From a virus (taxonomy: Duplodnaviria; Caudoviricetes): a DNA stretch of 59,400 nt. Within the stretch, counting starts at the first letter, position 1, and each line of letters opens with the position of its first letter. The notes under the pieces are model-generated. The model did not search any database. It had not been told where the DNA came from and was given only the letters and a program-made list of their open reading frames with translations. The position numbers and the translations under genes are program-made. The stretch is taken from positions 1-59,400 of the IMG/VR virus record IMGVR_UViG_3300032046_000028, one strand, 5' to 3'. Shown here piece by piece: positions 1 through 59,400 of this stretch.

Positions 1-127
1 ACGCCCTACGGCGAATACCTTATGCTATTAATGCAACAGGCCAGTGCAGACCCGTTTCAATGGTTCACGTCAGACATGGTAAACTGCAAAGTTACACCTA
101 GACGATTAATCCTAGACCAAGACGGAA
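1..127. repeat. Terminal direct repeat, left copy (circularisation overlap)
   Basis: Identical to 59274-59400 (ACGCCCTACGGC...CAAGACGGAA). Confidence 0.97.
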
Positions 128-222
128 CAGCCTTACGAACATGGCAGTTCTATTTGAAACAGTATTCACGTAGTGGTGGACAATTGAGCACATGGAACGA
201 CCTGCAGTTCTGGGGCGTATAG
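1..222 (+). CDS. C-terminal part of the distal-tail (Dit)-like protein that starts at 58560
   Basis: In frame with 58560..59273 across the junction (…WG|TPYGEYLMLLMQ…FWGV*). Confidence 0.75.
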   Translation, partial: TPYGEYLMLLMQQASADPFQWFTSDMVNCKVTPRRLILDQDGTALRTWQFYLKQYSRSGGQLSTWNDLQFWGV

Positions 223-223
223 A

Positions 224-529
224 GTGGCTTGGATAAGCGTCACTTGGCATATATTCGCTGACGATGACAAATTATGTCCAGTTTGTCGGAGTCTTGAAGG
301 CTATACTTGGAGTTTTGAGGTTAGCAAAGGCGAATTAACTGATTCTTTGATTCATCCGCAATATGGAGTAGTTTGGAATCTTCAAGAGGGAAGTCAAGCG
401 CATGGGCATAGAGGCAACTGTCGCTGTCACTTAACTTATGAAATCAACATAACTGACCTTCTTGCTAGAGTGTTAGAACTGCGCAAAACGCTGTTGGAAA
501 TGGTTCCTGAACCTATGGGAGCAAAATAA
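224..529 (+). CDS. Short Mu gpF/SPP1 gp7-like minor head protein domain
   Basis: DDKLCPVC…HGHRGNCRC motif. Confidence 0.65.
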   Translation: MAWISVTWHIFADDDKLCPVCRSLEGYTWSFEVSKGELTDSLIHPQYGVVWNLQEGSQAHGHRGNCRCHLTYEINITDLLARVLELRKTLLEMVPEPMGAK

Positions 530-530
530 C

Positions 531-887
531 ATGAGCAGTGGCGGAGAAATACAACAGTTAATTTCAGCTCTCCAAGACTGTCAAGTGTTGGTCGCTAACA
601 TAGAAGGCAGAACACAATCAATACGGGGAGAATTTGGTCATGCAAGAGGAGAACTCCGAGAAGTAGAATATATTTTCTATCGCATAACAAGTCTCATGGC
701 TAGAATGGGGTTGCCGAAAGAGATTGATAAAGCCATACAAATGTTGCAAAAACTGATTTTGACTCTCCGTATGCTTCACACTATGATCATGTATATGGAG
801 GCAACCACAAATTTTGGAAAGATTCTGAGTGTAATTTCTGGAATCTCAGCGGCGATAACAGTAGGTAACATGGTTGAGGGATACTGA
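531..887 (+). CDS. Small helical virion protein at the tape-measure position
   Basis: Amphipathic helical, hydrophobic C-terminus, directly upstream of the hub gene. Confidence 0.45.
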   Translation: MSSGGEIQQLISALQDCQVLVANIEGRTQSIRGEFGHARGELREVEYIFYRITSLMARMGLPKEIDKAIQMLQKLILTLRMLHTMIMYMEATTNFGKILSVISGISAAITVGNMVEGY

Positions 888-2758
888 TGGGTTTGCCCCA
901 GTTCAAAGTTTCCATCACACATAACGCAGTAACAACTGACTATATCAGTAGTGCCTTCAAAAGTATAGATGTTAAACGTAGAGAAAACAACTATGACGTA
1001 GCAACCTTGGTTGCAGGCAATAACAAAAGCGAATTTTACCCCGATTACATTGATGTGTTGGATGACATCAAAATCTACCTACGCGATGCCACTGACACTA
1101 CAGGATGGCCGCAAGTCTTCGGCGGCACAGTACGCCAAGCCAACCCAAGCCTTTCTCCGCCTCCAGACGGGTCACTTGTGACATTACTCTGCAAAAGCTA
1201 CGGCGCAGCATTGGAAGAAACACATTGCAACCGAGACTATGGTTTAGAAAGTAGCAACAACACAAAAGACACCGCTAAAAAAATCTGGACAGACATAGTT
1301 ACGAATCTTGTCAACAAAAGTTTAGGTACAGGAATCAACACTGGCTATGTCTTGACAACAACGAAAATTGCTGATATTTGTGCGGCAACCCCAATCAAAT
1401 ATGTGAATAACCCTTACCGCACAAACTTAGAAGTCGTAGATCTTATATGCGACTTGACAAGTGCCATAGGCGCAGGAACCACGGCAGGAGCACATTGGAT
1501 TGTTGACAATGACAAAAACTTGATTATTAACACGATTAGTGCTCATGAAAACACGACGGAGTGGCCTGACTGGTATAACACGGATGAAGCAGGCAGCACA
1601 TTAGAAGAAGGCGTAGACTTCAACGGTTTTACAGTGTTAGATAAAAGCGAAGAGTTTGCAAATCGAATCGTTTTGTTGACACCGTTTAGAAGACCCGCAT
1701 ATGATTATTGGACAGAAGACAGTGGCGGATCAGCATTATGGGGCAATGACGGATTAACAAGTATAATAGATGATAATTACAGTGTCGGCAGTGAAATACA
1801 TTTTGTTGTGGGCAGTCACAGTTTAAAGTTTGACCCTGACACAATAGCTACTGGCTACGGTTACTTTCCTAAAACAAGTGCAGACTGGAATGTGACAAAG
1901 TGGGGGAGTGAGAGAACCGTTCCAACTCTGAACTTTTATGGTTATAAATACAACTTGGTTTATGGTCAAGAAATGCCGCCTGCGTCTGGTGCTTGGGTTC
2001 TTATGAGCACCAACAATACGGCGAGAAAAACACACTATTACTATTGTGCCTTCTTCAACTTGATAGTTGATGCTGATAAGACTTGGACTCACTTCAGCAT
2101 TCCAATCGGGCCTTACTGGGCAAGCGGTTCAGAAGCTAGGCGTTATCGGTGGGGCAAAACTGGTTCGCCGACTTGGGCAGATATTGACACGATTGAGTTT
2201 GTCATTCAAGGTGCTGGAACAGACGGGTTTCTCTGTATTGACGATTTACATTTTGCGGGTCAAATAGCAAGGTCAGCCTACAACAGCACAAACATCACGG
2301 CAAATAAAGAATACCAGAAAGTCTTGATAAGTAAAAATAGCATGGATGATTCTTGTATAGCAAACGATGATTCTGGTTTTGCTGCGCGAGTTGCCTATGC
2401 AGAACTATTAAGAAGACAAAGTTTGCCCACAACCATTGTTTTCACAGTGAAAGGCAAACCGTCTATGATGGCAGGACAGAAACTTCATGTTCATGCCTGC
2501 AAACAAGTGGGCGGCGGATTTGCTATTGATTCGCCTATGCGGATTCTTGAAGCGGAAACAAAACTTGTCGTTCCAGATGGCTTCACTACAACCGTTACGG
2601 CAACCACGGACTTGTTGAACAGCACACCCATCAGCGTGCCAGATCAGTATGCGATGTGGATGGAAAACATGTTCCTGAATAGTAAAGAAGCAAAGAATAT
2701 TCGGTCAAGTAGTGATACTGACCTGTTAATTCCCCTTCTTACAAGAGATTATCCGTAG
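887..2758 (+). CDS. Baseplate hub/Tal-like tail protein with inserted beta-rich (CBM-like) domain
   Basis: 623 aa; hub-like N-terminus (VFGGTVRQ, LLCKSYG), FANRIVL, C-terminal AGQKLHV…MRILE; insert ending IDDLHF. Confidence 0.6.
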   Translation: MGLPQFKVSITHNAVTTDYISSAFKSIDVKRRENNYDVATLVAGNNKSEFYPDYIDVLDDIKIYLRDATDTTGWPQVFGGTVRQANPSLSPPPDGSLVTLLCKSYGAALEETHCNRDYGLESSNNTKDTAKKIWTDIVTNLVNKSLGTGINTGYVLTTTKIADICAATPIKYVNNPYRTNLEVVDLICDLTSAIGAGTTAGAHWIVDNDKNLIINTISAHENTTEWPDWYNTDEAGSTLEEGVDFNGFTVLDKSEEFANRIVLLTPFRRPAYDYWTEDSGGSALWGNDGLTSIIDDNYSVGSEIHFVVGSHSLKFDPDTIATGYGYFPKTSADWNVTKWGSERTVPTLNFYGYKYNLVYGQEMPPASGAWVLMSTNNTARKTHYYYCAFFNLIVDADKTWTHFSIPIGPYWASGSEARRYRWGKTGSPTWADIDTIEFVIQGAGTDGFLCIDDLHFAGQIARSAYNSTNITANKEYQKVLISKNSMDDSCIANDDSGFAARVAYAELLRRQSLPTTIVFTVKGKPSMMAGQKLHVHACKQVGGGFAIDSPMRILEAETKLVVPDGFTTTVTATTDLLNSTPISVPDQYAMWMENMFLNSKEAKNIRSSSDTDLLIPLLTRDYP

Positions 2759-2772
2759 TAACAGAAGTCAAG

Positions 2773-2997
2773 ATGACTAACAAACAGATATTTTTTCATT
2801 TGTTAGGATTCGCCAGTCTAGCTACAGCGATCACTATAGCCGTCATTGTTTTCTTAAACATCAACTTCTACGGATACTGCCTCGCTGTAGAAGATAATTT
2901 AATTATCAGAAGCTTAGAAACATCGTTAGTCTGCTGTTCCATCGGATACGGCATCGTTTTAGCCGATCTCATTTTTAAAAAGGGTCGTCTGTTTTAG
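2773..2997 (+). CDS. Small two-TM membrane protein
   Basis: Two hydrophobic stretches, last gene of the late operon. Confidence 0.6.
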   Translation: MTNKQIFFHLLGFASLATAITIAVIVFLNINFYGYCLAVEDNLIIRSLETSLVCCSIGYGIVLADLIFKKGRLF

Positions 2998-3114
2998 CCA
3001 CTGTCTTTTGCCATTTTAAACAGCGTCTAGTCGTGACCATCGATCTTTCTCGTAAGACCCAAACGTTCACTTTCACTATTTTTCACCTCCCTTGTAGTTT
3101 TTCGCATTTTTCAT

Positions 3115-3450
3115 TCAAATTTTATGACATCTATATGTTGGATACGGAATTGAACATCCGTTGTTTTTTCTTGCAAGTTCCACAAGTTCTTTTGCGTCTT
3201 TTTCAGCAATTTCTATTGCCTTTTCTTTATAGACCTGAATGATGAATTCTTCTCCAACCCAATCTTTCAAAACATAGTCATCTACAACGGTTCTGGTAAC
3301 TCTTAGGGTCTCAGATAAGTTTTGGATAGGTCTGTTAACCAGAGGGGCTTTTGATGCCCTCGTAACGAAAAAGGCAAATCCTGTAGATTCTATGCTGGCT
3401 TTTCTTTGTTCATTAGATGGCGGGATTCTTTCCATCTTTAAAATGAACAT
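3115..3450 (-). CDS. Hypothetical protein
   Basis: ORF in leftward operon, GGAGGTGA SD upstream (start may be a few codons earlier). Confidence 0.5.
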   Translation of the reverse strand: MFILKMERIPPSNEQRKASIESTGFAFFVTRASKAPLVNRPIQNLSETLRVTRTVVDDYVLKDWVGEEFIIQVYKEKAIEIAEKDAKELVELARKNNGCSIPYPTYRCHKI

Positions 3451-3474
3451 GCCAACCCATTTTCATTCACCTCC

Positions 3475-3636
3475 TTAATGGAATAGTTTGTTCCAACATT
3501 CAATGTGATACCTTCGTCGGCGTCCGCCTTTGCTTCCGCGTTTGCTGATTATTTTGTCATCTATCCTAAAGGGGTTTGGGCATGAATAACAAGTGAAACT
3601 TTGTTTAGTACTGTGTAGCCACCGCAGATATTTCAT
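3475..3636 (-). CDS. Small PARP-type-like zinc finger (53 aa, not in ORF track)
   Basis: Manual translation MKYLRW…CYSC…YHIECWNKLFH. Confidence 0.6.
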   Translation of the reverse strand: MKYLRWLHSTKQSFTCYSCPNPFRIDDKIISKRGSKGGRRRRYHIECWNKLFH

Positions 3637-3638
3637 TG

Positions 3639-3923
3639 TTACTTTGGTTCTGTTCCCTCTTCGTCTGTTCTGAAATCTGTTACTTTTCGTCTGCTGATGC
3701 TATATTGCATAATTTTTGGCTCGTCAGCATTCATTTCGTCTAATAGAGTTGTTACCTTAGTAAGTAATGAGGCAAAGGTGCTTGAGTTCGGTATTTGAAC
3801 TTTATTTTCCAGTAACCAAGTACAAGATACATTGAGTTGTTCTAACAATTCTATGTTTAACTGGCGCATACGTTTCATAGTTGCGAGGGCATCTGCAAGT
3901 TCAGTTATGGTGTCAGGTGGCAA
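3639..3923 (-). CDS. Hypothetical helical protein
   Basis: ORF coupled to neighbours. Confidence 0.55.
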   Translation of the reverse strand: MPPDTITELADALATMKRMRQLNIELLEQLNVSCTWLLENKVQIPNSSTFASLLTKVTTLLDEMNADEPKIMQYSISRRKVTDFRTDEEGTEPK

Positions 3924-4320
3924 GGTCGTTCGCCTCTTTTCTCTTATTATACTCTATTATTTGTTCTTGCAGGCGTTTAACGTAGTCATAAACCGTCTTA
4001 AACTCGTCTGAAGCAATTGCTTTATTGAGTTTGTTTATTTCAGCGGGGTCAATGGTTTTTTGTTGAGCTAAATCGCTGACAATCTTTTCAAGACCTTTGA
4101 ATTTTTCCCAAACACCAAAATAGCGTGCTATCAATTCAGATATTGCTGAAAGGCTTTCATAAAGTTCCATAATCTTTTTCTCTTGCTTTTGGAATAGCAA
4201 TAAGTAATATTTCTGCTCCGCCGTAACCTGAGAGGATTTTGTTTTCTCATCTAGTTCATTCATTTGGGATAGATACTCTTCCTTCAATATTCTTCGTGCT
4301 TCTTTGAAGTATGCAGTCAT
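3913..4320 (-). CDS. Coiled-coil hypothetical protein
   Basis: ATG overlaps upstream stop (ATGA); charged helical sequence. Confidence 0.55.
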   Translation of the reverse strand: MTAYFKEARRILKEEYLSQMNELDEKTKSSQVTAEQKYYLLLFQKQEKKIMELYESLSAISELIARYFGVWEKFKGLEKIVSDLAQQKTIDPAEINKLNKAIASDEFKTVYDYVKRLQEQIIEYNKRKEANDLAT

Positions 4321-4481
4321 TTTTTCCGAGTTTTCTCCATCTGTTGTCTTATCCAACAGTTCATCGCCTCCTCCATTGCTTCAGTCAAATTGCCTTTGTG
4401 CATTCCTTTGCTTTCGAAGACAGCTTTCCTAAATTTTGTGTCTAAGTCGTCATTTATCATGACCGTATATTTTTTTGTCAT
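4317..4481 (-). CDS. Ribbon-helix-helix DNA-binding protein
   Basis: KYTVMINDDLDTKFR…NLTEAMEEAM pattern. Confidence 0.7.
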   Translation of the reverse strand: MTKKYTVMINDDLDTKFRKAVFESKGMHKGNLTEAMEEAMNCWIRQQMEKTRKK

Positions 4482-4674
4482 TTCAAACCCTCTATTTCGC
4501 TTCTGCAACTGCAAACAGGCCACTTACTCCCATGAGGCGGAAGTCCAAAATGCTTACGAACCCGACAATCAACCGCACAACCCAACACCTTCATGGAACA
4601 TTCAACACTGCAATAATACACGGCATCACAAGCATCCCGCAAAACAACCTGATTATTAATTCTTAAACCAGTCC

Positions 4675-4863
4675 TCAAATTCTAAGCCTCCGCCAACAAG
4701 TCACATGATACGGCTTTTTGCACCCGCCAATCGTGTGAACACGCGAAACAACCAAATCCTCCAACTCCAATTTCTCCCGACACCTTTCACAACGATCCTT
4801 CCCCAACCTACTCATACGAGACAGCCAACTTTGACGAACCCGAAACGGCTTCTCACCCTTCAT
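4675..4863 (-). CDS. Small PARP-type-like zinc finger
   Basis: CERC…YHVTCW. Confidence 0.6.
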   Translation of the reverse strand: MKGEKPFRVRQSWLSRMSRLGKDRCERCREKLELEDLVVSRVHTIGGCKKPYHVTCWRRLRI

Positions 4864-4981
4864 TTGAGAGTCTCCAAAACCTTCCACACTTGCGGGCTTG
4901 CCCGGGCTTCTTTCAAATGCTTAGGCATGGAAGAAAATGAGTGAGAGGAAGTTGTGAGAAAAGAAAAGGGGGAGATGGTGT

Positions 4982-5194
4982 TTAGACTGGCATGCGTGCT
5001 GACTTGTGGTAGCATTGGCTTGAGCAGTATTGCTGGTTTGAATGTGCTGGTTGGAATAGTTTTCCGCATTCTGAGCATGCCTTGCTGGGGTTTTTGACTG
5101 AGGTTGCGTAGCATTGGACAGAGCAGAATTTTTGTGCGTGGAATTGTGTTTCGTACTCTTTGCCACAGTGCTGACATTTTTTGGTGTAGACCAT
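4982..5194 (-). CDS. Tandem CxxC…CSxxC (TRASH/MYM-like) zinc-binding protein
   Basis: CQHCGK…FCSVQC and CSECGK…YCSSQC. Confidence 0.65.
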   Translation of the reverse strand: MVYTKKCQHCGKEYETQFHAQKFCSVQCYATSVKNPSKACSECGKLFQPAHSNQQYCSSQCYHKSARMPV

Positions 5195-5274
5195 GATTGT
5201 TCTTCTGTGTTAGGAAATACTTAAGTATTGTGTCTGCGAGTGTGTGGAATGAGAGAGAGAGTGAGTGTGTGTTG

Positions 5275-5658
5275 CTACTCGTCTGCAACAGTGTTCTCCT
5301 CCTCTTCAAACACGCCTTCTTCTTCAGAACAATGAATTTTATTATGACATTTCCAACAGAGAATCTGCAGATTTTTGAGTTCATTGTTGAAACAGTTCAA
5401 GTCTTTATGGTGAACAGTAATGTGATATTCAGAATTACATTGTTGGCAACGAGTTAAGCAAACATTGTTTTGCCGTAAAATTTCCCGATAATAAGAAGCG
5501 TTAGGACGGTATCTATTTCTAGGACGTTTAGTAGTTCGTCCTCTAGGAAGAATAAGCCGTTTCGACTTTGGCCACTTAATTTTGGCCTTATCTCCCTCTT
5601 CTGCTATCTTTGCAGTTATAAGCTTTTTCATATCTTCATGCAACAGCATAATAGTCAC
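5275..5658 (-). CDS. HNH endonuclease
   Basis: CQQC…VHHKD…NNELKNLQILCWKCH. Confidence 0.85.
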   Translation of the reverse strand: MTIMLLHEDMKKLITAKIAEEGDKAKIKWPKSKRLILPRGRTTKRPRNRYRPNASYYREILRQNNVCLTRCQQCNSEYHITVHHKDLNCFNNELKNLQILCWKCHNKIHCSEEEGVFEEEENTVADE

Positions 5659-5921
5659 TGTAGTTTGGTTTGTTCTTGTTTCTTTAACAAGGCCATCAAC
5701 TCTGGAATCTTGATTGGATTCAGCTTGTAGACTTGTGGTGCTTCAAGGTTAACATAACCGAACGTCAAAAGAGCCCTAGTCCACCGCATTACCGTCCTTT
5801 CGTCTATACACTGTCGCGTTTTCATTATGGTTTCTTCCAAGTCTTTTTGGCGCACTTGGTGAACGTACCCGTCTTTAACCAACGTACTGACAATCTGTTC
5901 ACATACTTGTCTTGCTTTCAC
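5655..5921 (-). CDS. Winged-helix-like DNA-binding protein
   Basis: DERTVMRWTRALLTFGYV…VYKLN. Confidence 0.55.
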   Translation of the reverse strand: MKARQVCEQIVSTLVKDGYVHQVRQKDLEETIMKTRQCIDERTVMRWTRALLTFGYVNLEAPQVYKLNPIKIPELMALLKKQEQTKLQ

Positions 5922-5940
5922 TGCTCTCTCACACTCTCTC

Positions 5941-6390
5941 TCATTCTACTCGCTCACACTCAACCTCATTTTTTTCCATACTTCCTAGTGTGTATGCTTC
6001 TTTTTCGAGAAAGCAAATATTCGTAAAGTTGGCAGAATGTAAAGTGTCAATAAACAGTTTTACGAAACGTGGGTTTGACGATTGAAGTTCATACCGTTTA
6101 TTTTCTGGATCCCATGCAAAATAGTGCTCTTTGAAGAATGGACGAATTTTACTGTAGTCACTCTTGTTAATTGGGCCATCAAACTTTACGAATATCCACC
6201 CGTCTTTGTAGATATGAACTAGAAGGTTCAGATTGTTTGCTCGCCATGTATTAGCAAGGGTGCACGCACCGCCGTCATACTGCTCGCACTTTGTACAGTT
6301 ACACTCATAGCATAAGCAGCCTGGGCTAGCATCTTCACAAGTTAGGCAACAACCCTCAAGATCATAATAGTCGTCTCTCTCTCCACTCAT
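5941..6390 (-). CDS. Cys-rich N-terminus plus HARP-like domain protein
   Basis: CCLTC…CLCYECNCTKC; FAWDPENKRYE. Confidence 0.5.
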   Translation of the reverse strand: MSGERDDYYDLEGCCLTCEDASPGCLCYECNCTKCEQYDGGACTLANTWRANNLNLLVHIYKDGWIFVKFDGPINKSDYSKIRPFFKEHYFAWDPENKRYELQSSNPRFVKLFIDTLHSANFTNICFLEKEAYTLGSMEKNEVECERVE

Positions 6391-6525
6391 TCTTTTACTT
6401 CCTTCTTGTATGGGCATCCTTCGCTGTTTGTTTTCCAGGCGGCTTCTGGACAGGTTAGCCAATCATGCAACGTACACATTCTTAGGTGGGTAGCACCGTC
6501 AAACGGAATCTTAGCGTGTGGGCAT

Positions 6526-6717
6526 TCAGTCATATTTTTTCGCCTTCAGTTTCTGTCTCAAATGCGCGTTTCTTTGTGCTGGCTGAACCTTAGTCCGTAC
6601 TAATCTTCGGTGTACTTTACAGATTATTCTTCCAGCCTTATCAAAAGTTGATTCTTGAGGAACAATATAGTGGCTTCCTTGAGTGCAATAGTAATGTTTA
6701 ACGTAGACAGAAGTCAT
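6526..6717 (-). CDS. Small zinc-binding protein
   Basis: YCTQGSH…CKVHRRLVR. Confidence 0.5.
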   Translation of the reverse strand: MTSVYVKHYYCTQGSHYIVPQESTFDKAGRIICKVHRRLVRTKVQPAQRNAHLRQKLKAKKYD

Positions 6718-6862
6718 GCGTGCAAAAACCGCCTCCGACTCTTTTTTGATTCCGGCTTAGAACCAGTCCAAAACATGGTCCAGCCTAACATCCACAAAAC
6801 AGCAACCGCTGGCAGAATCAAGACAACAAGGGCTTTACGTTTCTTGCCACTTTTATGTTTCA

Positions 6863-8794
6863 TCATGCCATCCTTCCTTTCATATTTGTTCGATAACTAG
6901 AACCGCGTCCTTCACGTTTCGACTCTATCCAACCCTTATCGACAAGCTTCACAAAATCAATCGCATGAGCTAAACCATCATCACTTGAAAAGCCCAACAG
7001 AAGAGGCAAACGCTGACGACTAAACCATTCACCGTCATGATCCAAAAGCAACGTGTAGAACTGTTTCTCTTTCTTATTCAGTAACGCAATGATTTTCTGG
7101 ACGCCTGGCAAATTGGTGAAGGTTCCACTTTGACTTGACACAACAGGAACGGATACGGTAGGTTCTGGAACTGCGGCATGTCTCGAATTGCGTGACCGAG
7201 GCAGTGGGCGATAATCATGCGAATGATCTTCTATCACTTTTTCGCTTACGCCTTCGCGGTGCAACACAATTTTGAAGCCCTTATCCATAATGCTGAATAA
7301 GCGTTTGCGGTCATGCAAATATTCTTCAAGTGTCATGAGAATGTGGCTTTCTTGGGCTCCCTGTTCACTGTGCAACAGCCTTGTTGTTCTTTGAAGTTCT
7401 TGCCGGCGTGACCCAAAAAGCCAGGACACCTCTATGACTCGTTCGATGTCTGGAAGCGACATACCTTCATCGCCCACTCGTGAGACAACGACAACTCGGT
7501 TTTCAAGAATAGTCGCCATGTTATCTTTTGTCGCACCATAGGCAAACGGAATTTTGAACCGTCCAGCAACAGCTTTTCCAGTTTCAAGCGAGTCTGAAAA
7601 AATGATGGTTCGCAAATCTTCCTGTAAAAGACTGGCAAGACGTCGGAGTTTAGCTTCAAAGTTCTTGACAATCCACACATGGCATGTGGGACTTTTTATC
7701 AAGTTCAGCTTTTTGAAATAGTCCCAACTGAGTCCAACAGGTTTTCCAGTGAGAGCAAAAATGTATTCTTCTCGACCATCCTCCCTCATCGGTGAACCAG
7801 ACAGGCCAATAGTGTATTTGCGACGAATTAGTGAAAGCTTAACAAAAGAGTTAGCGGGAATATGCTGGCATTCATCTATTAGAAGTGTAGTCCATGTTTT
7901 GGTTGACGCTTTTGATATTGCACTCTGATAAGTCAGAACTTCATACTCGCTAGGTTGCAGGTCTGTATGCACCTGAATTCTTTCAATCCACTGTTCTTGC
8001 AGTAGTTTTGTTGGAACAACAACTAAATGTGGCCCTTTGAGGTGTGTCATAACCCATAACGCAATTATCGTTTTTCCTGTTCCCGGAGGAATAAAAACTC
8101 CGATGGCACTGAAACGTAGAAACTCATTCCAAGCGTGCTGTTGGTACTCACGCAGTTGAAAATCACACTTGCGCTCTACATAGTCAGCTTTATCCACTGG
8201 TTTGATAGTGAACGGCAAAACACCGTCTTTAATCATGGAAGTAATAAGGTCAAAAGCCCTTTTCGGATTGACCTTGATTTTGTTCTCATCCCTATCATGC
8301 AAGAATGGACGATATTTCTGCCATGCATATTCCAACGCACTCTTAGGGCCATGAAGTTCTTCACCGTCCAAAATAAGCTCGGGCGGAGGCTTCCAATCAA
8401 GCTGTTTCTTAATGGCCTCAGGAATCTCCCCCAACCAATCCATGTAACGATTAATAAGAAAACGATTATACGATTCTGTACTGCGATCTAACCATCCTAT
8501 TTGAATATCAACAAACTTTGGAATAATCAGATACCAAGAATCAGGTCTTCCATGAACAGGTTCCAGATAATAGGGTTTCTTAAAGAAAGCTTCAAGTTGC
8601 TCACGATCCAGCTTAGAAGTTTTGATGCTGAGAGCAAATTCTGCCACCTGCTCTTCAACAATTTTCCGAGCCTCATCAGTGATGCCGGTGAGCTCTTTGA
8701 CGTAAGGAATTACGCCTAGCAACTGCTCTAGTAAAAACTTTGCACGTTCCTGGTTAAGCTGGGCAAGACCAACCTCTATTTTCTGTTCACTCAT
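6863..8794 (-). CDS. SF2 helicase, XPB/Rad25-like, with C-terminal wHTH
   Basis: LREYQ, PPGTGKT, IDECQH, GLSGSP, EGMSLP, QRTTRLL motifs. Confidence 0.9.
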   Translation of the reverse strand: MSEQKIEVGLAQLNQERAKFLLEQLLGVIPYVKELTGITDEARKIVEEQVAEFALSIKTSKLDREQLEAFFKKPYYLEPVHGRPDSWYLIIPKFVDIQIGWLDRSTESYNRFLINRYMDWLGEIPEAIKKQLDWKPPPELILDGEELHGPKSALEYAWQKYRPFLHDRDENKIKVNPKRAFDLITSMIKDGVLPFTIKPVDKADYVERKCDFQLREYQQHAWNEFLRFSAIGVFIPPGTGKTIIALWVMTHLKGPHLVVVPTKLLQEQWIERIQVHTDLQPSEYEVLTYQSAISKASTKTWTTLLIDECQHIPANSFVKLSLIRRKYTIGLSGSPMREDGREEYIFALTGKPVGLSWDYFKKLNLIKSPTCHVWIVKNFEAKLRRLASLLQEDLRTIIFSDSLETGKAVAGRFKIPFAYGATKDNMATILENRVVVVSRVGDEGMSLPDIERVIEVSWLFGSRRQELQRTTRLLHSEQGAQESHILMTLEEYLHDRKRLFSIMDKGFKIVLHREGVSEKVIEDHSHDYRPLPRSRNSRHAAVPEPTVSVPVVSSQSGTFTNLPGVQKIIALLNKKEKQFYTLLLDHDGEWFSRQRLPLLLGFSSDDGLAHAIDFVKLVDKGWIESKREGRGSSYRTNMKGRMA

Positions 8795-8849
8795 TTTGTT
8801 TCTTCACACCTCAATGTTTGTTGGCCTTTTCCTTCACACTCAAGCAAAT

Positions 8850-9728
8850 TCATTTAATTGACACCTCTATTTGCGAAGACCAATTTCCATAATTGTAGTC
8901 TTTCCAGTCACAACCGACATGTCGATTAGCCCATCTTTCAAACGCTTTCTGGTACGGGTCCTTCTTGTTGTACGGCATAACCCAAGGATCGAGTCCTAAC
9001 TTGCGGATTTCGTTAATTCGATACAAGTCCTCTTGTGGAGTTGACCAGTAACCTATGAGAACATAGACCATCAATGCTGATTTGCCGAAAAAGTCACCCA
9101 TCATTTCTAGGTTTGAACGTAAGTCTTCACGCGGATTATCCCACGCCGTTCTTAATTGTTTATAGCGTTTGAGTCCACGGATCGCATCCCATTTTTCCTC
9201 ATCGAGTATGCGACAGTCTATTCCACATTGCCAATCAACAGAATACCCAAAGTCTTCAAGTAGCATGACTGCATGATGAAAAGCGTCTTTGGGCAATTGT
9301 GTGAAACTGTTATCCATGACGCTGATTCGCGTTGCTTTTGAATTCAAGTTCTTAGGGTCTTCAAGGTGGAGTTTTCCTTCTTTTGTTGGAACAACACAAA
9401 AAGGGCAATACTTGTCGCATCCTCGACTGAACCAGATGTAGCTTGTCTTGCAGTTGGGATAAATTGAATAGTCCAAGTTTGCGTTTTCTATTGCTGGCGG
9501 TAGCCGTAACTGAACATTAAAGCCTGTGCCGCCAACAACCATTTTAGGTCTGAGAACAGGTTTCTTAGTAAACGTGAATAGGCTACTGCCATAAATGCGG
9601 TCATACTCAGGATAAAAAAGCGAAGAGTACCATTCAACTGAGTCATTGCGTTCTTTATGATATTGACTTATCTGCATTAAGGCTGTGTTCTCGATTTTAG
9701 GTTCTAGATTCATCAATCCTACTCTCAT
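8850..9728 (-). CDS. Radical SAM protein (viral type)
   Basis: SRGCDKYCPFC (CxxxCxxC); GGTGF. Confidence 0.9.
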   Translation of the reverse strand: MRVGLMNLEPKIENTALMQISQYHKERNDSVEWYSSLFYPEYDRIYGSSLFTFTKKPVLRPKMVVGGTGFNVQLRLPPAIENANLDYSIYPNCKTSYIWFSRGCDKYCPFCVVPTKEGKLHLEDPKNLNSKATRISVMDNSFTQLPKDAFHHAVMLLEDFGYSVDWQCGIDCRILDEEKWDAIRGLKRYKQLRTAWDNPREDLRSNLEMMGDFFGKSALMVYVLIGYWSTPQEDLYRINEIRKLGLDPWVMPYNKKDPYQKAFERWANRHVGCDWKDYNYGNWSSQIEVSIK

Positions 9729-10191
9729 TTTGTTGCCTCTCCAACCAAAGTCTGTTGTCCCTTGCCCTCACATTCAAGCAAACAATCCACCGTCGGCAAA
9801 TCTGAACTAACATAGTTTTTCCAATGGTGACAGAACAAACATTCTTTACTTTTGATAGGACGAAAAGTCATTCAGAAGTTTCCTCCTTGCATTTGCCATC
9901 CACAAATTTGCTGAATACTGTGGCCTTTTCCTTACAGCCTGCAACTTCACATCGTTTCATTCATGTTCCTCCGTTTGGTCTTTATCTGTCGGATCAACCC
10001 ATTGAGTATCGCGGTAAGGGCAAGTGTAGTCTTTACAGTCCTCACATCCATGCTCGTACTCTTCTGCACAATCGTTGTTTTCTTCATCTTCAATCATTTC
10101 TCAAGCCTCCGTTGGAGAGGGAATGTTTGCTGGGTGCAGTTCCGAGCAAATTGAGATTAGGAGAAAAGGAATGAAAATGAAACCGCACCTT

Positions 10192-10392
10192 TCAGCTCAC
10201 CCCCAACCGCTTATGTGTTATTTCTCGAAGTTGAACCCAATTGCGATGAGGATTAGGTTCCCAACTGAAATCAAGCATGTTATAGACAAGTTCTTCGGTT
10301 CTTCCGCACTTTTGACAAATTCTAACATATTCGGGGTATTGTTCTGCCTTGAAGAATCTCCAATCATGTAACCGTAGAAAACAAACTTTCAT
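10192..10392 (-). CDS. Small zinc-binding protein
   Basis: CFLRLHDW…RICQKCG. Confidence 0.55.
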   Translation of the reverse strand: MKVCFLRLHDWRFFKAEQYPEYVRICQKCGRTEELVYNMLDFSWEPNPHRNWVQLREITHKRLGVS

Positions 10393-10453
10393 TCAGTTTC
10401 CTCCCAACCGCCTTTTTTGCAGTACAACCAACCATCACGATAACAAACCAAGA

Positions 10454-10795
10454 TTATTCCTCCTTGTCGGAATGAACTTTGAAAGCGTTAACGTCAGCCT
10501 TGAATTTCTTCCACTCTGTTTTCGTTTTGAACCCAAGCAAGGTTTGAATAGTATCCTTATTGTCAGAAACGTGAAGGGTAGCTTTGTCGCCCATTTGCAT
10601 GTCTATATAGACTGAGAGTTCTTTGTTCGCTGAGTCGATCGTTGCAGTTGTTCTCCAGTTTAAGTCAAAGGAATTAATCGCTTTCTTGAAGTATTCCCAT
10701 TCATCTAACCCGAAGTATGTAGCAAAATGACAGTTTTCAGCTACGAACAAGCATTCAATATAGTCAGGTTCATCTTGAACTATTTGTATCTCCAT
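10454..10795 (-). CDS. Hypothetical protein with internal duplication
   Basis: EWEYFKKAINSF / EWKKFKADVNAF. Confidence 0.55.
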   Translation of the reverse strand: MEIQIVQDEPDYIECLFVAENCHFATYFGLDEWEYFKKAINSFDLNWRTTATIDSANKELSVYIDMQMGDKATLHVSDNKDTIQTLLGFKTKTEWKKFKADVNAFKVHSDKEE

Positions 10796-10796
10796 G

Positions 10797-11141
10797 CTAG
10801 CACTCCCAATTAATCGGTTCAGTCATCAACCGCAAAACCAGTTTATCCAACTCAGCTTTTCCCATGCGATTTCTCCAATGAGTAAACGCTGTTCTTCGTC
10901 CTCTCTGAGTCATTGCCAAGATGTCATGGCCTCGAATCGGAGCAATATCACAACTCCAAAAGTCAAAAAGCAACCGATGATAAGCACAACAAGTGTCCTG
11001 TCCTAATGAGGGCGTGGAATCTCTAGGATTAGAGCAACCTCTCACAGAGCATTTTTGACAATGAGGATCAGACTTGCGGATATTTTCATATCTGACTTCG
11101 AGATCCTTGAGCGATAATTTTCTTGGCGTTTTCAGACTCAT
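10797..11141 (-). CDS. Cys/His-rich hypothetical protein
   Basis: CSVRGC…CCAYH; GGTGA SD. Confidence 0.55.
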   Translation of the reverse strand: MSLKTPRKLSLKDLEVRYENIRKSDPHCQKCSVRGCSNPRDSTPSLGQDTCCAYHRLLFDFWSCDIAPIRGHDILAMTQRGRRTAFTHWRNRMGKAELDKLVLRLMTEPINWEC

Positions 11142-11984
11142 TTTTTCACCTTTATTTTATGAGCAGAAACCCACACGTTTCATCCCCTATGCTGACGCAC
11201 TCGCGCTTGCACAGTTGCCGGCGACGAACGGTTGACAATGCTCTATTGTGCTTACGACAAAAATCCGTCATTCTCCTAAAATCTCCTGAAGCATTTTCAT
11301 CAATTCTTTCTTTATCATAACATTCAAGTCGCGGTTCTTAGAAAGCCAAATAAAGCGATTTTGCAACTCTTTTTCGAGAAGTCCAATATCGTACTGACTG
11401 AGGTTTTCGCCTTTTGCCTTCAAAGTTTTAATGTTGACTTTCATGTTTTCTCCTCTGTTGAATTGTCTGGAAGTTTCATCATCCTCGCTATTACAACATA
11501 CATCTGCAAGTTCGGATGAAATTGTGGATTCAGACACTTGTGAAAGAATTTAGCGCATAGGCAATTTCCATCAATGACCTTCGCTATACATTGACTTGGG
11601 CAAATCACCAATACATTCATTTCGACATCTCCTTTTCTGCTTCTTCTACGATAGCCAGCAAATCCTCAACCATTTCAGGCTTGTATTTGCCACGCATCAT
11701 CCGAAAGTAATTGCTGAAACTGAAACGCAACCGATCATAGAAAGTGGTCATTCTCTAAGCCTCCTCAATTTTTGCCGCTTTTATCAATCGACGTTTCCAC
11801 CTGTACCTTCTCCGCGTCAGTTGCAATTGCTTGTCAGCTTCAGAAATGGATAAGTGGCCCGTTGCCAATTCGAGTTTAATGATTCGTGTCTTTTGAATCG
11901 TAGATTCTTTGAGCGCGATTAAAGCGCGGCGCCTAACCATGAAACCCAAAACAGAAGACAAACTGGATTTAGACACAGAAATGC

Positions 11985-12818
11985 TCATGCTTTCACCTTG
12001 TCTTCGATTGTTGATTGGGTCTCCTTTGCCGAATAGACATAGAGAACGCCGTCTACATCGCAGAGTAAACCGTAGCCTTTCTGCCAAACTTGCATCCGCG
12101 CTTTTGCATGGGCAAAATGTTTGTCCTTGTCTTTGATGGGCAAATGTTCACAAACAAGAAACTCAGCCATCAAAGCAGCGTCCCAAGCAGCGTCCCAAGC
12201 AGCGTCCCAAGCAGCGTCCCAAGCAGCGTCCCGAGCAGCGGACCGAGCAGCGTCCAAAGCAGCGTCCCGAGCAGCGTCCAAAGTGTCAGCGTCCAAAGCA
12301 GCGTCCCAAGCAGCGTCCAAAGCAGCGTCCAAAGTGTCAGCGTCCCAAGCAGCGTCCCAAGCAGCGTCCAAAGCAGCGGACCGAGCAGCGTCCAAAGTGT
12401 CAGCGGTATAAAGTTTCCATTCTGGCAGGGGTTTGCCGTCAGGCTTAAACCACGGAATCTTCTTCAGATTCTTGATGAACCGTTCAGTCGTTCTTACGCT
12501 TGCATGTTTTGGCACTTTGCGGATTAGTCTTACGTCGGTGCATACGCATTTGTCATCTTGCCATTCGCTGATGCCTTTGGCTTCTGCCTCATAAACCTCG
12601 CAACCCCATTTATACCATGACTGATATGGCGCAGTTGTAAGGTGAAAACCCTGTTCGCAGATTCGCGGGTGCCCATCAAAATGGTGCCACACGCCAACTT
12701 TCCATTTCATGTTGCCGCCGTGACAACTTTCACCCTTCACCAAAACCTTATAGAGTTTTTTGCCGTTGACTTCACGGATAATCTCTTCTGGTTTTGCAAC
12801 TTGAACCGTTTCCATCAT
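11985..12818 (-). CDS. Viral protein with (A)AWD/ARD tetrapeptide repeats
   Basis: N-terminal ICEQGFH…VYEAE…DKCV domain typical of phage repeat proteins, then AAWD/AARD run. Confidence 0.8.
   Translation of the reverse strand: MMETVQVAKPEEIIREVNGKKLYKVLVKGESCHGGNMKWKVGVWHHFDGHPRICEQGFHLTTAPYQSWYKWGCEVYEAEAKGISEWQDDKCVCTDVRLIRKVPKHASVRTTERFIKNLKKIPWFKPDGKPLPEWKLYTADTLDAARSAALDAAWDAAWDADTLDAALDAAWDAALDADTLDAARDAALDAARSAARDAAWDAAWDAAWDAAWDAALMAEFLVCEHLPIKDKDKHFAHAKARMQVWQKGYGLLCDVDGVLYVYSAKETQSTIEDKVKA
12174..12405. repeat. 12-bp period coding tandem repeat (AGCAGCGTCCCA variants)
   Basis: Directly visible; encodes DAAW/DAAR/DAAL/DADT on the minus strand. Confidence 0.92.
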
Positions 12819-13024
12819 TAAACCTCCATTTTGTCCCAGATACCTTCAGTGATTTCGTTTTCAAACTCAACCGTCACCAGTTCAGCTTCTTCCGTGACTT
12901 CTTTCTTGTAACTGGCAACTAATTTCGTGGCTTTACGGTAAGCCTCATCAAAATCCTTCGCCAAAATGTAGTCATGATGATTTGACACGTCAATATTCGC
13001 AACTTCGATATGGTACATCTTCAA
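12818..13024 (-). CDS. Hypothetical protein
   Basis: ORF coupled to neighbours. Confidence 0.55.
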   Translation of the reverse strand: MKMYHIEVANIDVSNHHDYILAKDFDEAYRKATKLVASYKKEVTEEAELVTVEFENEITEGIWDKMEV

Positions 13025-13027
13025 GTT

Positions 13028-13441
13028 TCAAGCCTCCAGTCGATGTTCCACCGTTTTGTTGCCGGGCCAATCCACATGGTTAATGATGAATTTGGCTCCG
13101 CAATCCGGACACGTCCAAGAGTAGCCAGTGAGCAAGTCGAAGTCGGGAATGGTTGCAGGGTCGATTGTTCTGATGTCGCCTTCAACAAGTTCTTTTGTTC
13201 CGTAGTGTTTTCTGTAGATTTGGCAGGCGTACTTGTCATTGTCGTTAGCCCACACACAGTTGAAATCAAGGGGATATGATGCCCTCCAGTTGGTGTTTCC
13301 AAAGTCGGTGAAATCCCCATCGTATTGTAAATCCGTTTTCTTTGGTCGTGCTTTTTCGAGTCCAATGTTAGCCATCTCCAAACCCAATCGAAAACCGCCA
13401 ATACCACAGAAAAGTTCGCAAAAAGTTATGGTCAAACACAA
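13028..13441 (-). pseudogene. Truncated DNA cytosine-5 methyltransferase
   Basis: Motif I ELFCGIGG, ANDNDKYA, GDIRTID and DLLTG present, but catalytic GFPCQ is replaced by an unrelated tail YSWTCPDC. Confidence 0.85.
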
Positions 13442-13920
13442 TTCCTCCCTCTGACTCTATTGTGAAAACCAACATGACTTCCACTTCCAGACTTGGGCAT
13501 CAACCGCAAGTTTTCTATTCTGTTGTCCATCTTGTCTCCGTTGATGTGATGTACCACTTCATTTTGGGTTAGGCATCGCCCTAGATGTGCTTCCATTACG
13601 AGAACTTGTTTTGGAACGTAGTATCCTGCTTTCTTGGCTCTTGGATGTCCCTCACATCTAGCTTCAACGTATCCCCTACGAACAGTTTCTCCGCCCTTCC
13701 AACTGTCATTTCTTTCTAAGGTTTGGTTTCGTTTCTTCGCTACCCTCTTAGGGATTCCATAAAACTCGAAAAGTCTCCAGATATGCTTGTATCTTGAACC
13801 TAGAAATTCAGCGATTTCAGTCAGAGTCATGTTCTTCTGTTCATACATCGCTATCAGAGTTTGCTTTGGAATGTCTTTCTCCAACTTACTGTATGGTGCA
13901 AATCTGAAACCTTTCTTCAT
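13432..13920 (-). CDS. HNH homing endonuclease with N-terminal HTH
   Basis: WKGG…GYV…VMEAHLGR…VHHINGDKMDNRIENL. Confidence 0.9.
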   Translation of the reverse strand: MKKGFRFAPYSKLEKDIPKQTLIAMYEQKNMTLTEIAEFLGSRYKHIWRLFEFYGIPKRVAKKRNQTLERNDSWKGGETVRRGYVEARCEGHPRAKKAGYYVPKQVLVMEAHLGRCLTQNEVVHHINGDKMDNRIENLRLMPKSGSGSHVGFHNRVRGRNCV

Positions 13921-13964
13921 TATTCATACCCGCCTATCCCACAAAACAACTCCGCAAACTTCAT
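13920..13964 (-). pseudogene. 14-codon stub of the MTase N-terminus (MKFAELFCGIGGYE)
   Basis: Manual translation; its TAA overlaps the HNH ATG. Confidence 0.8.
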
Positions 13965-14162
13965 TTCGGGTTCGCTCCTTCTGAAACAATCCGCTTCTCA
14001 TCTTTTTCGCTGAAACAATCGAAACGTTCTTCTTCATAGTCATAATTTCGAGTACAATGGTCGCAATCCCTTCCAGCATTTTTGCATTTGTTTTCATCAT
14101 CACAATAACGAGTCATTTGTTTCCTTCTCCCAAACTATATTCGTTAACAACCCGCTTGAACC

Positions 14163-15266
14163 TCAAAACTTCAACGCTTCTTCGATTTCGTTTATTTTCT
14201 CGTCAGCTTCCTTGTCAGAATCGCCCTTCACACGCACAGCAACAACAAACGAATCAGGCTCCACCTTCCGCAACAAATCCCGCAGGTCAGCGTCGCGGTC
14301 CATCTGTTTCGAGCCATGCGTAAACTCGTAATCCACATAGCCATGAACGGTTTTGCCTCCCATCAATTCAATGTTAAAATCAGGCTCCGTCGTGACTTGA
14401 TAGACAACGATTTTTTTTCCAGTAGAAACCTTGAAGCCCTTATCCCGAAGTTTCTGAACGATTTTATCTTCCATCGCGCCATGCTGAACCTTCATCATTC
14501 CTTCGCGGTCCCCATACTTCGTCATTTGCATAGGCGTCTGCGGTTTCGCTGGCTTTTCAACAACGGCTTGCCTTCCTTTTTCGAGATAACGGAAATAGCC
14601 ATCATAAGCTTCAGGATTCAGTTCTGCTTTAGCAAAATCTTTACCGCACAAGTTGTGGCCATGCCAAAGCCTGCAATCGCCAGAATTAACTTTGCACCTG
14701 TCACACTGAATGGTTATGCGGGTTTCTTGAGTCTTAACAGTTTGCTCTTGTGCCACACGCTGTGTGGCAGCTTTCACAATACCGCCAACCATTCCAGCTT
14801 GAGCTTTCTCTTGATCCTTATACTTGTCAGGAAGATATTTGATAGCCCAAGAATATGATCGGTGAAGCCGTTTAGCAATTTCAGTAGCATCCCAACCCTT
14901 GAGCCGGGCCAATTCAGAAACTAAATGAACTTTATCTTCTTCATCATAGTCTTTTCGATGCAAGTTTTCTTCAGCCTGCAAAACAATCGCAACATCTTCA
15001 GTAACTTCTCGGATATGGCAGGGAACAACGCTCCATTTGAGTTGCTTCGCTGCTTTCAGTCGTCTTTCTCCAGCCAAAACTTCATACCTACTAAGTTCAT
15101 CATGTAAGGGCCTAGCAACAACGGGTTCTATCATGCCATACTCTTGAATACTCGCGACTAAATCCGCAAAATCAGGATCAACCTTGCTGACTCGACTCTG
15201 AAAAGGCATACTAACAAGCTTGTCTATTGGAAGCAGTTGCGTAGCAAAAACTCCATGCTCACTCAT
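14163..15266 (-). CDS. ParB/Spo0J-family protein with extra C-terminal domain
   Basis: LVASIQEYGMIEPVVAR, YEVLAGERRLKA, ENLHRKD, HTH. Confidence 0.88.
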   Translation of the reverse strand: MSEHGVFATQLLPIDKLVSMPFQSRVSKVDPDFADLVASIQEYGMIEPVVARPLHDELSRYEVLAGERRLKAAKQLKWSVVPCHIREVTEDVAIVLQAEENLHRKDYDEEDKVHLVSELARLKGWDATEIAKRLHRSYSWAIKYLPDKYKDQEKAQAGMVGGIVKAATQRVAQEQTVKTQETRITIQCDRCKVNSGDCRLWHGHNLCGKDFAKAELNPEAYDGYFRYLEKGRQAVVEKPAKPQTPMQMTKYGDREGMMKVQHGAMEDKIVQKLRDKGFKVSTGKKIVVYQVTTEPDFNIELMGGKTVHGYVDYEFTHGSKQMDRDADLRDLLRKVEPDSFVVAVRVKGDSDKEADEKINEIEEALKF

Positions 15267-15410
15267 GTTCTCAGCCCAATTAACCCAAGTTTTTGACAAA
15301 TGAAGTTTCGGAACTCTGCTTCAGTCATATTCTGAATATTCACAGCTTGCCATTTGCCATCCTTGAACATTCTCACGAAGAAGTTGAGATTCATAAAATC
15401 GTTCTTATTT

Positions 15411-15854
15411 TCACTCATTTCTGAACAGCCACTCCTCTATATCCATCCAATGATTACAACGATGACAGACCGTGAGATACAGTTCTGGATAATCGTAGTC
15501 TATGTGACCATGCTCAAGTTTGTCTATGCATCCGCAAAACTCGCATTCATCAGCTAGTGGAAACATCTCAGGATGTTTCGATATAATGTTACCCGCATGT
15601 TTTTTTTCAGGATATGTCCTGCGCCATTTCCTGTTTTGCTCATTGTGTTCATCTTTATGTTTCTCACCACAACGCCTATAGGAATCAATGGTAGCTTCAG
15701 GATGATTAACCCTCCATGTCCTATGAAGTTGGGTGACTCGTTCAGGATTATTTTGATCCCATTTGTGACTTAGTTCTAAACAATGCTCTTTATGTTTTGC
15801 ATAGTAAGCTTGGTAAGTCTTCTTGTATTTTTGATAACGAGTCAGTTCAATCAT
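15411..15854 (-). CDS. HNH-like protein with N-terminal repeats
   Basis: W..NNPE-type repeats; CEFC…HGHIDY…VCHRCN. Confidence 0.7.
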   Translation of the reverse strand: MIELTRYQKYKKTYQAYYAKHKEHCLELSHKWDQNNPERVTQLHRTWRVNHPEATIDSYRRCGEKHKDEHNEQNRKWRRTYPEKKHAGNIISKHPEMFPLADECEFCGCIDKLEHGHIDYDYPELYLTVCHRCNHWMDIEEWLFRNE

Positions 15855-15856
15855 TT

Positions 15857-16342
15857 TTACTTAGCAGTCTCCTTTTTGACTGGTACTTTAAAATCGTCGC
15901 GAAATTCTTCTGGACTCACAGCACTTACAAGCAAAGTTTCTAATTCGTTGATGAACCACGCTTTATTACATGTAGCTGTATGTTCAAGCATCCATCCTAC
16001 ACGTTTGAGAATCTGTTTTTTGTTCAGCATTTTCGCTTCCTTTTCTGCTTCTTGCACAATCAAAAGCTTCTTTTGCAAAATCGCATTCTTCGCATAGACC
16101 TCCCGCACTTCGTAGCCTTCCTTGATTAGGCCGTCAACTTCTTCGATGCTGACGCTTTTGAGACTCACAATCTTCTCTGACGGAACGGAGTCGGACTCTT
16201 CAAAAACTAGACCGTGACAGAAAGGGCAGACATGAGTTTCATAGATATTAGGGTCTGAATTGCCGATTGGATCTTCACTTGTTTGTTTGGCAGTGTACAG
16301 AAACACTTTCTTACAGTCAGGATTCAAACATTGAAACTTCAT
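15857..16342 (-). CDS. Zinc-ribbon protein (paralog of 32010..32276)
   Basis: MKFQCLNPDC…HVCPFC…EGYEVREVYAK. Confidence 0.7.
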   Translation of the reverse strand: MKFQCLNPDCKKVFLYTAKQTSEDPIGNSDPNIYETHVCPFCHGLVFEESDSVPSEKIVSLKSVSIEEVDGLIKEGYEVREVYAKNAILQKKLLIVQEAEKEAKMLNKKQILKRVGWMLEHTATCNKAWFINELETLLVSAVSPEEFRDDFKVPVKKETAK

Positions 16343-16787
16343 GTTGTTCCCTTCAAATACAACGAATCCTTTTTTTCCCCGTTTTCCAAAATCCCGCGCA
16401 ACCAAAGAAATTCTCCACCCTCTCCTGCTTCATGAATTTCAAGTTTCTTCAACGGTTTTCCATCCCAAAAAATGTCAGTCATGGTTTTGCTTCCTTCTTT
16501 AACTCTTCAATCTCACGTTGCAACTCCGCAATACAATCCACTAGAACGTCGAGTTTCTCGGTCCAATAATTCTCAGGCAAATTGTCCAAAGAAGCCAGCA
16601 AATTAGCAACTTTGCTTTCGCACTTTTCAGCCTTCAAATTCAAGCCTCCTTCGCGGGAACCACTTTCACTTTTTGGCCTCTCCCAATCGCTGCTACTGCA
16701 CGCAACATTTCAATTAGGGAAACGTCGGCTAAGTCAGGGGTTTTGCTGACTAAAACAAAGTCAGAATCCTTTTTGTTGTTCATTCAT

Positions 16788-17309
16788 TCAACTCCTTATC
16801 GTGAAGTCCGCGAGCGACCAAGATCGCGGTTCTTTCGATTCTAACTGGTCTTCAGGGATCGTTTTGCAGATCGTTGTCCACCCAAGATTTACCGCTGAAA
16901 TAACTGGATAATTTCCAATTTTGATCGCGGCTACAAAATCAAGGGTCGGTATGAAACGTGGATTTTCAATAAGCTGTTTTGTTTTCATGTCGAAGAAAGC
17001 GTAAACTATGTAGTCAGCTCTGCTAGTCCAGACCCATCCTGGGATTTCTTTTTCTCGTTTGCTCCACACTTCAGCGGCATAGTCAGACCATTTTTTGCCT
17101 CTAACTTTCTCGTCTATTGAATAGAGAGAGAGTCTCGGGACATCTTGGAGTTTTAAGGCCAGAAACTTGTCTATGCCCATATGCTGAAAATCGAAGATTT
17201 GAGAAACGTCAAGAATACCGATTAGGTTTTGACCGAAAACTGTTCTATAGTAACTGTCTAGGTATGGTGAACATGCTTTTTCAAGCTTTAATGAATCCTC
17301 AAACACCAT
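16788..17309 (-). CDS. PD-(D/E)XK-like nuclease downstream of MT-A70
   Basis: GID…IDEK…AEVWS…GW…ADYIVY. Confidence 0.65.
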   Translation of the reverse strand: MVFEDSLKLEKACSPYLDSYYRTVFGQNLIGILDVSQIFDFQHMGIDKFLALKLQDVPRLSLYSIDEKVRGKKWSDYAAEVWSKREKEIPGWVWTSRADYIVYAFFDMKTKQLIENPRFIPTLDFVAAIKIGNYPVISAVNLGWTTICKTIPEDQLESKEPRSWSLADFTIRS

Positions 17310-18390
17310 GACCCCAAGCCTCCCAATTTTCCCGTTTCTCGCTGGCAAAAAGTTCCAGAAATAAATGGCCAGAATACATGGTTTCAACTATCTTGTAAGC
17401 TTCGTCGGGTTTTTGACTGTGCTCTCTTCTCGGTGAAGATAATACTGAGGAAACCCGTTTATCTTCAGACGGTGGCGAAAACTCGCCTTTTATGCCGACA
17501 AGCAAAAGTTCATGCTGACCTCTGAAATAGTAGCCAGTGCCAAACTTGTCCTTGATCCAAACCAAGTTCGTTTTGTAAGTGAACCCCCACGCCTTCATTA
17601 CTTGTAAAGCGTCTTCTAACTTCGGGTTTGTTGCCCACAAAAACAGAACGGCATCATCAGCGAAAGGAACTTCCAGTTTGCATATTTCGTCAGTCGTCAT
17701 GGTCGAATAGTGCATGTCTGGACTGCCACGCAAACGCAAAGCATATTCCCAAGGCGGATCAGCAACAACAACGTCAAACGTGCCCTTGGGAAGCGGCGGA
17801 GTTGCACAGTCAATATGCTGAACCATTTTGTACGCATAGGCTATGCTAGTCTGGTCTTTTCGACATTTTGCTTTAAGTTTTTCAGAACCTTTCTCAATGA
17901 TTGTTAGAGCCCGCTGAAAAGTTGTGGAACTCAAACCGATCTGACGAGCAACAACATCACGAGCCCTACCCGAATCTTCCGTTACCTTCGGTTCATTTGA
18001 ACCAGAAGTCCCAGAAGTTAAATCCGTTCTAGTCCCTTGTCTTTGTTTTGCACGCTCAGCCTCAATTTCCATAAGAAGCAAACCGAACTCGGCCTTCTCA
18101 AAATCCGTCAACTGACGCCGACGAAGATTCGCCTCAATCACAAACTTCTTTTCAAGCAACTTATCCGAAAAAACCCGCTTCTCAACCTTAGGTTCAATCC
18201 CTAGCTCTTGACAAACCCGATACCTATGGTGACCGTCAAGAATCTCACTCATTTCATTAATAACAATCGGAAAATGCTGGCCCTCCGTCTGAATTGAAAG
18301 TTTCAACGCTTCAAACTCTGCCTTAGAAAGCCTAGGCAGAATCGCGTCATACGCCGCATTTACTTTCAGGGCAAGTTCGACTTTGCTCAG
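17299..18390 (-). CDS. ParB-N domain fused to MT-A70 adenine methyltransferase
   Basis: ILDGHHRY, NLRRRQL; ADPPW, LFLWAT, HELLL, HSQKP, LELFA. Frame open to a CTG at 18390. Confidence 0.9.
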   Translation of the reverse strand: MSKVELALKVNAAYDAILPRLSKAEFEALKLSIQTEGQHFPIVINEMSEILDGHHRYRVCQELGIEPKVEKRVFSDKLLEKKFVIEANLRRRQLTDFEKAEFGLLLMEIEAERAKQRQGTRTDLTSGTSGSNEPKVTEDSGRARDVVARQIGLSSTTFQRALTIIEKGSEKLKAKCRKDQTSIAYAYKMVQHIDCATPPLPKGTFDVVVADPPWEYALRLRGSPDMHYSTMTTDEICKLEVPFADDAVLFLWATNPKLEDALQVMKAWGFTYKTNLVWIKDKFGTGYYFRGQHELLLVGIKGEFSPPSEDKRVSSVLSSPRREHSQKPDEAYKIVETMYSGHLFLELFASEKRENWEAWGHGV

Positions 18391-18393
18391 GGT

Positions 18394-18531
18394 TTATTCC
18401 TTCTGTTTTCGGGTTTTCAAAAGATGCTCAATTTCTTTGGCAACGGATCGGCAGTTCTTTTCAGCTAGCGTTTGAAGTTCAACGTAAACTTCTTCTGGTA
18501 TGGTGACAGACTTCCATCCTTCTTCTGGCAT
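18394..18531 (-). CDS. RHH regulator 1 (45 aa, not in track)
   Basis: KSVTIPEEVYVELQTLAEKNCRSVAKEIEHLL. Confidence 0.75.
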   Translation of the reverse strand: MPEEGWKSVTIPEEVYVELQTLAEKNCRSVAKEIEHLLKTRKQKE

Positions 18532-18550
18532 TTTATCCTTCACTTTTCCT

Positions 18551-18650
18551 GTAGTTTACGGTTATACAATGTGTGAGAATATAAGCTTTGCCGTAAACTA
18601 CGGTTATCTGAAGAGTCAAGAAACAAGCCTTAAATACATAATTACGGTAA
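18551..18650. promoter_or_regulatory. Divergent promoter/operator region
   Basis: GTAGTTTACGG (18551-61)/CCGTAAACTAC (18591-601) inverted pair; TACGGT three times; TATA-like elements. Confidence 0.6.
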
Positions 18651-18668
18651 ATTACTTACAGAGCAACA

Positions 18669-18848
18669 ATGCCGCCAAAAGGATTCAAAACAATCACAGT
18701 TCAAAAGATAGTCTATGACTACCTAATGACCGAGTACAATGCCCAAAAAGACGAACTGGCAATAAAACAGGGAGTAAAAAGCTTCTCAGCCTACGTCACT
18801 AAACGTCTAGCCCAGCTAATCGAAGAAGACAAGAAACGTAATCCGTAA
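18669..18848 (+). CDS. RHH regulator 2 (59 aa, not in track)
   Basis: KTITVQKIVYDYL…SFSAYVTKRL. Confidence 0.75.
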   Translation: MPPKGFKTITVQKIVYDYLMTEYNAQKDELAIKQGVKSFSAYVTKRLAQLIEEDKKRNP

Positions 18849-18921
18849 CCTTCAAGCCTTTCCGTCTAGCACGTTCCTTCAACAAACTAAACACTTCCTC
18901 AGAAACAACAATCCGTTTCAT
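18799..18921 (-). CDS. RHH regulator 3 (40 aa, not in track)
   Basis: KRIVVSEEVFSLLKERARRKGLKVTDYVSCLL; GGAGG SD. Confidence 0.65.
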   Translation of the reverse strand: MKRIVVSEEVFSLLKERARRKGLKVTDYVSCLLRLAGLDV

Positions 18922-19010
18922 TCCAATCCTCCCGTAAAATATCCCGTAAGTAGAACGGCGATTTAAACCCACGTTCCAACAATCATTCTCGAACCCTAGA
19001 GAGTCTCCCC

Positions 19011-20006
19011 TTAAAGTCCAGCTTTCCTTGCCAATTTGCGTATGCCCTCTAACACGTCAGGACTCTTCAACAAATCTAGCATTTCCCGATCCTTATCACT
19101 CAGTCCCGCAACCACTTTTCGCCCGCTAATGTCCAAGCTTTCTATGAACGCTTTCGGATACCTTTCTTCCACTTCTTGCTGCAACGATTGCAAATACGTC
19201 ATATCACTCAACGGAATCGTTTTTCCAACAACAAATTTGATTTGAAACTCGTTGAAACCCGCACGACTCAAACCACTCATAACCCACTTCCGCAACAAAT
19301 GCGAATGAACTCGACCCGTAACCAACACATGAGCATCCCTAGCAAGATGTTTCAACATTCCGTTTAGGCCCTCTTTTGTGGTATAGCTGAAAAGGTGTTC
19401 GCCATGCCAACCTGTCTTAAGCCATTCGCCGATCCACTCGATAGCAAGTGGATTTAACACGCCCAACCTTACGGCTCCAGTCTTTCCCCGCTGATGAATA
19501 AAATACACGTATTCTTGCCTCTGCTCACGCGCTCGATAAATCAAACTTTCAATAAAGGCCCGTTTCAACTGCAACAACGCTTGGACTTCCCAACCTAAAC
19601 TACAAAACGTCGAAAGAATTGCTTTCTGTTCTATGCCTGCAACCCCGAACATTTTCACTAAATCCTGCGTAGAAAACACATGACTAGAAAGGTCAATGAG
19701 AATATGGGCACGCTTTCCCCTTAACCGCAGAACCTTATCGTTGTGACTACAAAAACTGCCCAATGCCGTAAGAACAGACAAGACCGTGTTTTGACTCAAC
19801 TTTTCTTTTCTCCAAGGCGGCAACCAACCGTTCAAAGCCTCATTCTGAAACCGTAAAGCAACATGCCGCAAGTCTTTCGGTTCTAAAGCTAGAAATGCTT
19901 CTAAAGGCTTACGATACCATTCAAGAAACAACCGCATACCTGTCATGTAAATATGCCTCGTTGACTGAGTGCGACAGTCCCCTAGCCAATCCTCCAGCAA
20001 ACTCAA
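19011..20006 (-). CDS. Tyrosine recombinase/integrase
   Basis: N-terminal SAM-like domain, RGKTG, HLLRKW, VG…Y. Confidence 0.85.
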   Translation of the reverse strand: MSLLEDWLGDCRTQSTRHIYMTGMRLFLEWYRKPLEAFLALEPKDLRHVALRFQNEALNGWLPPWRKEKLSQNTVLSVLTALGSFCSHNDKVLRLRGKRAHILIDLSSHVFSTQDLVKMFGVAGIEQKAILSTFCSLGWEVQALLQLKRAFIESLIYRAREQRQEYVYFIHQRGKTGAVRLGVLNPLAIEWIGEWLKTGWHGEHLFSYTTKEGLNGMLKHLARDAHVLVTGRVHSHLLRKWVMSGLSRAGFNEFQIKFVVGKTIPLSDMTYLQSLQQEVEERYPKAFIESLDISGRKVVAGLSDKDREMLDLLKSPDVLEGIRKLARKAGL

Positions 20007-20247
20007 CCCTTTCTCCCTCCATCAAGACCTTTCGGTAACATCCTTAAAAACATAATCAAACATTCCGCGTTAGTACTTTGATATACGCCGATAAGTCGTT
20101 AGCGTATAAACGATTCGACAAACCCGAAAAGCTTCCGCGAACCCTCTGACATTGATGGTTCTTTTTGACCGTACAATTTAGAAAAGAAAGAGGTTTAGTA
20201 AACTTTATAAGCCACTTGTGGTATAGTAAACCGTTGAGGGATGAAAG

Positions 20248-21280
20248 ATGAGCATTCAAAAAGGAACAAGAATTTGGGAACCTACAGCAAACATGACAGC
20301 GAAAGAAATAGAGCAGTTAAACATGAGACTGAAGTTGTCGGGAAAGAAGTGTAAAGATTGTGGCTTGACTAAGAACCTTACAAAAATCAATGAGAAGCCA
20401 GAATTTGTTTGTCTTGATTGCTGGGACAAGAAAGGATATGAATACGATCCTACTCCTTGGTGATAAAAAAATGGTCGATGTAGATAAGGGCTTCAGCAAA
20501 GAAGAAAGGGAGAACATAAAGGATGCACTTAAAGACTCAGTTTGTTTTTTTGGAGAAGGCAAATGCTCTATGCAATGTATTTGGCTAGCTGTGTGTGATA
20601 AATGTGATGATGAAGGTAAGATGACTCCATTCTGTAGGCTGTCTTTCGAGGATGTTGTCTATGGCGATGAAGTAAGGAAGGACATTGAAGGGGACGATGT
20701 TTGTTCAACAGAATATCACTTTGCTAATTATGGAGAAGTTAGTGAGGCGCAAAAACTATGAGTCCTTACGCTAATAAGGAGAAGCAGAAGGCGTACATGC
20801 GAGACTACGCACGCAAAAAACGGGTACAATTCAAGAAACTGTTAGAAGCATATGAGAATAGAAGGAAGGAATGGAAATGAATGACCCTAAACTGTATCTT
20901 TGCGATTTCGGCTACGGCATACTACGATATGATATAGGCCGACTCTCTATCTTGGAGCATCACAGCAAAGAAGGCGACTACACAGGAGTTGGCTGGGGAT
21001 GCGACTTTGATTTCAAACTGTTAGAGTTCACACGGAAAATGAAAGACTTTCTAAAGGGTAACTGCGGAAAGAAAACCAAGAAGGAGAAAACATGAATGAA
21101 GGTTACATAGAAGGCAAGGGACAGAGAACGTGGTATGATGTCTGCGTAAAATGCACTCGGATAGTCTCGCCTAGGCATACTTCTTGCCCTAAATGTGGTG
21201 GTACTGAGTTTGTGGGAACTATCAGGGCTTCAGATGGTGGAGTTCGACAAAAAGAGTTGCGTCTGGCTTCTGAAAAGTGA
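20248..21280 (+). other. Cluster of small, mostly Cys-rich rightward ORFs (20248..20463, ~20471..20761, 20871..21095, 21092..21280)
   Basis: Closely packed ORFs after a TATA-like TTTATAA at ~20204; CxxC pairs. Confidence 0.55.
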
Positions 21281-21483
21281 TACTTGTCCACTATCTGCAT
21301 ACTATTTGAGATACTATGTGTGAATGGTGAAGAAGTACAACCGCCTTCTTCGAATAAGAACTTCTAGGAACTCCCATGAATCTACGGTTCTTTTTTGTGG
21401 TCGCGTCAGGACATATTCGATTCTGAAAAGTCCATGTCAGAAAGAAACAAAAAGGGAAAGTTTGCCGTGTTCCACCTTTTTGG

Positions 21484-21846
21484 CTACAGCGTGCACGTTG
21501 CCTCGAAATTGTATTGAGTTGCCGCAGCACCAGTCCATGTAAAGTCCGCTAATCCACTACCGTCCGTTATAGCATTGCCATATCCAATCCAATTATAAGT
21601 CACTCCGTCAGTAGAAGCCAAAAAACTCACTGTAACTCCAACAACTCCGCCTAATGCTGGAGTCAAAACTTGCGCTTGCAAATACATTCCAGAGCTAGGT
21701 ATGTAGTATGCTTGTGTTATTGTGATGGTGTATCTGAGGTCAACATAGACTGGAGCACTTGTTATCGTGAACGCAGCATACACCATTCCCGCACATATCA
21801 CTGCTATCAACGCAGTTACGGCTAGAACCTTCATCCTCTTCATCAT
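21484..21846 (-). CDS. Secreted Ig-like domain protein
   Basis: GGAGGTGA SD, signal peptide, GVTVSF…TDGSGLADFTW. Confidence 0.7.
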   Translation of the reverse strand: MMKRMKVLAVTALIAVICAGMVYAAFTITSAPVYVDLRYTITITQAYYIPSSGMYLQAQVLTPALGGVVGVTVSFLASTDGVTYNWIGYGNAITDGSGLADFTWTGAAATQYNFEATCTL

Positions 21847-21898
21847 ATTTTTCACCTCCCCTTTCCTCCTCAATAGGTTCTTAACGTGAACCGTTCGG

Positions 21899-22282
21899 TC
21901 AAACGTGACTGTCAAATTTGTCTTTAGTTTTTGAAACGTATTCGGCGATAAACCAATAATTACCGTTATGAATTGCTGACCAACAGAAAGTTGCTGTTCC
22001 ATCACGCAAGGATATGTTGTGGCCTATTTCTTTCCGATTGTCGCCGTCTGAATTGCATGTGTAAAAGTGGATTGTTGCTTCTGCAACGTCTTCGGTTTTA
22101 TGAGGGTTCTGATTGTGTGTTAAGTGGGCGGTTAGGGTGACGGTGCTATAATGCGCTGTTGCAGTTAATGAAAGAGTATAGTGCTTGTTGGGTTTGGCGT
22201 TATAGAAACACGCGAATACTGACGGAGCAAAAACTAGAATAATCAAGAATAGTATCGAGAATATTCTCAGGGCTTTTGCCAT
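21899..22282 (-). CDS. Secreted Ig-like domain protein
   Basis: Signal peptide, VTLTAHL…ATIHFY…DGTATF…GNYWFIAEY. Confidence 0.7.
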   Translation of the reverse strand: MAKALRIFSILFLIILVFAPSVFACFYNAKPNKHYTLSLTATAHYSTVTLTAHLTHNQNPHKTEDVAEATIHFYTCNSDGDNRKEIGHNISLRDGTATFCWSAIHNGNYWFIAEYVSKTKDKFDSHV

Positions 22283-22391
22283 TTTGGTCAATCAACTAAT
22301 TAAATTCGCGGTTCTTAATTAATGGTTATGAAACCTTCTTCTAGGCGTAAAATCTATGAGAAATGTTGGGTCTTGTCGAAGACACATTCGA

Positions 22392-24056
22392 TTACGTTAG
22401 CCAACTTGTCTGGTTCCAACTTAGATTAGCGTGACTGTTTATTCCGCCAAGAATAATTCCTGCCGTAACAGAATCATAACAATCCATTCCGATAAAAGTA
22501 TTATAGTCTATGTAAGTGCTAGATTCAGTTTCGTAAACTCCATACTTCCAGCGGTCTGTTCCCGTTCCCTCTACTGGACGGCCAATGCGGATGTTGCTGA
22601 AAAGATTGTTTGTTGACACTTGATAAAATGCGGTTCCCGTTTTGTTCAAAGTGATTGCGGCAAAAGTCACGTAAGCGTTGCTTGCTGAAGTTTTTATGTA
22701 TCCATTGCTGAACTGAGAACCTCTGCAACCTTTAAGGTCTAAACCTGAAACGTTCCTGTTTGTAACATCAAGAGTGAAAGTTCCCATAGTAACTTCTTTG
22801 CTTTCAAAAATGATTATTGAACCGTCAGTCTGGAAAGTTGAAAATTGCAGAGGTCCCGCACCTGTTATGTAAATGGCAATTGATGTGTCACTTCCCCAAT
22901 GGCCCCCTACAAACTGTGTATCACCAATGCCGTACACGTATAAGCCATATCTGTAACCATTCGCATCAACCTCACTAACATGAAAAATGTACGGGTAACT
23001 GCCACCATTACCTTCCAAATGCAACCCATCCACGATACAGTTTTGAAGCTTCAAGTTTCTAATCCATATTTCCCTATTGTTATAGAGAGCGCTTGTAGTA
23101 CCAGTCCAGTTTATACCATGACCACCATGCCAACTTATATCCGCGCCGCCGTCCCACACTCCGCCTTCAATTATTACATGACCATCATAAACTGTAGGAT
23201 GCGCGTTTTGAAGTATACTAATATGGCTTGCGCCATCCAACGACACCATACCATCCAAAATGATGTGTGTATAGCTTGAAACAAGAATAGTGTTGGAAAT
23301 TGTAAAGTTGCCTTTCAAATAGACGGTTTCCATCCAAGTTCTGCCTACGGTCAAGTTTTCAAGAGCATTGTTTATTACCTGAGAAGCATTCGTTCCCGAC
23401 GTGAACAACGTGCTATTCGCACCATGCCATGCCCTATACGTCGAACCGCTAACGTCTATGATGAATGTGGCAGGCCCAACAAAACCGAGACTTTGATTGC
23501 CCAAATAATAATTGTCGCCGTCAATTGAAGTGCTGTTCATCCAACTGCTAAAAACAGCGTTCGCCGTCGTCAACGAACCTGAATCCAGATTAGAATCCCA
23601 AGCAAGCACGCCTGCCTTCCAACAGCGAATACGTCCCGCGTTGCGGTCTTCAAGCGTTGCGGTTGCGCCTGCATTAATCGTGACTGTGATGCCGCTTGCG
23701 CCTTTGTCAAGGGTGAGCCACACGTTTGTTTTCAACGTAACCGACGCCGTGTAAGTGCCATTACGCACGAAAATGCTGCCTTGCGTTGCAGAAACGTTGC
23801 CGATTACGTTTGTCAAGACTTCAGTTGCATTACTGAGAAGTTCAATCACCATTAGCGTTGACATGTTGCGTGAGGCATAGAACGTGCTGTTGTACTGCCA
23901 AACTATAACGTCAACTTCGCTCCAAGCTTCAAGGGGATCTTCAGGTTGCCCGCTAATCTTCACATTTGCTGTTTGCCAATAACTCTGAATTAGTGCTCCA
24001 GAAACAAGTCCGAGTAAGAGGAATGAGATTCCGAACAGAAACAGGGCTTTGCGCAC
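22392..24056 (-). CDS. Secreted pectin-lyase-like beta-helix protein
   Basis: Signal peptide, INNAL…VYLKGNFTI, IEGGVWDG, beta-helix periodicity, many N-x-S/T sequons. Confidence 0.75.
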   Translation of the reverse strand: MRKALFLFGISFLLLGLVSGALIQSYWQTANVKISGQPEDPLEAWSEVDVIVWQYNSTFYASRNMSTLMVIELLSNATEVLTNVIGNVSATQGSIFVRNGTYTASVTLKTNVWLTLDKGASGITVTINAGATATLEDRNAGRIRCWKAGVLAWDSNLDSGSLTTANAVFSSWMNSTSIDGDNYYLGNQSLGFVGPATFIIDVSGSTYRAWHGANSTLFTSGTNASQVINNALENLTVGRTWMETVYLKGNFTISNTILVSSYTHIILDGMVSLDGASHISILQNAHPTVYDGHVIIEGGVWDGGADISWHGGHGINWTGTTSALYNNREIWIRNLKLQNCIVDGLHLEGNGGSYPYIFHVSEVDANGYRYGLYVYGIGDTQFVGGHWGSDTSIAIYITGAGPLQFSTFQTDGSIIIFESKEVTMGTFTLDVTNRNVSGLDLKGCRGSQFSNGYIKTSASNAYVTFAAITLNKTGTAFYQVSTNNLFSNIRIGRPVEGTGTDRWKYGVYETESSTYIDYNTFIGMDCYDSVTAGIILGGINSHANLSWNQTSWLT

Positions 24057-24301
24057 GTTCGTATGCCTCAGACATTATCTTTACGTTTGTATATATAAAA
24101 CATTGCCTAATGTGAAGGAAAAGTAGAACATTTTATATACTAATGTCAAGCATAGACTTGTCAGAGACTTCTAAAAGAAACTTTCGCCTTTCCAAACGGA
24201 ATGGTGGCTTCAGCAAAGTGACTCACAAACGAAGTGAAGTATCGCTTCAAAGGCGAGCAGCCCAAAAATACATCTTAGACACTAGCTATCGCGACCCCAT
24301 C

Positions 24302-25052
24302 ATGGCAGAAACTGTTTCGCGAACGGATTTTCATGCGGTTCTCGACTATCTTGGTAAACAGTTTGAAATGACCTTGCCAGGAGTCAGCGATGTGATAAAG
24401 GGAGAAGTCTTAAGGGATTCGCGGGGTCATGGCAGTATTCCTCTTGCCGTTACAAAACAAATGGTGAAAGTGTCCAGCAAGAAATTTCCGATAATGAGAT
24501 GAAAGAAATGAGTGTACCCGAAATAAAAATGGAAAAGTTCGATTCAATCCAAGAATTAGTCAAAACGTTGAGGCTTGCAGAAATCGAGTCTCACAAAATA
24601 GGCAAACAAATGCAGATCGACCAAGACGGTTTGGAAGAATTAGGTATCCGCTGCAATTCCGTCACTAACTGCGTGGAAGTCGGCAAACGCTGCTTCAAAT
24701 GCAAAAACAACTATGCATGCCGAAGTTACTTCCGCGACTTGCTTCAGAAAGACGCTGATGTTTCCGTCTACGCAAATGATGCCTCTTGTTTTGCAGCAAT
24801 CACAGAGGAATAGGAATGGATGAAGTAATTTGCGAGTTTAAAGAAAGATGCACTAGCTTCCAAAAAACTGTGAATTGGGTAGATTTGTGTGCGAATTGCC
24901 AGAACAATAAGGGCAAAAAGAACTATTACGTACCACAACCGTACCCATACGTTCCTTGGATTCCTTGGTATTCCACAATCATTTGGACAACCACAAACGG
25001 GATAGTTTCAGGGACAGTTTCAACGAATCAGAGTTTCTATAAACCAATGTGA
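24302..25052 (+). other. Three small ORFs (24302..24502, 24499..24813, 24816..25052), two Cys-rich
   Basis: Coupled ORFs; C…C…CxxCxNN motif shared by the last two. Confidence 0.5.
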
Positions 25053-25064
25053 GGTGACCAAACA

Positions 25065-25490
25065 ATGAGAAAATTAGCTTGGTTCGTCATAATCGTATTC
25101 GGCTTAGTATTGGCTCTTGCTATTGCTTCTGCTGTTAGTCCTCCGTTTAAAGAAGCTTTTTCCTCAATGTTAAACGGCGTCGGAGGCGGCATACTCACAA
25201 ATGTGGGCAACGGTCTTCAGTATTTAGGCGACATTGCAAGCACAAACGTAACAAACATTGTCATAAGTGGAGGTTCCTTATTGATTGCTGGCGGAATCCT
25301 TTTTGGATATGTTGTCAGAAAACTTTGGGCAAAACGACCACAATTCCTCAAGAAAGAAAAAGAAACACAACCGCCAATCATGCGGGAACCCACAAGTGTC
25401 ATCATTCGAGAAGTGCCTGTGGGAACGTCAACTCAGGCACCAACTGCCCCGCAGAAGCCTAAAGAAGAAACTCAAGAGGTCCCAGCATAA
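25065..25490 (+). CDS. Two-TM membrane protein with Pro/charged tail
   Basis: GAGGTGA SD; two hydrophobic segments; TAATG coupling to the GTPase. Confidence 0.75.
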   Translation: MRKLAWFVIIVFGLVLALAIASAVSPPFKEAFSSMLNGVGGGILTNVGNGLQYLGDIASTNVTNIVISGGSLLIAGGILFGYVVRKLWAKRPQFLKKEKETQPPIMREPTSVIIREVPVGTSTQAPTAPQKPKEETQEVPA

Positions 25491-26431
25491 TGGAAACTAT
25501 CCGCGACATAAACCCGTTCAAATCAGGACAAAAACTAAAACGAGTCATCGTAGTCGGCAGCCGAGGAAGCAGCAAAACAACAGCTCTCGGATGTCTCAGC
25601 CTAGCCGCAGACTTGAAAAGTACACGAGAACGAAACTTTAAACATTTCATCCACGAAAAAACCAGCGGCATCCGACAAGTGCCATCGGACTTGTGTTCAG
25701 GATATTTCCCAGAACCCACACCGCCAGGGCTCATTTACGAAGCAGATATGCACCTAGTTTGGAAAGGAACGTTCGGCGAAAGAAGCCTCATGCTACCCTT
25801 CTGCGAAACAGCTGGCGAGGATATGGAAAACCTTGCGGGTCCATATAAGTCGGGCGTGTATTCGCAAGCGGAAGATTGGCAAAACGCTGACGTACTCAAC
25901 AAGTACATCTGCGATAGCAACGGCTACATCCTAGTGGCACCCGTCAGCCGAGCGCATATTGCTGGCGTGCCGCAGATGGATGAAGAAACCATCGGACCCA
26001 AAGGCAGACCGCACGATCCAGACCTTGTACTATCCAGAATTTTGGCAGCGATTTATGCTTACAAAAAGAAAACACGGAGTCCGCCGATTGAGGGCATTGC
26101 TGTTTTACTTACGAAGTATGATGCGATTGAAAACTTTCTGAAAAGCAGAGGCATGAACCTTTTCGATCCAATAGGCGCGCAGACGTTTCTCTCCACTTAT
26201 TTCCGACAGACCGCGGGTTTACTTAAGTTTTATGGGCTTGAAAAAATCAAGTTCTTTCCCACGTTTGTTCAAGTAGAAAAACTGAAGCAACCAGACGGTT
26301 CGATAGCGTTTGCGAAGCGGGAAGATGGCAGTTACAAAATCGTAGTTGACACGGAACGGAACTTGCCAATTTTCAGTGAACAAAGCTATTACAGCCTGAT
26401 TGATTGGCTCAGAGACACATTTGCATCGTGA
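25490..26431 (+). CDS. TRAFAC-class GTPase (double-GTPase-2-like)
   Basis: G1 GSRGSSKT, switch I FPEPT, G3 ETAGE, G4 TKYD. Confidence 0.8.
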   Translation: METIRDINPFKSGQKLKRVIVVGSRGSSKTTALGCLSLAADLKSTRERNFKHFIHEKTSGIRQVPSDLCSGYFPEPTPPGLIYEADMHLVWKGTFGERSLMLPFCETAGEDMENLAGPYKSGVYSQAEDWQNADVLNKYICDSNGYILVAPVSRAHIAGVPQMDEETIGPKGRPHDPDLVLSRILAAIYAYKKKTRSPPIEGIAVLLTKYDAIENFLKSRGMNLFDPIGAQTFLSTYFRQTAGLLKFYGLEKIKFFPTFVQVEKLKQPDGSIAFAKREDGSYKIVVDTERNLPIFSEQSYYSLIDWLRDTFAS

Positions 26432-26441
26432 GGCTAATACG

Positions 26442-26810
26442 GTGCGGTGTGAACAGATTTTCCGAGGCTACGTCAAAGGATACGGCATAAGATATTTGAA
26501 AACGCCCTGTGTAGATCAACTTCTCAACAATGACAGCCTCAGAAAGATTCTGGAACAAAACGTAGATTCAGACAAAACGTTAGAAACCAAAATTAATTTT
26601 CCAGAAGAAAACGTGTTAGCTGTTTCGTTTCTAAGAACAATTTTTGACGATTACGGCAGAAAAACCGTTTGGAACAATACCATCCTCATTGACCTGTCCG
26701 CGTTTGCGGAAGAAGCGAAACCAGAAAATCTTGTTTCTTCTCTCCTTTTGAGAAATCCTGAACAGCCACCTGAAAAACTGTTTCCCTTAGAAGTGAACGT
26801 GAATGGCTGA
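26442..26810 (+). CDS. GAP1-N/longin-like GTPase-associated protein
   Basis: EQIFRGY…GYG and DDYGRK…NNTILI motifs; position after the GTPase. Confidence 0.55.
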   Translation: MRCEQIFRGYVKGYGIRYLKTPCVDQLLNNDSLRKILEQNVDSDKTLETKINFPEENVLAVSFLRTIFDDYGRKTVWNNTILIDLSAFAEEAKPENLVSSLLLRNPEQPPEKLFPLEVNVNG

Positions 26811-27141
26811 CGAAAAAGTGCACCGCGAAAGCATTATTGACCAGCCAAGCATGACTAGCGTAGTCACCAAAGAATACCTTGTTTTGCCCTTCAGTGACGT
26901 TGTGATTCATAAAAAGTTTTTTGAGTTCTGGACCGTTTTCGCGTTTGTAGGCACTAGCATACTTTGGGGAATAGGCGTTTTCACAACCGTTTACCAAGGC
27001 TTCGCAGCGTCAGTGTTATCGGGAATGGCAGTTCATCCTGAACTGGCGATTTTTGTCTTTGCCATGTTTGGTCTGTTGGTCTTCATCGTTTACAAGATTA
27101 ATCATCCAAAACGAAAAAAGGTTCCAACAGTGATAAAATGA
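26803..27141 (+). CDS. Two-TM membrane protein
   Basis: Two hydrophobic helices, basic C-terminus. Confidence 0.7.
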   Translation: MADEKVHRESIIDQPSMTSVVTKEYLVLPFSDVVIHKKFFEFWTVFAFVGTSILWGIGVFTTVYQGFAASVLSGMAVHPELAIFVFAMFGLLVFIVYKINHPKRKKVPTVIK

Positions 27142-27488
27142 CTGAGACTGAAAAGGTTCCATTTTTCCGTAGATTGCTGGAAGGATTGGCTGATAGAATT
27201 AAAAGACATTATTTTGAGAGTGACATGCACAGATATGAACAAACAGCATGGAAAGTCAAAGGAGCAGTTGACCAGTACCTCAAGAACCATTCATACCGAT
27301 TTGTAAGCAATGTGGTTCCAGATCCAGAAGACGATTGGCCAAAGGTTGATGTGAAAGTTCAAGTCAGTACAGCGAATTACCAAACACTTCTAAAGTTATG
27401 GGAAGAAGTCTCCGAGTATGTCTATCCGCAAATTCCAACTCGTGATCTACAGGGTGTCTTCATAAGCATGCATATGTTGGAAGGTTGA
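27138..27488 (+). CDS. Hypothetical soluble protein
   Basis: ATGA coupling. Confidence 0.6.
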   Translation: MTETEKVPFFRRLLEGLADRIKRHYFESDMHRYEQTAWKVKGAVDQYLKNHSYRFVSNVVPDPEDDWPKVDVKVQVSTANYQTLLKLWEEVSEYVYPQIPTRDLQGVFISMHMLEG

Positions 27489-27492
27489 AAAT

Positions 27493-28023
27493 ATGAGCAA
27501 AACAACAACTGCAATCCTAAGCATAATCGCCCTAATCGTAGGCTTCGTGCTGTACTATACGGGTCTGTTGAATCCCGTGTTTGCATGGCTCAATGCGAAC
27601 GTATGGTTGCATATCACCAACTTCTTCGGCTTCCTGAAAGCAAACCCGATTGCGTCAACAGCCCTCGGCAGCCTCAGCGGAGGCGGCGTTCTTGCTGTTG
27701 CCAAAAGCGTTTACACTGGTCAGAAAAACACGGCAGTAGCAGAAGTAACAAGCCAAAGTCAAACGCAGATTAACAGCATTGGCAATCAGCTTTTCCAAGC
27801 AAACAACGCGGTAACAGAGTCAGAAAAGACAATAGCAACGTTGCAGGCGCAGATTACGGAACTTAAAGCGCAGAAACCTGACGATTCAGCCTTGTTTGAA
27901 AGCCAACAGCTTGTCATAGCAAAACAGCAAGAACTGGAACGGCTTAGAAGCGACTACAACGCCTTGGTCAGAATCAAGGCTGAACAGGACCTGCACCCGA
28001 AAGAAGTAGTGATAGTGAAATAA
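27493..28023 (+). CDS. Membrane-anchored coiled-coil protein
   Basis: N-terminal TM, Gly-rich second segment, Q/E-rich heptads. Confidence 0.7.
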   Translation: MSKTTTAILSIIALIVGFVLYYTGLLNPVFAWLNANVWLHITNFFGFLKANPIASTALGSLSGGGVLAVAKSVYTGQKNTAVAEVTSQSQTQINSIGNQLFQANNAVTESEKTIATLQAQITELKAQKPDDSALFESQQLVIAKQQELERLRSDYNALVRIKAEQDLHPKEVVIVK

Positions 28024-28255
28024 GATGGATTTTGAGTCTTTGCCTTCCTGCCACGATATAGAAATCAGTCTTTGCGATAAATGCGTACAGTCTTTTCGTG
28101 GCAATTTGAAGTGCCAAAACTGTTTCGGGTTTGACAAGGTGAAATAATGGAATGTAAAGGATGTTTTCTTGAATCTTGGCAACATGGTATCGTTCATGCT
28201 GCTTGCGTCAATTGTGTAAGAAAGGACATGGAAAAGCTAAAAACGGTGAAATAGG

Positions 28256-28657
28256 ATGGATGCTAAAGCTGGACTTGCAATTCTCAGCCTCTTCGTAGTG
28301 GGCATAGTTTTAGCGGCCAGCGTCGCAACCTACTATCAAACCGCAAACGTCGTAGCCCTCCCCATAATCACATACATGGATGATACGCCGCTTGAAGCGA
28401 ACGCTACGATTGATTGGGGTACGCTTTACGCAGGAACAGCAAACGAGTTTAACTTCACCGTCTACAACAATATGACAGAAGCCCACACCATTTACCTGAT
28501 GATTCAATATTTACCAGCGGGTTGGACGCAGACGTGGATTGGCAACGGCACATTACTGCAGAACCAAACTGGTGTCAGTTTTCCGCTTGTCCTAACAGTT
28601 CCAGCATCGGCAGAAAGTAAACAGTATATTTGGCAACACCAAATAGTGACAGGATGA
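28256..28657 (+). CDS. Secreted TasA/bundling-pilin-like protein
   Basis: Signal peptide, IDWGTLYAG…FTVYN…LVLTV, N-glycosylation sequons. Confidence 0.55.
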   Translation: MDAKAGLAILSLFVVGIVLAASVATYYQTANVVALPIITYMDDTPLEANATIDWGTLYAGTANEFNFTVYNNMTEAHTIYLMIQYLPAGWTQTWIGNGTLLQNQTGVSFPLVLTVPASAESKQYIWQHQIVTG

Positions 28658-29081
28658 AAGAAACGATTAAACGGTTAAAAACCGACGCAATCCATTTAGA
28701 TAGGAACATTCGCACAGCAATTCGGATGTCAAACAACAAGCAAGAACAGGAAGCCCTAGAAAAAGCCGCAGACTTTCTAGTTCACCAAGTAATAGAATTT
28801 CTCAGAACCGCAGAACAGGTTCCGTAATGAAACGCAGAAACAAAATCCTAGCCGTTCTTGCCACAGCCATGCTAGTGTGGATTGCCACCCCCATTCCTGA
28901 AGGCACAATCATCATAGCATTGTTAAGTGGCGTGACGGGCTACACGATTTTTCCAGACTGGCACTTTTCTGTGTTGACTTCAATAGTTGGGTGCGTAGTC
29001 GGTTCGGTTGTAATTTGGAAGTTTCAGCTTTTCAAAAAAGTTAAACTATGGGCAAATAAAGTGAAGAAAATTGAAACTTGA
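28654..29081 (+). other. Small helical protein (28654..28827) and multi-TM protein (28827..29081)
   Basis: Coupled ORFs; hydrophobic segments in the second. Confidence 0.55.
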
Positions 29082-29094
29082 TGGTTTTGTGAAG

Positions 29095-29328
29095 TTATTC
29101 TTCTTCTTCGTCTAATTCCTGCATTAATCCTAGTACGCGAACAGTAGAGTTTGCAAGCGAAAGAGCAGTAAGTAAGTCTCCGCCTTTGACACCTAAATTC
29201 AACAGGTTTTCCAAATCTCCCGTCAACTTGTCCACTTTAGCCAAATGGTCACTGACTTCTGCCCGTTCCAACTTAATTTCTTCAATTTTCGCCATTATTT
29301 CCTTCAATCTACTCATATTGTCGTTCAC
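29095..29328 (-). CDS. Hypothetical helical protein
   Basis: GGAGGTGA SD. Confidence 0.55.
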   Translation of the reverse strand: MNDNMSRLKEIMAKIEEIKLERAEVSDHLAKVDKLTGDLENLLNLGVKGGDLLTALSLANSTVRVLGLMQELDEEEE

Positions 29329-29331
29329 CTC

Positions 29332-29802
29332 CTAAGATGTGGGTTGGCCGATAGAAGGATCAGGTTTAGGTGCAAACTCTTTCTTAATCATCGCGTCAAT
29401 AATCTTGCTCATGTCACCATTCTGACCGCGCAATAGTTTGTCAGCCTCTTCACTTACGGTCAAAACAAGCTTTTTTCCCGTTGGCATAGTCCTTTCAACG
29501 TCTAACTGTAACACTTCAATTTCGGCTGGAATATTGTGGGCCGTCACGTTTTTGGGAATGGCCAGCATCAGTTTAGTGATGTGGAGTCTGTAAAGCAGTA
29601 GTTTCCGCTGCATCATGGATGCGCTGGGCAAAAGTTGGCATTCAACCGCCACTTTTTCGCTGCCCTTAATGCCTAACACATCAATGATTCCTGTACCGTT
29701 GACTTGGGCTTTTAGTACTACGGTATAGCCTTGCTTTTCCAAATAGTCTTTAGCAAGCATCATCATTTGTTTGTGGACGTTGCCACCTTCCAAAGTTCTC
29801 AT
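29332..29802 (-). CDS. PD-(D/E)XK domain plus C-terminal RHH
   Basis: IIDVLG…VAVECQ; KLVLTVSEEADKLLR…MSKIIDAMI. Confidence 0.7.
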   Translation of the reverse strand: MRTLEGGNVHKQMMMLAKDYLEKQGYTVVLKAQVNGTGIIDVLGIKGSEKVAVECQLLPSASMMQRKLLLYRLHITKLMLAIPKNVTAHNIPAEIEVLQLDVERTMPTGKKLVLTVSEEADKLLRGQNGDMSKIIDAMIKKEFAPKPDPSIGQPTS

Positions 29803-31226
29803 GTCTTTACCTTGCTGAACCACTTCAAAAACCATTGAATCACATCTTCTTGGTAGAGTTTATAGTCATAGTATGCACCGAATCCCTTGTTTGCCTGAAC
29901 ATAATATTTACCTACATTTGGATTAGGGAATTCTTTTCGGGCCTCAGCCAACATTTCAATAATGTCCGCACAAAATATCGTGGGATATTCCTGCAATTCT
30001 GATTTATCACAGTCAGGAAGGTCTTCTCGTATCCGTTTTTTGAATTTGCCCTCTGATGCTGTACTCATAATAGTCTCCAAAGGCATCTGCCTTTTGAATG
30101 GTTCAGGCGTAGGCGGTTCCGCACCCGCAGGTCTAGTTCTTATTGTTTTATCTCCAGCCTTGAATTTATCTTCATTCATATAGACAGTCTCCAAAGTACA
30201 TATGCCTCACAGAAGTATTTATGTCCTTCCACAGTTTCAAACCCTCACGTAAACACTGGTTTCTTCCATTTACCATCAGCAAAATCAACCGCCGCTTTCT
30301 CAGTGCAAAACTCAGAATAAGATTGGCCTTCACCAAGAAACATGCAGCCCCGCGCAACACGACCCGCATGAACCCATTTGTCACCGCTTTTCATGATTAT
30401 TTCAGTGCCTTCCTTCATGTCAGGCATAACGTAAACTACATCAGCATGTTTAAACCAGTAATTACCCTTACGGCTATAACAGACGACAACATGAACCTGA
30501 CGCCAAACAATGCCGTCTTTCCATTCAATAAGAACTTTCATGTTTCCACCGCATATTTGACGCTGAATTGTCCATGCTGATGCTCCGCAAACCCTAACTT
30601 ACACAAATGCCCCAAAGCATCACGGACCAAGGCAAATGATGCTTTCATGCCTTTCGCAAAAAGCCGTGTCCAAACAGTTTCCACGTTCAAGCCGCCGTTG
30701 CCCTCTTCTAATAGGCACTCAAGCAATTCACTTTCAAGCGGCAAACTTTCCCTAGCATACTTCCAAGCATAACGAATGACAAACTTGAAATCTTCCCGGT
30801 CAACTTTAGCTAAGAGGTCTTGCCAATTACCAGATGTGACTTGTGCTAGTACAGATTCAGCCAAAATAAAATGTTGAGGATCCTTAATGACTTGCCTAAG
30901 TTGTCTCCAGCCCCGTTTGCTAGCTAGGAAAGGCCGTTCTCCCAAAAGAACCGTGAAACATGCGTGACTGTCAGGCTCAGTTAAAACTCTAGCAAGGGCA
31001 GACTCTAACAATTCAGGACTTTCACCCTTATACTCGAACATTCGGGTCATGCTAGAATCTTTAATTTGTAGTTTCATACGTTTCCCTTCAAAGGCAAGGT
31101 CTGAATCTTCTGGCCATTCTTCAATGTAAACTCGAACCAAACATAATCTTCACCCATGAAATTTACGCTGATCTCAACCGCTTCTTGCGGTCCGTCCTTG
31201 AACCATCCTTTTATCCAACATTTCAT
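29799..31226 (-). other. Leftward hypothetical ORFs 29799..~30180, 30245..30541, 30538..31077 (C-terminal wHTH-like) and 31074..31226
   Basis: ATGA-coupled chain; VRDALGHLCKLGF…QFSV. Confidence 0.55.
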
Positions 31227-31251
31227 AGTTTTCAACCTCCCATTAACAAAG

Positions 31252-31720
31252 GGACATTAAGAAGTTTTGCAGGTGCACCGGCCCAACGTGTCAGCACACC
31301 TTAAACCGCATGTGCCAACCCTTCGAAGATAGCCTGTTTAATGCCTGAATCAAATGTTGGGCCAGAAACCTAACCGCCTTAGTTGTTCAGTTGAGAATGT
31401 TGCTTATGCCCAGAACAGTCCAGAAAAAGCACAGTCCGAAACCGTTGAAAACTGATGCTTCAAACGCTGAGTATAGCTTCAACTGTTGGCCAAACCAATG
31501 CAAAGATTCACGTTACATGAGAGCGCGGTTAACCTGTAAGCCCAGGTTGAACAAACTCTAATGCAAAGCAAACCTGACAGCTTTAGACCCAATGCAAGCT
31601 TTAGCAACACAAGCACAAGGTTGTTTCGTTAGCGGTTTCTCATATGCGACTGTTCCAGTATTACACAACACCCGCTTATTGCACCTGCAAACTCTACCCA
31701 TATTTCACCTCTTAATGCCC
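31252..31720 (-). ncRNA. Candidate large structured non-coding RNA (~470 nt)
   Basis: Nested long-range stems: 13 bp (2 GU) 31252-64/31708-20, perfect 12 bp 31266-77/31680-91, 8 bp 31280-87/31356-63, 7 bp 31383-89/31548-54, plus hairpins; no long ORF. Confidence 0.65.
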
Positions 31721-31768
31721 TATTCCCAAAAGGGAATGTCGTCTTAATTTTCAAAGACTCAAAGGGGC

Positions 31769-31945
31769 TTATTCCTGCATCATATTCTTGAGAGATTCGC
31801 CGCACCCTTGCTTATCAAGGTCAAGGGCCAACCTTTTAATGAAAAAGGCCGCCGTAATCGTCCGTTCTTCCTTGACAAGAACTAAGATTTGGCGCAACCT
31901 TTTCGAGAGGGGTTCTACATTCCAAAGTTTTTCTTTTCCATTCAT
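31769..31945 (-). CDS. Hypothetical 58-aa protein (not in track)
   Basis: MNGKEKLWNVEPLSKRLRQILV…; starts just downstream of the hammerhead. Confidence 0.5.
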   Translation of the reverse strand: MNGKEKLWNVEPLSKRLRQILVLVKEERTITAAFFIKRLALDLDKQGCGESLKNMMQE

Positions 31946-31950
31946 GTTTA

Positions 31951-32014
31951 TTCAGCCCGACCCCACAATAAAAAGGGGTTTCGACCTTGCAGGGTCATCA
32001 TCAGGGGTTCTAAA
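31951..32014 (-). ncRNA. Hammerhead ribozyme, type I
   Basis: UUUAG-AA-CCC CUGAUGA U GACC(CUGCAA)GGUC GAAA CCCC(10-nt loop)GGGG UC GGG CUGAA: full core, three stems, GUC cleavage triplet. Confidence 0.85.
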
Positions 32015-32276
32015 CTTTCTTTACCATCGTTGTCGTCTTCGCATACAATTCTCGAACTTCATAGCCTTCCAAGATTTTCTGGTCAACCTGACCTAAATCC
32101 ACACAAGCAACGCTAACAATCTTTGCAGATTTCTCTGAAATCTCATCTATGTCTAAGCTTTTACAATACGGACAAACGTGCAATTCTAAAGGCTCATTAG
32201 ACTCGATCGAAACGGTTGTCGTGTGAATCGCTGGATAAAGAAAAGTCTTTCCACACTTCAAACATTCAAACTTCAT
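32010..32276 (-). CDS. Zinc-ribbon protein (paralog of 15857..16342)
   Basis: MKFECLKC…HVCPYC…EGYEVRELYAK; GGAGGTGA SD. Confidence 0.75.
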   Translation of the reverse strand: MKFECLKCGKTFLYPAIHTTTVSIESNEPLELHVCPYCKSLDIDEISEKSAKIVSVACVDLGQVDQKILEGYEVRELYAKTTTMVKKV

Positions 32277-32437
32277 GCTGTCACCTCCAACTCTTTCAAA
32301 GTAAATACTTGAGTATGATGATCATTGTCGCAGTCAACAAACACGAATATGCCGTTGGGCTGGCAGTAAACAAATTTGACAGTGCCAAACCAAACCGTGC
32401 CACAGCTCTTCCAGCTAACACGCGTTCCCTTCTGCAC
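32273..32437 (-). CDS. Small beta-barrel (SH3/KOW-like) protein (54 aa, not in track)
   Basis: GAGGTGA SD + GTG; KGTRVSW…GTVKFV…ELEV. Confidence 0.55.
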   Translation of the reverse strand: MQKGTRVSWKSCGTVWFGTVKFVYCQPNGIFVFVDCDNDHHTQVFTLKELEVTA

Positions 32438-33029
32438 ATCACTTCACCTCAATATGTTCCCACATGGCCACAAGCAAAACAGATAAACCGCTTGCCGCCC
32501 TTAGGCCCTCCATAGTTCATGTGGGCCTTACATTGTGGGCATACTTGTTGAGTCATCATGTCTTACACCTTTACAAGTATGCATACACTTACCAAGTATA
32601 TAAGGCTTGTGGAAATAGATAACACTTACCAATATAACACAACATACACAAGTAACACACACCTAACAGAGTCACAACAAACCCGCAAAAACCCGCCAAC
32701 AAAAACTTTTTCCCTGGTGCCAATACAACAATAAAGAAACACACTATAGGCAATAACATAACATAGACCAATCCTTGGCCAACAAGCCCACACCTCAATA
32801 AGTCTACTCCGACCTCGAATCAACCAACAACACCACAAACAACAAAACACCCAAAATTATCCATCACAAACCAACACCCGTATACAAAAACGTATACCAA
32901 CAACCACAAAAGTCGTGGCAGCTCGTACACTAAGAGTCCATTATGGCTAGGCTGGTTAGGTGTGTGTGCGGTCAGGCGTATATTTGGTGTACGCAATATA
33001 TTTAAGCAGACAAAGGTATACGTACGGAC

Positions 33030-33347
33030 ATGGACAGAGAAGCATTAATACGCTTGGCAACTGCGATTGATTGTGAAGGATCCGCGTTTATTGCGCATAC
33101 TGGCAAACGTTCTACGCCTAAAGTTGTAATTAGCCAGAAGAATAGAATGTGGTTGGAACGTTTCAGAGAGATGGTTGGATTTGGTTCAATCCAGCGTGCG
33201 GGCCAACATCATGATTGTTTCGACTTGGTTTGGCAGAGCTTCCAAGCGTTGGAAGTCGCATGTTTGACAGTAGACTATACTTGATTGAAGACTGAGAACC
33301 TGAAGAGAATAATTGAGTTCTATTCTGCGAAGGGCATTATCTATTAA
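33030..33347 (+). pseudogene. Single-motif LAGLIDADG-family protein interrupted by an in-frame TGA
   Basis: LATAIDCEGS, ISQK…GFGSI; after TGA (33282-84) the frame continues LKTENLKRIIEFY…*. Confidence 0.7.
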
Positions 33348-33637
33348 GAATCCGAGATATACGTGTACGTGTAGGCGTGTACGTATACTACTTACTACTA
33401 ACTACTACTACTATTCATAACATGAAAAGTATATCCTAAGCATATTATCGAGTGTCTTGCGATTAAGGGTATCAAGTGATAAGCCTTATCGTAAGTCTTA
33501 ACAGTTTGCTCCGAGGTCATAGCAGACAAGGTGCTCCGATAGGCATAGGTCTAAAGGTGCTACACGCCGTGTAGCAAACAAGGGCACGGTATAACTAATA
33601 TACACACTACACCATACCCTATTCACAGTGACCTAAC

Positions 33638-34429
33638 ATGAAAGAAACATTCACCATCATAGGCAAGCGCGGAATAAACATGACTACAATGCAAGGAGAC
33701 ACTGTCAAACAGTGCCCTCACATCAAGCATGGACGCAAGACAGCAGCCTCCGTTGTTGTAAGCCCTTCAACAGTAAAGGACCTATGCACGTCATGTTATA
33801 AGCACTATCAACGCATACATAATCATATACAATACAGCATACCCTAAAAACACAAGCCCTTAGAGACTCAAAACAGACCACCCTTAAAATTCTCAAAACC
33901 TTCACGATCCAAAACTTATCCCACGTAAAGGCGCTTACTTATGCTTAATAGTTTTTGGTGATTGGGGTTTAACTGTGGGTGAACGGAAGAATAATAAGGA
34001 CTTGTTTAGTGTGACCCGAAATCGGGACGTTCTTTATAGGGTATACCTTAAGGATGCACCGTTAGGTTCGTTGATTCTTGGGGGGTATTTCACTAAGAAG
34101 CGTTGGCATAGGTTTTGCGAGTTGGTTGGTAGGTTGGAACGGAGTGATTTAGAATGAGTTGTCCAATACCTGGCACAAAAGATGGTGTTCATCCAGATGG
34201 GTCATATTGCCCTTACTCTATAGCAGTTGTGGGTACGACTGATTTCATATCGGCATCGTTGGTGATGAGCGATTTTGTTTGTCCTGACTGTAATAGTCCA
34301 TGTAATATTCCTGATAATTATTGCTCGAATTGTGGTATACCTTTGAAGGATAAAGAATTGCTGAAGAATCCTCGTCATTATGATTCGCGTTATCTGCCGA
34401 AAGGACTTTCAAGGAGATTTAAGAAGTGA
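33638..34429 (+). other. Small ORFs 33638..33847, 33975..34157 and zinc-ribbon 34154..34429
   Basis: CPDC…YCSNCG in the last. Confidence 0.5.
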
Positions 34430-34977
34430 GTGAACTGACGGTTGACGGTTCGGATGTTAAGGTAGTGGATGTTGAGAACGAACGGTTACGGGAACGTAGG
34501 TTGAAGCTTATTGAGGTTCACCGTAGAGGAATCGACATTTGTAAAGGTGTTGCTGCGCTTGCTAGTGAATATGGGGTTGCTGCTAGTAGTGTGCGGTGGG
34601 ATTGGGAGACTCGTGGGAAATGGTTGCCTAGGCTTGTTGACGTTAGCGATGTTGAACTTGCTAAAGCGTCATTGATAGATGAGTTTGACGCGGTTTTGCG
34701 GGAGTGCTGGGTCGGCGTTGAAGTGATGAAGAGTAAGGAGAGTTGGCATGGTTATAATGGGGCGGTGAAGAATTTGCGGGAGACGCTTGTGGCGCGGGGG
34801 GAATTCCTGCAGAGTCTTGGGGTTTTGCCGAAGGCTGCGTTGGAGTATAAGGTGGAGAGTCGTAAGGAAGAGGTGAAAGTTGGCGTTGACAGAAATGATT
34901 CAGAAGTCCTTTCCCAGGCAGCTCGTATCCTCGACAAAGCAGAGGGCAGCGCAAAACGATCTGACGTACTTCACTGA
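34426..34977 (+). CDS. Terminase small subunit
   Basis: N-terminal HTH (LASEYGVAASSVRWDW), LQSLG motif, directly upstream of TerL. Confidence 0.7.
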   Translation: MSELTVDGSDVKVVDVENERLRERRLKLIEVHRRGIDICKGVAALASEYGVAASSVRWDWETRGKWLPRLVDVSDVELAKASLIDEFDAVLRECWVGVEVMKSKESWHGYNGAVKNLRETLVARGEFLQSLGVLPKAALEYKVESRKEEVKVGVDRNDSEVLSQAARILDKAEGSAKRSDVLH

Positions 34978-36268
34978 GTTTTTGGGGTACGTGAATGCGG
35001 GGTTCCAGAAAGAATGGTACGAGTTTCTCCAGTACAAGTTTTCACCGCTTAAAACTGGAGGGGCTGACGCTGTTCGGCGATTCCTGCTTTTGTGGCCTCG
35101 CGGACACGCTAAAACCGAATGCACCACCATCAACTATGTTACGTGGCTCGTCGGCAACTACCCAGACGTGCACGTTAACATCGTCACCAAAACCGCGAGC
35201 CTTGCCGAAAGCATCCTAGTAGCCATTATTACGCGGTTTGAGAATGATGAACGGTTTATTGACGTTTTTGGCGAGTTAAAACCGAAAAACCCGAAAAAGT
35301 GGACTGGCTACGAATTAATCGTTCAAAGAAAGGAAATTAGCAAGAATGCAACGATTAAAGCAACGGGATTAGGAGGACCAATTACAGGCGGGAGAAGTGA
35401 CCTTATAGTATGCGACGACATCATTGACGAAGAAAACGTCAGAACCCCCCTTCAGATTGATAGAGCTAGGTTATGGTTTAACAAGATTCTGTATCCTACC
35501 CTGTATCCTTGGGGCGGCATTCTTGTTGTTGGTACTCGCTGGAGTTACGCAGACCTTTACAATGACTTACTAGCAAATTGGCCGCATGATGTTAAACGTG
35601 CACAGAACGAATTAGGCGAACCGTTATGGCCAGAATACTGGACTAAAGAAAAACTTGAAGACCGCCGCAGACAGATTGGAACAATCATTTATAACTGCCA
35701 GTACATGAACGACCCAACAGGCATGGAAGGTGACCTACTTAAAAGCGAATGGTTGCACGAGTGGACTTCGGCACCGCCGTCGAATTGTCTTCGCTACGCA
35801 GGTGTTGATCCTGCACTCGGAGAAGGCGACATGCAAAGCGTAGCCACAATCGCCGTTGACAAACAAACGGGTCAAGCCTATTTGGAAGACGTTTATGCGG
35901 AACGCACAAGTTTTCCAGAGTTTTTGAAGAAGATTCAGCATTTGCACACGGTTCACGGTTACAGCAAAATCTTTGTTGAAGCAAACGCTTTCCAAAAAGT
36001 TTTGACGTACCTGCAGGAACTCAGCGGGTTACCTATGGTTACGTCGCAGACAATTAAAAATAAGGAAGAACGGTTCATTCCCATGAGTTCGCATTTTGAA
36101 GCAAAACGGATTCTAGTTAATCCCCTGTTAAATGAGTCGTCAGAGTTTTGGGTGGAATGGGTCCAGTTTCCACGCGGCCAGTATGATGACGCGTTGGATG
36201 CCGTAGAAATTGTGACTCGGGAAACAGTGGGTAAGCATCGTCAAGGGTTTGTGTTGGCGGGAAAATAA
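34880..36268 (+). CDS. terL: Terminase large subunit
   Basis: PRGHAKT, LIVCDD, GTRW, QYMNDP, GVDPA, DDALDA. Confidence 0.95.
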   Translation: MALTEMIQKSFPRQLVSSTKQRAAQNDLTYFTEFLGYVNAGFQKEWYEFLQYKFSPLKTGGADAVRRFLLLWPRGHAKTECTTINYVTWLVGNYPDVHVNIVTKTASLAESILVAIITRFENDERFIDVFGELKPKNPKKWTGYELIVQRKEISKNATIKATGLGGPITGGRSDLIVCDDIIDEENVRTPLQIDRARLWFNKILYPTLYPWGGILVVGTRWSYADLYNDLLANWPHDVKRAQNELGEPLWPEYWTKEKLEDRRRQIGTIIYNCQYMNDPTGMEGDLLKSEWLHEWTSAPPSNCLRYAGVDPALGEGDMQSVATIAVDKQTGQAYLEDVYAERTSFPEFLKKIQHLHTVHGYSKIFVEANAFQKVLTYLQELSGLPMVTSQTIKNKEERFIPMSSHFEAKRILVNPLLNESSEFWVEWVQFPRGQYDDALDAVEIVTRETVGKHRQGFVLAGK

Positions 36269-36389
36269 ATGAAGTTTGAAGAATATTACTGGTACTTCCA
36301 AGACAACTATCTAAAGCAACTACTCATGGCTACAACCATGAAAGGATGGGTTGGGTGGGTTTCAAAACCTATTGAATAGGCGAATTGGA

Positions 36390-36644
36390 ATGAAGTTGTT
36401 CGGAAAAAACGAAGTTGACGTTTCAAAAGAAATGACTCTCAGAATGAAAGAAGCCACAAATGACAGTGCAGGACTTTCTAACCTACTGTGTCCTAGCTGT
36501 GCTCAACTGAAACTGCGAACCATAAGTGTTGAACGGGGCAAAGTTGGGTGGGAAACCAAATTTTTCTGTGACGCCTGCAAAACCGCTGGCGTCTTGAACC
36601 ATACGGGTTTTCATGTTGAACTTTTAAGGGCTGAAAAGAAATGA
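36390..36644 (+). CDS. Zinc-ribbon protein
   Basis: CPSC…CDAC. Confidence 0.55.
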   Translation: MKLFGKNEVDVSKEMTLRMKEATNDSAGLSNLLCPSCAQLKLRTISVERGKVGWETKFFCDACKTAGVLNHTGFHVELLRAEKK

Positions 36645-37897
36645 GTGTAACAGGATTCCAAACTGCTGTTCAGGTTCAGAAGGCAGTTGAAAGTTTCAAA
36701 GGTGGCTTCGTAGGCGCTGGAATCAGCCTTAAAAGTCGCAGAATCAACGTTGGCGAATTCAGTTGGGAAACCCGATGCAAATACTACAACCAGATTGATC
36801 GGCGTCATCCATTGGCAAAAGCTTGCATACGCACGATTGCAGGACAAGTAATGGCAGAAGGCATGTTCCTATTACCTGTCACCGACATGGAAGGCAAACC
36901 GTACCCACAAAGCCTTGACGCGAAAGATGCTTGCGACGAACTTAACGCGCAAATCGGCTTAGACACGATGCTCTACGAAAGCGCAGTCACCCTTGCAAAG
37001 TACGGGAGCGTGTTCTGGGAAAAAAGTTATGACCCGTTTGGCCTGCGGATTATTCCTAACCAAGAACTTATTGAGCCGTCTAAAACGGATGGGTATGGCA
37101 ACATTACTGAATGGCGACAGAAAACATGGAACCAAACCGTTCCAACATGGACAGCAGACGAAATCATCCATATTGGCTGGGACGTAACCACAGACACGTG
37201 GCCCTACGGCACATCATTGCTTGTGGGGTTAGACACGGAATTCGAAATTTTGCAACAGTTAAAAAGCGACATTAAAGAGTTTATGCACCGCACCGCTTTT
37301 CCAAGAGAAATGTACCAGGTTGGCGACGGCGAATTCGTGCCCAGCGGCGACGACATGGAAGTTATTAAGGCCCGAATTAAAGGTTGGGAACCAGGCGAAT
37401 ACATTGTTACTTCTTACCCGATTGAACATAAGTCAGGCGGTACAGGAGACAGTGAAATACGCAACCTCAACGACGTGTTAGGCTTCCTGAAAAATGAGTT
37501 GGTGGACGGGTTGATGACGCCGCCAGTAAGTTACCAGTACAGCAGCACCTACGCAAGCAGTAAAGAAATGATGATTCAGCAACGTGCCAACCTTGTTGTG
37601 CCCATGCAACGGACGTTTAAGCGGAAGTTAGAAACGGAAGTTTACAAGCCTTATCTTGAAGGGTCAGGGTTCAGCGTCAAGGTTACGCCGTCGGTCAGTT
37701 TTGAAAATGCCGAAGCCCATAAGGTTGATTTAGCCAAATTCTACAAAGACCTTGTTGATGCTGGCGTTATGCCGCCTCGTTATGCTGCGAAAGAGTTGGG
37801 GGTGCCGCTGGAAGAATTTGACGCTTGGCAGGAAGAGAAGCAACGGCAACAACAGAAAATGTTCGATCAGAAGGCAGAGGCGGCGCAGGCAGAATAG
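36641..37897 (+). CDS. Portal protein
   Basis: After TerL; YGSVFWE, EIIH…YGTSLL, RYAAKELG. Confidence 0.85.
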   Translation: MSVTGFQTAVQVQKAVESFKGGFVGAGISLKSRRINVGEFSWETRCKYYNQIDRRHPLAKACIRTIAGQVMAEGMFLLPVTDMEGKPYPQSLDAKDACDELNAQIGLDTMLYESAVTLAKYGSVFWEKSYDPFGLRIIPNQELIEPSKTDGYGNITEWRQKTWNQTVPTWTADEIIHIGWDVTTDTWPYGTSLLVGLDTEFEILQQLKSDIKEFMHRTAFPREMYQVGDGEFVPSGDDMEVIKARIKGWEPGEYIVTSYPIEHKSGGTGDSEIRNLNDVLGFLKNELVDGLMTPPVSYQYSSTYASSKEMMIQQRANLVVPMQRTFKRKLETEVYKPYLEGSGFSVKVTPSVSFENAEAHKVDLAKFYKDLVDAGVMPPRYAAKELGVPLEEFDAWQEEKQRQQQKMFDQKAEAAQAE

Positions 37898-37944
37898 GCA
37901 ATAGGAGACAAACCAAAAGAGACTTTGAAAAAAAGTGAACCAGC

Positions 37945-38202
37945 ATGATAGAACATCCAAGTTTGAAAAGTATATCCAAATCTAAAGAGTCTCTAGAGGA
38001 AGAGTTGAAACGGAAAATCACGGAATTACAAACAGAAACTTTAGACACAAAAGAAAGGCTTGACAAGATCATGGATTTAAAACAGAAATTCACTGAATTG
38101 CAGGAACAGCAAAATGTTTTGCAGTCACAACAAAAACAGGAATTGGACGAGTTAGAAAAAGAAGCGTTAAAACTGATTATTCAAAGGCTGAAGCGGTCAT
38201 AA
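37945..38202 (+). CDS. Coiled-coil protein
   Basis: E/K/Q heptads. Confidence 0.55.
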   Translation: MIEHPSLKSISKSKESLEEELKRKITELQTETLDTKERLDKIMDLKQKFTELQEQQNVLQSQQKQELDELEKEALKLIIQRLKRS

Positions 38203-38218
38203 CCAAAAATTATAATGC

Positions 38219-38833
38219 GTGTCGATGGAGGTGAAACATGACATGGTAGCAACAGTAAGCATATACTTCGACTTCGGAGGAGTAGATGGCGCTCCTGGCA
38301 CAGAGCAAGATGTTGATGCGTTAGGGCCGCCGCAACTAAGGTTCAAATTGGCAGATAACGCAACGATTGACACAAACGCCAAACTCGTGATTCCTGCCGC
38401 TGGCACAAACTACAGCTTATGGAAGCAGGTTTACCTATACTGCGACAATGCTGACAGTCACAGTTTGAACAACCTGAAATTCTATGCTGACGGAACCAAC
38501 AATTTCGGAACAGGCGTAAACCTTTATGTAGGCCTACAGTTTCCAACTAAAACCAACGCCTTAAACACTGGCTACGAACTGCCAACTTTAACAGGTGATT
38601 CAGGCGACGAAATGGTTGCGGGACACACTATCATAACGACCAGTGCATCTGTCTTTGACTACACAAGCGCCGCGCCCCTTACGGGTCCAACCATCAGCGA
38701 AGCAGGCGGAGTCATAGATGCGGTTGGCGAAACAAGCAATTATCTAGTGTTGCAAATGAATGTGGCAAACACAGCAAGTCCAGGCGAATTGCCAGTTGAT
38801 GAAACCTTAACGATTCAATACGACGAAGCGTGA
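38219..38833 (+). CDS. Putative virion structural protein
   Basis: Beta-rich, acidic, ends TIQYDEA; GGAGGTGA SD near start. Confidence 0.6.
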   Translation: MSMEVKHDMVATVSIYFDFGGVDGAPGTEQDVDALGPPQLRFKLADNATIDTNAKLVIPAAGTNYSLWKQVYLYCDNADSHSLNNLKFYADGTNNFGTGVNLYVGLQFPTKTNALNTGYELPTLTGDSGDEMVAGHTIITTSASVFDYTSAAPLTGPTISEAGGVIDAVGETSNYLVLQMNVANTASPGELPVDETLTIQYDEA

Positions 38834-38837
38834 TATA

Positions 38838-39323
38838 ATGCGCGAAACCGAAACAAATACTTCTAAGAAAATATACCGTGAGGTTTCTGCAGGTTTAACT
38901 TGGCAAGCCATTTATCTAAACAAAACGATCAACCAATACAATGCGGATGGCACGCAGAACAGTTATAGCGAACTCAACTATGAAGGGTTAACCGCGTTTA
39001 ATCTAGTCAACGAAAAAGGCAACATTATAGTGTCTGTTCCGTTAGGCGGGGGTAAGAAACTGTTTTATCGGATGCGTGTGGCACTGTTTGTCGGCTCAAA
39101 GGTTAGGGAACGAATCTTCATTGTTGGTTGGCAAACAGCGAATAACAGGCAGATTTGGGTTGTAGATTCGCATGGACAAACAAAAACGTTTAAGAATTGG
39201 GACGAAAAGAGCCAGTGGCTTTATGCACCGCAATTCTTTCCGAAAGAAGAACCCGCCAAATCAACTGCGCCTTCTCCTGTTCGACCGCGAATATTGAGGT
39301 CTTCACGACTGCGAGAACCATAA
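38838..39323 (+). CDS. Hypothetical virion-module protein
   Basis: Follows structural gene. Confidence 0.55.
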   Translation: MRETETNTSKKIYREVSAGLTWQAIYLNKTINQYNADGTQNSYSELNYEGLTAFNLVNEKGNIIVSVPLGGGKKLFYRMRVALFVGSKVRERIFIVGWQTANNRQIWVVDSHGQTKTFKNWDEKSQWLYAPQFFPKEEPAKSTAPSPVRPRILRSSRLREP

Positions 39324-39383
39324 ATGTTAATGTGGCAACTTCGCTAGAGAACAGTTCCAGTTTTCCTTATATGTTACGCATAT

Positions 39384-39512
39384 TTACGTACTGATGGAGA
39401 CATCAGTATGAGCAGTATCGGGACTACCAACATACATTCCTAGAACAAAGAAAACCAGTCCAAGCAGAAGAAATGTCATAAGCACCATTATACCCCGTTT
39501 CCTTACATTCAT
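39384..39512 (-). CDS. 42-aa single-TM peptide (not in track)
   Basis: MNVRKRGIMVLMTFLLLGLVFFVLG…; ATGA-coupled to AbrB. Confidence 0.5.
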   Translation of the reverse strand: MNVRKRGIMVLMTFLLLGLVFFVLGMYVGSPDTAHTDVSIST

Positions 39513-39649
39513 TTCTTTCTAACCTCCACATGTTGATTCGTAACATTCCAGATTAGTTTGTCGCCCTTTTCCAACTTCAAACCTTTCTGAATAGCAATAG
39601 GAATTGTGGTTATTCCGCGAGTTCCAACAGTAGACTCGGCAACATCCAT
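39509..39649 (-). CDS. AbrB/MazE/SpoVT-family DNA-binding protein (46 aa, not in track)
   Basis: STVGTRGITTIPIAIQKGLKLEKGDKLIW…VEVRK. Confidence 0.75.
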   Translation of the reverse strand: MDVAESTVGTRGITTIPIAIQKGLKLEKGDKLIWNVTNQHVEVRKK

Positions 39650-39663
39650 CCTTATTTTCCTCG

Positions 39664-39861
39664 TTAGAAGCTAATTCCTGGAGTTGAATTTACATTTCTA
39701 ACTAGCATATAACTGGCTACAAATCCAAAGATTGAAAGTATCGCTACGGATATTCCTAAAACTGGAAACTGAAGAAGAGTTATCATAACAATTCCTAATA
39801 GCAAAGTAATTGTAAAGAAAGCACTTAGGCCAGCAGCAAAATATTTCAACCCCCTTTCCAT
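39664..39861 (-). CDS. Two-TM membrane protein
   Basis: Hydrophobic; GGAGG SD. Confidence 0.6.
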   Translation of the reverse strand: MERGLKYFAAGLSAFFTITLLLGIVMITLLQFPVLGISVAILSIFGFVASYMLVRNVNSTPGISF

Positions 39862-39981
39862 TTTATGCCTCCACAGCTTCTTCTTTTTTCATCTTTTACA
39901 ACCTCTATCTTAGATAATGCTTAGAAGCTTATAAGATTATCTATTCATGGTTCTGTTAAGTCTTCGTGAGATATAGGAACT

Positions 39982-40419
39982 CTATGAATATGCCTTTGCA
40001 AGTAATTCTAGGTACTCAGGCGTTGCCTTCAAACTATCATTCGTATACGCTGGCAATAACCACCCTGCTGAAACGCCCTCTTTTTGGTACATTCCCCAAT
40101 ATGGCTGTCGAATAACTAAGCCTTGTCGGACCAATCCCCTGAGAGCCCTATTGACACTTGTCCTCGCCGTATGGTAATTGGGTAATGTTTTCAACTTCTC
40201 AAGATGTTCTTGGTATCTCTGGTGAATCTCCTCGCTCATCATATTATGATGGACCCACCTATTGTATCGACGCACTTCAGCTAGATACGCCTCAACCTCT
40301 GGGTGCAGACTCATTATTATCTCCCGAGTAGGCATCCACGGAAATCTTGGTGTCGTTTGACCTCTTTCCTTGAGAAGTTCAAAAACCTTCTTTTGTTGCT
40401 TGCTCAATCCTCTACACAA
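39982..40419 (-). CDS. wHTH-like protein with helical insert
   Basis: LSKQQKKVFELL…SVNRALRGLVRQGLV. Confidence 0.55.
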   Translation of the reverse strand: MCRGLSKQQKKVFELLKERGQTTPRFPWMPTREIIMSLHPEVEAYLAEVRRYNRWVHHNMMSEEIHQRYQEHLEKLKTLPNYHTARTSVNRALRGLVRQGLVIRQPYWGMYQKEGVSAGWLLPAYTNDSLKATPEYLELLAKAYS

Positions 40420-40628
40420 TGTTTAAACTGCCCTAACCGTGATACACTTACGGCATTACTTAAGCCTTCCCATGAAAGGTTATCCCACGTCAAGTTAACA
40501 GAACCATGTTCCATAAGTCTTAAATAGGAACGTTGTACCTCTCTATAAGTTGTATTTATCCGCTGGCGTTCGGTCCGAACGTCAGAACAAAAGTTTTATT
40601 TTTGCCAATTCATTATAGAGGACTCTTA

Positions 40629-41210
40629 ATGTCACAATTATTAGGGCGTGCAGTTGTTCTTATAGACAACGGATACCTCTCGGCAATACTCAGAGATGAG
40701 TTTGGACAAGCAAGAATAGACTATCTGAAACTATCTGAGATAGTGTGTAAAGGTTATCATCGACTTCGAACCTATGTCTATGATTGCTTACCATACCAAG
40801 CTGACCCGCCTACGTTTGAACAACAGCAACTTTATTCTGGCAAAATCAAGTTCTTCAACGCACTCTCCAAATTGCCTTCTTTTGAAATAAGATTTGGGAA
40901 ACAAAGACCTAGAGCTGGCGGCTTTATTCAGAAAGGTGTAGATGTGCTGTTAACGGTTGACTTGACGCGACTTAGTTCTAAGAGTCAAATACAGAAAGCC
41001 TTTCTCATAGCGGGAGATGGTGATTATGTTCCAGCGGTTAAAACAGCGAAAGATGAAGGGGTCTCGATAAAACTGCATTACTCAGGTACTTTTCAGACAA
41101 CGCCAGATGGACATACAATGCCGAAGTATAGTAATGAGCTTTGGCAAAATTGTGATGAGCGAGAGGAAATTAGCATCGCATTGATAGACCAATGCAGATT
41201 CTTACCCTAA
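40629..41210 (+). CDS. NYN-domain (LabA/DUF88) ribonuclease
   Basis: IDNGY, QKGVDV, AGDGDYVP, SNEL…CD. Confidence 0.9.
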   Translation: MSQLLGRAVVLIDNGYLSAILRDEFGQARIDYLKLSEIVCKGYHRLRTYVYDCLPYQADPPTFEQQQLYSGKIKFFNALSKLPSFEIRFGKQRPRAGGFIQKGVDVLLTVDLTRLSSKSQIQKAFLIAGDGDYVPAVKTAKDEGVSIKLHYSGTFQTTPDGHTMPKYSNELWQNCDEREEISIALIDQCRFLP

Positions 41211-41391
41211 GCAATGAGTCATCCCACGACAGTTAACACGTACGCCAATCCCATGAGAAGTTAACAGCACCCTATTCATCAAAAGAAAAAAGAGACTCTA
41301 AAACTTACGTATGTATAAACATGATATTCAACTCTCATTGCTAGCAACTTCTTAAACGGTTTTTTCTTCCTTTAACAAGTTTGACCAATAC

Positions 41392-41694
41392 TTGAAACTA
41401 GGCTTCGTAGCGTTTGCGTTCTTTCTTGTTTTTGCAGGGTTGATTCTGTCTGTTTCTGCACAGCCTCCAAGCTGGCACAACATTGAAACCCAAACCTTCA
41501 GGGTCGGCAGTTTGCATAACAATTATTTCTATACGATTCGTGGGCCATTCACTGAAGACGGACTAGCCTATAATGGACTCATAGTTGTGACAATCAGCTT
41601 CGTAGATCAAACCCCAATATCTTTCACGCTTTCTAATGGTGGACTGTACAGTTTTTCTAGTCAGCATCCTGCTCGAACCCTTTTTCTAGTTTAA
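41392..41694 (+). pseudogene. Secreted-protein N-terminal fragment
   Basis: Signal peptide plus beta-rich start, abrupt end before the next gene. Confidence 0.4.
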
Positions 41695-41715
41695 ACGCTA
41701 CTTAGTTGTTGGTGA

Positions 41716-42648
41716 ATGAAAGTGTTGAAGGGCATAATTAAGAGGTTGGGGAGGGCTTTGCTTCGTAAACCGTTGAATAGGCTTATTGGAAATGTTGAAG
41801 AAGACAAACTCAGGTTCAGAATTGATTCTTTAGAACATAATTTGCAGACTTTAAACTTGCAGAAACTCCACGCATTATACCAGTCTGATGATGTTAGTCA
41901 AAGAACGTTTTTGCAAGATAAAGAATTGAAAGTGTACAGTCAAAACGGAGAAGACGGCTTACTGCTTTACCTGTTCAGCCAAATAGGAAGTACAAACAAA
42001 TCTTTTGTAGAGTTCGGCGTGGAAGATGGAAAAGAATGCAACACGGCTAACTTAAGCATTAATTTTGGGTGGAATGGGTTGCTGATGGATTGTGACTGGA
42101 AACAGGTTGTTAAAGCGAAGCATTACTACAAGAACTTGCCATCGGTTAAGCCTTGCCAAGTTAAGGTTATTCAATGTTTTGTGACGGCCGAAAACATAAA
42201 CAAAGTGTTACTGGATAACGGGATGAAAGGCACTATTGACTTGTTGTCGATTGACATTGACGGAAACGATTACTGGATTTGGAAAGCGATTTCTGCTGTT
42301 GATCCGCGTGTGGTTGTGATTGAATATAATGCCTCGTTAGATGTTGACAAGGCATGGACGGTAGAGTATGATCCTGAATTTGTGCGGTATGAGAAGCATC
42401 GGAGTGGGTGTTATCATGGTGCGTCTTTGAAGGCTTTAGCGAAGCTTGCAGATTCTAAAGGCTATGGCCTCGTTGGTTGCGAAAGTAGTGGTGCAAACGC
42501 CTTCTTTGTCAAGAAGGACTTGTTGCGCAGTTTGCGTAATGTTTCTCTTGAGGATGCTTATTATCCGCATTTTCGACGGTTGAAAAAAGAAAGCACTCGG
42601 CAACAGTTTGAACGTGTTAGACATTTGAATTGGGTAGATGTGGGATGA
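41716..42648 (+). CDS. FkbM-like SAM methyltransferase (surface-glycan type)
   Basis: YSQNGEDG, FVEFG…NT, LSIDIDGNDY, PRVVVIEYN, NAFFV. Confidence 0.85.
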   Translation: MKVLKGIIKRLGRALLRKPLNRLIGNVEEDKLRFRIDSLEHNLQTLNLQKLHALYQSDDVSQRTFLQDKELKVYSQNGEDGLLLYLFSQIGSTNKSFVEFGVEDGKECNTANLSINFGWNGLLMDCDWKQVVKAKHYYKNLPSVKPCQVKVIQCFVTAENINKVLLDNGMKGTIDLLSIDIDGNDYWIWKAISAVDPRVVVIEYNASLDVDKAWTVEYDPEFVRYEKHRSGCYHGASLKALAKLADSKGYGLVGCESSGANAFFVKKDLLRSLRNVSLEDAYYPHFRRLKKESTRQQFERVRHLNWVDVG

Positions 42649-45600
42649 TTTGAAGTTTAAAAAAGCTTTAGGGTTCACAGTCTGCACTCTGGTTTTGCTT
42701 AGTTTTCTAGGGTCGTTGCCCTTCTTTGTTGTGGAGGCTGTTGGTGAAAACTGGCTTACTGGTTATGCTTACCGCAGAAGCCATATAGTCACAAATTCTA
42801 CTGGTGCAGGAACAAACTATCAGGTTCGCATCATTGTCAAGAACGGTACGACGGAAGGCAACTCTACAACTTACGTGACTAACGATACAATAACGGTGAA
42901 CAATAAGGTTAGGGCAGATTTTGGCGATGTAAACTGGACTGATGATGACGGTTCAACCTGTCTTAGTTATTGGAACGAAAGCACTGTCAGTGGCGTAAGC
43001 GCTACTTTCTGGGTTAAAATCAATGATGACTGCAGCAGCGTAAACAACACAATCTATATGTATTATGGAAACTCTTCTATCACAAGCGCATCCAGCATTT
43101 CTAACACGGGCATTTACGGCGACGATTTTCCTTCTGGCTCTTCAGTTTCATGGTCAAATTACAGCAACGTTTTAGCTACTTCCAATGCTACGTATGCGCA
43201 TTCAGGCACTTATTCCATGAAAGTAACTTCAAGCGCATCAGGCGGAGGTTCTACATATCACACATTCACAAATCAAACTGCCAAAGTTTCAATAATGTAT
43301 TATTCTTATGTTACCGCGGCTGGAAACCGCGTTGCTGGCCTTCAAGATTTCACGGGAAGCGTTGACAATTTTTGGGTGGCTCAAGGAAATTCTGCTACGG
43401 ATGTTCATTGGCAAACTTACAGTTTTGCAGGTTGGCTTGAATTTGGACATTACACGCAAAACATATGGAACAAAGTTGAAATCATCCTTGACATAGCAAC
43501 GGATTACTGCCTTAACCTTCTAGTCAACGAAACAAGTTATGCTACAAATGAACAGTTCAAAAATGTTTTGTCTTCCTTGGGAACCTACGTTTTCATGATA
43601 AATACTGCTAGTCAAACACAATATATTGACGATTTCTTCTTACGAAAATATGTCAGCACAGAACCCGCACACGGAGGGTGGGGAACTGAAGAGTCTTCGG
43701 CTGTAGCAACGGTTCCACCTGTGATTCAGGATTTCTGGATTAACAGCACTTGGGCTGGTCAATCATGTCTGTTTTCTTTTAATGTTACAGATTCGATTGC
43801 ATTGGTGAATGCTACTCTGCAAACAAACTGCACTGGCAGTGACAGCAATGGCACTGGTTCTGTGAGTTTAAGTGGAACAGTTGCGTGGGCAAACTTTACC
43901 GTGACCTTGCCAGTTAATCCTTCTGTTGTTCAGTTTCAGTTTTGGGTCTGGAACAACAACAATACGATTTATGCAACTACAGGAGTCAGAATCTTCAGGG
44001 TGTATTCGTTTAATTCTCCTTCCACTATACTTTATTTGAGAAGTGATGAACATACAGTCAATACTGTTAGTGGGTACATTCTAAATTCGACTCAATCGTC
44101 TTCTGGTTGGGATGTGGAAGCGGGCGGAACAACTCCTTGGGCATGGGGCATAAAAGTGTATGCCATTGCTGAAGGAAATCAAGAATTGGTAGCTCTTACA
44201 TCTGGTATAATAGCTAATGTTTCAGCTACTTCTAATGGTTATTACTCAACTTCTGGCTATGTGAACAATTATTCTTTTGCTAATTTTGTGGCTCTTTCAG
44301 TTTGGGTTTACGGAGATTCTGGTGCGGTAGCATATACGGAAAGGGCCAAGTTTATTCTTCCTGCAAGTCCAACGACGCAAAATCTTACCAGCACGAATTG
44401 GAATGTTACTTATAATTTTCAAAACAGCGGGCAAGAACTTTGGTTTGGAAGCTCTGACTATAATACTCGTATCGAGAACGTGTCGTTAAACTATTGGAAT
44501 ACGCCGTTCAATTCTCTGAGTGATGCCATAAATGCTATAGAAAGTGCTAACAGGTGGGGAAGCGTTGAAACATACGCGAGCGTTGTTTTGAATAATGCAC
44601 CCATTTCTACTTTGTCAACAATGATTGACAACTATGCTTTAGGCACAAGTTATAACGAAACGTATGTGTACGCAGACAATACCACAGCTACAGGATGGAC
44701 AAACTCTGGACTTTCATGTGATAATCTGACTACAACAAGTGCTTCTACAAGTTGGAGTTCAGCTGCTCCGACCCATTCTGCATATTTGACTTTGAATTTT
44801 ACAAATACTATTAGAGGAAATAAAATTAACTATTGGGTAACTAGGTCATCAACTACCGTAACTCTGATGTATATTGATATTGCTAATGCCACGGGTTCAT
44901 GGGTGAATGTTTATGGTAGTTCTTTCAGCGTTTCTGCTTATTACAATGTTTCAATTTCGTTAAGCATTTACACCGCAATGAGATTTAGCTTCACTCATAC
45001 AGGCACCTCTAGCAGAACAGCCTATGCTTATGAAATTCGTGCCGTAAACGCTTCTTTCAGTTCCGCAGGTGGTGATTGGGAGAACGCTTTAAAATGGAGT
45101 GTTATTTGTAACAAACTAAATATTACTCGTCAACAGGCGATTAAATATGCTTTAGATAACTTTTCGATGGCTGGCAGTTTGCCGAAGACGGGAAATGATG
45201 GAGCGGATTACTTTTGTTCAGAATATGGCAAATGGGAACTGTATGGTTTTTGGTATGCAAACAATAGTTGGGCAAGTGCGAACATGACCAAATGGAATAT
45301 CACTGCTGCATATAACCAATTCAACACTTCAAATTATAATTTAGGTATGCCCGCTTTCAGAGTATACGCAAATGGAACCGCTATGTCATATTCTAACAGA
45401 TTCTATGATGAAGTCGCATCCACTATAGAGAGTTATGTCATTTTTGATAAACTCCTTAACGTGTCAGGAGCGTTAAATGATGCACTTCATTGGTGGGACT
45501 ATCTTAATGCTAATCATTGGAGCAATAATTACGGTGGTTATTATAGATATAACCTAGTTTGGAACGAACCAGCATTTGAAACGTCAGCAGCTTTCTTTCT

Positions 45601-47437
45601 TAAAATCATTAGCACCTTGAAATATTACTATCCAACTCTAGGAAATTGGAGCCGTATACTAACTGATATTGGCAATAGGTTTCTATCTTCTGAATGGAAC
45701 AGCAAACAATGGATTGATAGTATACACAATTCTACGACTTACTCTGTCATTCATATGAATGCTGGCAATCAACAGCGAAGGTTAGAAAGCACTATAGCAG
45801 CTTGGCAAGCACTCTTTGGCGTATACATGCAACTAAATTCTACGTACCAAAATAACATAAAAGACATGTTAAGTGGCAACGATATGACAGAACCCGCGTG
45901 GGCTTTACTGTTAAGACCAGATACTAACTTCTATAACAATTCAGACAACATATTCAGTTGGTTTTCATATGTCCCAGGAGCTTCCCAGTTCGTGGAAGAT
46001 TACACTGCCACAGCATATGCGGAAATATTGCTATTCATGCAAGGGATAGTGCCAGTTAATACTTCTATTGCTTTTCCACTTGAAGAATTGGGATATTTGT
46101 ATATATATGATGTTGATCCACAAATTTTGCAGTTGCAACTAAATGCTTCTTATCGTATAGTCAATGTGCCTGTAACAAGTTCAGGGGCTCTTACCTTTCT
46201 ATACGGTGAATCGCCAGTAACTTACAATTTTAATCAAAGTGGGGTTTGGACTGTAACTTTTACAGAGTCGTGGAATAATTTTGCAAGTGTGACATACAAA
46301 AACTCTCTTCCAACCAACGTCATATACTTCTCACAAATCTATCCGCCAACAGTAAACGTTTATGGCGTAAACTCTACTCTCCCTGGAAGTTCAGCATTGT
46401 TCTATGTTAGTTGGCAATCAAACGGAGGTTACACACTTTCAGGTTTTAAATTTGGAACAAATAACACGGGAATATGGATTAATCAAACATGGAATAATGA
46501 TGCTGGTTTAGGATGGGGAACAGGTTTTGCTTGGGGAAACATAACCCAAACTCTCAACACTACAGAGGGTGTGGTTATACAATGGCAAGAATGGGCAAAC
46601 GATTCTAGTGGGAACTGGGGTGCAAGCGGATTCTTTAATATTTCAACAATAAAATTGCCTACTTACTCAAACGTTGCCACAAACAGCACCGTATGGGCTA
46701 CGCCTTGCAACTTCAGCATTATCATAAATGACGAAACGCTCCTTCATCCAAACGGACAATACATTTTCGGAAGCAACAACACAGGCATATTCACAAACCA
46801 GACAACCATCAACTTCACATCAACGCCTCAATCGATAAGCATTGTTCAAACTTTAAATTGGACCAACAGCAACGCAACTTCGCCAGAAATTATCCAGTTT
46901 GAATGGTGGTTCTCTGATAATGCACAAAACTGGAATAGTACGGGTCTTCAAACTTTAACACTTTACTGGCCATTATCTGCTGGCTGGAACAACGTAACAC
47001 TCTTTTCCTTTGATGTTGGATTCACTTTAGCAGGAATCAACGCAAGCCTCACCTATGACAGCATTAACTGGGAATATATTGTCTACCAAAATTCATCAGT
47101 CACAGCACAATACGTTTTTTGTTTAACCATGTCATACAACGGCATCGTACCAATCTATCAGACAACAGGAATTCTTCTCATATTCACTGGTGCCGCTGGA
47201 AACTGGACGCATACTTACCCATTTCAAGGCGGCGATTATGGCAGCGACCCAACTCGGTTTGACTTGAATAATGATGGAAAAGTAGACATGAAAGACATTG
47301 CCTTAGAAATCCGACATTTAGGCGCAGTTATTGGCGACTCCAACTATTCTTCTGTATATGATATTTACGTTGACGGCAAAATCAACATGAAAGACTTAGC
47401 AATGTTAATCAAATGTTTTGGACAGTCCTCAGGCTAG
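42638..47437 (+). CDS. 1599-aa secreted surface protein: DUF2341-like N-terminus, C-terminal dockerin
   Basis: Signal/TM; WLTGYAYRR…NYQV…DFGDV…FWVK…YMYYGN; DLNNDGKVDMKDI…DIYVDGKINMKDL; dense N-x-S/T. Confidence 0.8.
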   Translation: MWDDLKFKKALGFTVCTLVLLSFLGSLPFFVVEAVGENWLTGYAYRRSHIVTNSTGAGTNYQVRIIVKNGTTEGNSTTYVTNDTITVNNKVRADFGDVNWTDDDGSTCLSYWNESTVSGVSATFWVKINDDCSSVNNTIYMYYGNSSITSASSISNTGIYGDDFPSGSSVSWSNYSNVLATSNATYAHSGTYSMKVTSSASGGGSTYHTFTNQTAKVSIMYYSYVTAAGNRVAGLQDFTGSVDNFWVAQGNSATDVHWQTYSFAGWLEFGHYTQNIWNKVEIILDIATDYCLNLLVNETSYATNEQFKNVLSSLGTYVFMINTASQTQYIDDFFLRKYVSTEPAHGGWGTEESSAVATVPPVIQDFWINSTWAGQSCLFSFNVTDSIALVNATLQTNCTGSDSNGTGSVSLSGTVAWANFTVTLPVNPSVVQFQFWVWNNNNTIYATTGVRIFRVYSFNSPSTILYLRSDEHTVNTVSGYILNSTQSSSGWDVEAGGTTPWAWGIKVYAIAEGNQELVALTSGIIANVSATSNGYYSTSGYVNNYSFANFVALSVWVYGDSGAVAYTERAKFILPASPTTQNLTSTNWNVTYNFQNSGQELWFGSSDYNTRIENVSLNYWNTPFNSLSDAINAIESANRWGSVETYASVVLNNAPISTLSTMIDNYALGTSYNETYVYADNTTATGWTNSGLSCDNLTTTSASTSWSSAAPTHSAYLTLNFTNTIRGNKINYWVTRSSTTVTLMYIDIANATGSWVNVYGSSFSVSAYYNVSISLSIYTAMRFSFTHTGTSSRTAYAYEIRAVNASFSSAGGDWENALKWSVICNKLNITRQQAIKYALDNFSMAGSLPKTGNDGADYFCSEYGKWELYGFWYANNSWASANMTKWNITAAYNQFNTSNYNLGMPAFRVYANGTAMSYSNRFYDEVASTIESYVIFDKLLNVSGALNDALHWWDYLNANHWSNNYGGYYRYNLVWNEPAFETSAAFFLKIISTLKYYYPTLGNWSRILTDIGNRFLSSEWNSKQWIDSIHNSTTYSVIHMNAGNQQRRLESTIAAWQALFGVYMQLNSTYQNNIKDMLSGNDMTEPAWALLLRPDTNFYNNSDNIFSWFSYVPGASQFVEDYTATAYAEILLFMQGIVPVNTSIAFPLEELGYLYIYDVDPQILQLQLNASYRIVNVPVTSSGALTFLYGESPVTYNFNQSGVWTVTFTESWNNFASVTYKNSLPTNVIYFSQIYPPTVNVYGVNSTLPGSSALFYVSWQSNGGYTLSGFKFGTNNTGIWINQTWNNDAGLGWGTGFAWGNITQTLNTTEGVVIQWQEWANDSSGNWGASGFFNISTIKLPTYSNVATNSTVWATPCNFSIIINDETLLHPNGQYIFGSNNTGIFTNQTTINFTSTPQSISIVQTLNWTNSNATSPEIIQFEWWFSDNAQNWNSTGLQTLTLYWPLSAGWNNVTLFSFDVGFTLAGINASLTYDSINWEYIVYQNSSVTAQYVFCLTMSYNGIVPIYQTTGILLIFTGAAGNWTHTYPFQGGDYGSDPTRFDLNNDGKVDMKDIALEIRHLGAVIGDSNYSSVYDIYVDGKINMKDLAMLIKCFGQSSG

Positions 47438-47449
47438 AAAGGTGAACTG

Positions 47450-48199
47450 ATGGTTCAAGCCTTTCCGTACATCATTAAAGGAATAGTAAAACTAAACGGA
47501 ATTTTACAGTCAACCGTCACCGTCACCATAAAAAACAACACTCAAAATCAGACGGGCACATGGACAACAAATACAGTAGGCGAATACGCGACAAGCCTTT
47601 CTGATCCTGTACAGTTTTCGCTTGGTTACGATGTTGGTCACAACGTTACCGTATCATGCAGTTTCACTTCCAAAACAATAACTGTGCCTGTTGGCGCTGG
47701 AACCACAGTCGGCGGACAAACAGTTGATTTGGTTTCAGTTCAGAAAACATTCGTTGCAGACGGTCAACTGTTAAAAAGGCAAAGCAAACAGTTCACAGCC
47801 GACGCTTTCTTGGAATATATTCTGGCGAAAGGTCTTACAGTAGATGGACACCTGCTGAAACGCATCGTTAAACAGTGTACAGTCGATGCAATTCTTGAAG
47901 CCGCAGGATTCAAAGGATTAGACACTGACGCTTTACTGCTTAAAAGAATCAGTAAAGTCTTCACTGCCGACGCGTTCCTTACACAAGGATACGCTAAAGG
48001 ATTAATCGTTGACGGTTTACTACTTAAACGTCAAACGGCAACATTCGCGGTTGACGCATGGCTAACTACTCCAGTGGTTATCGGTCCTCCTCTGCCTTCT
48101 GCAATGAAGGTTCGTTATAGAAGGGTTGAACCAGAATTAGAACTTGAAGAAATCGCAGTTTCTTTAATAGCAATAATCCGAAGGAATGAACGAAATTGA
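47450..48199 (+). CDS. Putative virion protein with K-x-FTADA-x-L repeats
   Basis: N-terminal Ig-like domain, repeated F/L-T-A/V-D-A/G-x-L units. Confidence 0.55.
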   Translation: MVQAFPYIIKGIVKLNGILQSTVTVTIKNNTQNQTGTWTTNTVGEYATSLSDPVQFSLGYDVGHNVTVSCSFTSKTITVPVGAGTTVGGQTVDLVSVQKTFVADGQLLKRQSKQFTADAFLEYILAKGLTVDGHLLKRIVKQCTVDAILEAAGFKGLDTDALLLKRISKVFTADAFLTQGYAKGLIVDGLLLKRQTATFAVDAWLTTPVVIGPPLPSAMKVRYRRVEPELELEEIAVSLIAIIRRNERN

Positions 48200-48326
48200 A
48201 AAAACTTGTTTTTGCTGAAAGAATCAGTTTCCATGACAAAGGAGCAAAACAAACATGCCCACATATTTAAAACCAGAATTTCTTTGGGACGGCACAATCC
48301 AGAAAATACTCAAAGAGGAATGAATA

Positions 48327-50378
48327 GTGTACCCTATAATCGAGAAGTACAGTTGGTTAAGCAAGGATATGACAGTCAACGATGCACCAGGCGACAAAGT
48401 GATAATTCGTGGACCAGCTCTTTTTAGTGTTGAAAAATATTTCAAGCAAGGAGTCAGTCAAAACCTACGCAAATACATTCAAGACGAAGTGATACGGAGT
48501 GCACGCACGTTAAAAGGCGCAGAAATTGACGTTAACCATGAAATCAGTGTTTGGGAAGAAACGAGAAAGGGTTCTAAACCCCACGGCAAAGGTCACGTGC
48601 TCTACGGTGAAGAAGAAAACGGTGTGGTAGAATACGTTGCTGAAGTCAACGACAAAGTGTATGCTGGAAAAGTAAGGGACACAGATAAAGTTCGCAGGGG
48701 AGTAATCACTGAAAAAGACTATTTTGAAAAATGGGGCAAAAAACCTCTCCTCGGAGTAAGTGTGGACGCAGAGTTTCTACATCTACGTTGCATAAAATGT
48801 GGGCAGAAATTCTACAGCGGTAAAGAATACGAGAAGCACATGGCTGATGTTGAGTTGGTCAAGAACTTCGAGTATGAACCTCACGGCATAGTGTTTCGCA
48901 GACTCAGTTTGGTAGAACCGCCTGAACAGCCAGGCGTGATCGGGGCTTCTTTTGAAGTTTTAGAAACGAAGCAGGCTGGATATGAACAGTTATTGGAAAC
49001 AATAACAAAAGTGCATGAGGAACAAACAATGAGTAATATTGGAATTAGAAAGGAAGGACATGTTGCAGTAGGCAAAACAGGCATAATCCCAGAAGAAAAA
49101 GAAGCGAAGCCAAAACAAGAAACTAAAGAAGCCAAAGTTGAAGAACAAAAGAAACCAACCGCAAAAGAAGAAGTCATCGCGCAACCTATTTCACCGTTAC
49201 TGAAAGAAGTGAAACTGGCCAAATTCAAACTGGACGAATCCGTGCCCAAAATGAGTTTAGGCGAACCCTTTGCTGGTTATACTGACTTTGCCGATTGCGT
49301 AGCAAAAAACAGTGACAAAGACAATCCTGAAGCGTACTGTGGAAGCATTAAGCATCAGGTTGAAGGCGAAACCTACTTCCGTACAAAAGTTGCCGAATAT
49401 TTCAACAATATCACAGAAACGTTTCCGCAAATCGCAAGCAACCTCACAACAATCTATGAAGACTTGTGCATACGAATTGACGGTTTGCCGAAAGACGATG
49501 TTTCGTGGAAGGAACAGTTTTCAACCGTCACGGCAACCTTAGACGCAAAACTTGGCGAAATCAGAACCATTATAGAATCCATTCCTAAAGACGACCTTGC
49601 TTGGAAAGAACTCAAAATCCCCGACTTAATCCCTCTTACAAAACGACTGGATGAACTGAAGATTCCAGACTTGAAACCGCTTGAATCAAAACTTGAAGAA
49701 ACAACAAAAACCATCATTGGATTGGTGACAACACTAGAAAAGAAAGTTGCTGAAATCAAAATTCCAGATTTGGCACCTCTTCAGAAGAAACTTGACGAAA
49801 CTGCCAAAACCATTCCTGACTTAGCACCATTAGTAAAGAGGTTTGACGAACTGAAAATACCTGACTTGGCACCTCTACAGAAGAGACTGGATGAACTGAA
49901 GATTCCAGACATTGCACCGTTGGAAAAGAAATTGGCTGAACTAAAGATACCTGATATAGCACCACTTGAGAAGAAACTAAGCGAAATCAAAATGCCCGAT
50001 TTGGAACCCCTCAACAAAGAAATCTTAGCATTAAAAGAGACTATAAAAACTTTAGAAAAGAATTCAGAAGACAAAACCAAGAAGATTGATGAGAAAGTCG
50101 AAGCTGGACTAAAAGAATTCAAAACAATCCTAGACATATCGGACAAAAACTATGTGGGCCTTGAAAAGAGTTTTGAAGATTACCGCAAAGTGGCAGAGAC
50201 AAGAGCCAAAGAACGAGAAGATAACAAAGTCAAAGAAACAACCGACGTAAACGCTAAACTAGACGCTCTTAAAACGGACACAGACAATCTAAAGGACAAA
50301 CTGAAACCCCAATTTAAAGGACAAGCCAAAGAACAAACCGCTAAGAAAGACGTAGGCACATCTAACTGGCACCCATAG
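48327..50378 (+). CDS. Prohead protease-scaffold fusion
   Basis: SQNLRKY, IDVNH, GVSV, LSLV…PG; C2H2-like insert; coiled-coil C-terminus; upstream of capsid genes. Confidence 0.75.
   Translation: MYPIIEKYSWLSKDMTVNDAPGDKVIIRGPALFSVEKYFKQGVSQNLRKYIQDEVIRSARTLKGAEIDVNHEISVWEETRKGSKPHGKGHVLYGEEENGVVEYVAEVNDKVYAGKVRDTDKVRRGVITEKDYFEKWGKKPLLGVSVDAEFLHLRCIKCGQKFYSGKEYEKHMADVELVKNFEYEPHGIVFRRLSLVEPPEQPGVIGASFEVLETKQAGYEQLLETITKVHEEQTMSNIGIRKEGHVAVGKTGIIPEEKEAKPKQETKEAKVEEQKKPTAKEEVIAQPISPLLKEVKLAKFKLDESVPKMSLGEPFAGYTDFADCVAKNSDKDNPEAYCGSIKHQVEGETYFRTKVAEYFNNITETFPQIASNLTTIYEDLCIRIDGLPKDDVSWKEQFSTVTATLDAKLGEIRTIIESIPKDDLAWKELKIPDLIPLTKRLDELKIPDLKPLESKLEETTKTIIGLVTTLEKKVAEIKIPDLAPLQKKLDETAKTIPDLAPLVKRFDELKIPDLAPLQKRLDELKIPDIAPLEKKLAELKIPDIAPLEKKLSEIKMPDLEPLNKEILALKETIKTLEKNSEDKTKKIDEKVEAGLKEFKTILDISDKNYVGLEKSFEDYRKVAETRAKEREDNKVKETTDVNAKLDALKTDTDNLKDKLKPQFKGQAKEQTAKKDVGTSNWHP
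49608..50027 (+). repeat. Eight ~15-aa ELKIPDLAPLxKKL repeats in the scaffold region
   Basis: Visible in translation and as ~45-bp DNA repeats. Confidence 0.85.
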
Positions 50379-50391
50379 GAGATGAAGCAAA

Positions 50392-51495
50392 ATGCTTAAC
50401 AAACCATTCCTATCAATACAGGAACTGCTTGAGAAAACCGAGAAACAACGCAAAAACGTAGAGAACTGTCTTGACAGAGGATTCTTCCATCCAAACGAAG
50501 CCAGCATACTTGACGACCAGAAGGCGGAAGATTACGCGGCTATTAAAGAAACCCTAAGAGCAATTCCACTGCATAAGATTCTGGAGTACCTTGGACGCGG
50601 ACAGACGTTAGGAGACTACTTTGTAGCTGACAAAATATACGACGACATACTATTCTTCAGCCAAGAAACCGACAAAGTTCCATTCATCAGCGCGCATATG
50701 GTTAACGGTTGGGAAGGCGCAGACCTCAAAGTACCCATAGCCAGACGCGAAGGATTCAAGACCAACGACAGCGTAAGCGGCGCGTTACAGCCTAGCGAAA
50801 CAGTTGAATCTAAAGTGCCAACGCTTACACCTAAATTCTTCAGCATAGCACCAAGAATAGGCGCAGACCTCATAGACGACGCACACTTGAACGGCAGAAT
50901 GATCGAGTGGCACCTACGCAATGCGGCAAAAGCAATCGGACTCAAAGCAACAGACATGGCCCTCACAGTCCTAGAAACGGCAACTGACGGCTGGGGCACA
51001 CTCAACAGCGGAGCCGCAAGCGCGGACGAAACCACAATTGCAAACGTGATAACAGCAGTGACCGACAACACAGACGACTACTGGACAAGTAACACGGTAC
51101 TTTGCACGGGCGAAGCGTGGGAACACAGCATAGGATTCGGAATAGGCGAAGCAGTAGCCGCTGCAGGCACTTATTGGAAGCCATACGCAGTTTATACAGT
51201 TCCATCAATCAGGCCAGTTGCAGACGGGTTCGATTTTAGACTGTTGAATGTTGACGTGATGCTTCTTAACGCTGACGCATTGCACGCGAAAGGCCAGTTG
51301 CCAGGCACAGCTATGACGGATTGCAAAACCATAGTTATGGACAGGACTAACGCTTTGTTTACTGGACGAAAACGTTGGATGCAAATAGACAATTACAGCG
51401 ACCCAATTAAAGACTTGGCAGGCGCGGTCATCACGTGCAGGCAGGGCAGTGTGACACTGTTTAACGACGCAATTTATGTGCTGACTGAAACGTAG
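50392..51495 (+). CDS. Major capsid protein paralog 1 (HK97-like)
   Basis: Follows protease; IGADLIDD, C-terminal GRKRWMQIDNYSDPIKDL…AI. Confidence 0.75.
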   Translation: MLNKPFLSIQELLEKTEKQRKNVENCLDRGFFHPNEASILDDQKAEDYAAIKETLRAIPLHKILEYLGRGQTLGDYFVADKIYDDILFFSQETDKVPFISAHMVNGWEGADLKVPIARREGFKTNDSVSGALQPSETVESKVPTLTPKFFSIAPRIGADLIDDAHLNGRMIEWHLRNAAKAIGLKATDMALTVLETATDGWGTLNSGAASADETTIANVITAVTDNTDDYWTSNTVLCTGEAWEHSIGFGIGEAVAAAGTYWKPYAVYTVPSIRPVADGFDFRLLNVDVMLLNADALHAKGQLPGTAMTDCKTIVMDRTNALFTGRKRWMQIDNYSDPIKDLAGAVITCRQGSVTLFNDAIYVLTET

Positions 51496-51499
51496 CAGA

Positions 51500-51577
51500 T
51501 TCCTTCTTTTCTTTTACTTTATGATTCAAAGTAACCCTAGAGGTAACACTCTAGTTTACACGCTGAAAAGCGTAAAC
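51500..51577 (+). promoter_or_regulatory. Pyrimidine tract plus three adjacent hairpins
   Basis: TTACTTT/AAAGTAA, CTAGAG/CTCTAG, ACGCT-GAAA-AGCGT. Confidence 0.5.
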
Positions 51578-51594
51578 AAAAACTCGAAGAGGAG

Positions 51595-52053
51595 TTGAAA
51601 AAAATGGTAGACTATTGGAGCAAAGAGGAAGGCGCAATATTCGACGCATGCAGTTACATACTTCCATGCAGAGCATCAACAGTAATCGTGTTAGGCAGCG
51701 CAGTTAAAGCCACAACCACTCAGACGGACGGAGCAATAGAAGTCGCGCCAGCCACAGCAGTAGGCGACGGCTTCGCAGTAGCATGCAAAGCCGCAGCCGC
51801 AGACGACGACGTAATCCCCGTACTGTTTTACGGAGTCTATAAAATGCTTACAACGGGCACAGCCGTAACGATCCTGATGGGCAGCACAGTTATGAACAGC
51901 ATAACCACAAGCGTAATATCCACGATGAACCTTGGCGCAACCACAGCCACGATGGTGGCTTTCGGCGGAGCTAGTTACATCCTTGGAATGGCACTTCAAA
52001 AAGCAGCAGCAGTTGGAGACGAAATCCTGATCCTCGTCGGCAAATGCCTCTAG
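51595..52053 (+). CDS. Capsid cement/decoration protein (DUF2190-like)
   Basis: Ala/Gly-rich; LGMALQKAAAVGDEILILV. Confidence 0.7.
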   Translation: MKKMVDYWSKEEGAIFDACSYILPCRASTVIVLGSAVKATTTQTDGAIEVAPATAVGDGFAVACKAAAADDDVIPVLFYGVYKMLTTGTAVTILMGSTVMNSITTSVISTMNLGATTATMVAFGGASYILGMALQKAAAVGDEILILVGKCL

Positions 52054-52066
52054 GAGCCTGAAGGCA

Positions 52067-53224
52067 ATGCCAGAAAAACTAACAGAAACAATGGGCTTCC
52101 AGAAACTAGCCGAGTCAGTAAGCATTAAGGAAGCAAACGGATTCAAAGGACCAGCATGGATCATACGCGAGCAATTGGAAAGAGGCTACTTCGACCCGAA
52201 CGAGGCAGACGCTATAGACGCTTGGCTCGGACTAGGCGAAGGCGTAGCAGAAAACATCATAGCAAACGTGAAACGCATCCCATTCAGAGAATTCTTCGAC
52301 CACAAACACGGCAAAATCAAAGAGTTCCTAGCAAGCAGTGGCACAGACGGAATCGCAGGCGCATACTACCTCATACCCGTGAAGCTTTACACGCAGTTGC
52401 AGACAGAAGCTGTTCAATCAGACTGCGTACCCCTAATCAGCAAAGCAATTCTCGGACCAGAAGAATTGTCGCCTGGAACAACAAAAATAGACATTATGAA
52501 AGACGGCCAATACGCATTCAACGAAACCAGCACCGGCGCAATCATGCCTACGTCAACACTGGAAACTTTGCAGGCAACGCTTGACTTCAGCAAAATATGG
52601 AGTATGAACATTAGATTAGCTGGAGACTTAATTGAAGACAGCCTGTTCGGCCTACTTGAACTTCATGTGAACGAAGCGGGAAGACAAATCGGCGAGAAAG
52701 CCAGCGACTTAGCAATCACGATACTGTACACCGCGCCAGACGGCGATGGCACATTAAACGCGAATGCAGCGGGAAGTACCACGGCAAACACGAGCAAATG
52801 GATTGATACTGGCGTCACGGGTTTAAGAGACACGGTGAACCTGTGCCTCGCAGACGGGTATACTCCAGACACGCTGGTTATAACTCATCATGCTATGGGA
52901 AATGACGTCATGGCTACAACTGGACAGACGGCAAATGAAAGTCAGATGTACGACGGTTTCATCAAGACTGGTTGGCCGACAAGCATTGCGGGAATGAACA
53001 TTGTCTACAGCGATACAGACTACCTAAGTTTGAACCAAGTGTACACTACTTGCAGAGCCGCCGTGTTCGCAAAACAATATGCGTTGCTGACAGGACGCAA
53101 ACGTTGGATGAGAGTGGAAAACTACAGCGAACCAGTACGCGACTTGAAAGGCGCTACAGTAACCTTCCGACAAGACTCAGTTACACTTTACAAAGACGCA
53201 ATCGGCGCATTCATCGAAACATAG
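52067..53224 (+). CDS. Major capsid protein paralog 2 (HK97-like)
   Basis: YLIP, DLIEDS, PDTLVI, IAGMNI, GRKRWMRVENYSEPVRDL…AI. Confidence 0.8.
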   Translation: MPEKLTETMGFQKLAESVSIKEANGFKGPAWIIREQLERGYFDPNEADAIDAWLGLGEGVAENIIANVKRIPFREFFDHKHGKIKEFLASSGTDGIAGAYYLIPVKLYTQLQTEAVQSDCVPLISKAILGPEELSPGTTKIDIMKDGQYAFNETSTGAIMPTSTLETLQATLDFSKIWSMNIRLAGDLIEDSLFGLLELHVNEAGRQIGEKASDLAITILYTAPDGDGTLNANAAGSTTANTSKWIDTGVTGLRDTVNLCLADGYTPDTLVITHHAMGNDVMATTGQTANESQMYDGFIKTGWPTSIAGMNIVYSDTDYLSLNQVYTTCRAAVFAKQYALLTGRKRWMRVENYSEPVRDLKGATVTFRQDSVTLYKDAIGAFIET

Positions 53225-53240
53225 GCAACCAACCTAACCC

Positions 53241-53267
53241 TTTTCTCTTTTCTCCCTTTTTTCCTTC
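53241..53267 (+). terminator. Archaeal-type pyrimidine-rich terminator candidate
   Basis: TTTTCTCTTTTCTCCCTTTTTTCCTTC after MCP2. Confidence 0.5.
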
Positions 53268-53280
53268 TAGGTGAACAATT

Positions 53281-53625
53281 ATGGGTTTACGAGTTAAATG
53301 TCCAAGATGCGGAAAACTTGTTACGGCACGTTCTGGCGTTTCAGACGTAGAATGCGACTGCCACCTCTACTGTGACGAGGGCGAAAAACCGCAGGACTGC
53401 ACCATGACCCCAATCAATTTTGAAGGCGTGTTGAATTGGCCACGTGGAATACACACCAACGACGATTCAGTAGTTGATCCAGACCGTCCGCAACACCAAC
53501 ATTACTATTGCACTGTTCATGAACGGTACAGCGAAAAAACAGCCATACTAATTCCTGTAGACTGGACTAAACTTGACAACCGAGCAAACAGCAGTTATAG
53601 AGATTTTGGTAAGGGAACATTTTAA
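53281..53625 (+). CDS. Cys/His-rich protein
   Basis: CPRC…CDCHLYC…YCTVH; GGTGA SD. Confidence 0.6.
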   Translation: MGLRVKCPRCGKLVTARSGVSDVECDCHLYCDEGEKPQDCTMTPINFEGVLNWPRGIHTNDDSVVDPDRPQHQHYYCTVHERYSEKTAILIPVDWTKLDNRANSSYRDFGKGTF

Positions 53626-53742
53626 GTTGGTCGGATGTTTCCCGTTGGCAAATCGGGGTTTGCGTTGAGAAGCATAACATGCCGCGGAACACGTTTCGTG
53701 GTTAGCCCCACTTGTATCCTAAGTCTGCGTTATCCAACCAAC
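53626..53742 (+). ncRNA. Candidate small multibranch RNA
   Basis: Closing stem GTTGGTCGGAT/ATCCAACCAAC enclosing several hairpins, one with GU pairs. Confidence 0.45.
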
Positions 53743-53786
53743 AAGAAATCAATATGGATTTTCTAGTATAAAAAAGGTTTGAGAAT

Positions 53787-54556
53787 TTGAACTGGCTTAA
53801 AAATTACAGAGAAAACAAACGACTGGAAACTATCATGCGGCGGTACGGTGGCCAAAACAACATGGCAATGCAATGCAGCGCATGTGATTTCTGGCGTTGT
53901 CCCCGAACCGTTAAGGCAGATGGAACAGTCAAGTATGGTAACTGGGGATGCGAAGTACCCTCTTTAAAAACTAAAGATTTCAGGGGCAACACTTGTCTGA
54001 AATGGACTCCGAGAAATAAAACTAACCCGCTGCGTCTGGTTGTGAGTGGCCGTTGAACTGCAACCCATTATGCAGGTACATCAATGGCAACATGAAAAGG
54101 TTTCATCTGACCTGTCTAACTTGTCCAATAAGAAAAAGCCACTATGGAAACAGTGATTACGTACGAAAAAAGCGTTTGTACGTGATGTGTGAGAGTTCCC
54201 GCAAAGAGGGCATGCCTATCCCCAAGAAATATATTGCATATTTTGTTGTTATCAACGTTAAATCGCGGATGCCTGAATTCAGACACGCAATCGTGAAGAA
54301 CCTGTTGAGTATAGTAGAATTTTTTGCACAGTTATAAAGAGGTGAATCAAACATGATTGAAGAAAATGATGTATATGTTCCGTCGTTAGAACTGTTAGAA
54401 CAGAAAACAGAAGTACCCGTTCAAAAACCAGTTAAAAACGATTTAGTGAAAGAAATCTTGGCTCGTGCCCCTTCATTGGTAGAAGTGCAAAAGAACGCTT
54501 GGCTCTACACTGAATGGCTCGCCGAATTAGTTCGTGCAGTAGAGGCGGTTGAATGA
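53787..54556 (+). other. Three small ORFs (53787..54056, 54053..54337, 54353..54556)
   Basis: Coupled; first two Cys-rich. Confidence 0.5.
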
Positions 54557-54945
54557 CAACTATTACAGCTCAAGGAATCTTAGACGAAAACAACTATACA
54601 ATCGCAGAAATCAGCCTAGTGAAGACGGCGTTACTTATTGACAATGCGATTAACTATGTGAACCTGCGTTGCGGTCTATCAATGGCAACTACGGTAGGTG
54701 GATCAGTAACTTTGACGGGTAATCAGTCTGTCGTTGTGAAACTATTAGCAACGCTTATGGTGCGGGCCTACGTGGATCGCGGACCAAACACTGCCGTTGG
54801 CGGCTTAAGTGTAACCAGCATCATAAACGATCCGCAGTACGCTTTGTATAATGCAATGATTGAAGCTGGAATTTTGAGTCTGATAGGAACCAGCACTACT
54901 GGTGCGACTACAACGCAACGAGCTTTTTTGGTAACGCAGGTGTAG
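54553..54945 (+). CDS. Head-tail adaptor-like protein
   Basis: LIDNAINYVN…VGGLSV; position after capsid genes. Confidence 0.6.
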   Translation: MTTITAQGILDENNYTIAEISLVKTALLIDNAINYVNLRCGLSMATTVGGSVTLTGNQSVVVKLLATLMVRAYVDRGPNTAVGGLSVTSIINDPQYALYNAMIEAGILSLIGTSTTGATTTQRAFLVTQV

Positions 54946-54947
54946 CA

Positions 54948-55175
54948 ATGGATAAAGCATTTTTTGACCATGCAAGATTTGACTATACACGATTCGATGT
55001 GTACCTACCACATTCCACTCTTGATGAGATGACCGCAAAGTTGAAAATGCTTACAAGAGGTCAAGGCGGTCTTGACCCAGCGATCGTGGGCAGTTGTCGA
55101 GCAGGCTACTTCCGTGCAGGCGTCACAATTCCGATTTTTGAAAGTATGGTGAAAAGGTTGGAGAGGTTAGGATGA
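54948..55175 (+). CDS. Small virion protein
   Basis: FFDHARFDYTRFD motif; coupled. Confidence 0.5.
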   Translation: MDKAFFDHARFDYTRFDVYLPHSTLDEMTAKLKMLTRGQGGLDPAIVGSCRAGYFRAGVTIPIFESMVKRLERLG

Positions 55176-56347
55176 GCACATACGGCAAAAACGTGACGCA
55201 TGTAGACGGCGAAATGTTCAACGCTGTAGAATGGAACAAACTCATAGACTACGTGACTTATGATACATATGCGTTAGCAATTGTGGGTACTGCAGGTTGG
55301 GGAGCCGCTGAAAGACTAAGGATGGTGGCTGTCAGCGGAGAAGGCAAATGGTACTACTGGAACGGGTCTTCACTTACTGGCTTTCCGAGTGTGGGCGGTT
55401 CAGGCGCTCCAACAGACGCTTCTTATCTTACGATTAATGTAGAAGCAGGACTTAGTGCGGAAACGCAACATGAAAACTTGACCAATGTTACAGGACATTT
55501 GCATGAACCAAAATATCATAAGGCAAGCCACCAAGACGGCGGCGCAGACGAAATAAGCGTAACGGGCCTCAGCGGAGTATTAGCAGATGACCAAGACGCG
55601 GACCACATCAAAGGCGTAACCGTAGATGACACAGATAAAGCAAACGGGAAAACTCTAGTTTTCAATTCTGGAACTGGCAACCTAGAATATGAAGCGTTTG
55701 GCGCGGGCACGGGCGACATGACAAAAGCCGTGTATGACACAGATGCCGATAACGTGGTGGAAAGTGCGGATAACGCTGACACCGTGGATACTTATCATGC
55801 AGCCGCTTTTGCTTTGGTAACTCATAAGGACACTCATAAAACAGGCGGCGGAGCAAACGCTTTCTTAATCACTGATTTGTTAGACGGTCTTTCTCGAATT
55901 AACATAGCCAAAAGCGGCGCAGTAATCGGTACGCGAAGAGGCATAGATTTCATTCCTGGAACAGGCGTTACCCTCACAGTCACAGACGTGCCGGGCACTC
56001 CAACCACTGAAAAAGTAACCGTGCAAATAGACACGACTGCCAGCACGGAACCCCACGACATTTTAAGCACGCAACATTCAGACACGACAATCGCAACGGA
56101 AGTTGACGGCAGCATACTGCAGTACGTCACGAACAAGTGGGTTCAAAAGAAAAGCAAACGAGGCATTGCAACCGTAGCAAATGGCGGCACAATCGCGCAT
56201 GGACTCGGACTGACACCGACAACCGTCTTTGTGAATGCAAAGGCATTGCAACCTTACGCTACAGGCTGGAACGTGGACGGAACAAACATTACGGTCTATC
56301 ATAATGCGGCGGGGTCATTGACGGTTTCTTATTGGGCAATAGAGTGA
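55172..56347 (+). CDS. Fibre-like virion protein
   Basis: HKASHQDGGADEI, GDMTKAVYD, TIAHGLG…YWA motifs typical of fibres. Confidence 0.65.
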   Translation: MSTYGKNVTHVDGEMFNAVEWNKLIDYVTYDTYALAIVGTAGWGAAERLRMVAVSGEGKWYYWNGSSLTGFPSVGGSGAPTDASYLTINVEAGLSAETQHENLTNVTGHLHEPKYHKASHQDGGADEISVTGLSGVLADDQDADHIKGVTVDDTDKANGKTLVFNSGTGNLEYEAFGAGTGDMTKAVYDTDADNVVESADNADTVDTYHAAAFALVTHKDTHKTGGGANAFLITDLLDGLSRINIAKSGAVIGTRRGIDFIPGTGVTLTVTDVPGTPTTEKVTVQIDTTASTEPHDILSTQHSDTTIATEVDGSILQYVTNKWVQKKSKRGIATVANGGTIAHGLGLTPTTVFVNAKALQPYATGWNVDGTNITVYHNAAGSLTVSYWAIE

Positions 56348-56352
56348 TTTGA

Positions 56353-57744
56353 ATGACGGAACCAGTAACGAAGTATCCAGGAGACAACATTACAAGCGAA
56401 TGGGCAAACGCTCTACTGACATATCTGGAAAATTTGGAGCCTGGAACCGCAGGCTATACTTACATGATTTACGAGTCAGACGGAGTTTACTATGCTAAGA
56501 ATGGAATAACAAACGAGAACGATTTTGAAGGTCCAGTATTACTAGCGGTTGTTCAAAGTGCTGTAGACGCGATTACGGAAGGCATAATAGTTTTCAGGAA
56601 TCTGTCGGTTCCCGCTGGATTAATAGAGAAAGACGGCGTTATCCTTATTTCCCGAAACGACGGCAACTATATAGAAAGATACACTAATCCTACTGTTGAA
56701 GTTTCGACAAGTAATCCAGACAACAAAAGTATGCACAGTCTAATCGCTTATCCAACAAATGATCCTACAAACGTTGTAGGTACAGCGGCGTGGTGTGTAT
56801 TAACAAGCGAAATCTTCGGCAAGGTAGGAATGTCCAAATTTATTGCGGCTGGCTATTTCGCTGCTGTTTCAGGCGCAAGCAACTGTCACCTTTGGGGTTT
56901 AAATCCTCTCGTGAACATTTCAGCAGATGCAGGAGCAGGTGCTAACGCGATAGGCGTTGAAATTGATGTTAACAACTGGAAAACAGACGGGTTGTGTCAT
57001 GGGTTAACTGTTGAAGGCACGGGAACGCATGATTGTAGTCACGCGATTTGGGTGATGCGGGCTGCGAACAAATGGCAGTATGGCTTGACATTGCAGGACA
57101 TTTTGAATGTGGCCCTTGACATCCAACAAGATTTTGTTTATGCACCGATGAAGTGGACTCCAACAACAGACCTTAATGTTCCTTACATATACGCAACTAA
57201 CGCGGCAGAAACACTTAACACACTTGAAATAAAGAAAGGATCAATAAACATTAATCAGTTAGACGCTTGGACTGATGCTTATCTTCGTCTAACACATAAT
57301 AATGTTGATAAAGTGATTATTTCTGAGGATGGACAAACATTCTATGGTTCTCCTTATTTAATGTGGAACCCAACCGCTGACACGGATGACGTGTTGATTA
57401 ACTGCATGGATGTGGCAAAAACTAAGAATTTGATGGAAATACGGAAAGGTCAAATCAGGATAAATCAACTTGACGCTTTTGCAAACCCGTTTTTACGTTT
57501 TTACCATAATGACATCGAAACATTTCAAGTTGACCAAACAGGAAAAATATACTTCACAACTGACACGGACCTGTTTAGAAATGCGGCGAACGAGTTGAGG
57601 ACAAATGATTCATTTCAGGCAAATGGCTATAAAAGTGCAGACGGAACAACTGGTCTAACCCAAGATGTAACTGTAAGAAATGCTGCAGGAGATGGCACAA
57701 CGACGTTATCTTTCAAAAGCGGTCTTTTAGTTAGTGTTACTTGA
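56353..57744 (+). CDS. Fibre/spike-like virion protein
   Basis: YYAKNG…VVQSAVDA, duplicated NQLDA unit, C-terminal LSFKSGLLV. Confidence 0.6.
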   Translation: MTEPVTKYPGDNITSEWANALLTYLENLEPGTAGYTYMIYESDGVYYAKNGITNENDFEGPVLLAVVQSAVDAITEGIIVFRNLSVPAGLIEKDGVILISRNDGNYIERYTNPTVEVSTSNPDNKSMHSLIAYPTNDPTNVVGTAAWCVLTSEIFGKVGMSKFIAAGYFAAVSGASNCHLWGLNPLVNISADAGAGANAIGVEIDVNNWKTDGLCHGLTVEGTGTHDCSHAIWVMRAANKWQYGLTLQDILNVALDIQQDFVYAPMKWTPTTDLNVPYIYATNAAETLNTLEIKKGSININQLDAWTDAYLRLTHNNVDKVIISEDGQTFYGSPYLMWNPTADTDDVLINCMDVAKTKNLMEIRKGQIRINQLDAFANPFLRFYHNDIETFQVDQTGKIYFTTDTDLFRNAANELRTNDSFQANGYKSADGTTGLTQDVTVRNAAGDGTTTLSFKSGLLVSVT

Positions 57745-57753
57745 GGTTCATAA

Positions 57754-58563
57754 ATGCCTATAACTTGCGATGTGACTCGACGGCGACTAACGCTTGGTAC
57801 ACGCGACACGATCACGGGTTGGAGAGCGAAAACTTGGGAAGACAGAACGATTAGCGGTATACTTGTTCCAGGTTCAAGTCTGCCCATTTCAACATTAGCA
57901 GGTACATATGTTCGTTCAGATGCCCTTTTCAGTACAATGGATGGATTATTGGAAGGCGAAGAAATAGAAACTGCAACTGGTCAATTCTATGAAGTAAAAA
58001 CAATGAAAGAACGGTATATGGGCAATAGTTTTGCCTATCGAGATTGTGAGTTAACATTATTATCTATGCACGCAGACGTTGACTATAGCACTTACACGGG
58101 CACGTTCTTAGTGGATGATGCAAGGCATAGGCAGAAAGCGTTCTTGGACTTTTATTGGACTGCGGCAAATTGCGAAGACGACACAGGTACAGCATTAGGA
58201 ACCATAGTCATGTATGCCAATCCTGATTATCCGTTAAGTCTAGAATTGAAAGAGCCAAGTGCCCTTGATGTAATCATTACGGTTGATAAAGCTACATCTA
58301 AACCGTTGCGCGGCCACGACTTTATTCCATATGGTTACGAAGAAACCGTGCCAGTTGACATTTGGAGCATGAACAAAACAGGCGTAACCGCTGTGAAAGC
58401 TGTTCAACAATGCGAAACGGAACTGCGTAGCATTCTAGAAACTTATTATGCACAGGGCAGTTTGCGTGGGTTTGACAAGACAAGCGACGGCACGAAAGTT
58501 TTGGGTTCTGCCACGCTTTACAATGCACATTATAGTCTGGTTTATTCGAGGGATACGACTTGA
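57754..58563 (+). CDS. Head-closure plus terminator-like fusion protein
   Basis: N-half stopper-like (GEEI…FYEVK…CEL), C-half terminator-like (VDIWS…ELRSIL). Confidence 0.5.
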   Translation: MPITCDVTRRRLTLGTRDTITGWRAKTWEDRTISGILVPGSSLPISTLAGTYVRSDALFSTMDGLLEGEEIETATGQFYEVKTMKERYMGNSFAYRDCELTLLSMHADVDYSTYTGTFLVDDARHRQKAFLDFYWTAANCEDDTGTALGTIVMYANPDYPLSLELKEPSALDVIITVDKATSKPLRGHDFIPYGYEETVPVDIWSMNKTGVTAVKAVQQCETELRSILETYYAQGSLRGFDKTSDGTKVLGSATLYNAHYSLVYSRDTT

Positions 58564-59273
58564 CCGCACCCACAATCACTTTTGGACATGGATTGTTGAC
58601 AGATTGCAATGAAGCCGCTGCCAGTTGGGGAGAAGGATACTATTATGCTTCAACCCTTACAGCACCAACTATCACTTCGCTGTATGATGACATTTTAGAC
58701 TTGACAGGTACAGGCACAGCGGCGAATCAGCAAGCCAATTTTATACGACTGTTCATTTGCGAAAGCCTTACCCACACAAAATACATGGTTCGCTGGAAAA
58801 CAAGCGATGCAGCGGCGGGATTGGGTGCAAGGGTAAAGTTGCGGTTTGGCGCGGGAGAATACCAAACAATCGTTGGTTCTGCTACGCCAGAGTTCAGTAC
58901 GGTATGGCATGTATCCACAGGTACGGTGACTGCGCCAGTCGCTACAACTGCGATTTCAGCCGTGATTCTTGAAGCCGTAAGCGACAGCAACTGTGGTGCG
59001 GGTCATCATGTCTACTACGATTTTATATTGTTGCATAAGGGCACGTTCCCGTTTCCAAGCGTCAGCGGCAAAATCCATTTTGAAAGCGACAACATATATG
59101 CCGACTTACCTATTCCTAGCCGCATAGGCAACCAGACGCAGTATATGGGCATGAACAGTCCCGACATAATGCTTGACGGAAAAATCGACGTAAACACGGC
59201 ATATTGCAGTGACAGACAATACACTACTAAAACTCTATGTGAAGCCGCAGGAAAAACGTGGTTTACTTGGGGC
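58560..59273 (+). CDS. Dit-like tail protein, N-terminal part (continues into 1..222; 311 aa total)
   Basis: TTG overlaps previous stop; CBM-like N-part, IPSRIGNQTQYMGMNSPDIMLDG. Confidence 0.7.
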
Positions 59274-59400
59274 ACGCCCTACGGCGAATACCTTATGCTA
59301 TTAATGCAACAGGCCAGTGCAGACCCGTTTCAATGGTTCACGTCAGACATGGTAAACTGCAAAGTTACACCTAGACGATTAATCCTAGACCAAGACGGAA
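59274..59400. repeat. Terminal direct repeat, right copy
   Basis: Identical to 1-127. Confidence 0.97.

Follow-up and report, generated by a model that had tools for sequence, protein, structure and literature searches.

A probable new kind of large phage RNA: a 470-nt structured element downstream of a hammerhead

Few RNAs of bacteria and phages are known to exceed ~400 nt and to contain several conserved pseudoknots. Where their function is known, most act as ribozymes or as the cores of ribonucleoproteins, so that every new class has been a lead to new biochemistry. Among phage-encoded RNAs, the phi29 pRNA (~120–174 nt, transcribed from its own promoter, in a different phage group from the one considered here) has a covarying loop–loop pairing that is conserved while the primary sequence drifts. 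In one cryo-EM report, large ornate RNAs are described as homo-oligomers (PMC12286853). Hammerhead ribozymes of phages have been proposed, in the account of Perreault et al. 2011 (PMC3088659), to cut long transcripts into gene-length mRNAs. Here we describe an element that shares features with each of these systems. It lies in the window, by which we mean the whole 59,400-nt stretch of viral DNA that was analysed (IMG/VR record IMGVR_UViG_3300032046_000028), 3.2 kb from the terminase genes; the closest terminase of a cultured phage is at most 28% identical.

Coding status, fold and conservation

The feature under study is the following.

31251–31720, minus strand: structured RNA element of 470 nt, recognised by its non-coding status, fold z-score, homologues (L002, L003 and L005) and covariation

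The original prediction described an ORF-poor gap holding a ~470-nt base-paired element, and both the coding analysis and the folding energy bear this out. ORFs of at least 70 codons are absent from 31141–31787, which is one of just four such stretches of at least 250 nt in the window. Between 31200 and 31780 all six frames are interrupted, with 5–18 stops per frame and with TAA, TAG and TGA all used; because the stops in every frame are of mixed type, no frame is opened by reassigning any one of them. The minimum free energy of the minus strand over 31240–31730 is −170.8 kcal/mol, compared with −143.2 ± 6.5 kcal/mol for shuffled sequences (z = −4.22), and none of 100 shuffles equalled it. A folding energy within the shuffled range had been named beforehand as an outcome that would speak against the prediction; the value found lies outside that range. 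The plus strand folds more weakly (−127 kcal/mol, z = −3.13). A 47-codon ORF with its Shine–Dalgarno (SD) sequence buried in the outer stem had also been noted. The ORF exists (31558–31701), and an SD-like GAGG lies inside the P2 stem; in L002, L003 and L005 no ORF is conserved at its place. Likewise, the three reported TTGCATT copies are present in the window (UUGCAUU in the RNA sense) and look incidental, because L002, L003 and L005 contain no copy.

A homologous element of 480–482 nt was found at the same genomic place in three related uncultured phages (L002, L003 and L005), that is, in 3 of 48 terminase-related loci. Single-sequence blastn and nhmmer searches over these 48 loci gave no homologue, and L005 was found among them with a three-sequence profile. 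A blastn search of 50,697 phage records also gave no homologue of the element. Pattern scans of IMG/VR returned 15 stretches in one case, of which just one was real, nothing new among the at least 120 matches listed in a second, and known contigs only in two more; a further scan gave 58 stretches, 56 of them new and none of the 56 homologous. The four stretches from a JGI metagenome scan were all chance matches in coding sequence, and a scan of 185,579 prokaryote genomes gave no match. Across the phage, IMG/VR, JGI and prokaryote searches, four members of the family were found in all, the window included.

Covariation was assessed in two ways. In an unfitted MAFFT alignment of L002, L003 and L005, the 126 pairs predicted from that same alignment, a circular derivation, were paired in 89.9% of cells, compared with 34–44% in slid controls; both sides had changed at 46 of the 126 pairs, compared with 3–7 when partners were slid, and none of the five measures was reached by any of 500 shuffles. 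In a four-way table of the window and its three relatives (12 helices, 90 columns), whose register was set by hand and leans towards pairing, 345 of 360 cells were canonical (112–172 when slid) and 56 of the 90 columns had changed on both sides (7–13 when slid). The window by itself forms 86 of the 90 table pairs. The table contains 43 G-U cells and no A-C cells, which fixes the minus strand as the RNA strand, in agreement with the claim that the wobble pairs work on that strand. Mean column identity among the homologues is 62%, and more than 50 pairs are maintained by compensatory changes, which requires purifying selection on the structure; the covariation counts are inflated by shared ancestry, because there are only four members and these come from related phages. 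A lack of covariation had been named beforehand as another outcome that would speak against the prediction; covariation is present.

Helices, pseudoknots and absence of a catalogued match

The paired segments are listed below. Position n of the element is window position 31721 − n.

31707–31720, minus strand: 5′ strand of P1–P2 (GGGCAUUAAGAGGU), pairing with 31251–31265 and carrying the conserved SD-like GAGG
31251–31265, minus strand: 3′ strand of P1–P2, from pairing and the four-way table
31680–31691, minus strand: 5′ strand of P3 (UUUGCAGGUGCA), a perfect 12 bp with 31266–31277
31266–31277, minus strand: 3′ strand of P3, from pairing and the four-way table
31648–31658, minus strand: 5′ strand of P4, which closes domain I; partner 31410–31420
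31410–31420, minus strand: 3′ strand of P4, from pairing and the four-way table
31504–31575, minus strand: long hairpin P8 (P8a/b/c), carrying the conserved block UUARCCGCGC
31548–31554, minus strand: 5′ strand of pseudoknot PKa (UUGUUCA), pairing with 31383–31389
31383–31389, minus strand: 3′ strand of PKa (UGAACAA), in the inter-domain linker
31525–31532, minus strand: 5′ strand of pseudoknot PKb (UUAACCGC), pairing with 31370–31377
31370–31377, minus strand: 3′ strand of PKb (GCGGUUAG), within the most conserved block AAGGCGGYUAGGUU
31356–31365, minus strand: 5′ strand of P9, which closes domain II; partner 31278–31287
31278–31287, minus strand: 3′ strand of P9, from the four-way table
31290–31319, minus strand: hairpin P11, whose loop 31301–31306 (GUUUAA) pairs with 31336–31341
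31336–31341, minus strand: 5′ strand of PK2 (UUAAAC), in the middle hairpin loop of domain II

The 5′ and 3′ ends of the element are predicted to pair in a long clamp made of P1, P2 and P3. P1 covaries (GGGCA/UGCCC versus GGGUC/GACCC). In P2 the SD-like GAGG pairs with CCUC or CUUC, and the real SD of the downstream gene lies outside the fold. The outer stem had been described as 13 bp with two G-U pairs; the stem and its two G-U pairs hold, and its length is 14 bp rather than 13. The second closing stem, reported as a perfect 12 bp, corresponds to P3 (UUUGCAGGUGCA/UGCACCUGCAAA) and is indeed perfect, with both-side changes in 8 of 10 columns of the four-way table. Because the 3′ strands of P3 and P9 are contiguous, the sequence suggests that P3 is stacked end-to-end on P9, the closing stem of domain II.

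Domain I is made up of P4 (both-side changes in 4 of 9 columns), P6, the P8 hairpin (7/9 in P8a, 3/5 in P8b and 4/8 in P8c) and further stems. Together with the linker it would form an H-type double pseudoknot, in which the 3′ strands of PKa and PKb are separated by a constant 6-nt spacer. All 24 PKa cells over the four phages are canonical, compared with 5–10 of 24 when slid. PKb contains a Y:R covariation, with U:A in the window and L003 and C:G in L002 and L005; it overlaps 4 bp of P8c, so PKb and lower P8c are mutually exclusive. In domain II, P9 has changed on both sides in 9 of 9 columns and P11 in 8 of 10, while PK2, a loop–loop pairing of two domain II hairpins, has changed in 4 of 6. 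A small UCGC/GCGG linker hairpin was predicted as well and was dropped, because the window sequence does not allow it and PKb is incompatible with it. The nested stems listed in the original prediction were all located in their expected places. Four of them (GGCCCAAC/GUUGGGCC, UUAAAC/GUUUAA, UUGUUCA/UGAACAA and AACCUG/CAGGUU) are conserved covarying helices, the second and third being pseudoknots, and the stems GUUGAA/UUCAAC and AGCGG/CCGCU are present in the window sequence.

No match to Rfam 15 (all families) was obtained at gathering score over the whole window. At E up to 10, the region 30800–32400 gave no match, including to ROOL, GOLLD, OLE, raiA and HEARO, and none to RNase P, tmRNA, group I or II introns or pRNA. 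At E up to 1, L002, L003 and L005 gave two chance eukaryotic matches, neither of them relevant. ARAGORN found no tRNA or tmRNA gene in the whole window. These results agree with the earlier remark that hallmarks of RNase P, SRP, tmRNA and group II introns were not recognised. A guide or scaffold RNA of IscB or TnpB, or a retron RNA, was considered and rejected; no nuclease or reverse-transcriptase gene is adjacent among the ten neighbouring ORFs. The view that this is a large structured non-coding RNA read from the minus strand is supported by the lack of an Rfam match, by the homologues with covariation and by the G-U/A-C asymmetry. Because a conserved fold is combined with no catalogued family match, the element probably represents a large phage RNA of a new kind.

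Hammerheads and a proposed maturation

The features that flank the element are as follows.

31946–32016, minus strand: type I hammerhead whose core looks intact (CUGAUGA at 32004–31998, GAAA and GUC, with an extra U ahead of stem II)
31769–31945, minus strand: 58-codon ORF (ORF58) between the intact-looking hammerhead and the remnant, with no family match
31721–31768, minus strand: hammerhead remnant directly 5′ of the element, with stems I, II and III kept
31074–31235, minus strand: first downstream ORF, 53 codons, whose SD starts ~14 nt past the element
30538–31077, minus strand: downstream winged-helix gene, beside the element in all four phages, here in a 179-aa form with a winged-helix C-terminal domain

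A hammerhead ~240 nt upstream of the element had been claimed, and it is real in sequence (core 32004–31998), though it scores only 12.5 bits against Rfam RF02275 (cutoff 52, E 1.2, below threshold). Its predicted cut falls between 31959 and 31958, after GUC. The hammerhead of L002 scores 19.9 bits against RF00163 (cutoff 34, E 0.007) with the full model aligned. Intact cores, each with CUGANGA ... GAAA and an NUH triplet, are present in all four phages. In L002 and L003 they read CUGAUGAG ... CGAAAC ... GUC and in L005 CUGACGAG ... CGAAAU ... AUA, followed in each case by the predicted cut. Stems II (GUCCC/GGGAC, GCCUA/UAGGC, GCUAAG/CUUAGC and GACC/GGUC) and III (ACCAC/GUGGU, AUACCAAG/CUUGGUAU and ACCCC/GGGGU) covary over the four phages and are capped by loops; stem I is open, as in type I. 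The remnant was read against the hammerheads that occupy the same position in L002, L003 and L005. In place of the CUGAUGAG and CGAAA of a working hammerhead, its core reads CUUUGAG and CGAC; from the known core requirements, we infer that the remnant is inactive.

In three of the four phages (L002, L003 and L005), the predicted cut of the type I hammerhead coincides exactly with the first G of the element. The GGGYN strand that begins there is able to pair in hammerhead stem I and in P1 alike. The original prediction that a hammerhead could process the transcript is strengthened by the relatives, in which the ribozyme abuts the element and would generate its 5′ end. In the window, the upstream cut would leave ORF58 joined to the RNA, so that an exact 5′ end is not essential.

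These observations can be arranged into a maturation model. The element would be transcribed from the minus strand within a leftward operon of small genes, and the polycistronic transcript would be cut by the hammerhead during synthesis. The freed 5′-OH strand (GGGUC or GGGCA), formerly one side of hammerhead stem I, would then change partner and form P1 with the 3′-terminal GACCC or UGCCC. Once P1 had closed, the cut would be locked in and neither end exposed, and the product would be a compact RNA particle resistant to nucleases. In the lineage of the window, the hammerhead beside the element would have decayed, and the second, intact-looking one would cut 240 nt upstream, before ORF58. We give about even chances to the reading that the element is a self-contained non-coding RNA with extensive folding, which belongs to a family not described before and is matured by a hammerhead.

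The weakest step is the role of such an RNA. An autonomous RNA of the ROOL, GOLLD or OLE sort could conceivably be a scaffold, a decoy, a self-assembling particle or a ribozyme, and the element may act together with the winged-helix protein always encoded downstream. A more far-reaching version, which we put forward tentatively, is a new autonomous class of large RNA on a par with ROOL, GOLLD and OLE, in which maturation is built into the fold. In that version stem I and P1 compete for one 5′ strand, so self-cleavage would act as a one-way switch, and PKa, PKb and the loop–loop pair would serve catalysis, self-assembly into multimers or capture of a host or phage factor.

Alternative readings and relation to known RNAs

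Each of the four phages has different genes upstream of the element, but the trio of hammerhead, RNA and winged-helix gene is kept together. The gene immediately downstream is a 53-codon ORF, a 67-codon zinc-finger-like ORF or the winged-helix gene itself. The ten neighbouring ORFs gave no family match in Pfam or PHROG except weak zinc-ribbon matches. An AlphaFold2 model of the winged-helix neighbour (pLDDT 87) gave nothing at E 0.001 or better in a Foldseek search of the PDB, and the only local similarity of the model is to winged-helix domains of Fur- and CRP-type proteins. With the 200-aa neighbour protein, a single query of IMG/VR gave no match and an alignment recovered the same three contigs only; among 5.8 billion clusters, two of 124 candidates for the neighbour protein held, namely itself and P0002.

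In all four phages, an SD and a start codon come on the same strand no more than about 15–30 nt past the element. In the window, consensus scans found no sigma-70-like promoter just upstream of the element and no intrinsic terminator just downstream, before the next ORF. None of the sequencing runs listed for this stretch is recorded as RNA, the one run found being a DNA run that may be the source of the contig. The scan results and the closeness of the SD and start codon would fit a leader or an intercistronic element no less than a free RNA. In the main rival reading, which we consider less likely, the fold is a structured leader or an intercistronic element acting in cis, which after hammerhead cleavage stays 5′ on the message for the small ORF and the winged-helix gene. 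It would protect that message from 5′-end-dependent decay and/or gate translation through the P2 pairing of the SD-like GAGG with the anti-SD-like CCUC, and the competition between P8c and PKa/PKb might allow it to sense a ligand or protein. The constant SD and start codon, the scans without promoter or terminator, the presence of one winged-helix gene family downstream in all four phages and the mutually exclusive pairings all favour such a role, as does the suggestion of Perreault et al. 2011 (PMC3088659) that hammerheads make gene-length mRNAs. However, the gene immediately downstream is not constant over the four phages, and after cleavage the window RNA would sit mid-message rather than at a 5′ end. 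In addition, stable excised RNAs typically have their 5′ and 3′ termini fully clamped together, and we know of no bacterial leader or riboswitch that nears 470–480 nt and ~15 helices with a double pseudoknot and a loop–loop contact; both points count against a leader.

It is very improbable that the element acts as DNA (a replication origin, packaging site or protein-binding array) with an incidental RNA fold. The terminase genes lie 3.2 kb away, a winged-helix, DNA-binding-like gene adjoins and inverted repeats are many, but the 43 G-U against no A-C cells are strand-specific and fit RNA rather than duplex DNA. The long-range nesting of the helices, the pair of pseudoknots and the hammerhead fused at the 5′ end are likewise features of RNA, and the three direct UUGCAUU repeats are missing from the relatives. 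A decayed gene or mobile-element remnant without present function, foreseen in the original prediction as a MITE or degraded gene, is scarcely credible: a decayed hammerhead adjoins the element in the window and the region is mosaic, with different upstream genes in all four phages, but the element is single-copy within the window genome, shows no coding signal and no open or conserved frame, and keeps more than 50 pairs by compensatory changes at 62% mean column identity.

For a free RNA matured by a hammerhead, the model is concrete and testable, since the strand held in stem I before the cut is the strand of the terminal helix in the product. If true, this sharing of a strand would be a simple way of coupling cleavage to folding. 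The element would be of lesser importance if it proves to be just an elaborate mRNA leader.

The ribozymes resemble known phage hammerheads (RF00163) in their common core, three stems, open stem I and GUC or AUA triplet, and also in placement, which is intergenic within a phage operon and directly follows a stop codon. Two hammerheads flanking one small gene, as described by Perreault et al. 2011 (PMC3088659), are found in the window too, with one copy decayed. The extra U between A9 and stem II in the upstream ribozyme of the window has a counterpart in one natural active hammerhead, reported to carry an extra residue there (PMC1636495). Compared with Rfam hammerheads, the scores here are below the curated thresholds (19.9 against 34 bits for L002; 12.5 bits for the window), and in contrast to known phage hammerheads the ribozyme is merely a 5′ appendage, the 470-nt RNA downstream not being a hammerhead. 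Like the phi29 pRNA, the element is a phage-encoded structured RNA with a covarying loop–loop pairing, but it has no Rfam match. It is likewise comparable to ROOL, GOLLD and OLE in being a large, intricately folded orphan RNA and in being phage-borne; like the homo-oligomers described by cryo-EM (PMC12286853), its loop–loop complementarity could in principle act between molecules. The element differs from ROOL, GOLLD and OLE in giving no covariance-model match to them at E up to 10, in being smaller, and in being fused to a hammerhead inside a protein-coding operon.

Coding capacity, folding and relatives of the element

The virus record is complete (59.4 kb, uncultured, with direct terminal repeats) and has a tailed-phage gene layout, with terminase, portal and a 1,599-codon ORF of tape-measure size on the plus strand from ~34.9 kb; no cultured phage has a terminase more than 28% identical to its own. 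The element lies inside a leftward block of small ORFs (~33.0 to 29.1 kb), and the ten ORFs neighbouring it gave no Pfam or PHROG family except weak zinc-ribbon matches. Four stretches of at least 250 nt in the window have no ORF of at least 70 codons: 31141–31787, which surrounds the element; 33285–34153, which separates the packaging genes from the divergent leftward block; 39324–39981; and 18719–19010.

All six frames of the element region are interrupted by mixed TAA, TAG and TGA codons, so neither a protein gene nor stop-codon recoding accounts for the gap, which is non-coding as originally predicted. Every stem listed in that prediction was found in the element. The minus strand from 31240 to 31730 folded at −170.8 kcal/mol, outside the range of its shuffles (−143.2 ± 6.5 kcal/mol; z −4.22), none of 100 of which folded as well, while the plus strand of the region reached −127 kcal/mol (z −3.13). 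The impression that the RNA fits no recognised class also held: Rfam gave no match at gathering score in the whole window, nor at E up to 10 in 30800–32400, and ARAGORN found no tRNA or tmRNA. The element is single-copy within the window.

Phage records searched directly with the DNA of the element gave no match. Forty-eight IMG/VR loci were gathered via the terminase. In loci L002 and L003, reading revealed a stretch of equal length without genes in the same position, and translated comparison showed that both share with the window the 200-codon ORF found just downstream of the element. A profile of these two and the window sequence then found a fourth member, L005. The members, with a mean column identity of 62%, are:

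Window, 31720–31251, minus strand, element of 470 nt
L002, 3040–2559, minus strand, element of 482 nt
L003, 5241–4760, minus strand, element of 482 nt
L005, 5716–5237, minus strand, element of 480 nt

No further member was found by nhmmer across 181 loci, among the matches listed in IMG/VR pattern scans, or in 185,579 prokaryote genomes; a pattern scan of JGI metagenomes gave four matches, all chance coding ones. Judged by sequence comparison, the family is real yet rare, with four members.

Covariation and architecture of the RNA

Covariation was measured on a MAFFT alignment of L002, L003 and L005, not fitted to any structure, for which RNAalifold predicted 126 pairs. Standard pairs filled 89.9% of cells, compared with 34–44% when partners were slid by 1–3 columns, and 46 pairs had changed on both sides, compared with 3–7; none of 500 shuffles reached any of five measures, the tested structure being derived from the very alignment scored. 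The window sequence was too diverged for reliable placement by MAFFT, and was therefore registered by hand against twelve helices. In the resulting four-way table, which was counted by script but is hand-fitted and so biased towards pairing, 345 of 360 cells were canonical (slid controls, 112–172) and 56 of 90 columns had changed on both sides (slid controls, 7–13). The window alone forms 86 of the 90 pairs. With three homologues and both-side changes well above the slid controls, the original inference of a large structured RNA is supported.

Several helices (P1–P11 in our labelling) change sequence wholly between phages while keeping complementarity. The P3 strands in the four phages are UGCAGGUGCA, UUGCAGAGAG, GUGCAGAGAG and ACACGGGGAA, each with an exact complement; both sides have changed in all nine columns of P9 and in 8/10 of P11. 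The four-way table contains 43 G-U and no A-C cells, which identifies the minus strand as the functional one, as wobble pairs had indicated in the original prediction, and argues for RNA and against duplex DNA.

The two ends of the element are joined by a clamp of P1 (GGGCA/UGCCC or GGGUC/GACCC) and P2 (GAGG with CCUC or CUUC), connected to P3 by an A-rich strand. The 3′ strand of P3 is directly continuous with that of P9, which closes domain II, and the two helices probably stack on each other. Domain I, closed by P4, comprises P6, the long P8 hairpin with its block UUARCCGCGC, and stems registered in fewer than all four phages. The most conserved block, AAGGCGGYUAGGUU, lies in the linker. 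In the pseudoknot helix PKb the two most conserved blocks pair (UUARCCGC with GCGGYUAG), and its Y:R position covaries: the window and L003 have U:A, L002 and L005 have C:G. In a second such helix, PKa, the partner of the 5′ flank of P8c is a linker strand six nt upstream of the PKb strand:

Window, UGUUCA/UGAACA
L002, AUUCUG/CAGGAU
L003, AUCUUG/CAGGAU
L005, AUCUAG/CUAGAU

All 24 PKa cells are canonical, against 5–10 of 24 when slid, and the strand order of PKa and PKb is that of an H-type pseudoknot. Both are in competition with the four lowest base pairs of P8c, implying either a conformational switch or a native fold that lacks those pairs. The middle hairpin of domain II has a loop complementary to that of P11 (PK2; UUAAAC/GUUUAA, UUAAGC/GCUUAA, CUAAGC/GCUUAG and CUAGC/GCUAG across the four phages). 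This contact may be intramolecular or intermolecular, both being compatible with the sequence.

Hammerheads and flanking genes

Each of L002, L003 and L005 has a canonical type I hammerhead between the upstream gene and the element: it begins directly after that gene's stop codon, and its predicted cut falls just 5′ of G1 of the element. Across the four phages, covariation is seen in stems II and III. The L002 copy matches the Rfam type I model over its full length (E 0.007; 19.9 bits, below the cutoff of 34). The L005 copy has an AUA triplet before the cut, a triplet known from natural active hammerheads (PMC1636495). The window holds two copies:

32004–31998, minus strand, core of the upstream copy, predicted cut between 31959 and 31958
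31768–31721, minus strand, adjacent copy, in the same position as the ribozyme of the relatives

The upstream copy is the hammerhead originally noted ~240 nt from the element; its core is intact save for an additional U inserted after A9, before stem II, and Rfam gives it only 12.5 bits. One natural hammerhead tolerates an extra residue at this place, according to PMC1636495. The adjacent copy retains all three stems but has CUUUGAG in place of CUGAUGAG and CGAC in place of CGAAA; going by the known requirements of the core, it is predicted to be inactive. Between the two copies is a 58-codon ORF (ORF58) for which no relatives were found; two hammerheads flanking one small gene are a prophage arrangement described by Perreault et al. 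(PMC3088659). A loose hammerhead-core pattern matched the whole window 17 times (6.4 expected by chance), and by eye only the match at 31979–32004 had a stem II hairpin.

Each of the four phages has different, unrelated genes upstream, while the hammerhead, the RNA and the downstream gene travel together. By structure model and fold search the product of this gene is a winged-helix protein; its family is very rare, a search of 5.8 billion protein clusters having added a single homologue. A Shine–Dalgarno (SD) sequence and start codon follow the element within ~15–30 nt, and no terminator-like site was found at its 3′ side.

Other features of the flanks were observed. In the window, the stop of a 53-codon ORF overlaps the ATG of the 179-aa winged-helix form (ATGA, 31074–31077), which suggests translational coupling. 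In L005 (5119–5236, minus strand) the winged-helix frame appears by eye to be open for ~100 nt upstream of its first listed start (TTG, 5119), following a GGAG motif, and the true start may be a non-standard codon. Directly upstream of the L002 hammerhead, a 150-aa protein (3095–3547, minus strand), not found in the other three phages, has a weak, sub-threshold match to the phage ProQ C-terminal-like domain (Pfam PF24203; E 0.0035; 18.4 bits, cutoff 27). ProQ-type proteins bind RNA. Paralogues of the two small proteins flanking the hammerhead/RNA unit lie side by side at 16064–16455 (minus strand), in reversed order: the 88-aa zinc-ribbon protein (32010–32276) is 47% identical to 16064–16342 over 93 aligned positions, and the 53-aa protein (31074–31235) 34% identical to 16342–16455 over 38.

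Maturation, function and comparison with known RNAs

The strand following the cut (GGGUC in L002 and L003, GGGCA in L005) can pair in two ways: with the stem I strand that directly precedes the hammerhead core, or with the 3′-terminal nucleotides of the element, as P1. The ribozyme would fold and cut while the remainder of the element is still being transcribed; once the 3′ end has been made, some 480 nt further on, the released 5′-OH strand would pair with that end, closing the P1–P3 clamp, making the cut irreversible and burying both ends.

On the evidence of sequence we consider the RNA to be real and conserved, with pseudoknots and a built-in hammerhead, and to represent a new family. For its role, an autonomous folded RNA has about an even chance of being correct, given its mosaic flanks and the size, end clamp, double pseudoknot and loop–loop contact typical of stable functional RNAs. 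A cis-acting leader for the downstream genes is a tentative alternative, to which the adjoining SD, the failure of a simple scan to find an own promoter and terminator, and the attachment that ORF58 would retain after cleavage in the window all point. Action at the DNA level is very improbable in view of the G-U asymmetry, and a functionless remnant is hardly credible given the compensatory changes.

Neither the type of the flanking ribozyme, a type I hammerhead, nor its phage context is out of the ordinary. The 470-nt RNA, by comparison, belongs to no family in Rfam 15, nor was family membership found there for the L002, L003 and L005 elements. Searches of openly available full-text articles gave no description of such a hammerhead-linked large phage RNA. 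Likeness to ROOL, GOLLD and OLE (PMC12286853) is limited to being a large, ornate, orphan RNA.

Follow-up and report, generated by a model that had tools for sequence, protein, structure and literature searches.

Does the short spacer between two small leftward genes of this virus encode a self-cleaving ribozyme, and if so, what would the cut be for? Hammerhead ribozymes of bacteria and viruses have been catalogued by the thousand, and to our knowledge few of them have been given a concrete job. The window, i.e. the whole stretch of DNA analyzed here, is a complete IMG/VR record; it measures 59,400 bp and bears direct terminal repeats. The candidate ribozyme, designated HH1, is encoded on its minus strand. 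We conclude, with a probability of about 0.7, that HH1 is a genuine self-cleaving type I hammerhead within a leftward operon and that the job of such ribozymes in this viral lineage is to make the 5' end of a large RNA.

The anatomy of HH1 was examined base by base (Table 1). A sequence-only reading had proposed a core, three stems with a bulged stem I, a GUC triplet, a cut site, and a flanking stop codon and ATG, and each of these was recovered at the expected base when the minus strand was read. All 13 canonical core positions are intact, among them C3, U4, G5, A6, N7, G8, and A9, with G12, A13, and A14. The closing pairs G10.1-C11.1 (G31996-C31983) and A15.1-U16.1 (A31979-U31960) are present, and C31959 gives the GUC triplet. 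Stems II and III are capped by loops and stem I is open, with 3 bp, an internal loop, and 5 bp. Hammerheads require a tertiary contact of stem I with the stem II loop to be active at physiological Mg2+; the internal loop of stem I and the 6-nt loop II are candidate elements of such a contact, and both are present. The stop codon of the upstream 88-aa ORF (TAG, 32012-32010) falls within stem I, and the start codon of the 58-aa ORF (ATG, 31945-31943) begins 13 nt past the predicted cut.

Table 1. Features of the hammerhead locus and of the corresponding loci in three related viruses (positions refer to the window unless a relative is named).
Feature	Position	Strand	Details and basis
HH1, complete type I hammerhead	31946..32015	-	sequence, descriptor scan, R1 model
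HH1 distal stem I	32015-32011 with 31950-31946	-	GUUUA with UAAAC; sequence
HH1 stem I internal loop		-	GAA / CUGAA; sequence
HH1 proximal stem I, 3 bp	32007-32005 with 31958-31956	-	CCC with GGG; sequence
HH1 core	32004-31998	-	CUGAUGA; sequence
HH1 extra U after A9	31997	-	sequence
HH1 stem II, 4 bp, with loop	31996-31983	-	GACC/GGUC, loop CUGCAA (6 nt); sequence
HH1 GAA	31982-31980	-	sequence
HH1 stem III, 5 bp, with 10-nt loop	31979-31960	-	ACCCC/GGGGU; sequence
HH1 C17	31959	-	predicted cut between 31959 and 31958
HH1 (window), compared elements			stem II GACC; stem III ACCCC; position 17 C
L114 hammerhead, compared elements			stem II GUCCC; stem III ACCAC; position 17 C
L115 hammerhead, compared elements			stem II GCCUA; stem III ACCACA; position 17 C
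L117 hammerhead, compared elements			stem II GCUAAG; stem III AUACCAAG; position 17 A
Relic hammerhead	31717..31768	-	degenerate; sequence, MAFFT, R1
Upstream 88-aa ORF	32010..32276	-	CxxC...CxxC, zinc-ribbon-like; ORF list
58-aa ORF	31769..31945	-	ORF list
Structured RNA, ~470 nt, ORF-free	31252..31720	-	nhmmer envelope, RNAalifold, terminal helices
Structured RNA in L114	2559-3040	-	conserved blocks
Structured RNA in L115	4759-5241	-	conserved blocks
Structured RNA in L117	5237-5716	-	conserved blocks
Downstream cistrons	30538..31226	-	small ORF (ATG 31226, GGGAGG before it) and 200-aa protein; ORF list

HH1 was the single match to a type I descriptor when both strands of the whole window were scanned. 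As estimated from 300 first-order Markov versions of the window, chance would yield 0.037 motifs per genome with stems as long as those of HH1 or longer, and 0.24 loose hammerhead motifs. A covariance model (R1) was trained on 10 type I hammerheads from unrelated IMG/VR viruses with the window excluded. R1 scored HH1 at 43.3 bits (E = 3.4e-12) over 31951-32012, the runner-up in the window reaching 10.1 bits; the score is partly circular, because the training loci had been picked by a pattern from the window's own core. The search with hammerhead models that had been suggested from the sequence gave a divided answer. R1, which represents viral hammerheads with an inserted U, recovered the motif. 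Rfam returned no match to HH1 at the gathering score and none at E ≤ 10 within 31800-32150, and RF00163 (gathering score 34 bits) matched nowhere in the whole record. Judged from its sequence, HH1 is a hammerhead by anatomy and covariation, not via a curated Rfam model. A blastn comparison of HH1 with cultured phages yielded no match. Among sequencing runs containing this stretch no RNA run was found; the single run was a DNA library of a sediment metagenome, possibly the source sample itself.

Two further matches in the window were rejected. The R1 runner-up (17617-17668, minus strand) was without stems II and III and was taken as chance. A scan for types II and III gave one weak match, type III-like and inside an ORF at 5327 (minus strand), which has stems of 3 bp and was likewise taken as chance.

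The core of HH1 carries one extra U after A9, which had been described as a known natural variant, and the literature agrees with this as far as the accessible parts of two papers go. In the CChMVd hammerhead, cleavage was 3-4 fold faster with a U inserted between A9 and G10.1 (PMC3705267), and in the hammerheads of Penelope-like elements a nucleotide is conserved at the same core position (PMC4209133). According to the same excerpts, these viroid and eukaryotic retroelement ribozymes share with HH1 an extra nucleotide at that position, where U is tolerated and has raised the rate, and differ from it in type and context.

The same core was found in at least 113 IMG/VR loci with a 21-base pattern consisting of CTGATGATGACC, a gap of 4-10 bases, and GGTCGAAAC. 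It reads CUGAUGA-U-GACC...GGUC-GAAAC and is identical to that of HH1 including the inserted U. By a loose rule, the three-way junction was completed in 112 of the 115 matches listed: a script placed 72 in type I and 40 in type III and left 3 in neither, and a few of its assignments were wrong by eye. The sequences of stems I and III vary among these loci and their pairing is kept. All 35 unique type I members among the matches listed have an ORF of at least 50 aa that begins no more than 72 nt past the cut (median 23 nt), where distances of 0-5 nt reflect mechanical start-codon calls within stem I. HH1 resembles this subclass in its 21-base core, its intercistronic place, and the type I topology found in 72 of the 115 matches listed. 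It differs in its unrelated flanks, its shorter stem II (4 bp), and its bulged stem I; most members of the subclass also have an obvious ribosome-binding site 20-40 nt past the cut. In many type I members of the subclass, such as L003, L028, and L031, stem I has GUGGG as its 3' strand, with AGCCA and then CCCAC behind it, so that the freed 5' end could form a hairpin of its own just before the ribosome-binding site.

Related viruses were collected by a terminase search of IMG/VR, which returned 48 loci. Together with the terminase matches in genomes, 52 loci were available, and in 26 of them the sequence ahead of the terminase gene extends for 3 kb or more. The closest of these, L114, L115, and L117 (terminase identity 84, 83, and 79%), each carry a complete type I hammerhead, which lies 2.0-2.7 kb upstream of the terminase gene and is encoded on the opposite strand. 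With the window, they make up a family of only four genomes. For the other 23 loci with upstream DNA, neither the descriptor nor R1 revealed a hammerhead, and only matches with 3-bp stems were seen, which were taken as chance. Low-quality descriptor matches with 3-bp stems and long loops (L115 at 9608 and 3551, L128, L130, L149, L150, L154, L163, and L165) were treated in the same way.

As evident from Table 1, the stems of the four hammerheads differ in sequence. Stems II and III are nevertheless fully paired in all of them. Changes on both sides with pairing kept occurred at 3 of the 4 shared positions of stem II and at 3 of the 5 shared positions of stem III, in a comparison that sets HH1 beside ribozymes that are positional orthologs of the relic described below, not of HH1. 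The assignment of HH1 to type I, proposed from the sequence, is thus strengthened both by the R1 score and by hammerheads with compensatory changes in stems II and III in the same operon of all three close relatives. The extra U is absent from these three. R1 scored the L114 and L115 hammerheads at 30.7 and 23.4 bits, respectively, and missed that of L117 (core CUGACGA), which was identified by the descriptor only. In Rfam, L114 gave sub-threshold scores of 19.9 bits with Hammerhead_1 (RF00163) and 24.7 bits with RAGATH-1-hammerhead. Application of R1 to the whole records of the relatives and to two archaeal MAGs returned only the L114 site and one 17-bit match (L234), which was rejected as being without stems II and III. 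The DNA flanking the ribozymes of the window and the relatives was not alignable by blastn.

What, then, is conserved beside these ribozymes? In L114, L115, and L117, the base after the hammerhead cut opens an ORF-free stretch of 480-490 nt that shares blocks with positions 31720-31252 of the window. The 3' end of this RNA lies 10-15 nt ahead of the ribosome-binding site of the next gene. Terminal helices of the window RNA were located at 31720-31707 with 31265-31252 and at 31691-31680 with 31277-31266. With nhmmer, the RNA was detected in four genomes only among all loci compared, including 58 metagenome pattern matches, and no Rfam family matched it. A pattern scan of viral contigs for the RNA returned two known contigs and L167, which was high-GC coding sequence by eye and was taken as chance; the same kind of scan of metagenome contigs returned the 58 loci, none of which was confirmed by nhmmer.

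RNAalifold predicted 64 pairs for the RNA, 31 of them with compensatory change. On this structure, which was derived from the same four sequences as those scored, 91% of cells pair and the covariation score is 0.62; shuffled controls scored 0.33, with 0 of 500 reaching the real value, and sliding the partners lowered the score to 0.09-0.19. The existence of a large structured RNA downstream of HH1, which had been proposed from the sequence, was in this way borne out by conservation, by covariation, and by pair counts against shuffled and slid controls. A long-range helix differs in sequence between genomes (UUUGCAGGUGCA, UUGCAGAGAG, and ACACGGGGAA), and each version has its perfect complement about 420 nt away. 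The best partner of the first 16 nt after the cut was found at nt ~455-485 of the RNA in all four genomes. Shuffled 5' ends paired as well in 0, 14, 5, and 5 of 200 trials in the four genomes, and this terminal pairing of the first 16 nt was also present in all four full-length MFE folds. Thus, the cut coincides with the first base of the terminal helix of the RNA. In the window, the corresponding first nucleotide is the base after the cut position of the relic. Within the large RNA, no special partner was found for the 5' end that HH1 would make; 42 of 200 shuffles were as good. By comparison of the four sequences, the conserved element accompanying the hammerheads in this lineage is the large RNA and not the 58-aa ORF.

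The relic (31768-31717) was recognized when MAFFT aligned it over the hammerheads of L114, L115, and L117. It keeps the stop codon followed by GCCC, a stem I of GCCC/GGGC, a stem II of GUCUU/AAGAC (5 bp), a stem III of AUUCCC/GGGAAU (6 bp), and, just ahead of GGGC, an A at position 17. The core reads CUUUGA plus GAC, so that G5, A6, one core position, and A14 are lost, and a full-length alignment to R1 gave 8.7 bits only. Judging from the alignment, the relic is the positional ortholog of the relatives' ribozyme with its catalytic core lost. Without these core positions it should not cleave by the established core requirements of hammerheads. HH1 represents an additional copy, of the U-insertion subtype, and lies 238 nt upstream of the relic with the 58-aa ORF between the two; by its intact core it would be the only copy in the window still able to cut. 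Since the positional counterpart of the relatives' ribozymes is the relic and not HH1, their conservation supports HH1 only indirectly.

The genes around HH1 gave additional information on the operon. The 88-aa ORF had a weak zf-ChsH2 match below the cut-off and no relatives in viral contigs. A word-indexed search with the 58-aa ORF matched only the ORF itself; an exhaustive search added two relatives that match over the full length (59 and 62 aa; 41-43% identity; E = 2e-4 and 5e-4, respectively) and share the motif ITAA..IK.LALDLDK.G.GE.L. Both homologs are singletons on short contigs, and no further members of the family were found in viral or genome contigs. The other 13 matches of the exhaustive search were long multi-stretch proteins and were regarded as spurious. 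The GC content of the 58-aa ORF by codon position (0.49/0.29/0.51) is similar to that of the terminase and portal genes. From these sequence features, the ORF is probably a real gene for a small protein.

Farther downstream, the 200-aa protein is syntenic in 3 of 3 relatives with 38-45% identity (tblastn). No Pfam match was obtained for it; by eye, its conserved C terminus looked like a winged-helix DNA-binding domain. A search with the alignment of this protein found no relatives in viral contigs beyond the three known contigs and none in metagenome contigs. On the other side of HH1, the minus strand of 32449-32603 contains a TATA-like element, TTATATA (32603-32597), followed by AGGTG and a 36-codon CxxC...CxxC ORF (ATG 32559). 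We take TTATATA to be a plausible archaeal-type promoter and the 36-codon ORF to be the first cistron of the hammerhead operon. The neighboring 32640-32900 region is ORF-poor and very G+T-rich on the minus strand, with runs such as GTTGTTGGTTG, and lies where the leftward small-gene operon and the rightward packaging genes diverge.

These features suggest the following course of events. The leftward operon would be transcribed from near 32603-32597. Its RNA would run through the small zinc-ribbon genes and HH1 to the 58-aa ORF and the relic, and then on through the large RNA to the regulator-like genes. During transcription, the hairpins of stems II and III would form first; closure of stem I would then allow HH1 to cut co-transcriptionally after C31959. 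The upstream 88-aa message would end in the compact ribozyme with a 2',3'-cyclic phosphate. The downstream RNA would start with a 5'-OH and a 13-nt leader and continue with the 58-aa ORF, the dead relic, the ~470-nt RNA, and the next genes. The order of these elements, i.e. a short leader, the 58-aa ORF, and the large RNA downstream of the cut, had been read correctly from the sequence. In the relatives, the cut would free the large RNA with a 5'-OH, and the former stem I strand (GGGY...) would close its terminal helix. In the window, the large RNA would keep a 238-nt 5' extension encoding the 58-aa protein.

A more speculative extension, which we put forward tentatively and consider doubtful, is that the leader is gated by the ribozyme, in that the cut and the subsequent closure of the terminal helix control translation of the downstream regulator genes, and that the window shows turnover of the ribozyme. 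The freed stem I strand (GGGY...AGAGG) would find its partner close to the 3' end of the RNA, in a segment that contains CCUC. The 3' partner of the terminal helix does contain an anti-Shine-Dalgarno-like CCUC, and when folded without the 5' end, this segment is predicted to pair with the ribosome-binding site of the next gene. Since the segment may alternate between the terminal helix and the ribosome-binding site, cleavage and folding would control downstream translation. As for the turnover, the original ribozyme would have died and a new one would have been recruited upstream.

A role upstream of the cut would reverse the emphasis. HH1 would then mainly make the 3' end of the 88-aa message, with the folded ribozyme and its cyclic phosphate acting as a protective cap, and the downstream product would be incidental or degraded. 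Such a role is in keeping with the type I topology, which leaves nearly the whole ribozyme on the 5' product, and with the stop codon of the upstream ORF, which lies inside stem I or 1-2 nt before it in all four genomes. The 35 unique type I members of the subclass among the matches listed point the same way, in that each has an upstream ORF ending no more than 21 nt from the core. We consider such a role unlikely, because the upstream ORFs (88, 150, 149, and about 29 aa) are unrelated from one of the four genomes to the next, whereas the downstream content is conserved, and because the cut site of the relatives is nt 1 of the terminal helix of the large RNA.

HH1 might also be inactive or barely active, a second copy in decay like the relic that is demonstrably decayed in the same genome. 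The one-base insertion in the core, the proximal stem I of only 3 bp, and the missing Rfam match could be read in this way. So could the predicted folding of a 71-81-nt stretch, in which the ribozyme fold (-16.3 kcal/mol) falls 3.4 kcal/mol short of the MFE structure (-19.7 kcal/mol), a hairpin that pairs the 5' strand and loop of stem II with the 3' strand of stem III. However, the MFE folds of the relatives are not all ribozyme-like either, that of L115 being different. At least 113 IMG/VR loci share the U insertion and keep stems I and III paired although the stem sequences vary, and a U at the same place raised the rate of cleavage by the CChMVd hammerhead (PMC3705267, accessible part). 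With the 13 canonical core positions, both closing pairs, and the GUC triplet all intact, an inactive HH1 appears quite improbable. Least of all do we expect a chance motif in an intergenic spacer. The loose version of the motif is expected at 0.24 per genome, and spurious matches do occur elsewhere in the window (the 10.1-bit match at 17617-17668 and the type III-like match at 5327). A motif as good as HH1 is expected at only 0.037 per genome, and HH1 is sense-oriented and placed exactly between a stop and a start codon. It shares its 21-base core with a large family of viral hammerheads, and the same operon holds a hammerhead in 3 of 3 close relatives and a relic in the same genome, so that coincidence is very hard to credit. 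A self-cleaving HH1 in a lineage whose hammerheads make the 5' end of the large RNA is the reading that we prefer.

Hammerheads of this kind have precedents. As early as 2011, hammerheads had been reported from archaea and from the spacers between phage genes (PMC3088659). According to the available part of that paper, the hammerhead of the haloarchaeal viruses HF1 and HF2, HHphage, belongs to an early polycistronic transcript and precedes a start codon by 13 nt, and the 5' end of the HF2 transcript was mapped no more than 3 nt from the hammerhead cut. An excerpt of a second paper mentions the HF1/HF2 hammerhead as conserved (PMC7230728). Hammerheads are thus already known in archaeal viruses, and HH1 belongs to a known type. 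As far as partial sources allow the comparison, HH1 resembles the type I hammerheads of phages and prophages (RF00163) in its core, open stem I, GUC triplet, and intergenic viral place; it differs from them in the extra U between A9 and G10.1 and in scoring below the reportable level. With HHphage, which was compared by its description in the accessible text, HH1 shares an archaeal tailed virus as its probable context and the distance of 13 nt to the start codon. An insertion near C3 and stem I distinguishes HHphage, whose activity is rescued by high salt and which precedes an early helicase gene. HH1 has no insertion near C3, carries its U after A9, and is followed by the 58-aa ORF, so that of these details only the 13-nt spacing is common to both, and the hammerheads of its lineage precede a large non-coding RNA instead of a helicase gene. 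The hosts also differ, being halophiles for HF1 and HF2 and probably Bathyarchaeia-like sediment archaea for the virus studied here.

In the viral VIPR systems, as described in the accessible part of the report, hammerheads are interspersed among non-coding vrRNAs with 9-16 YNNGG repeats (10.64898/2026.04.26.720920). Both in these arrays and in the lineage of HH1, viral hammerheads would cut non-coding RNAs from a longer transcript. The large RNA was rejected as a candidate vrRNA: it contains no YNNGG repeats, and the one GGYNN run of the window consists of 4 units inside an ORF. These four exact units (GGCAC GGTTT GGTTT GGCAC; 32384-32401, minus strand) lie in a 54-aa ORF, and about 0.1 such runs are expected by chance.

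A term search of a study on Bathyarchaeia viruses (10.1101/2023.08.24.554615) gave no mention of ribozymes. In the literature on hammerhead ribozymes and archaeal viruses, represented mostly by titles and abstracts, no description of the lineage of HH1 was found. The new parts of the find are the coupling of the hammerhead to this particular large RNA and the pair of live and dead hammerheads in one genome. As the cut of the relatives' ribozymes coincides with the first base of a large covarying RNA, the hammerhead as a maker of 5' ends becomes directly testable. The adjacent live and dead copies present ribozyme turnover in place. Furthermore, hammerheads of archaeal viruses are extended beyond the haloviruses HF1 and HF2 to a probable Bathyarchaeia-linked lineage.

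The link to archaea was deduced from the proteins of the virus. The window encodes a terminase large subunit, a portal protein, an XPB/Rad25-like helicase, proteins with ParB-N and MT-A70 domains, an HNH endonuclease, and an NYN-domain protein. No terminase of a cultured phage was more than 28% identical. When one genome per GTDB species was searched, the terminase had two close matches only (56-61% identity), both on Bathyarchaeia MAG contigs, and the next matches were from Planctomycetota (35-36%). For the helicase, three close genome matches were recovered at 53-70% identity, located on MAG contigs of Nanoarchaeia, Nitrosopumilus, and Bathyarchaeota. The portal protein had no genome match. 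The matched archaeal MAG contigs may be binned viral DNA, and the host link is therefore indirect. The earlier designation as an archaeal virus accordingly stands as probable, since the closest genome matches of terminase and helicase are all on archaeal MAG contigs, and it stands by this indirect route. Sediment archaea that are Bathyarchaeia-like are the probable hosts on the same indirect, sequence-based grounds.

Three further genes of the window deserve mention. The minus strand of 17299-18306 encodes a methyltransferase in which ParB-N and MT-A70 are fused, and the NYN-domain protein, which is RNase-like, is encoded at 40533-41210 (plus strand). In the structural half of the window, a 1599-aa protein (42638-47437, plus strand) combines DUF2341 with a C-terminal dockerin type I domain, which is unusual for a probably archaeal virus.
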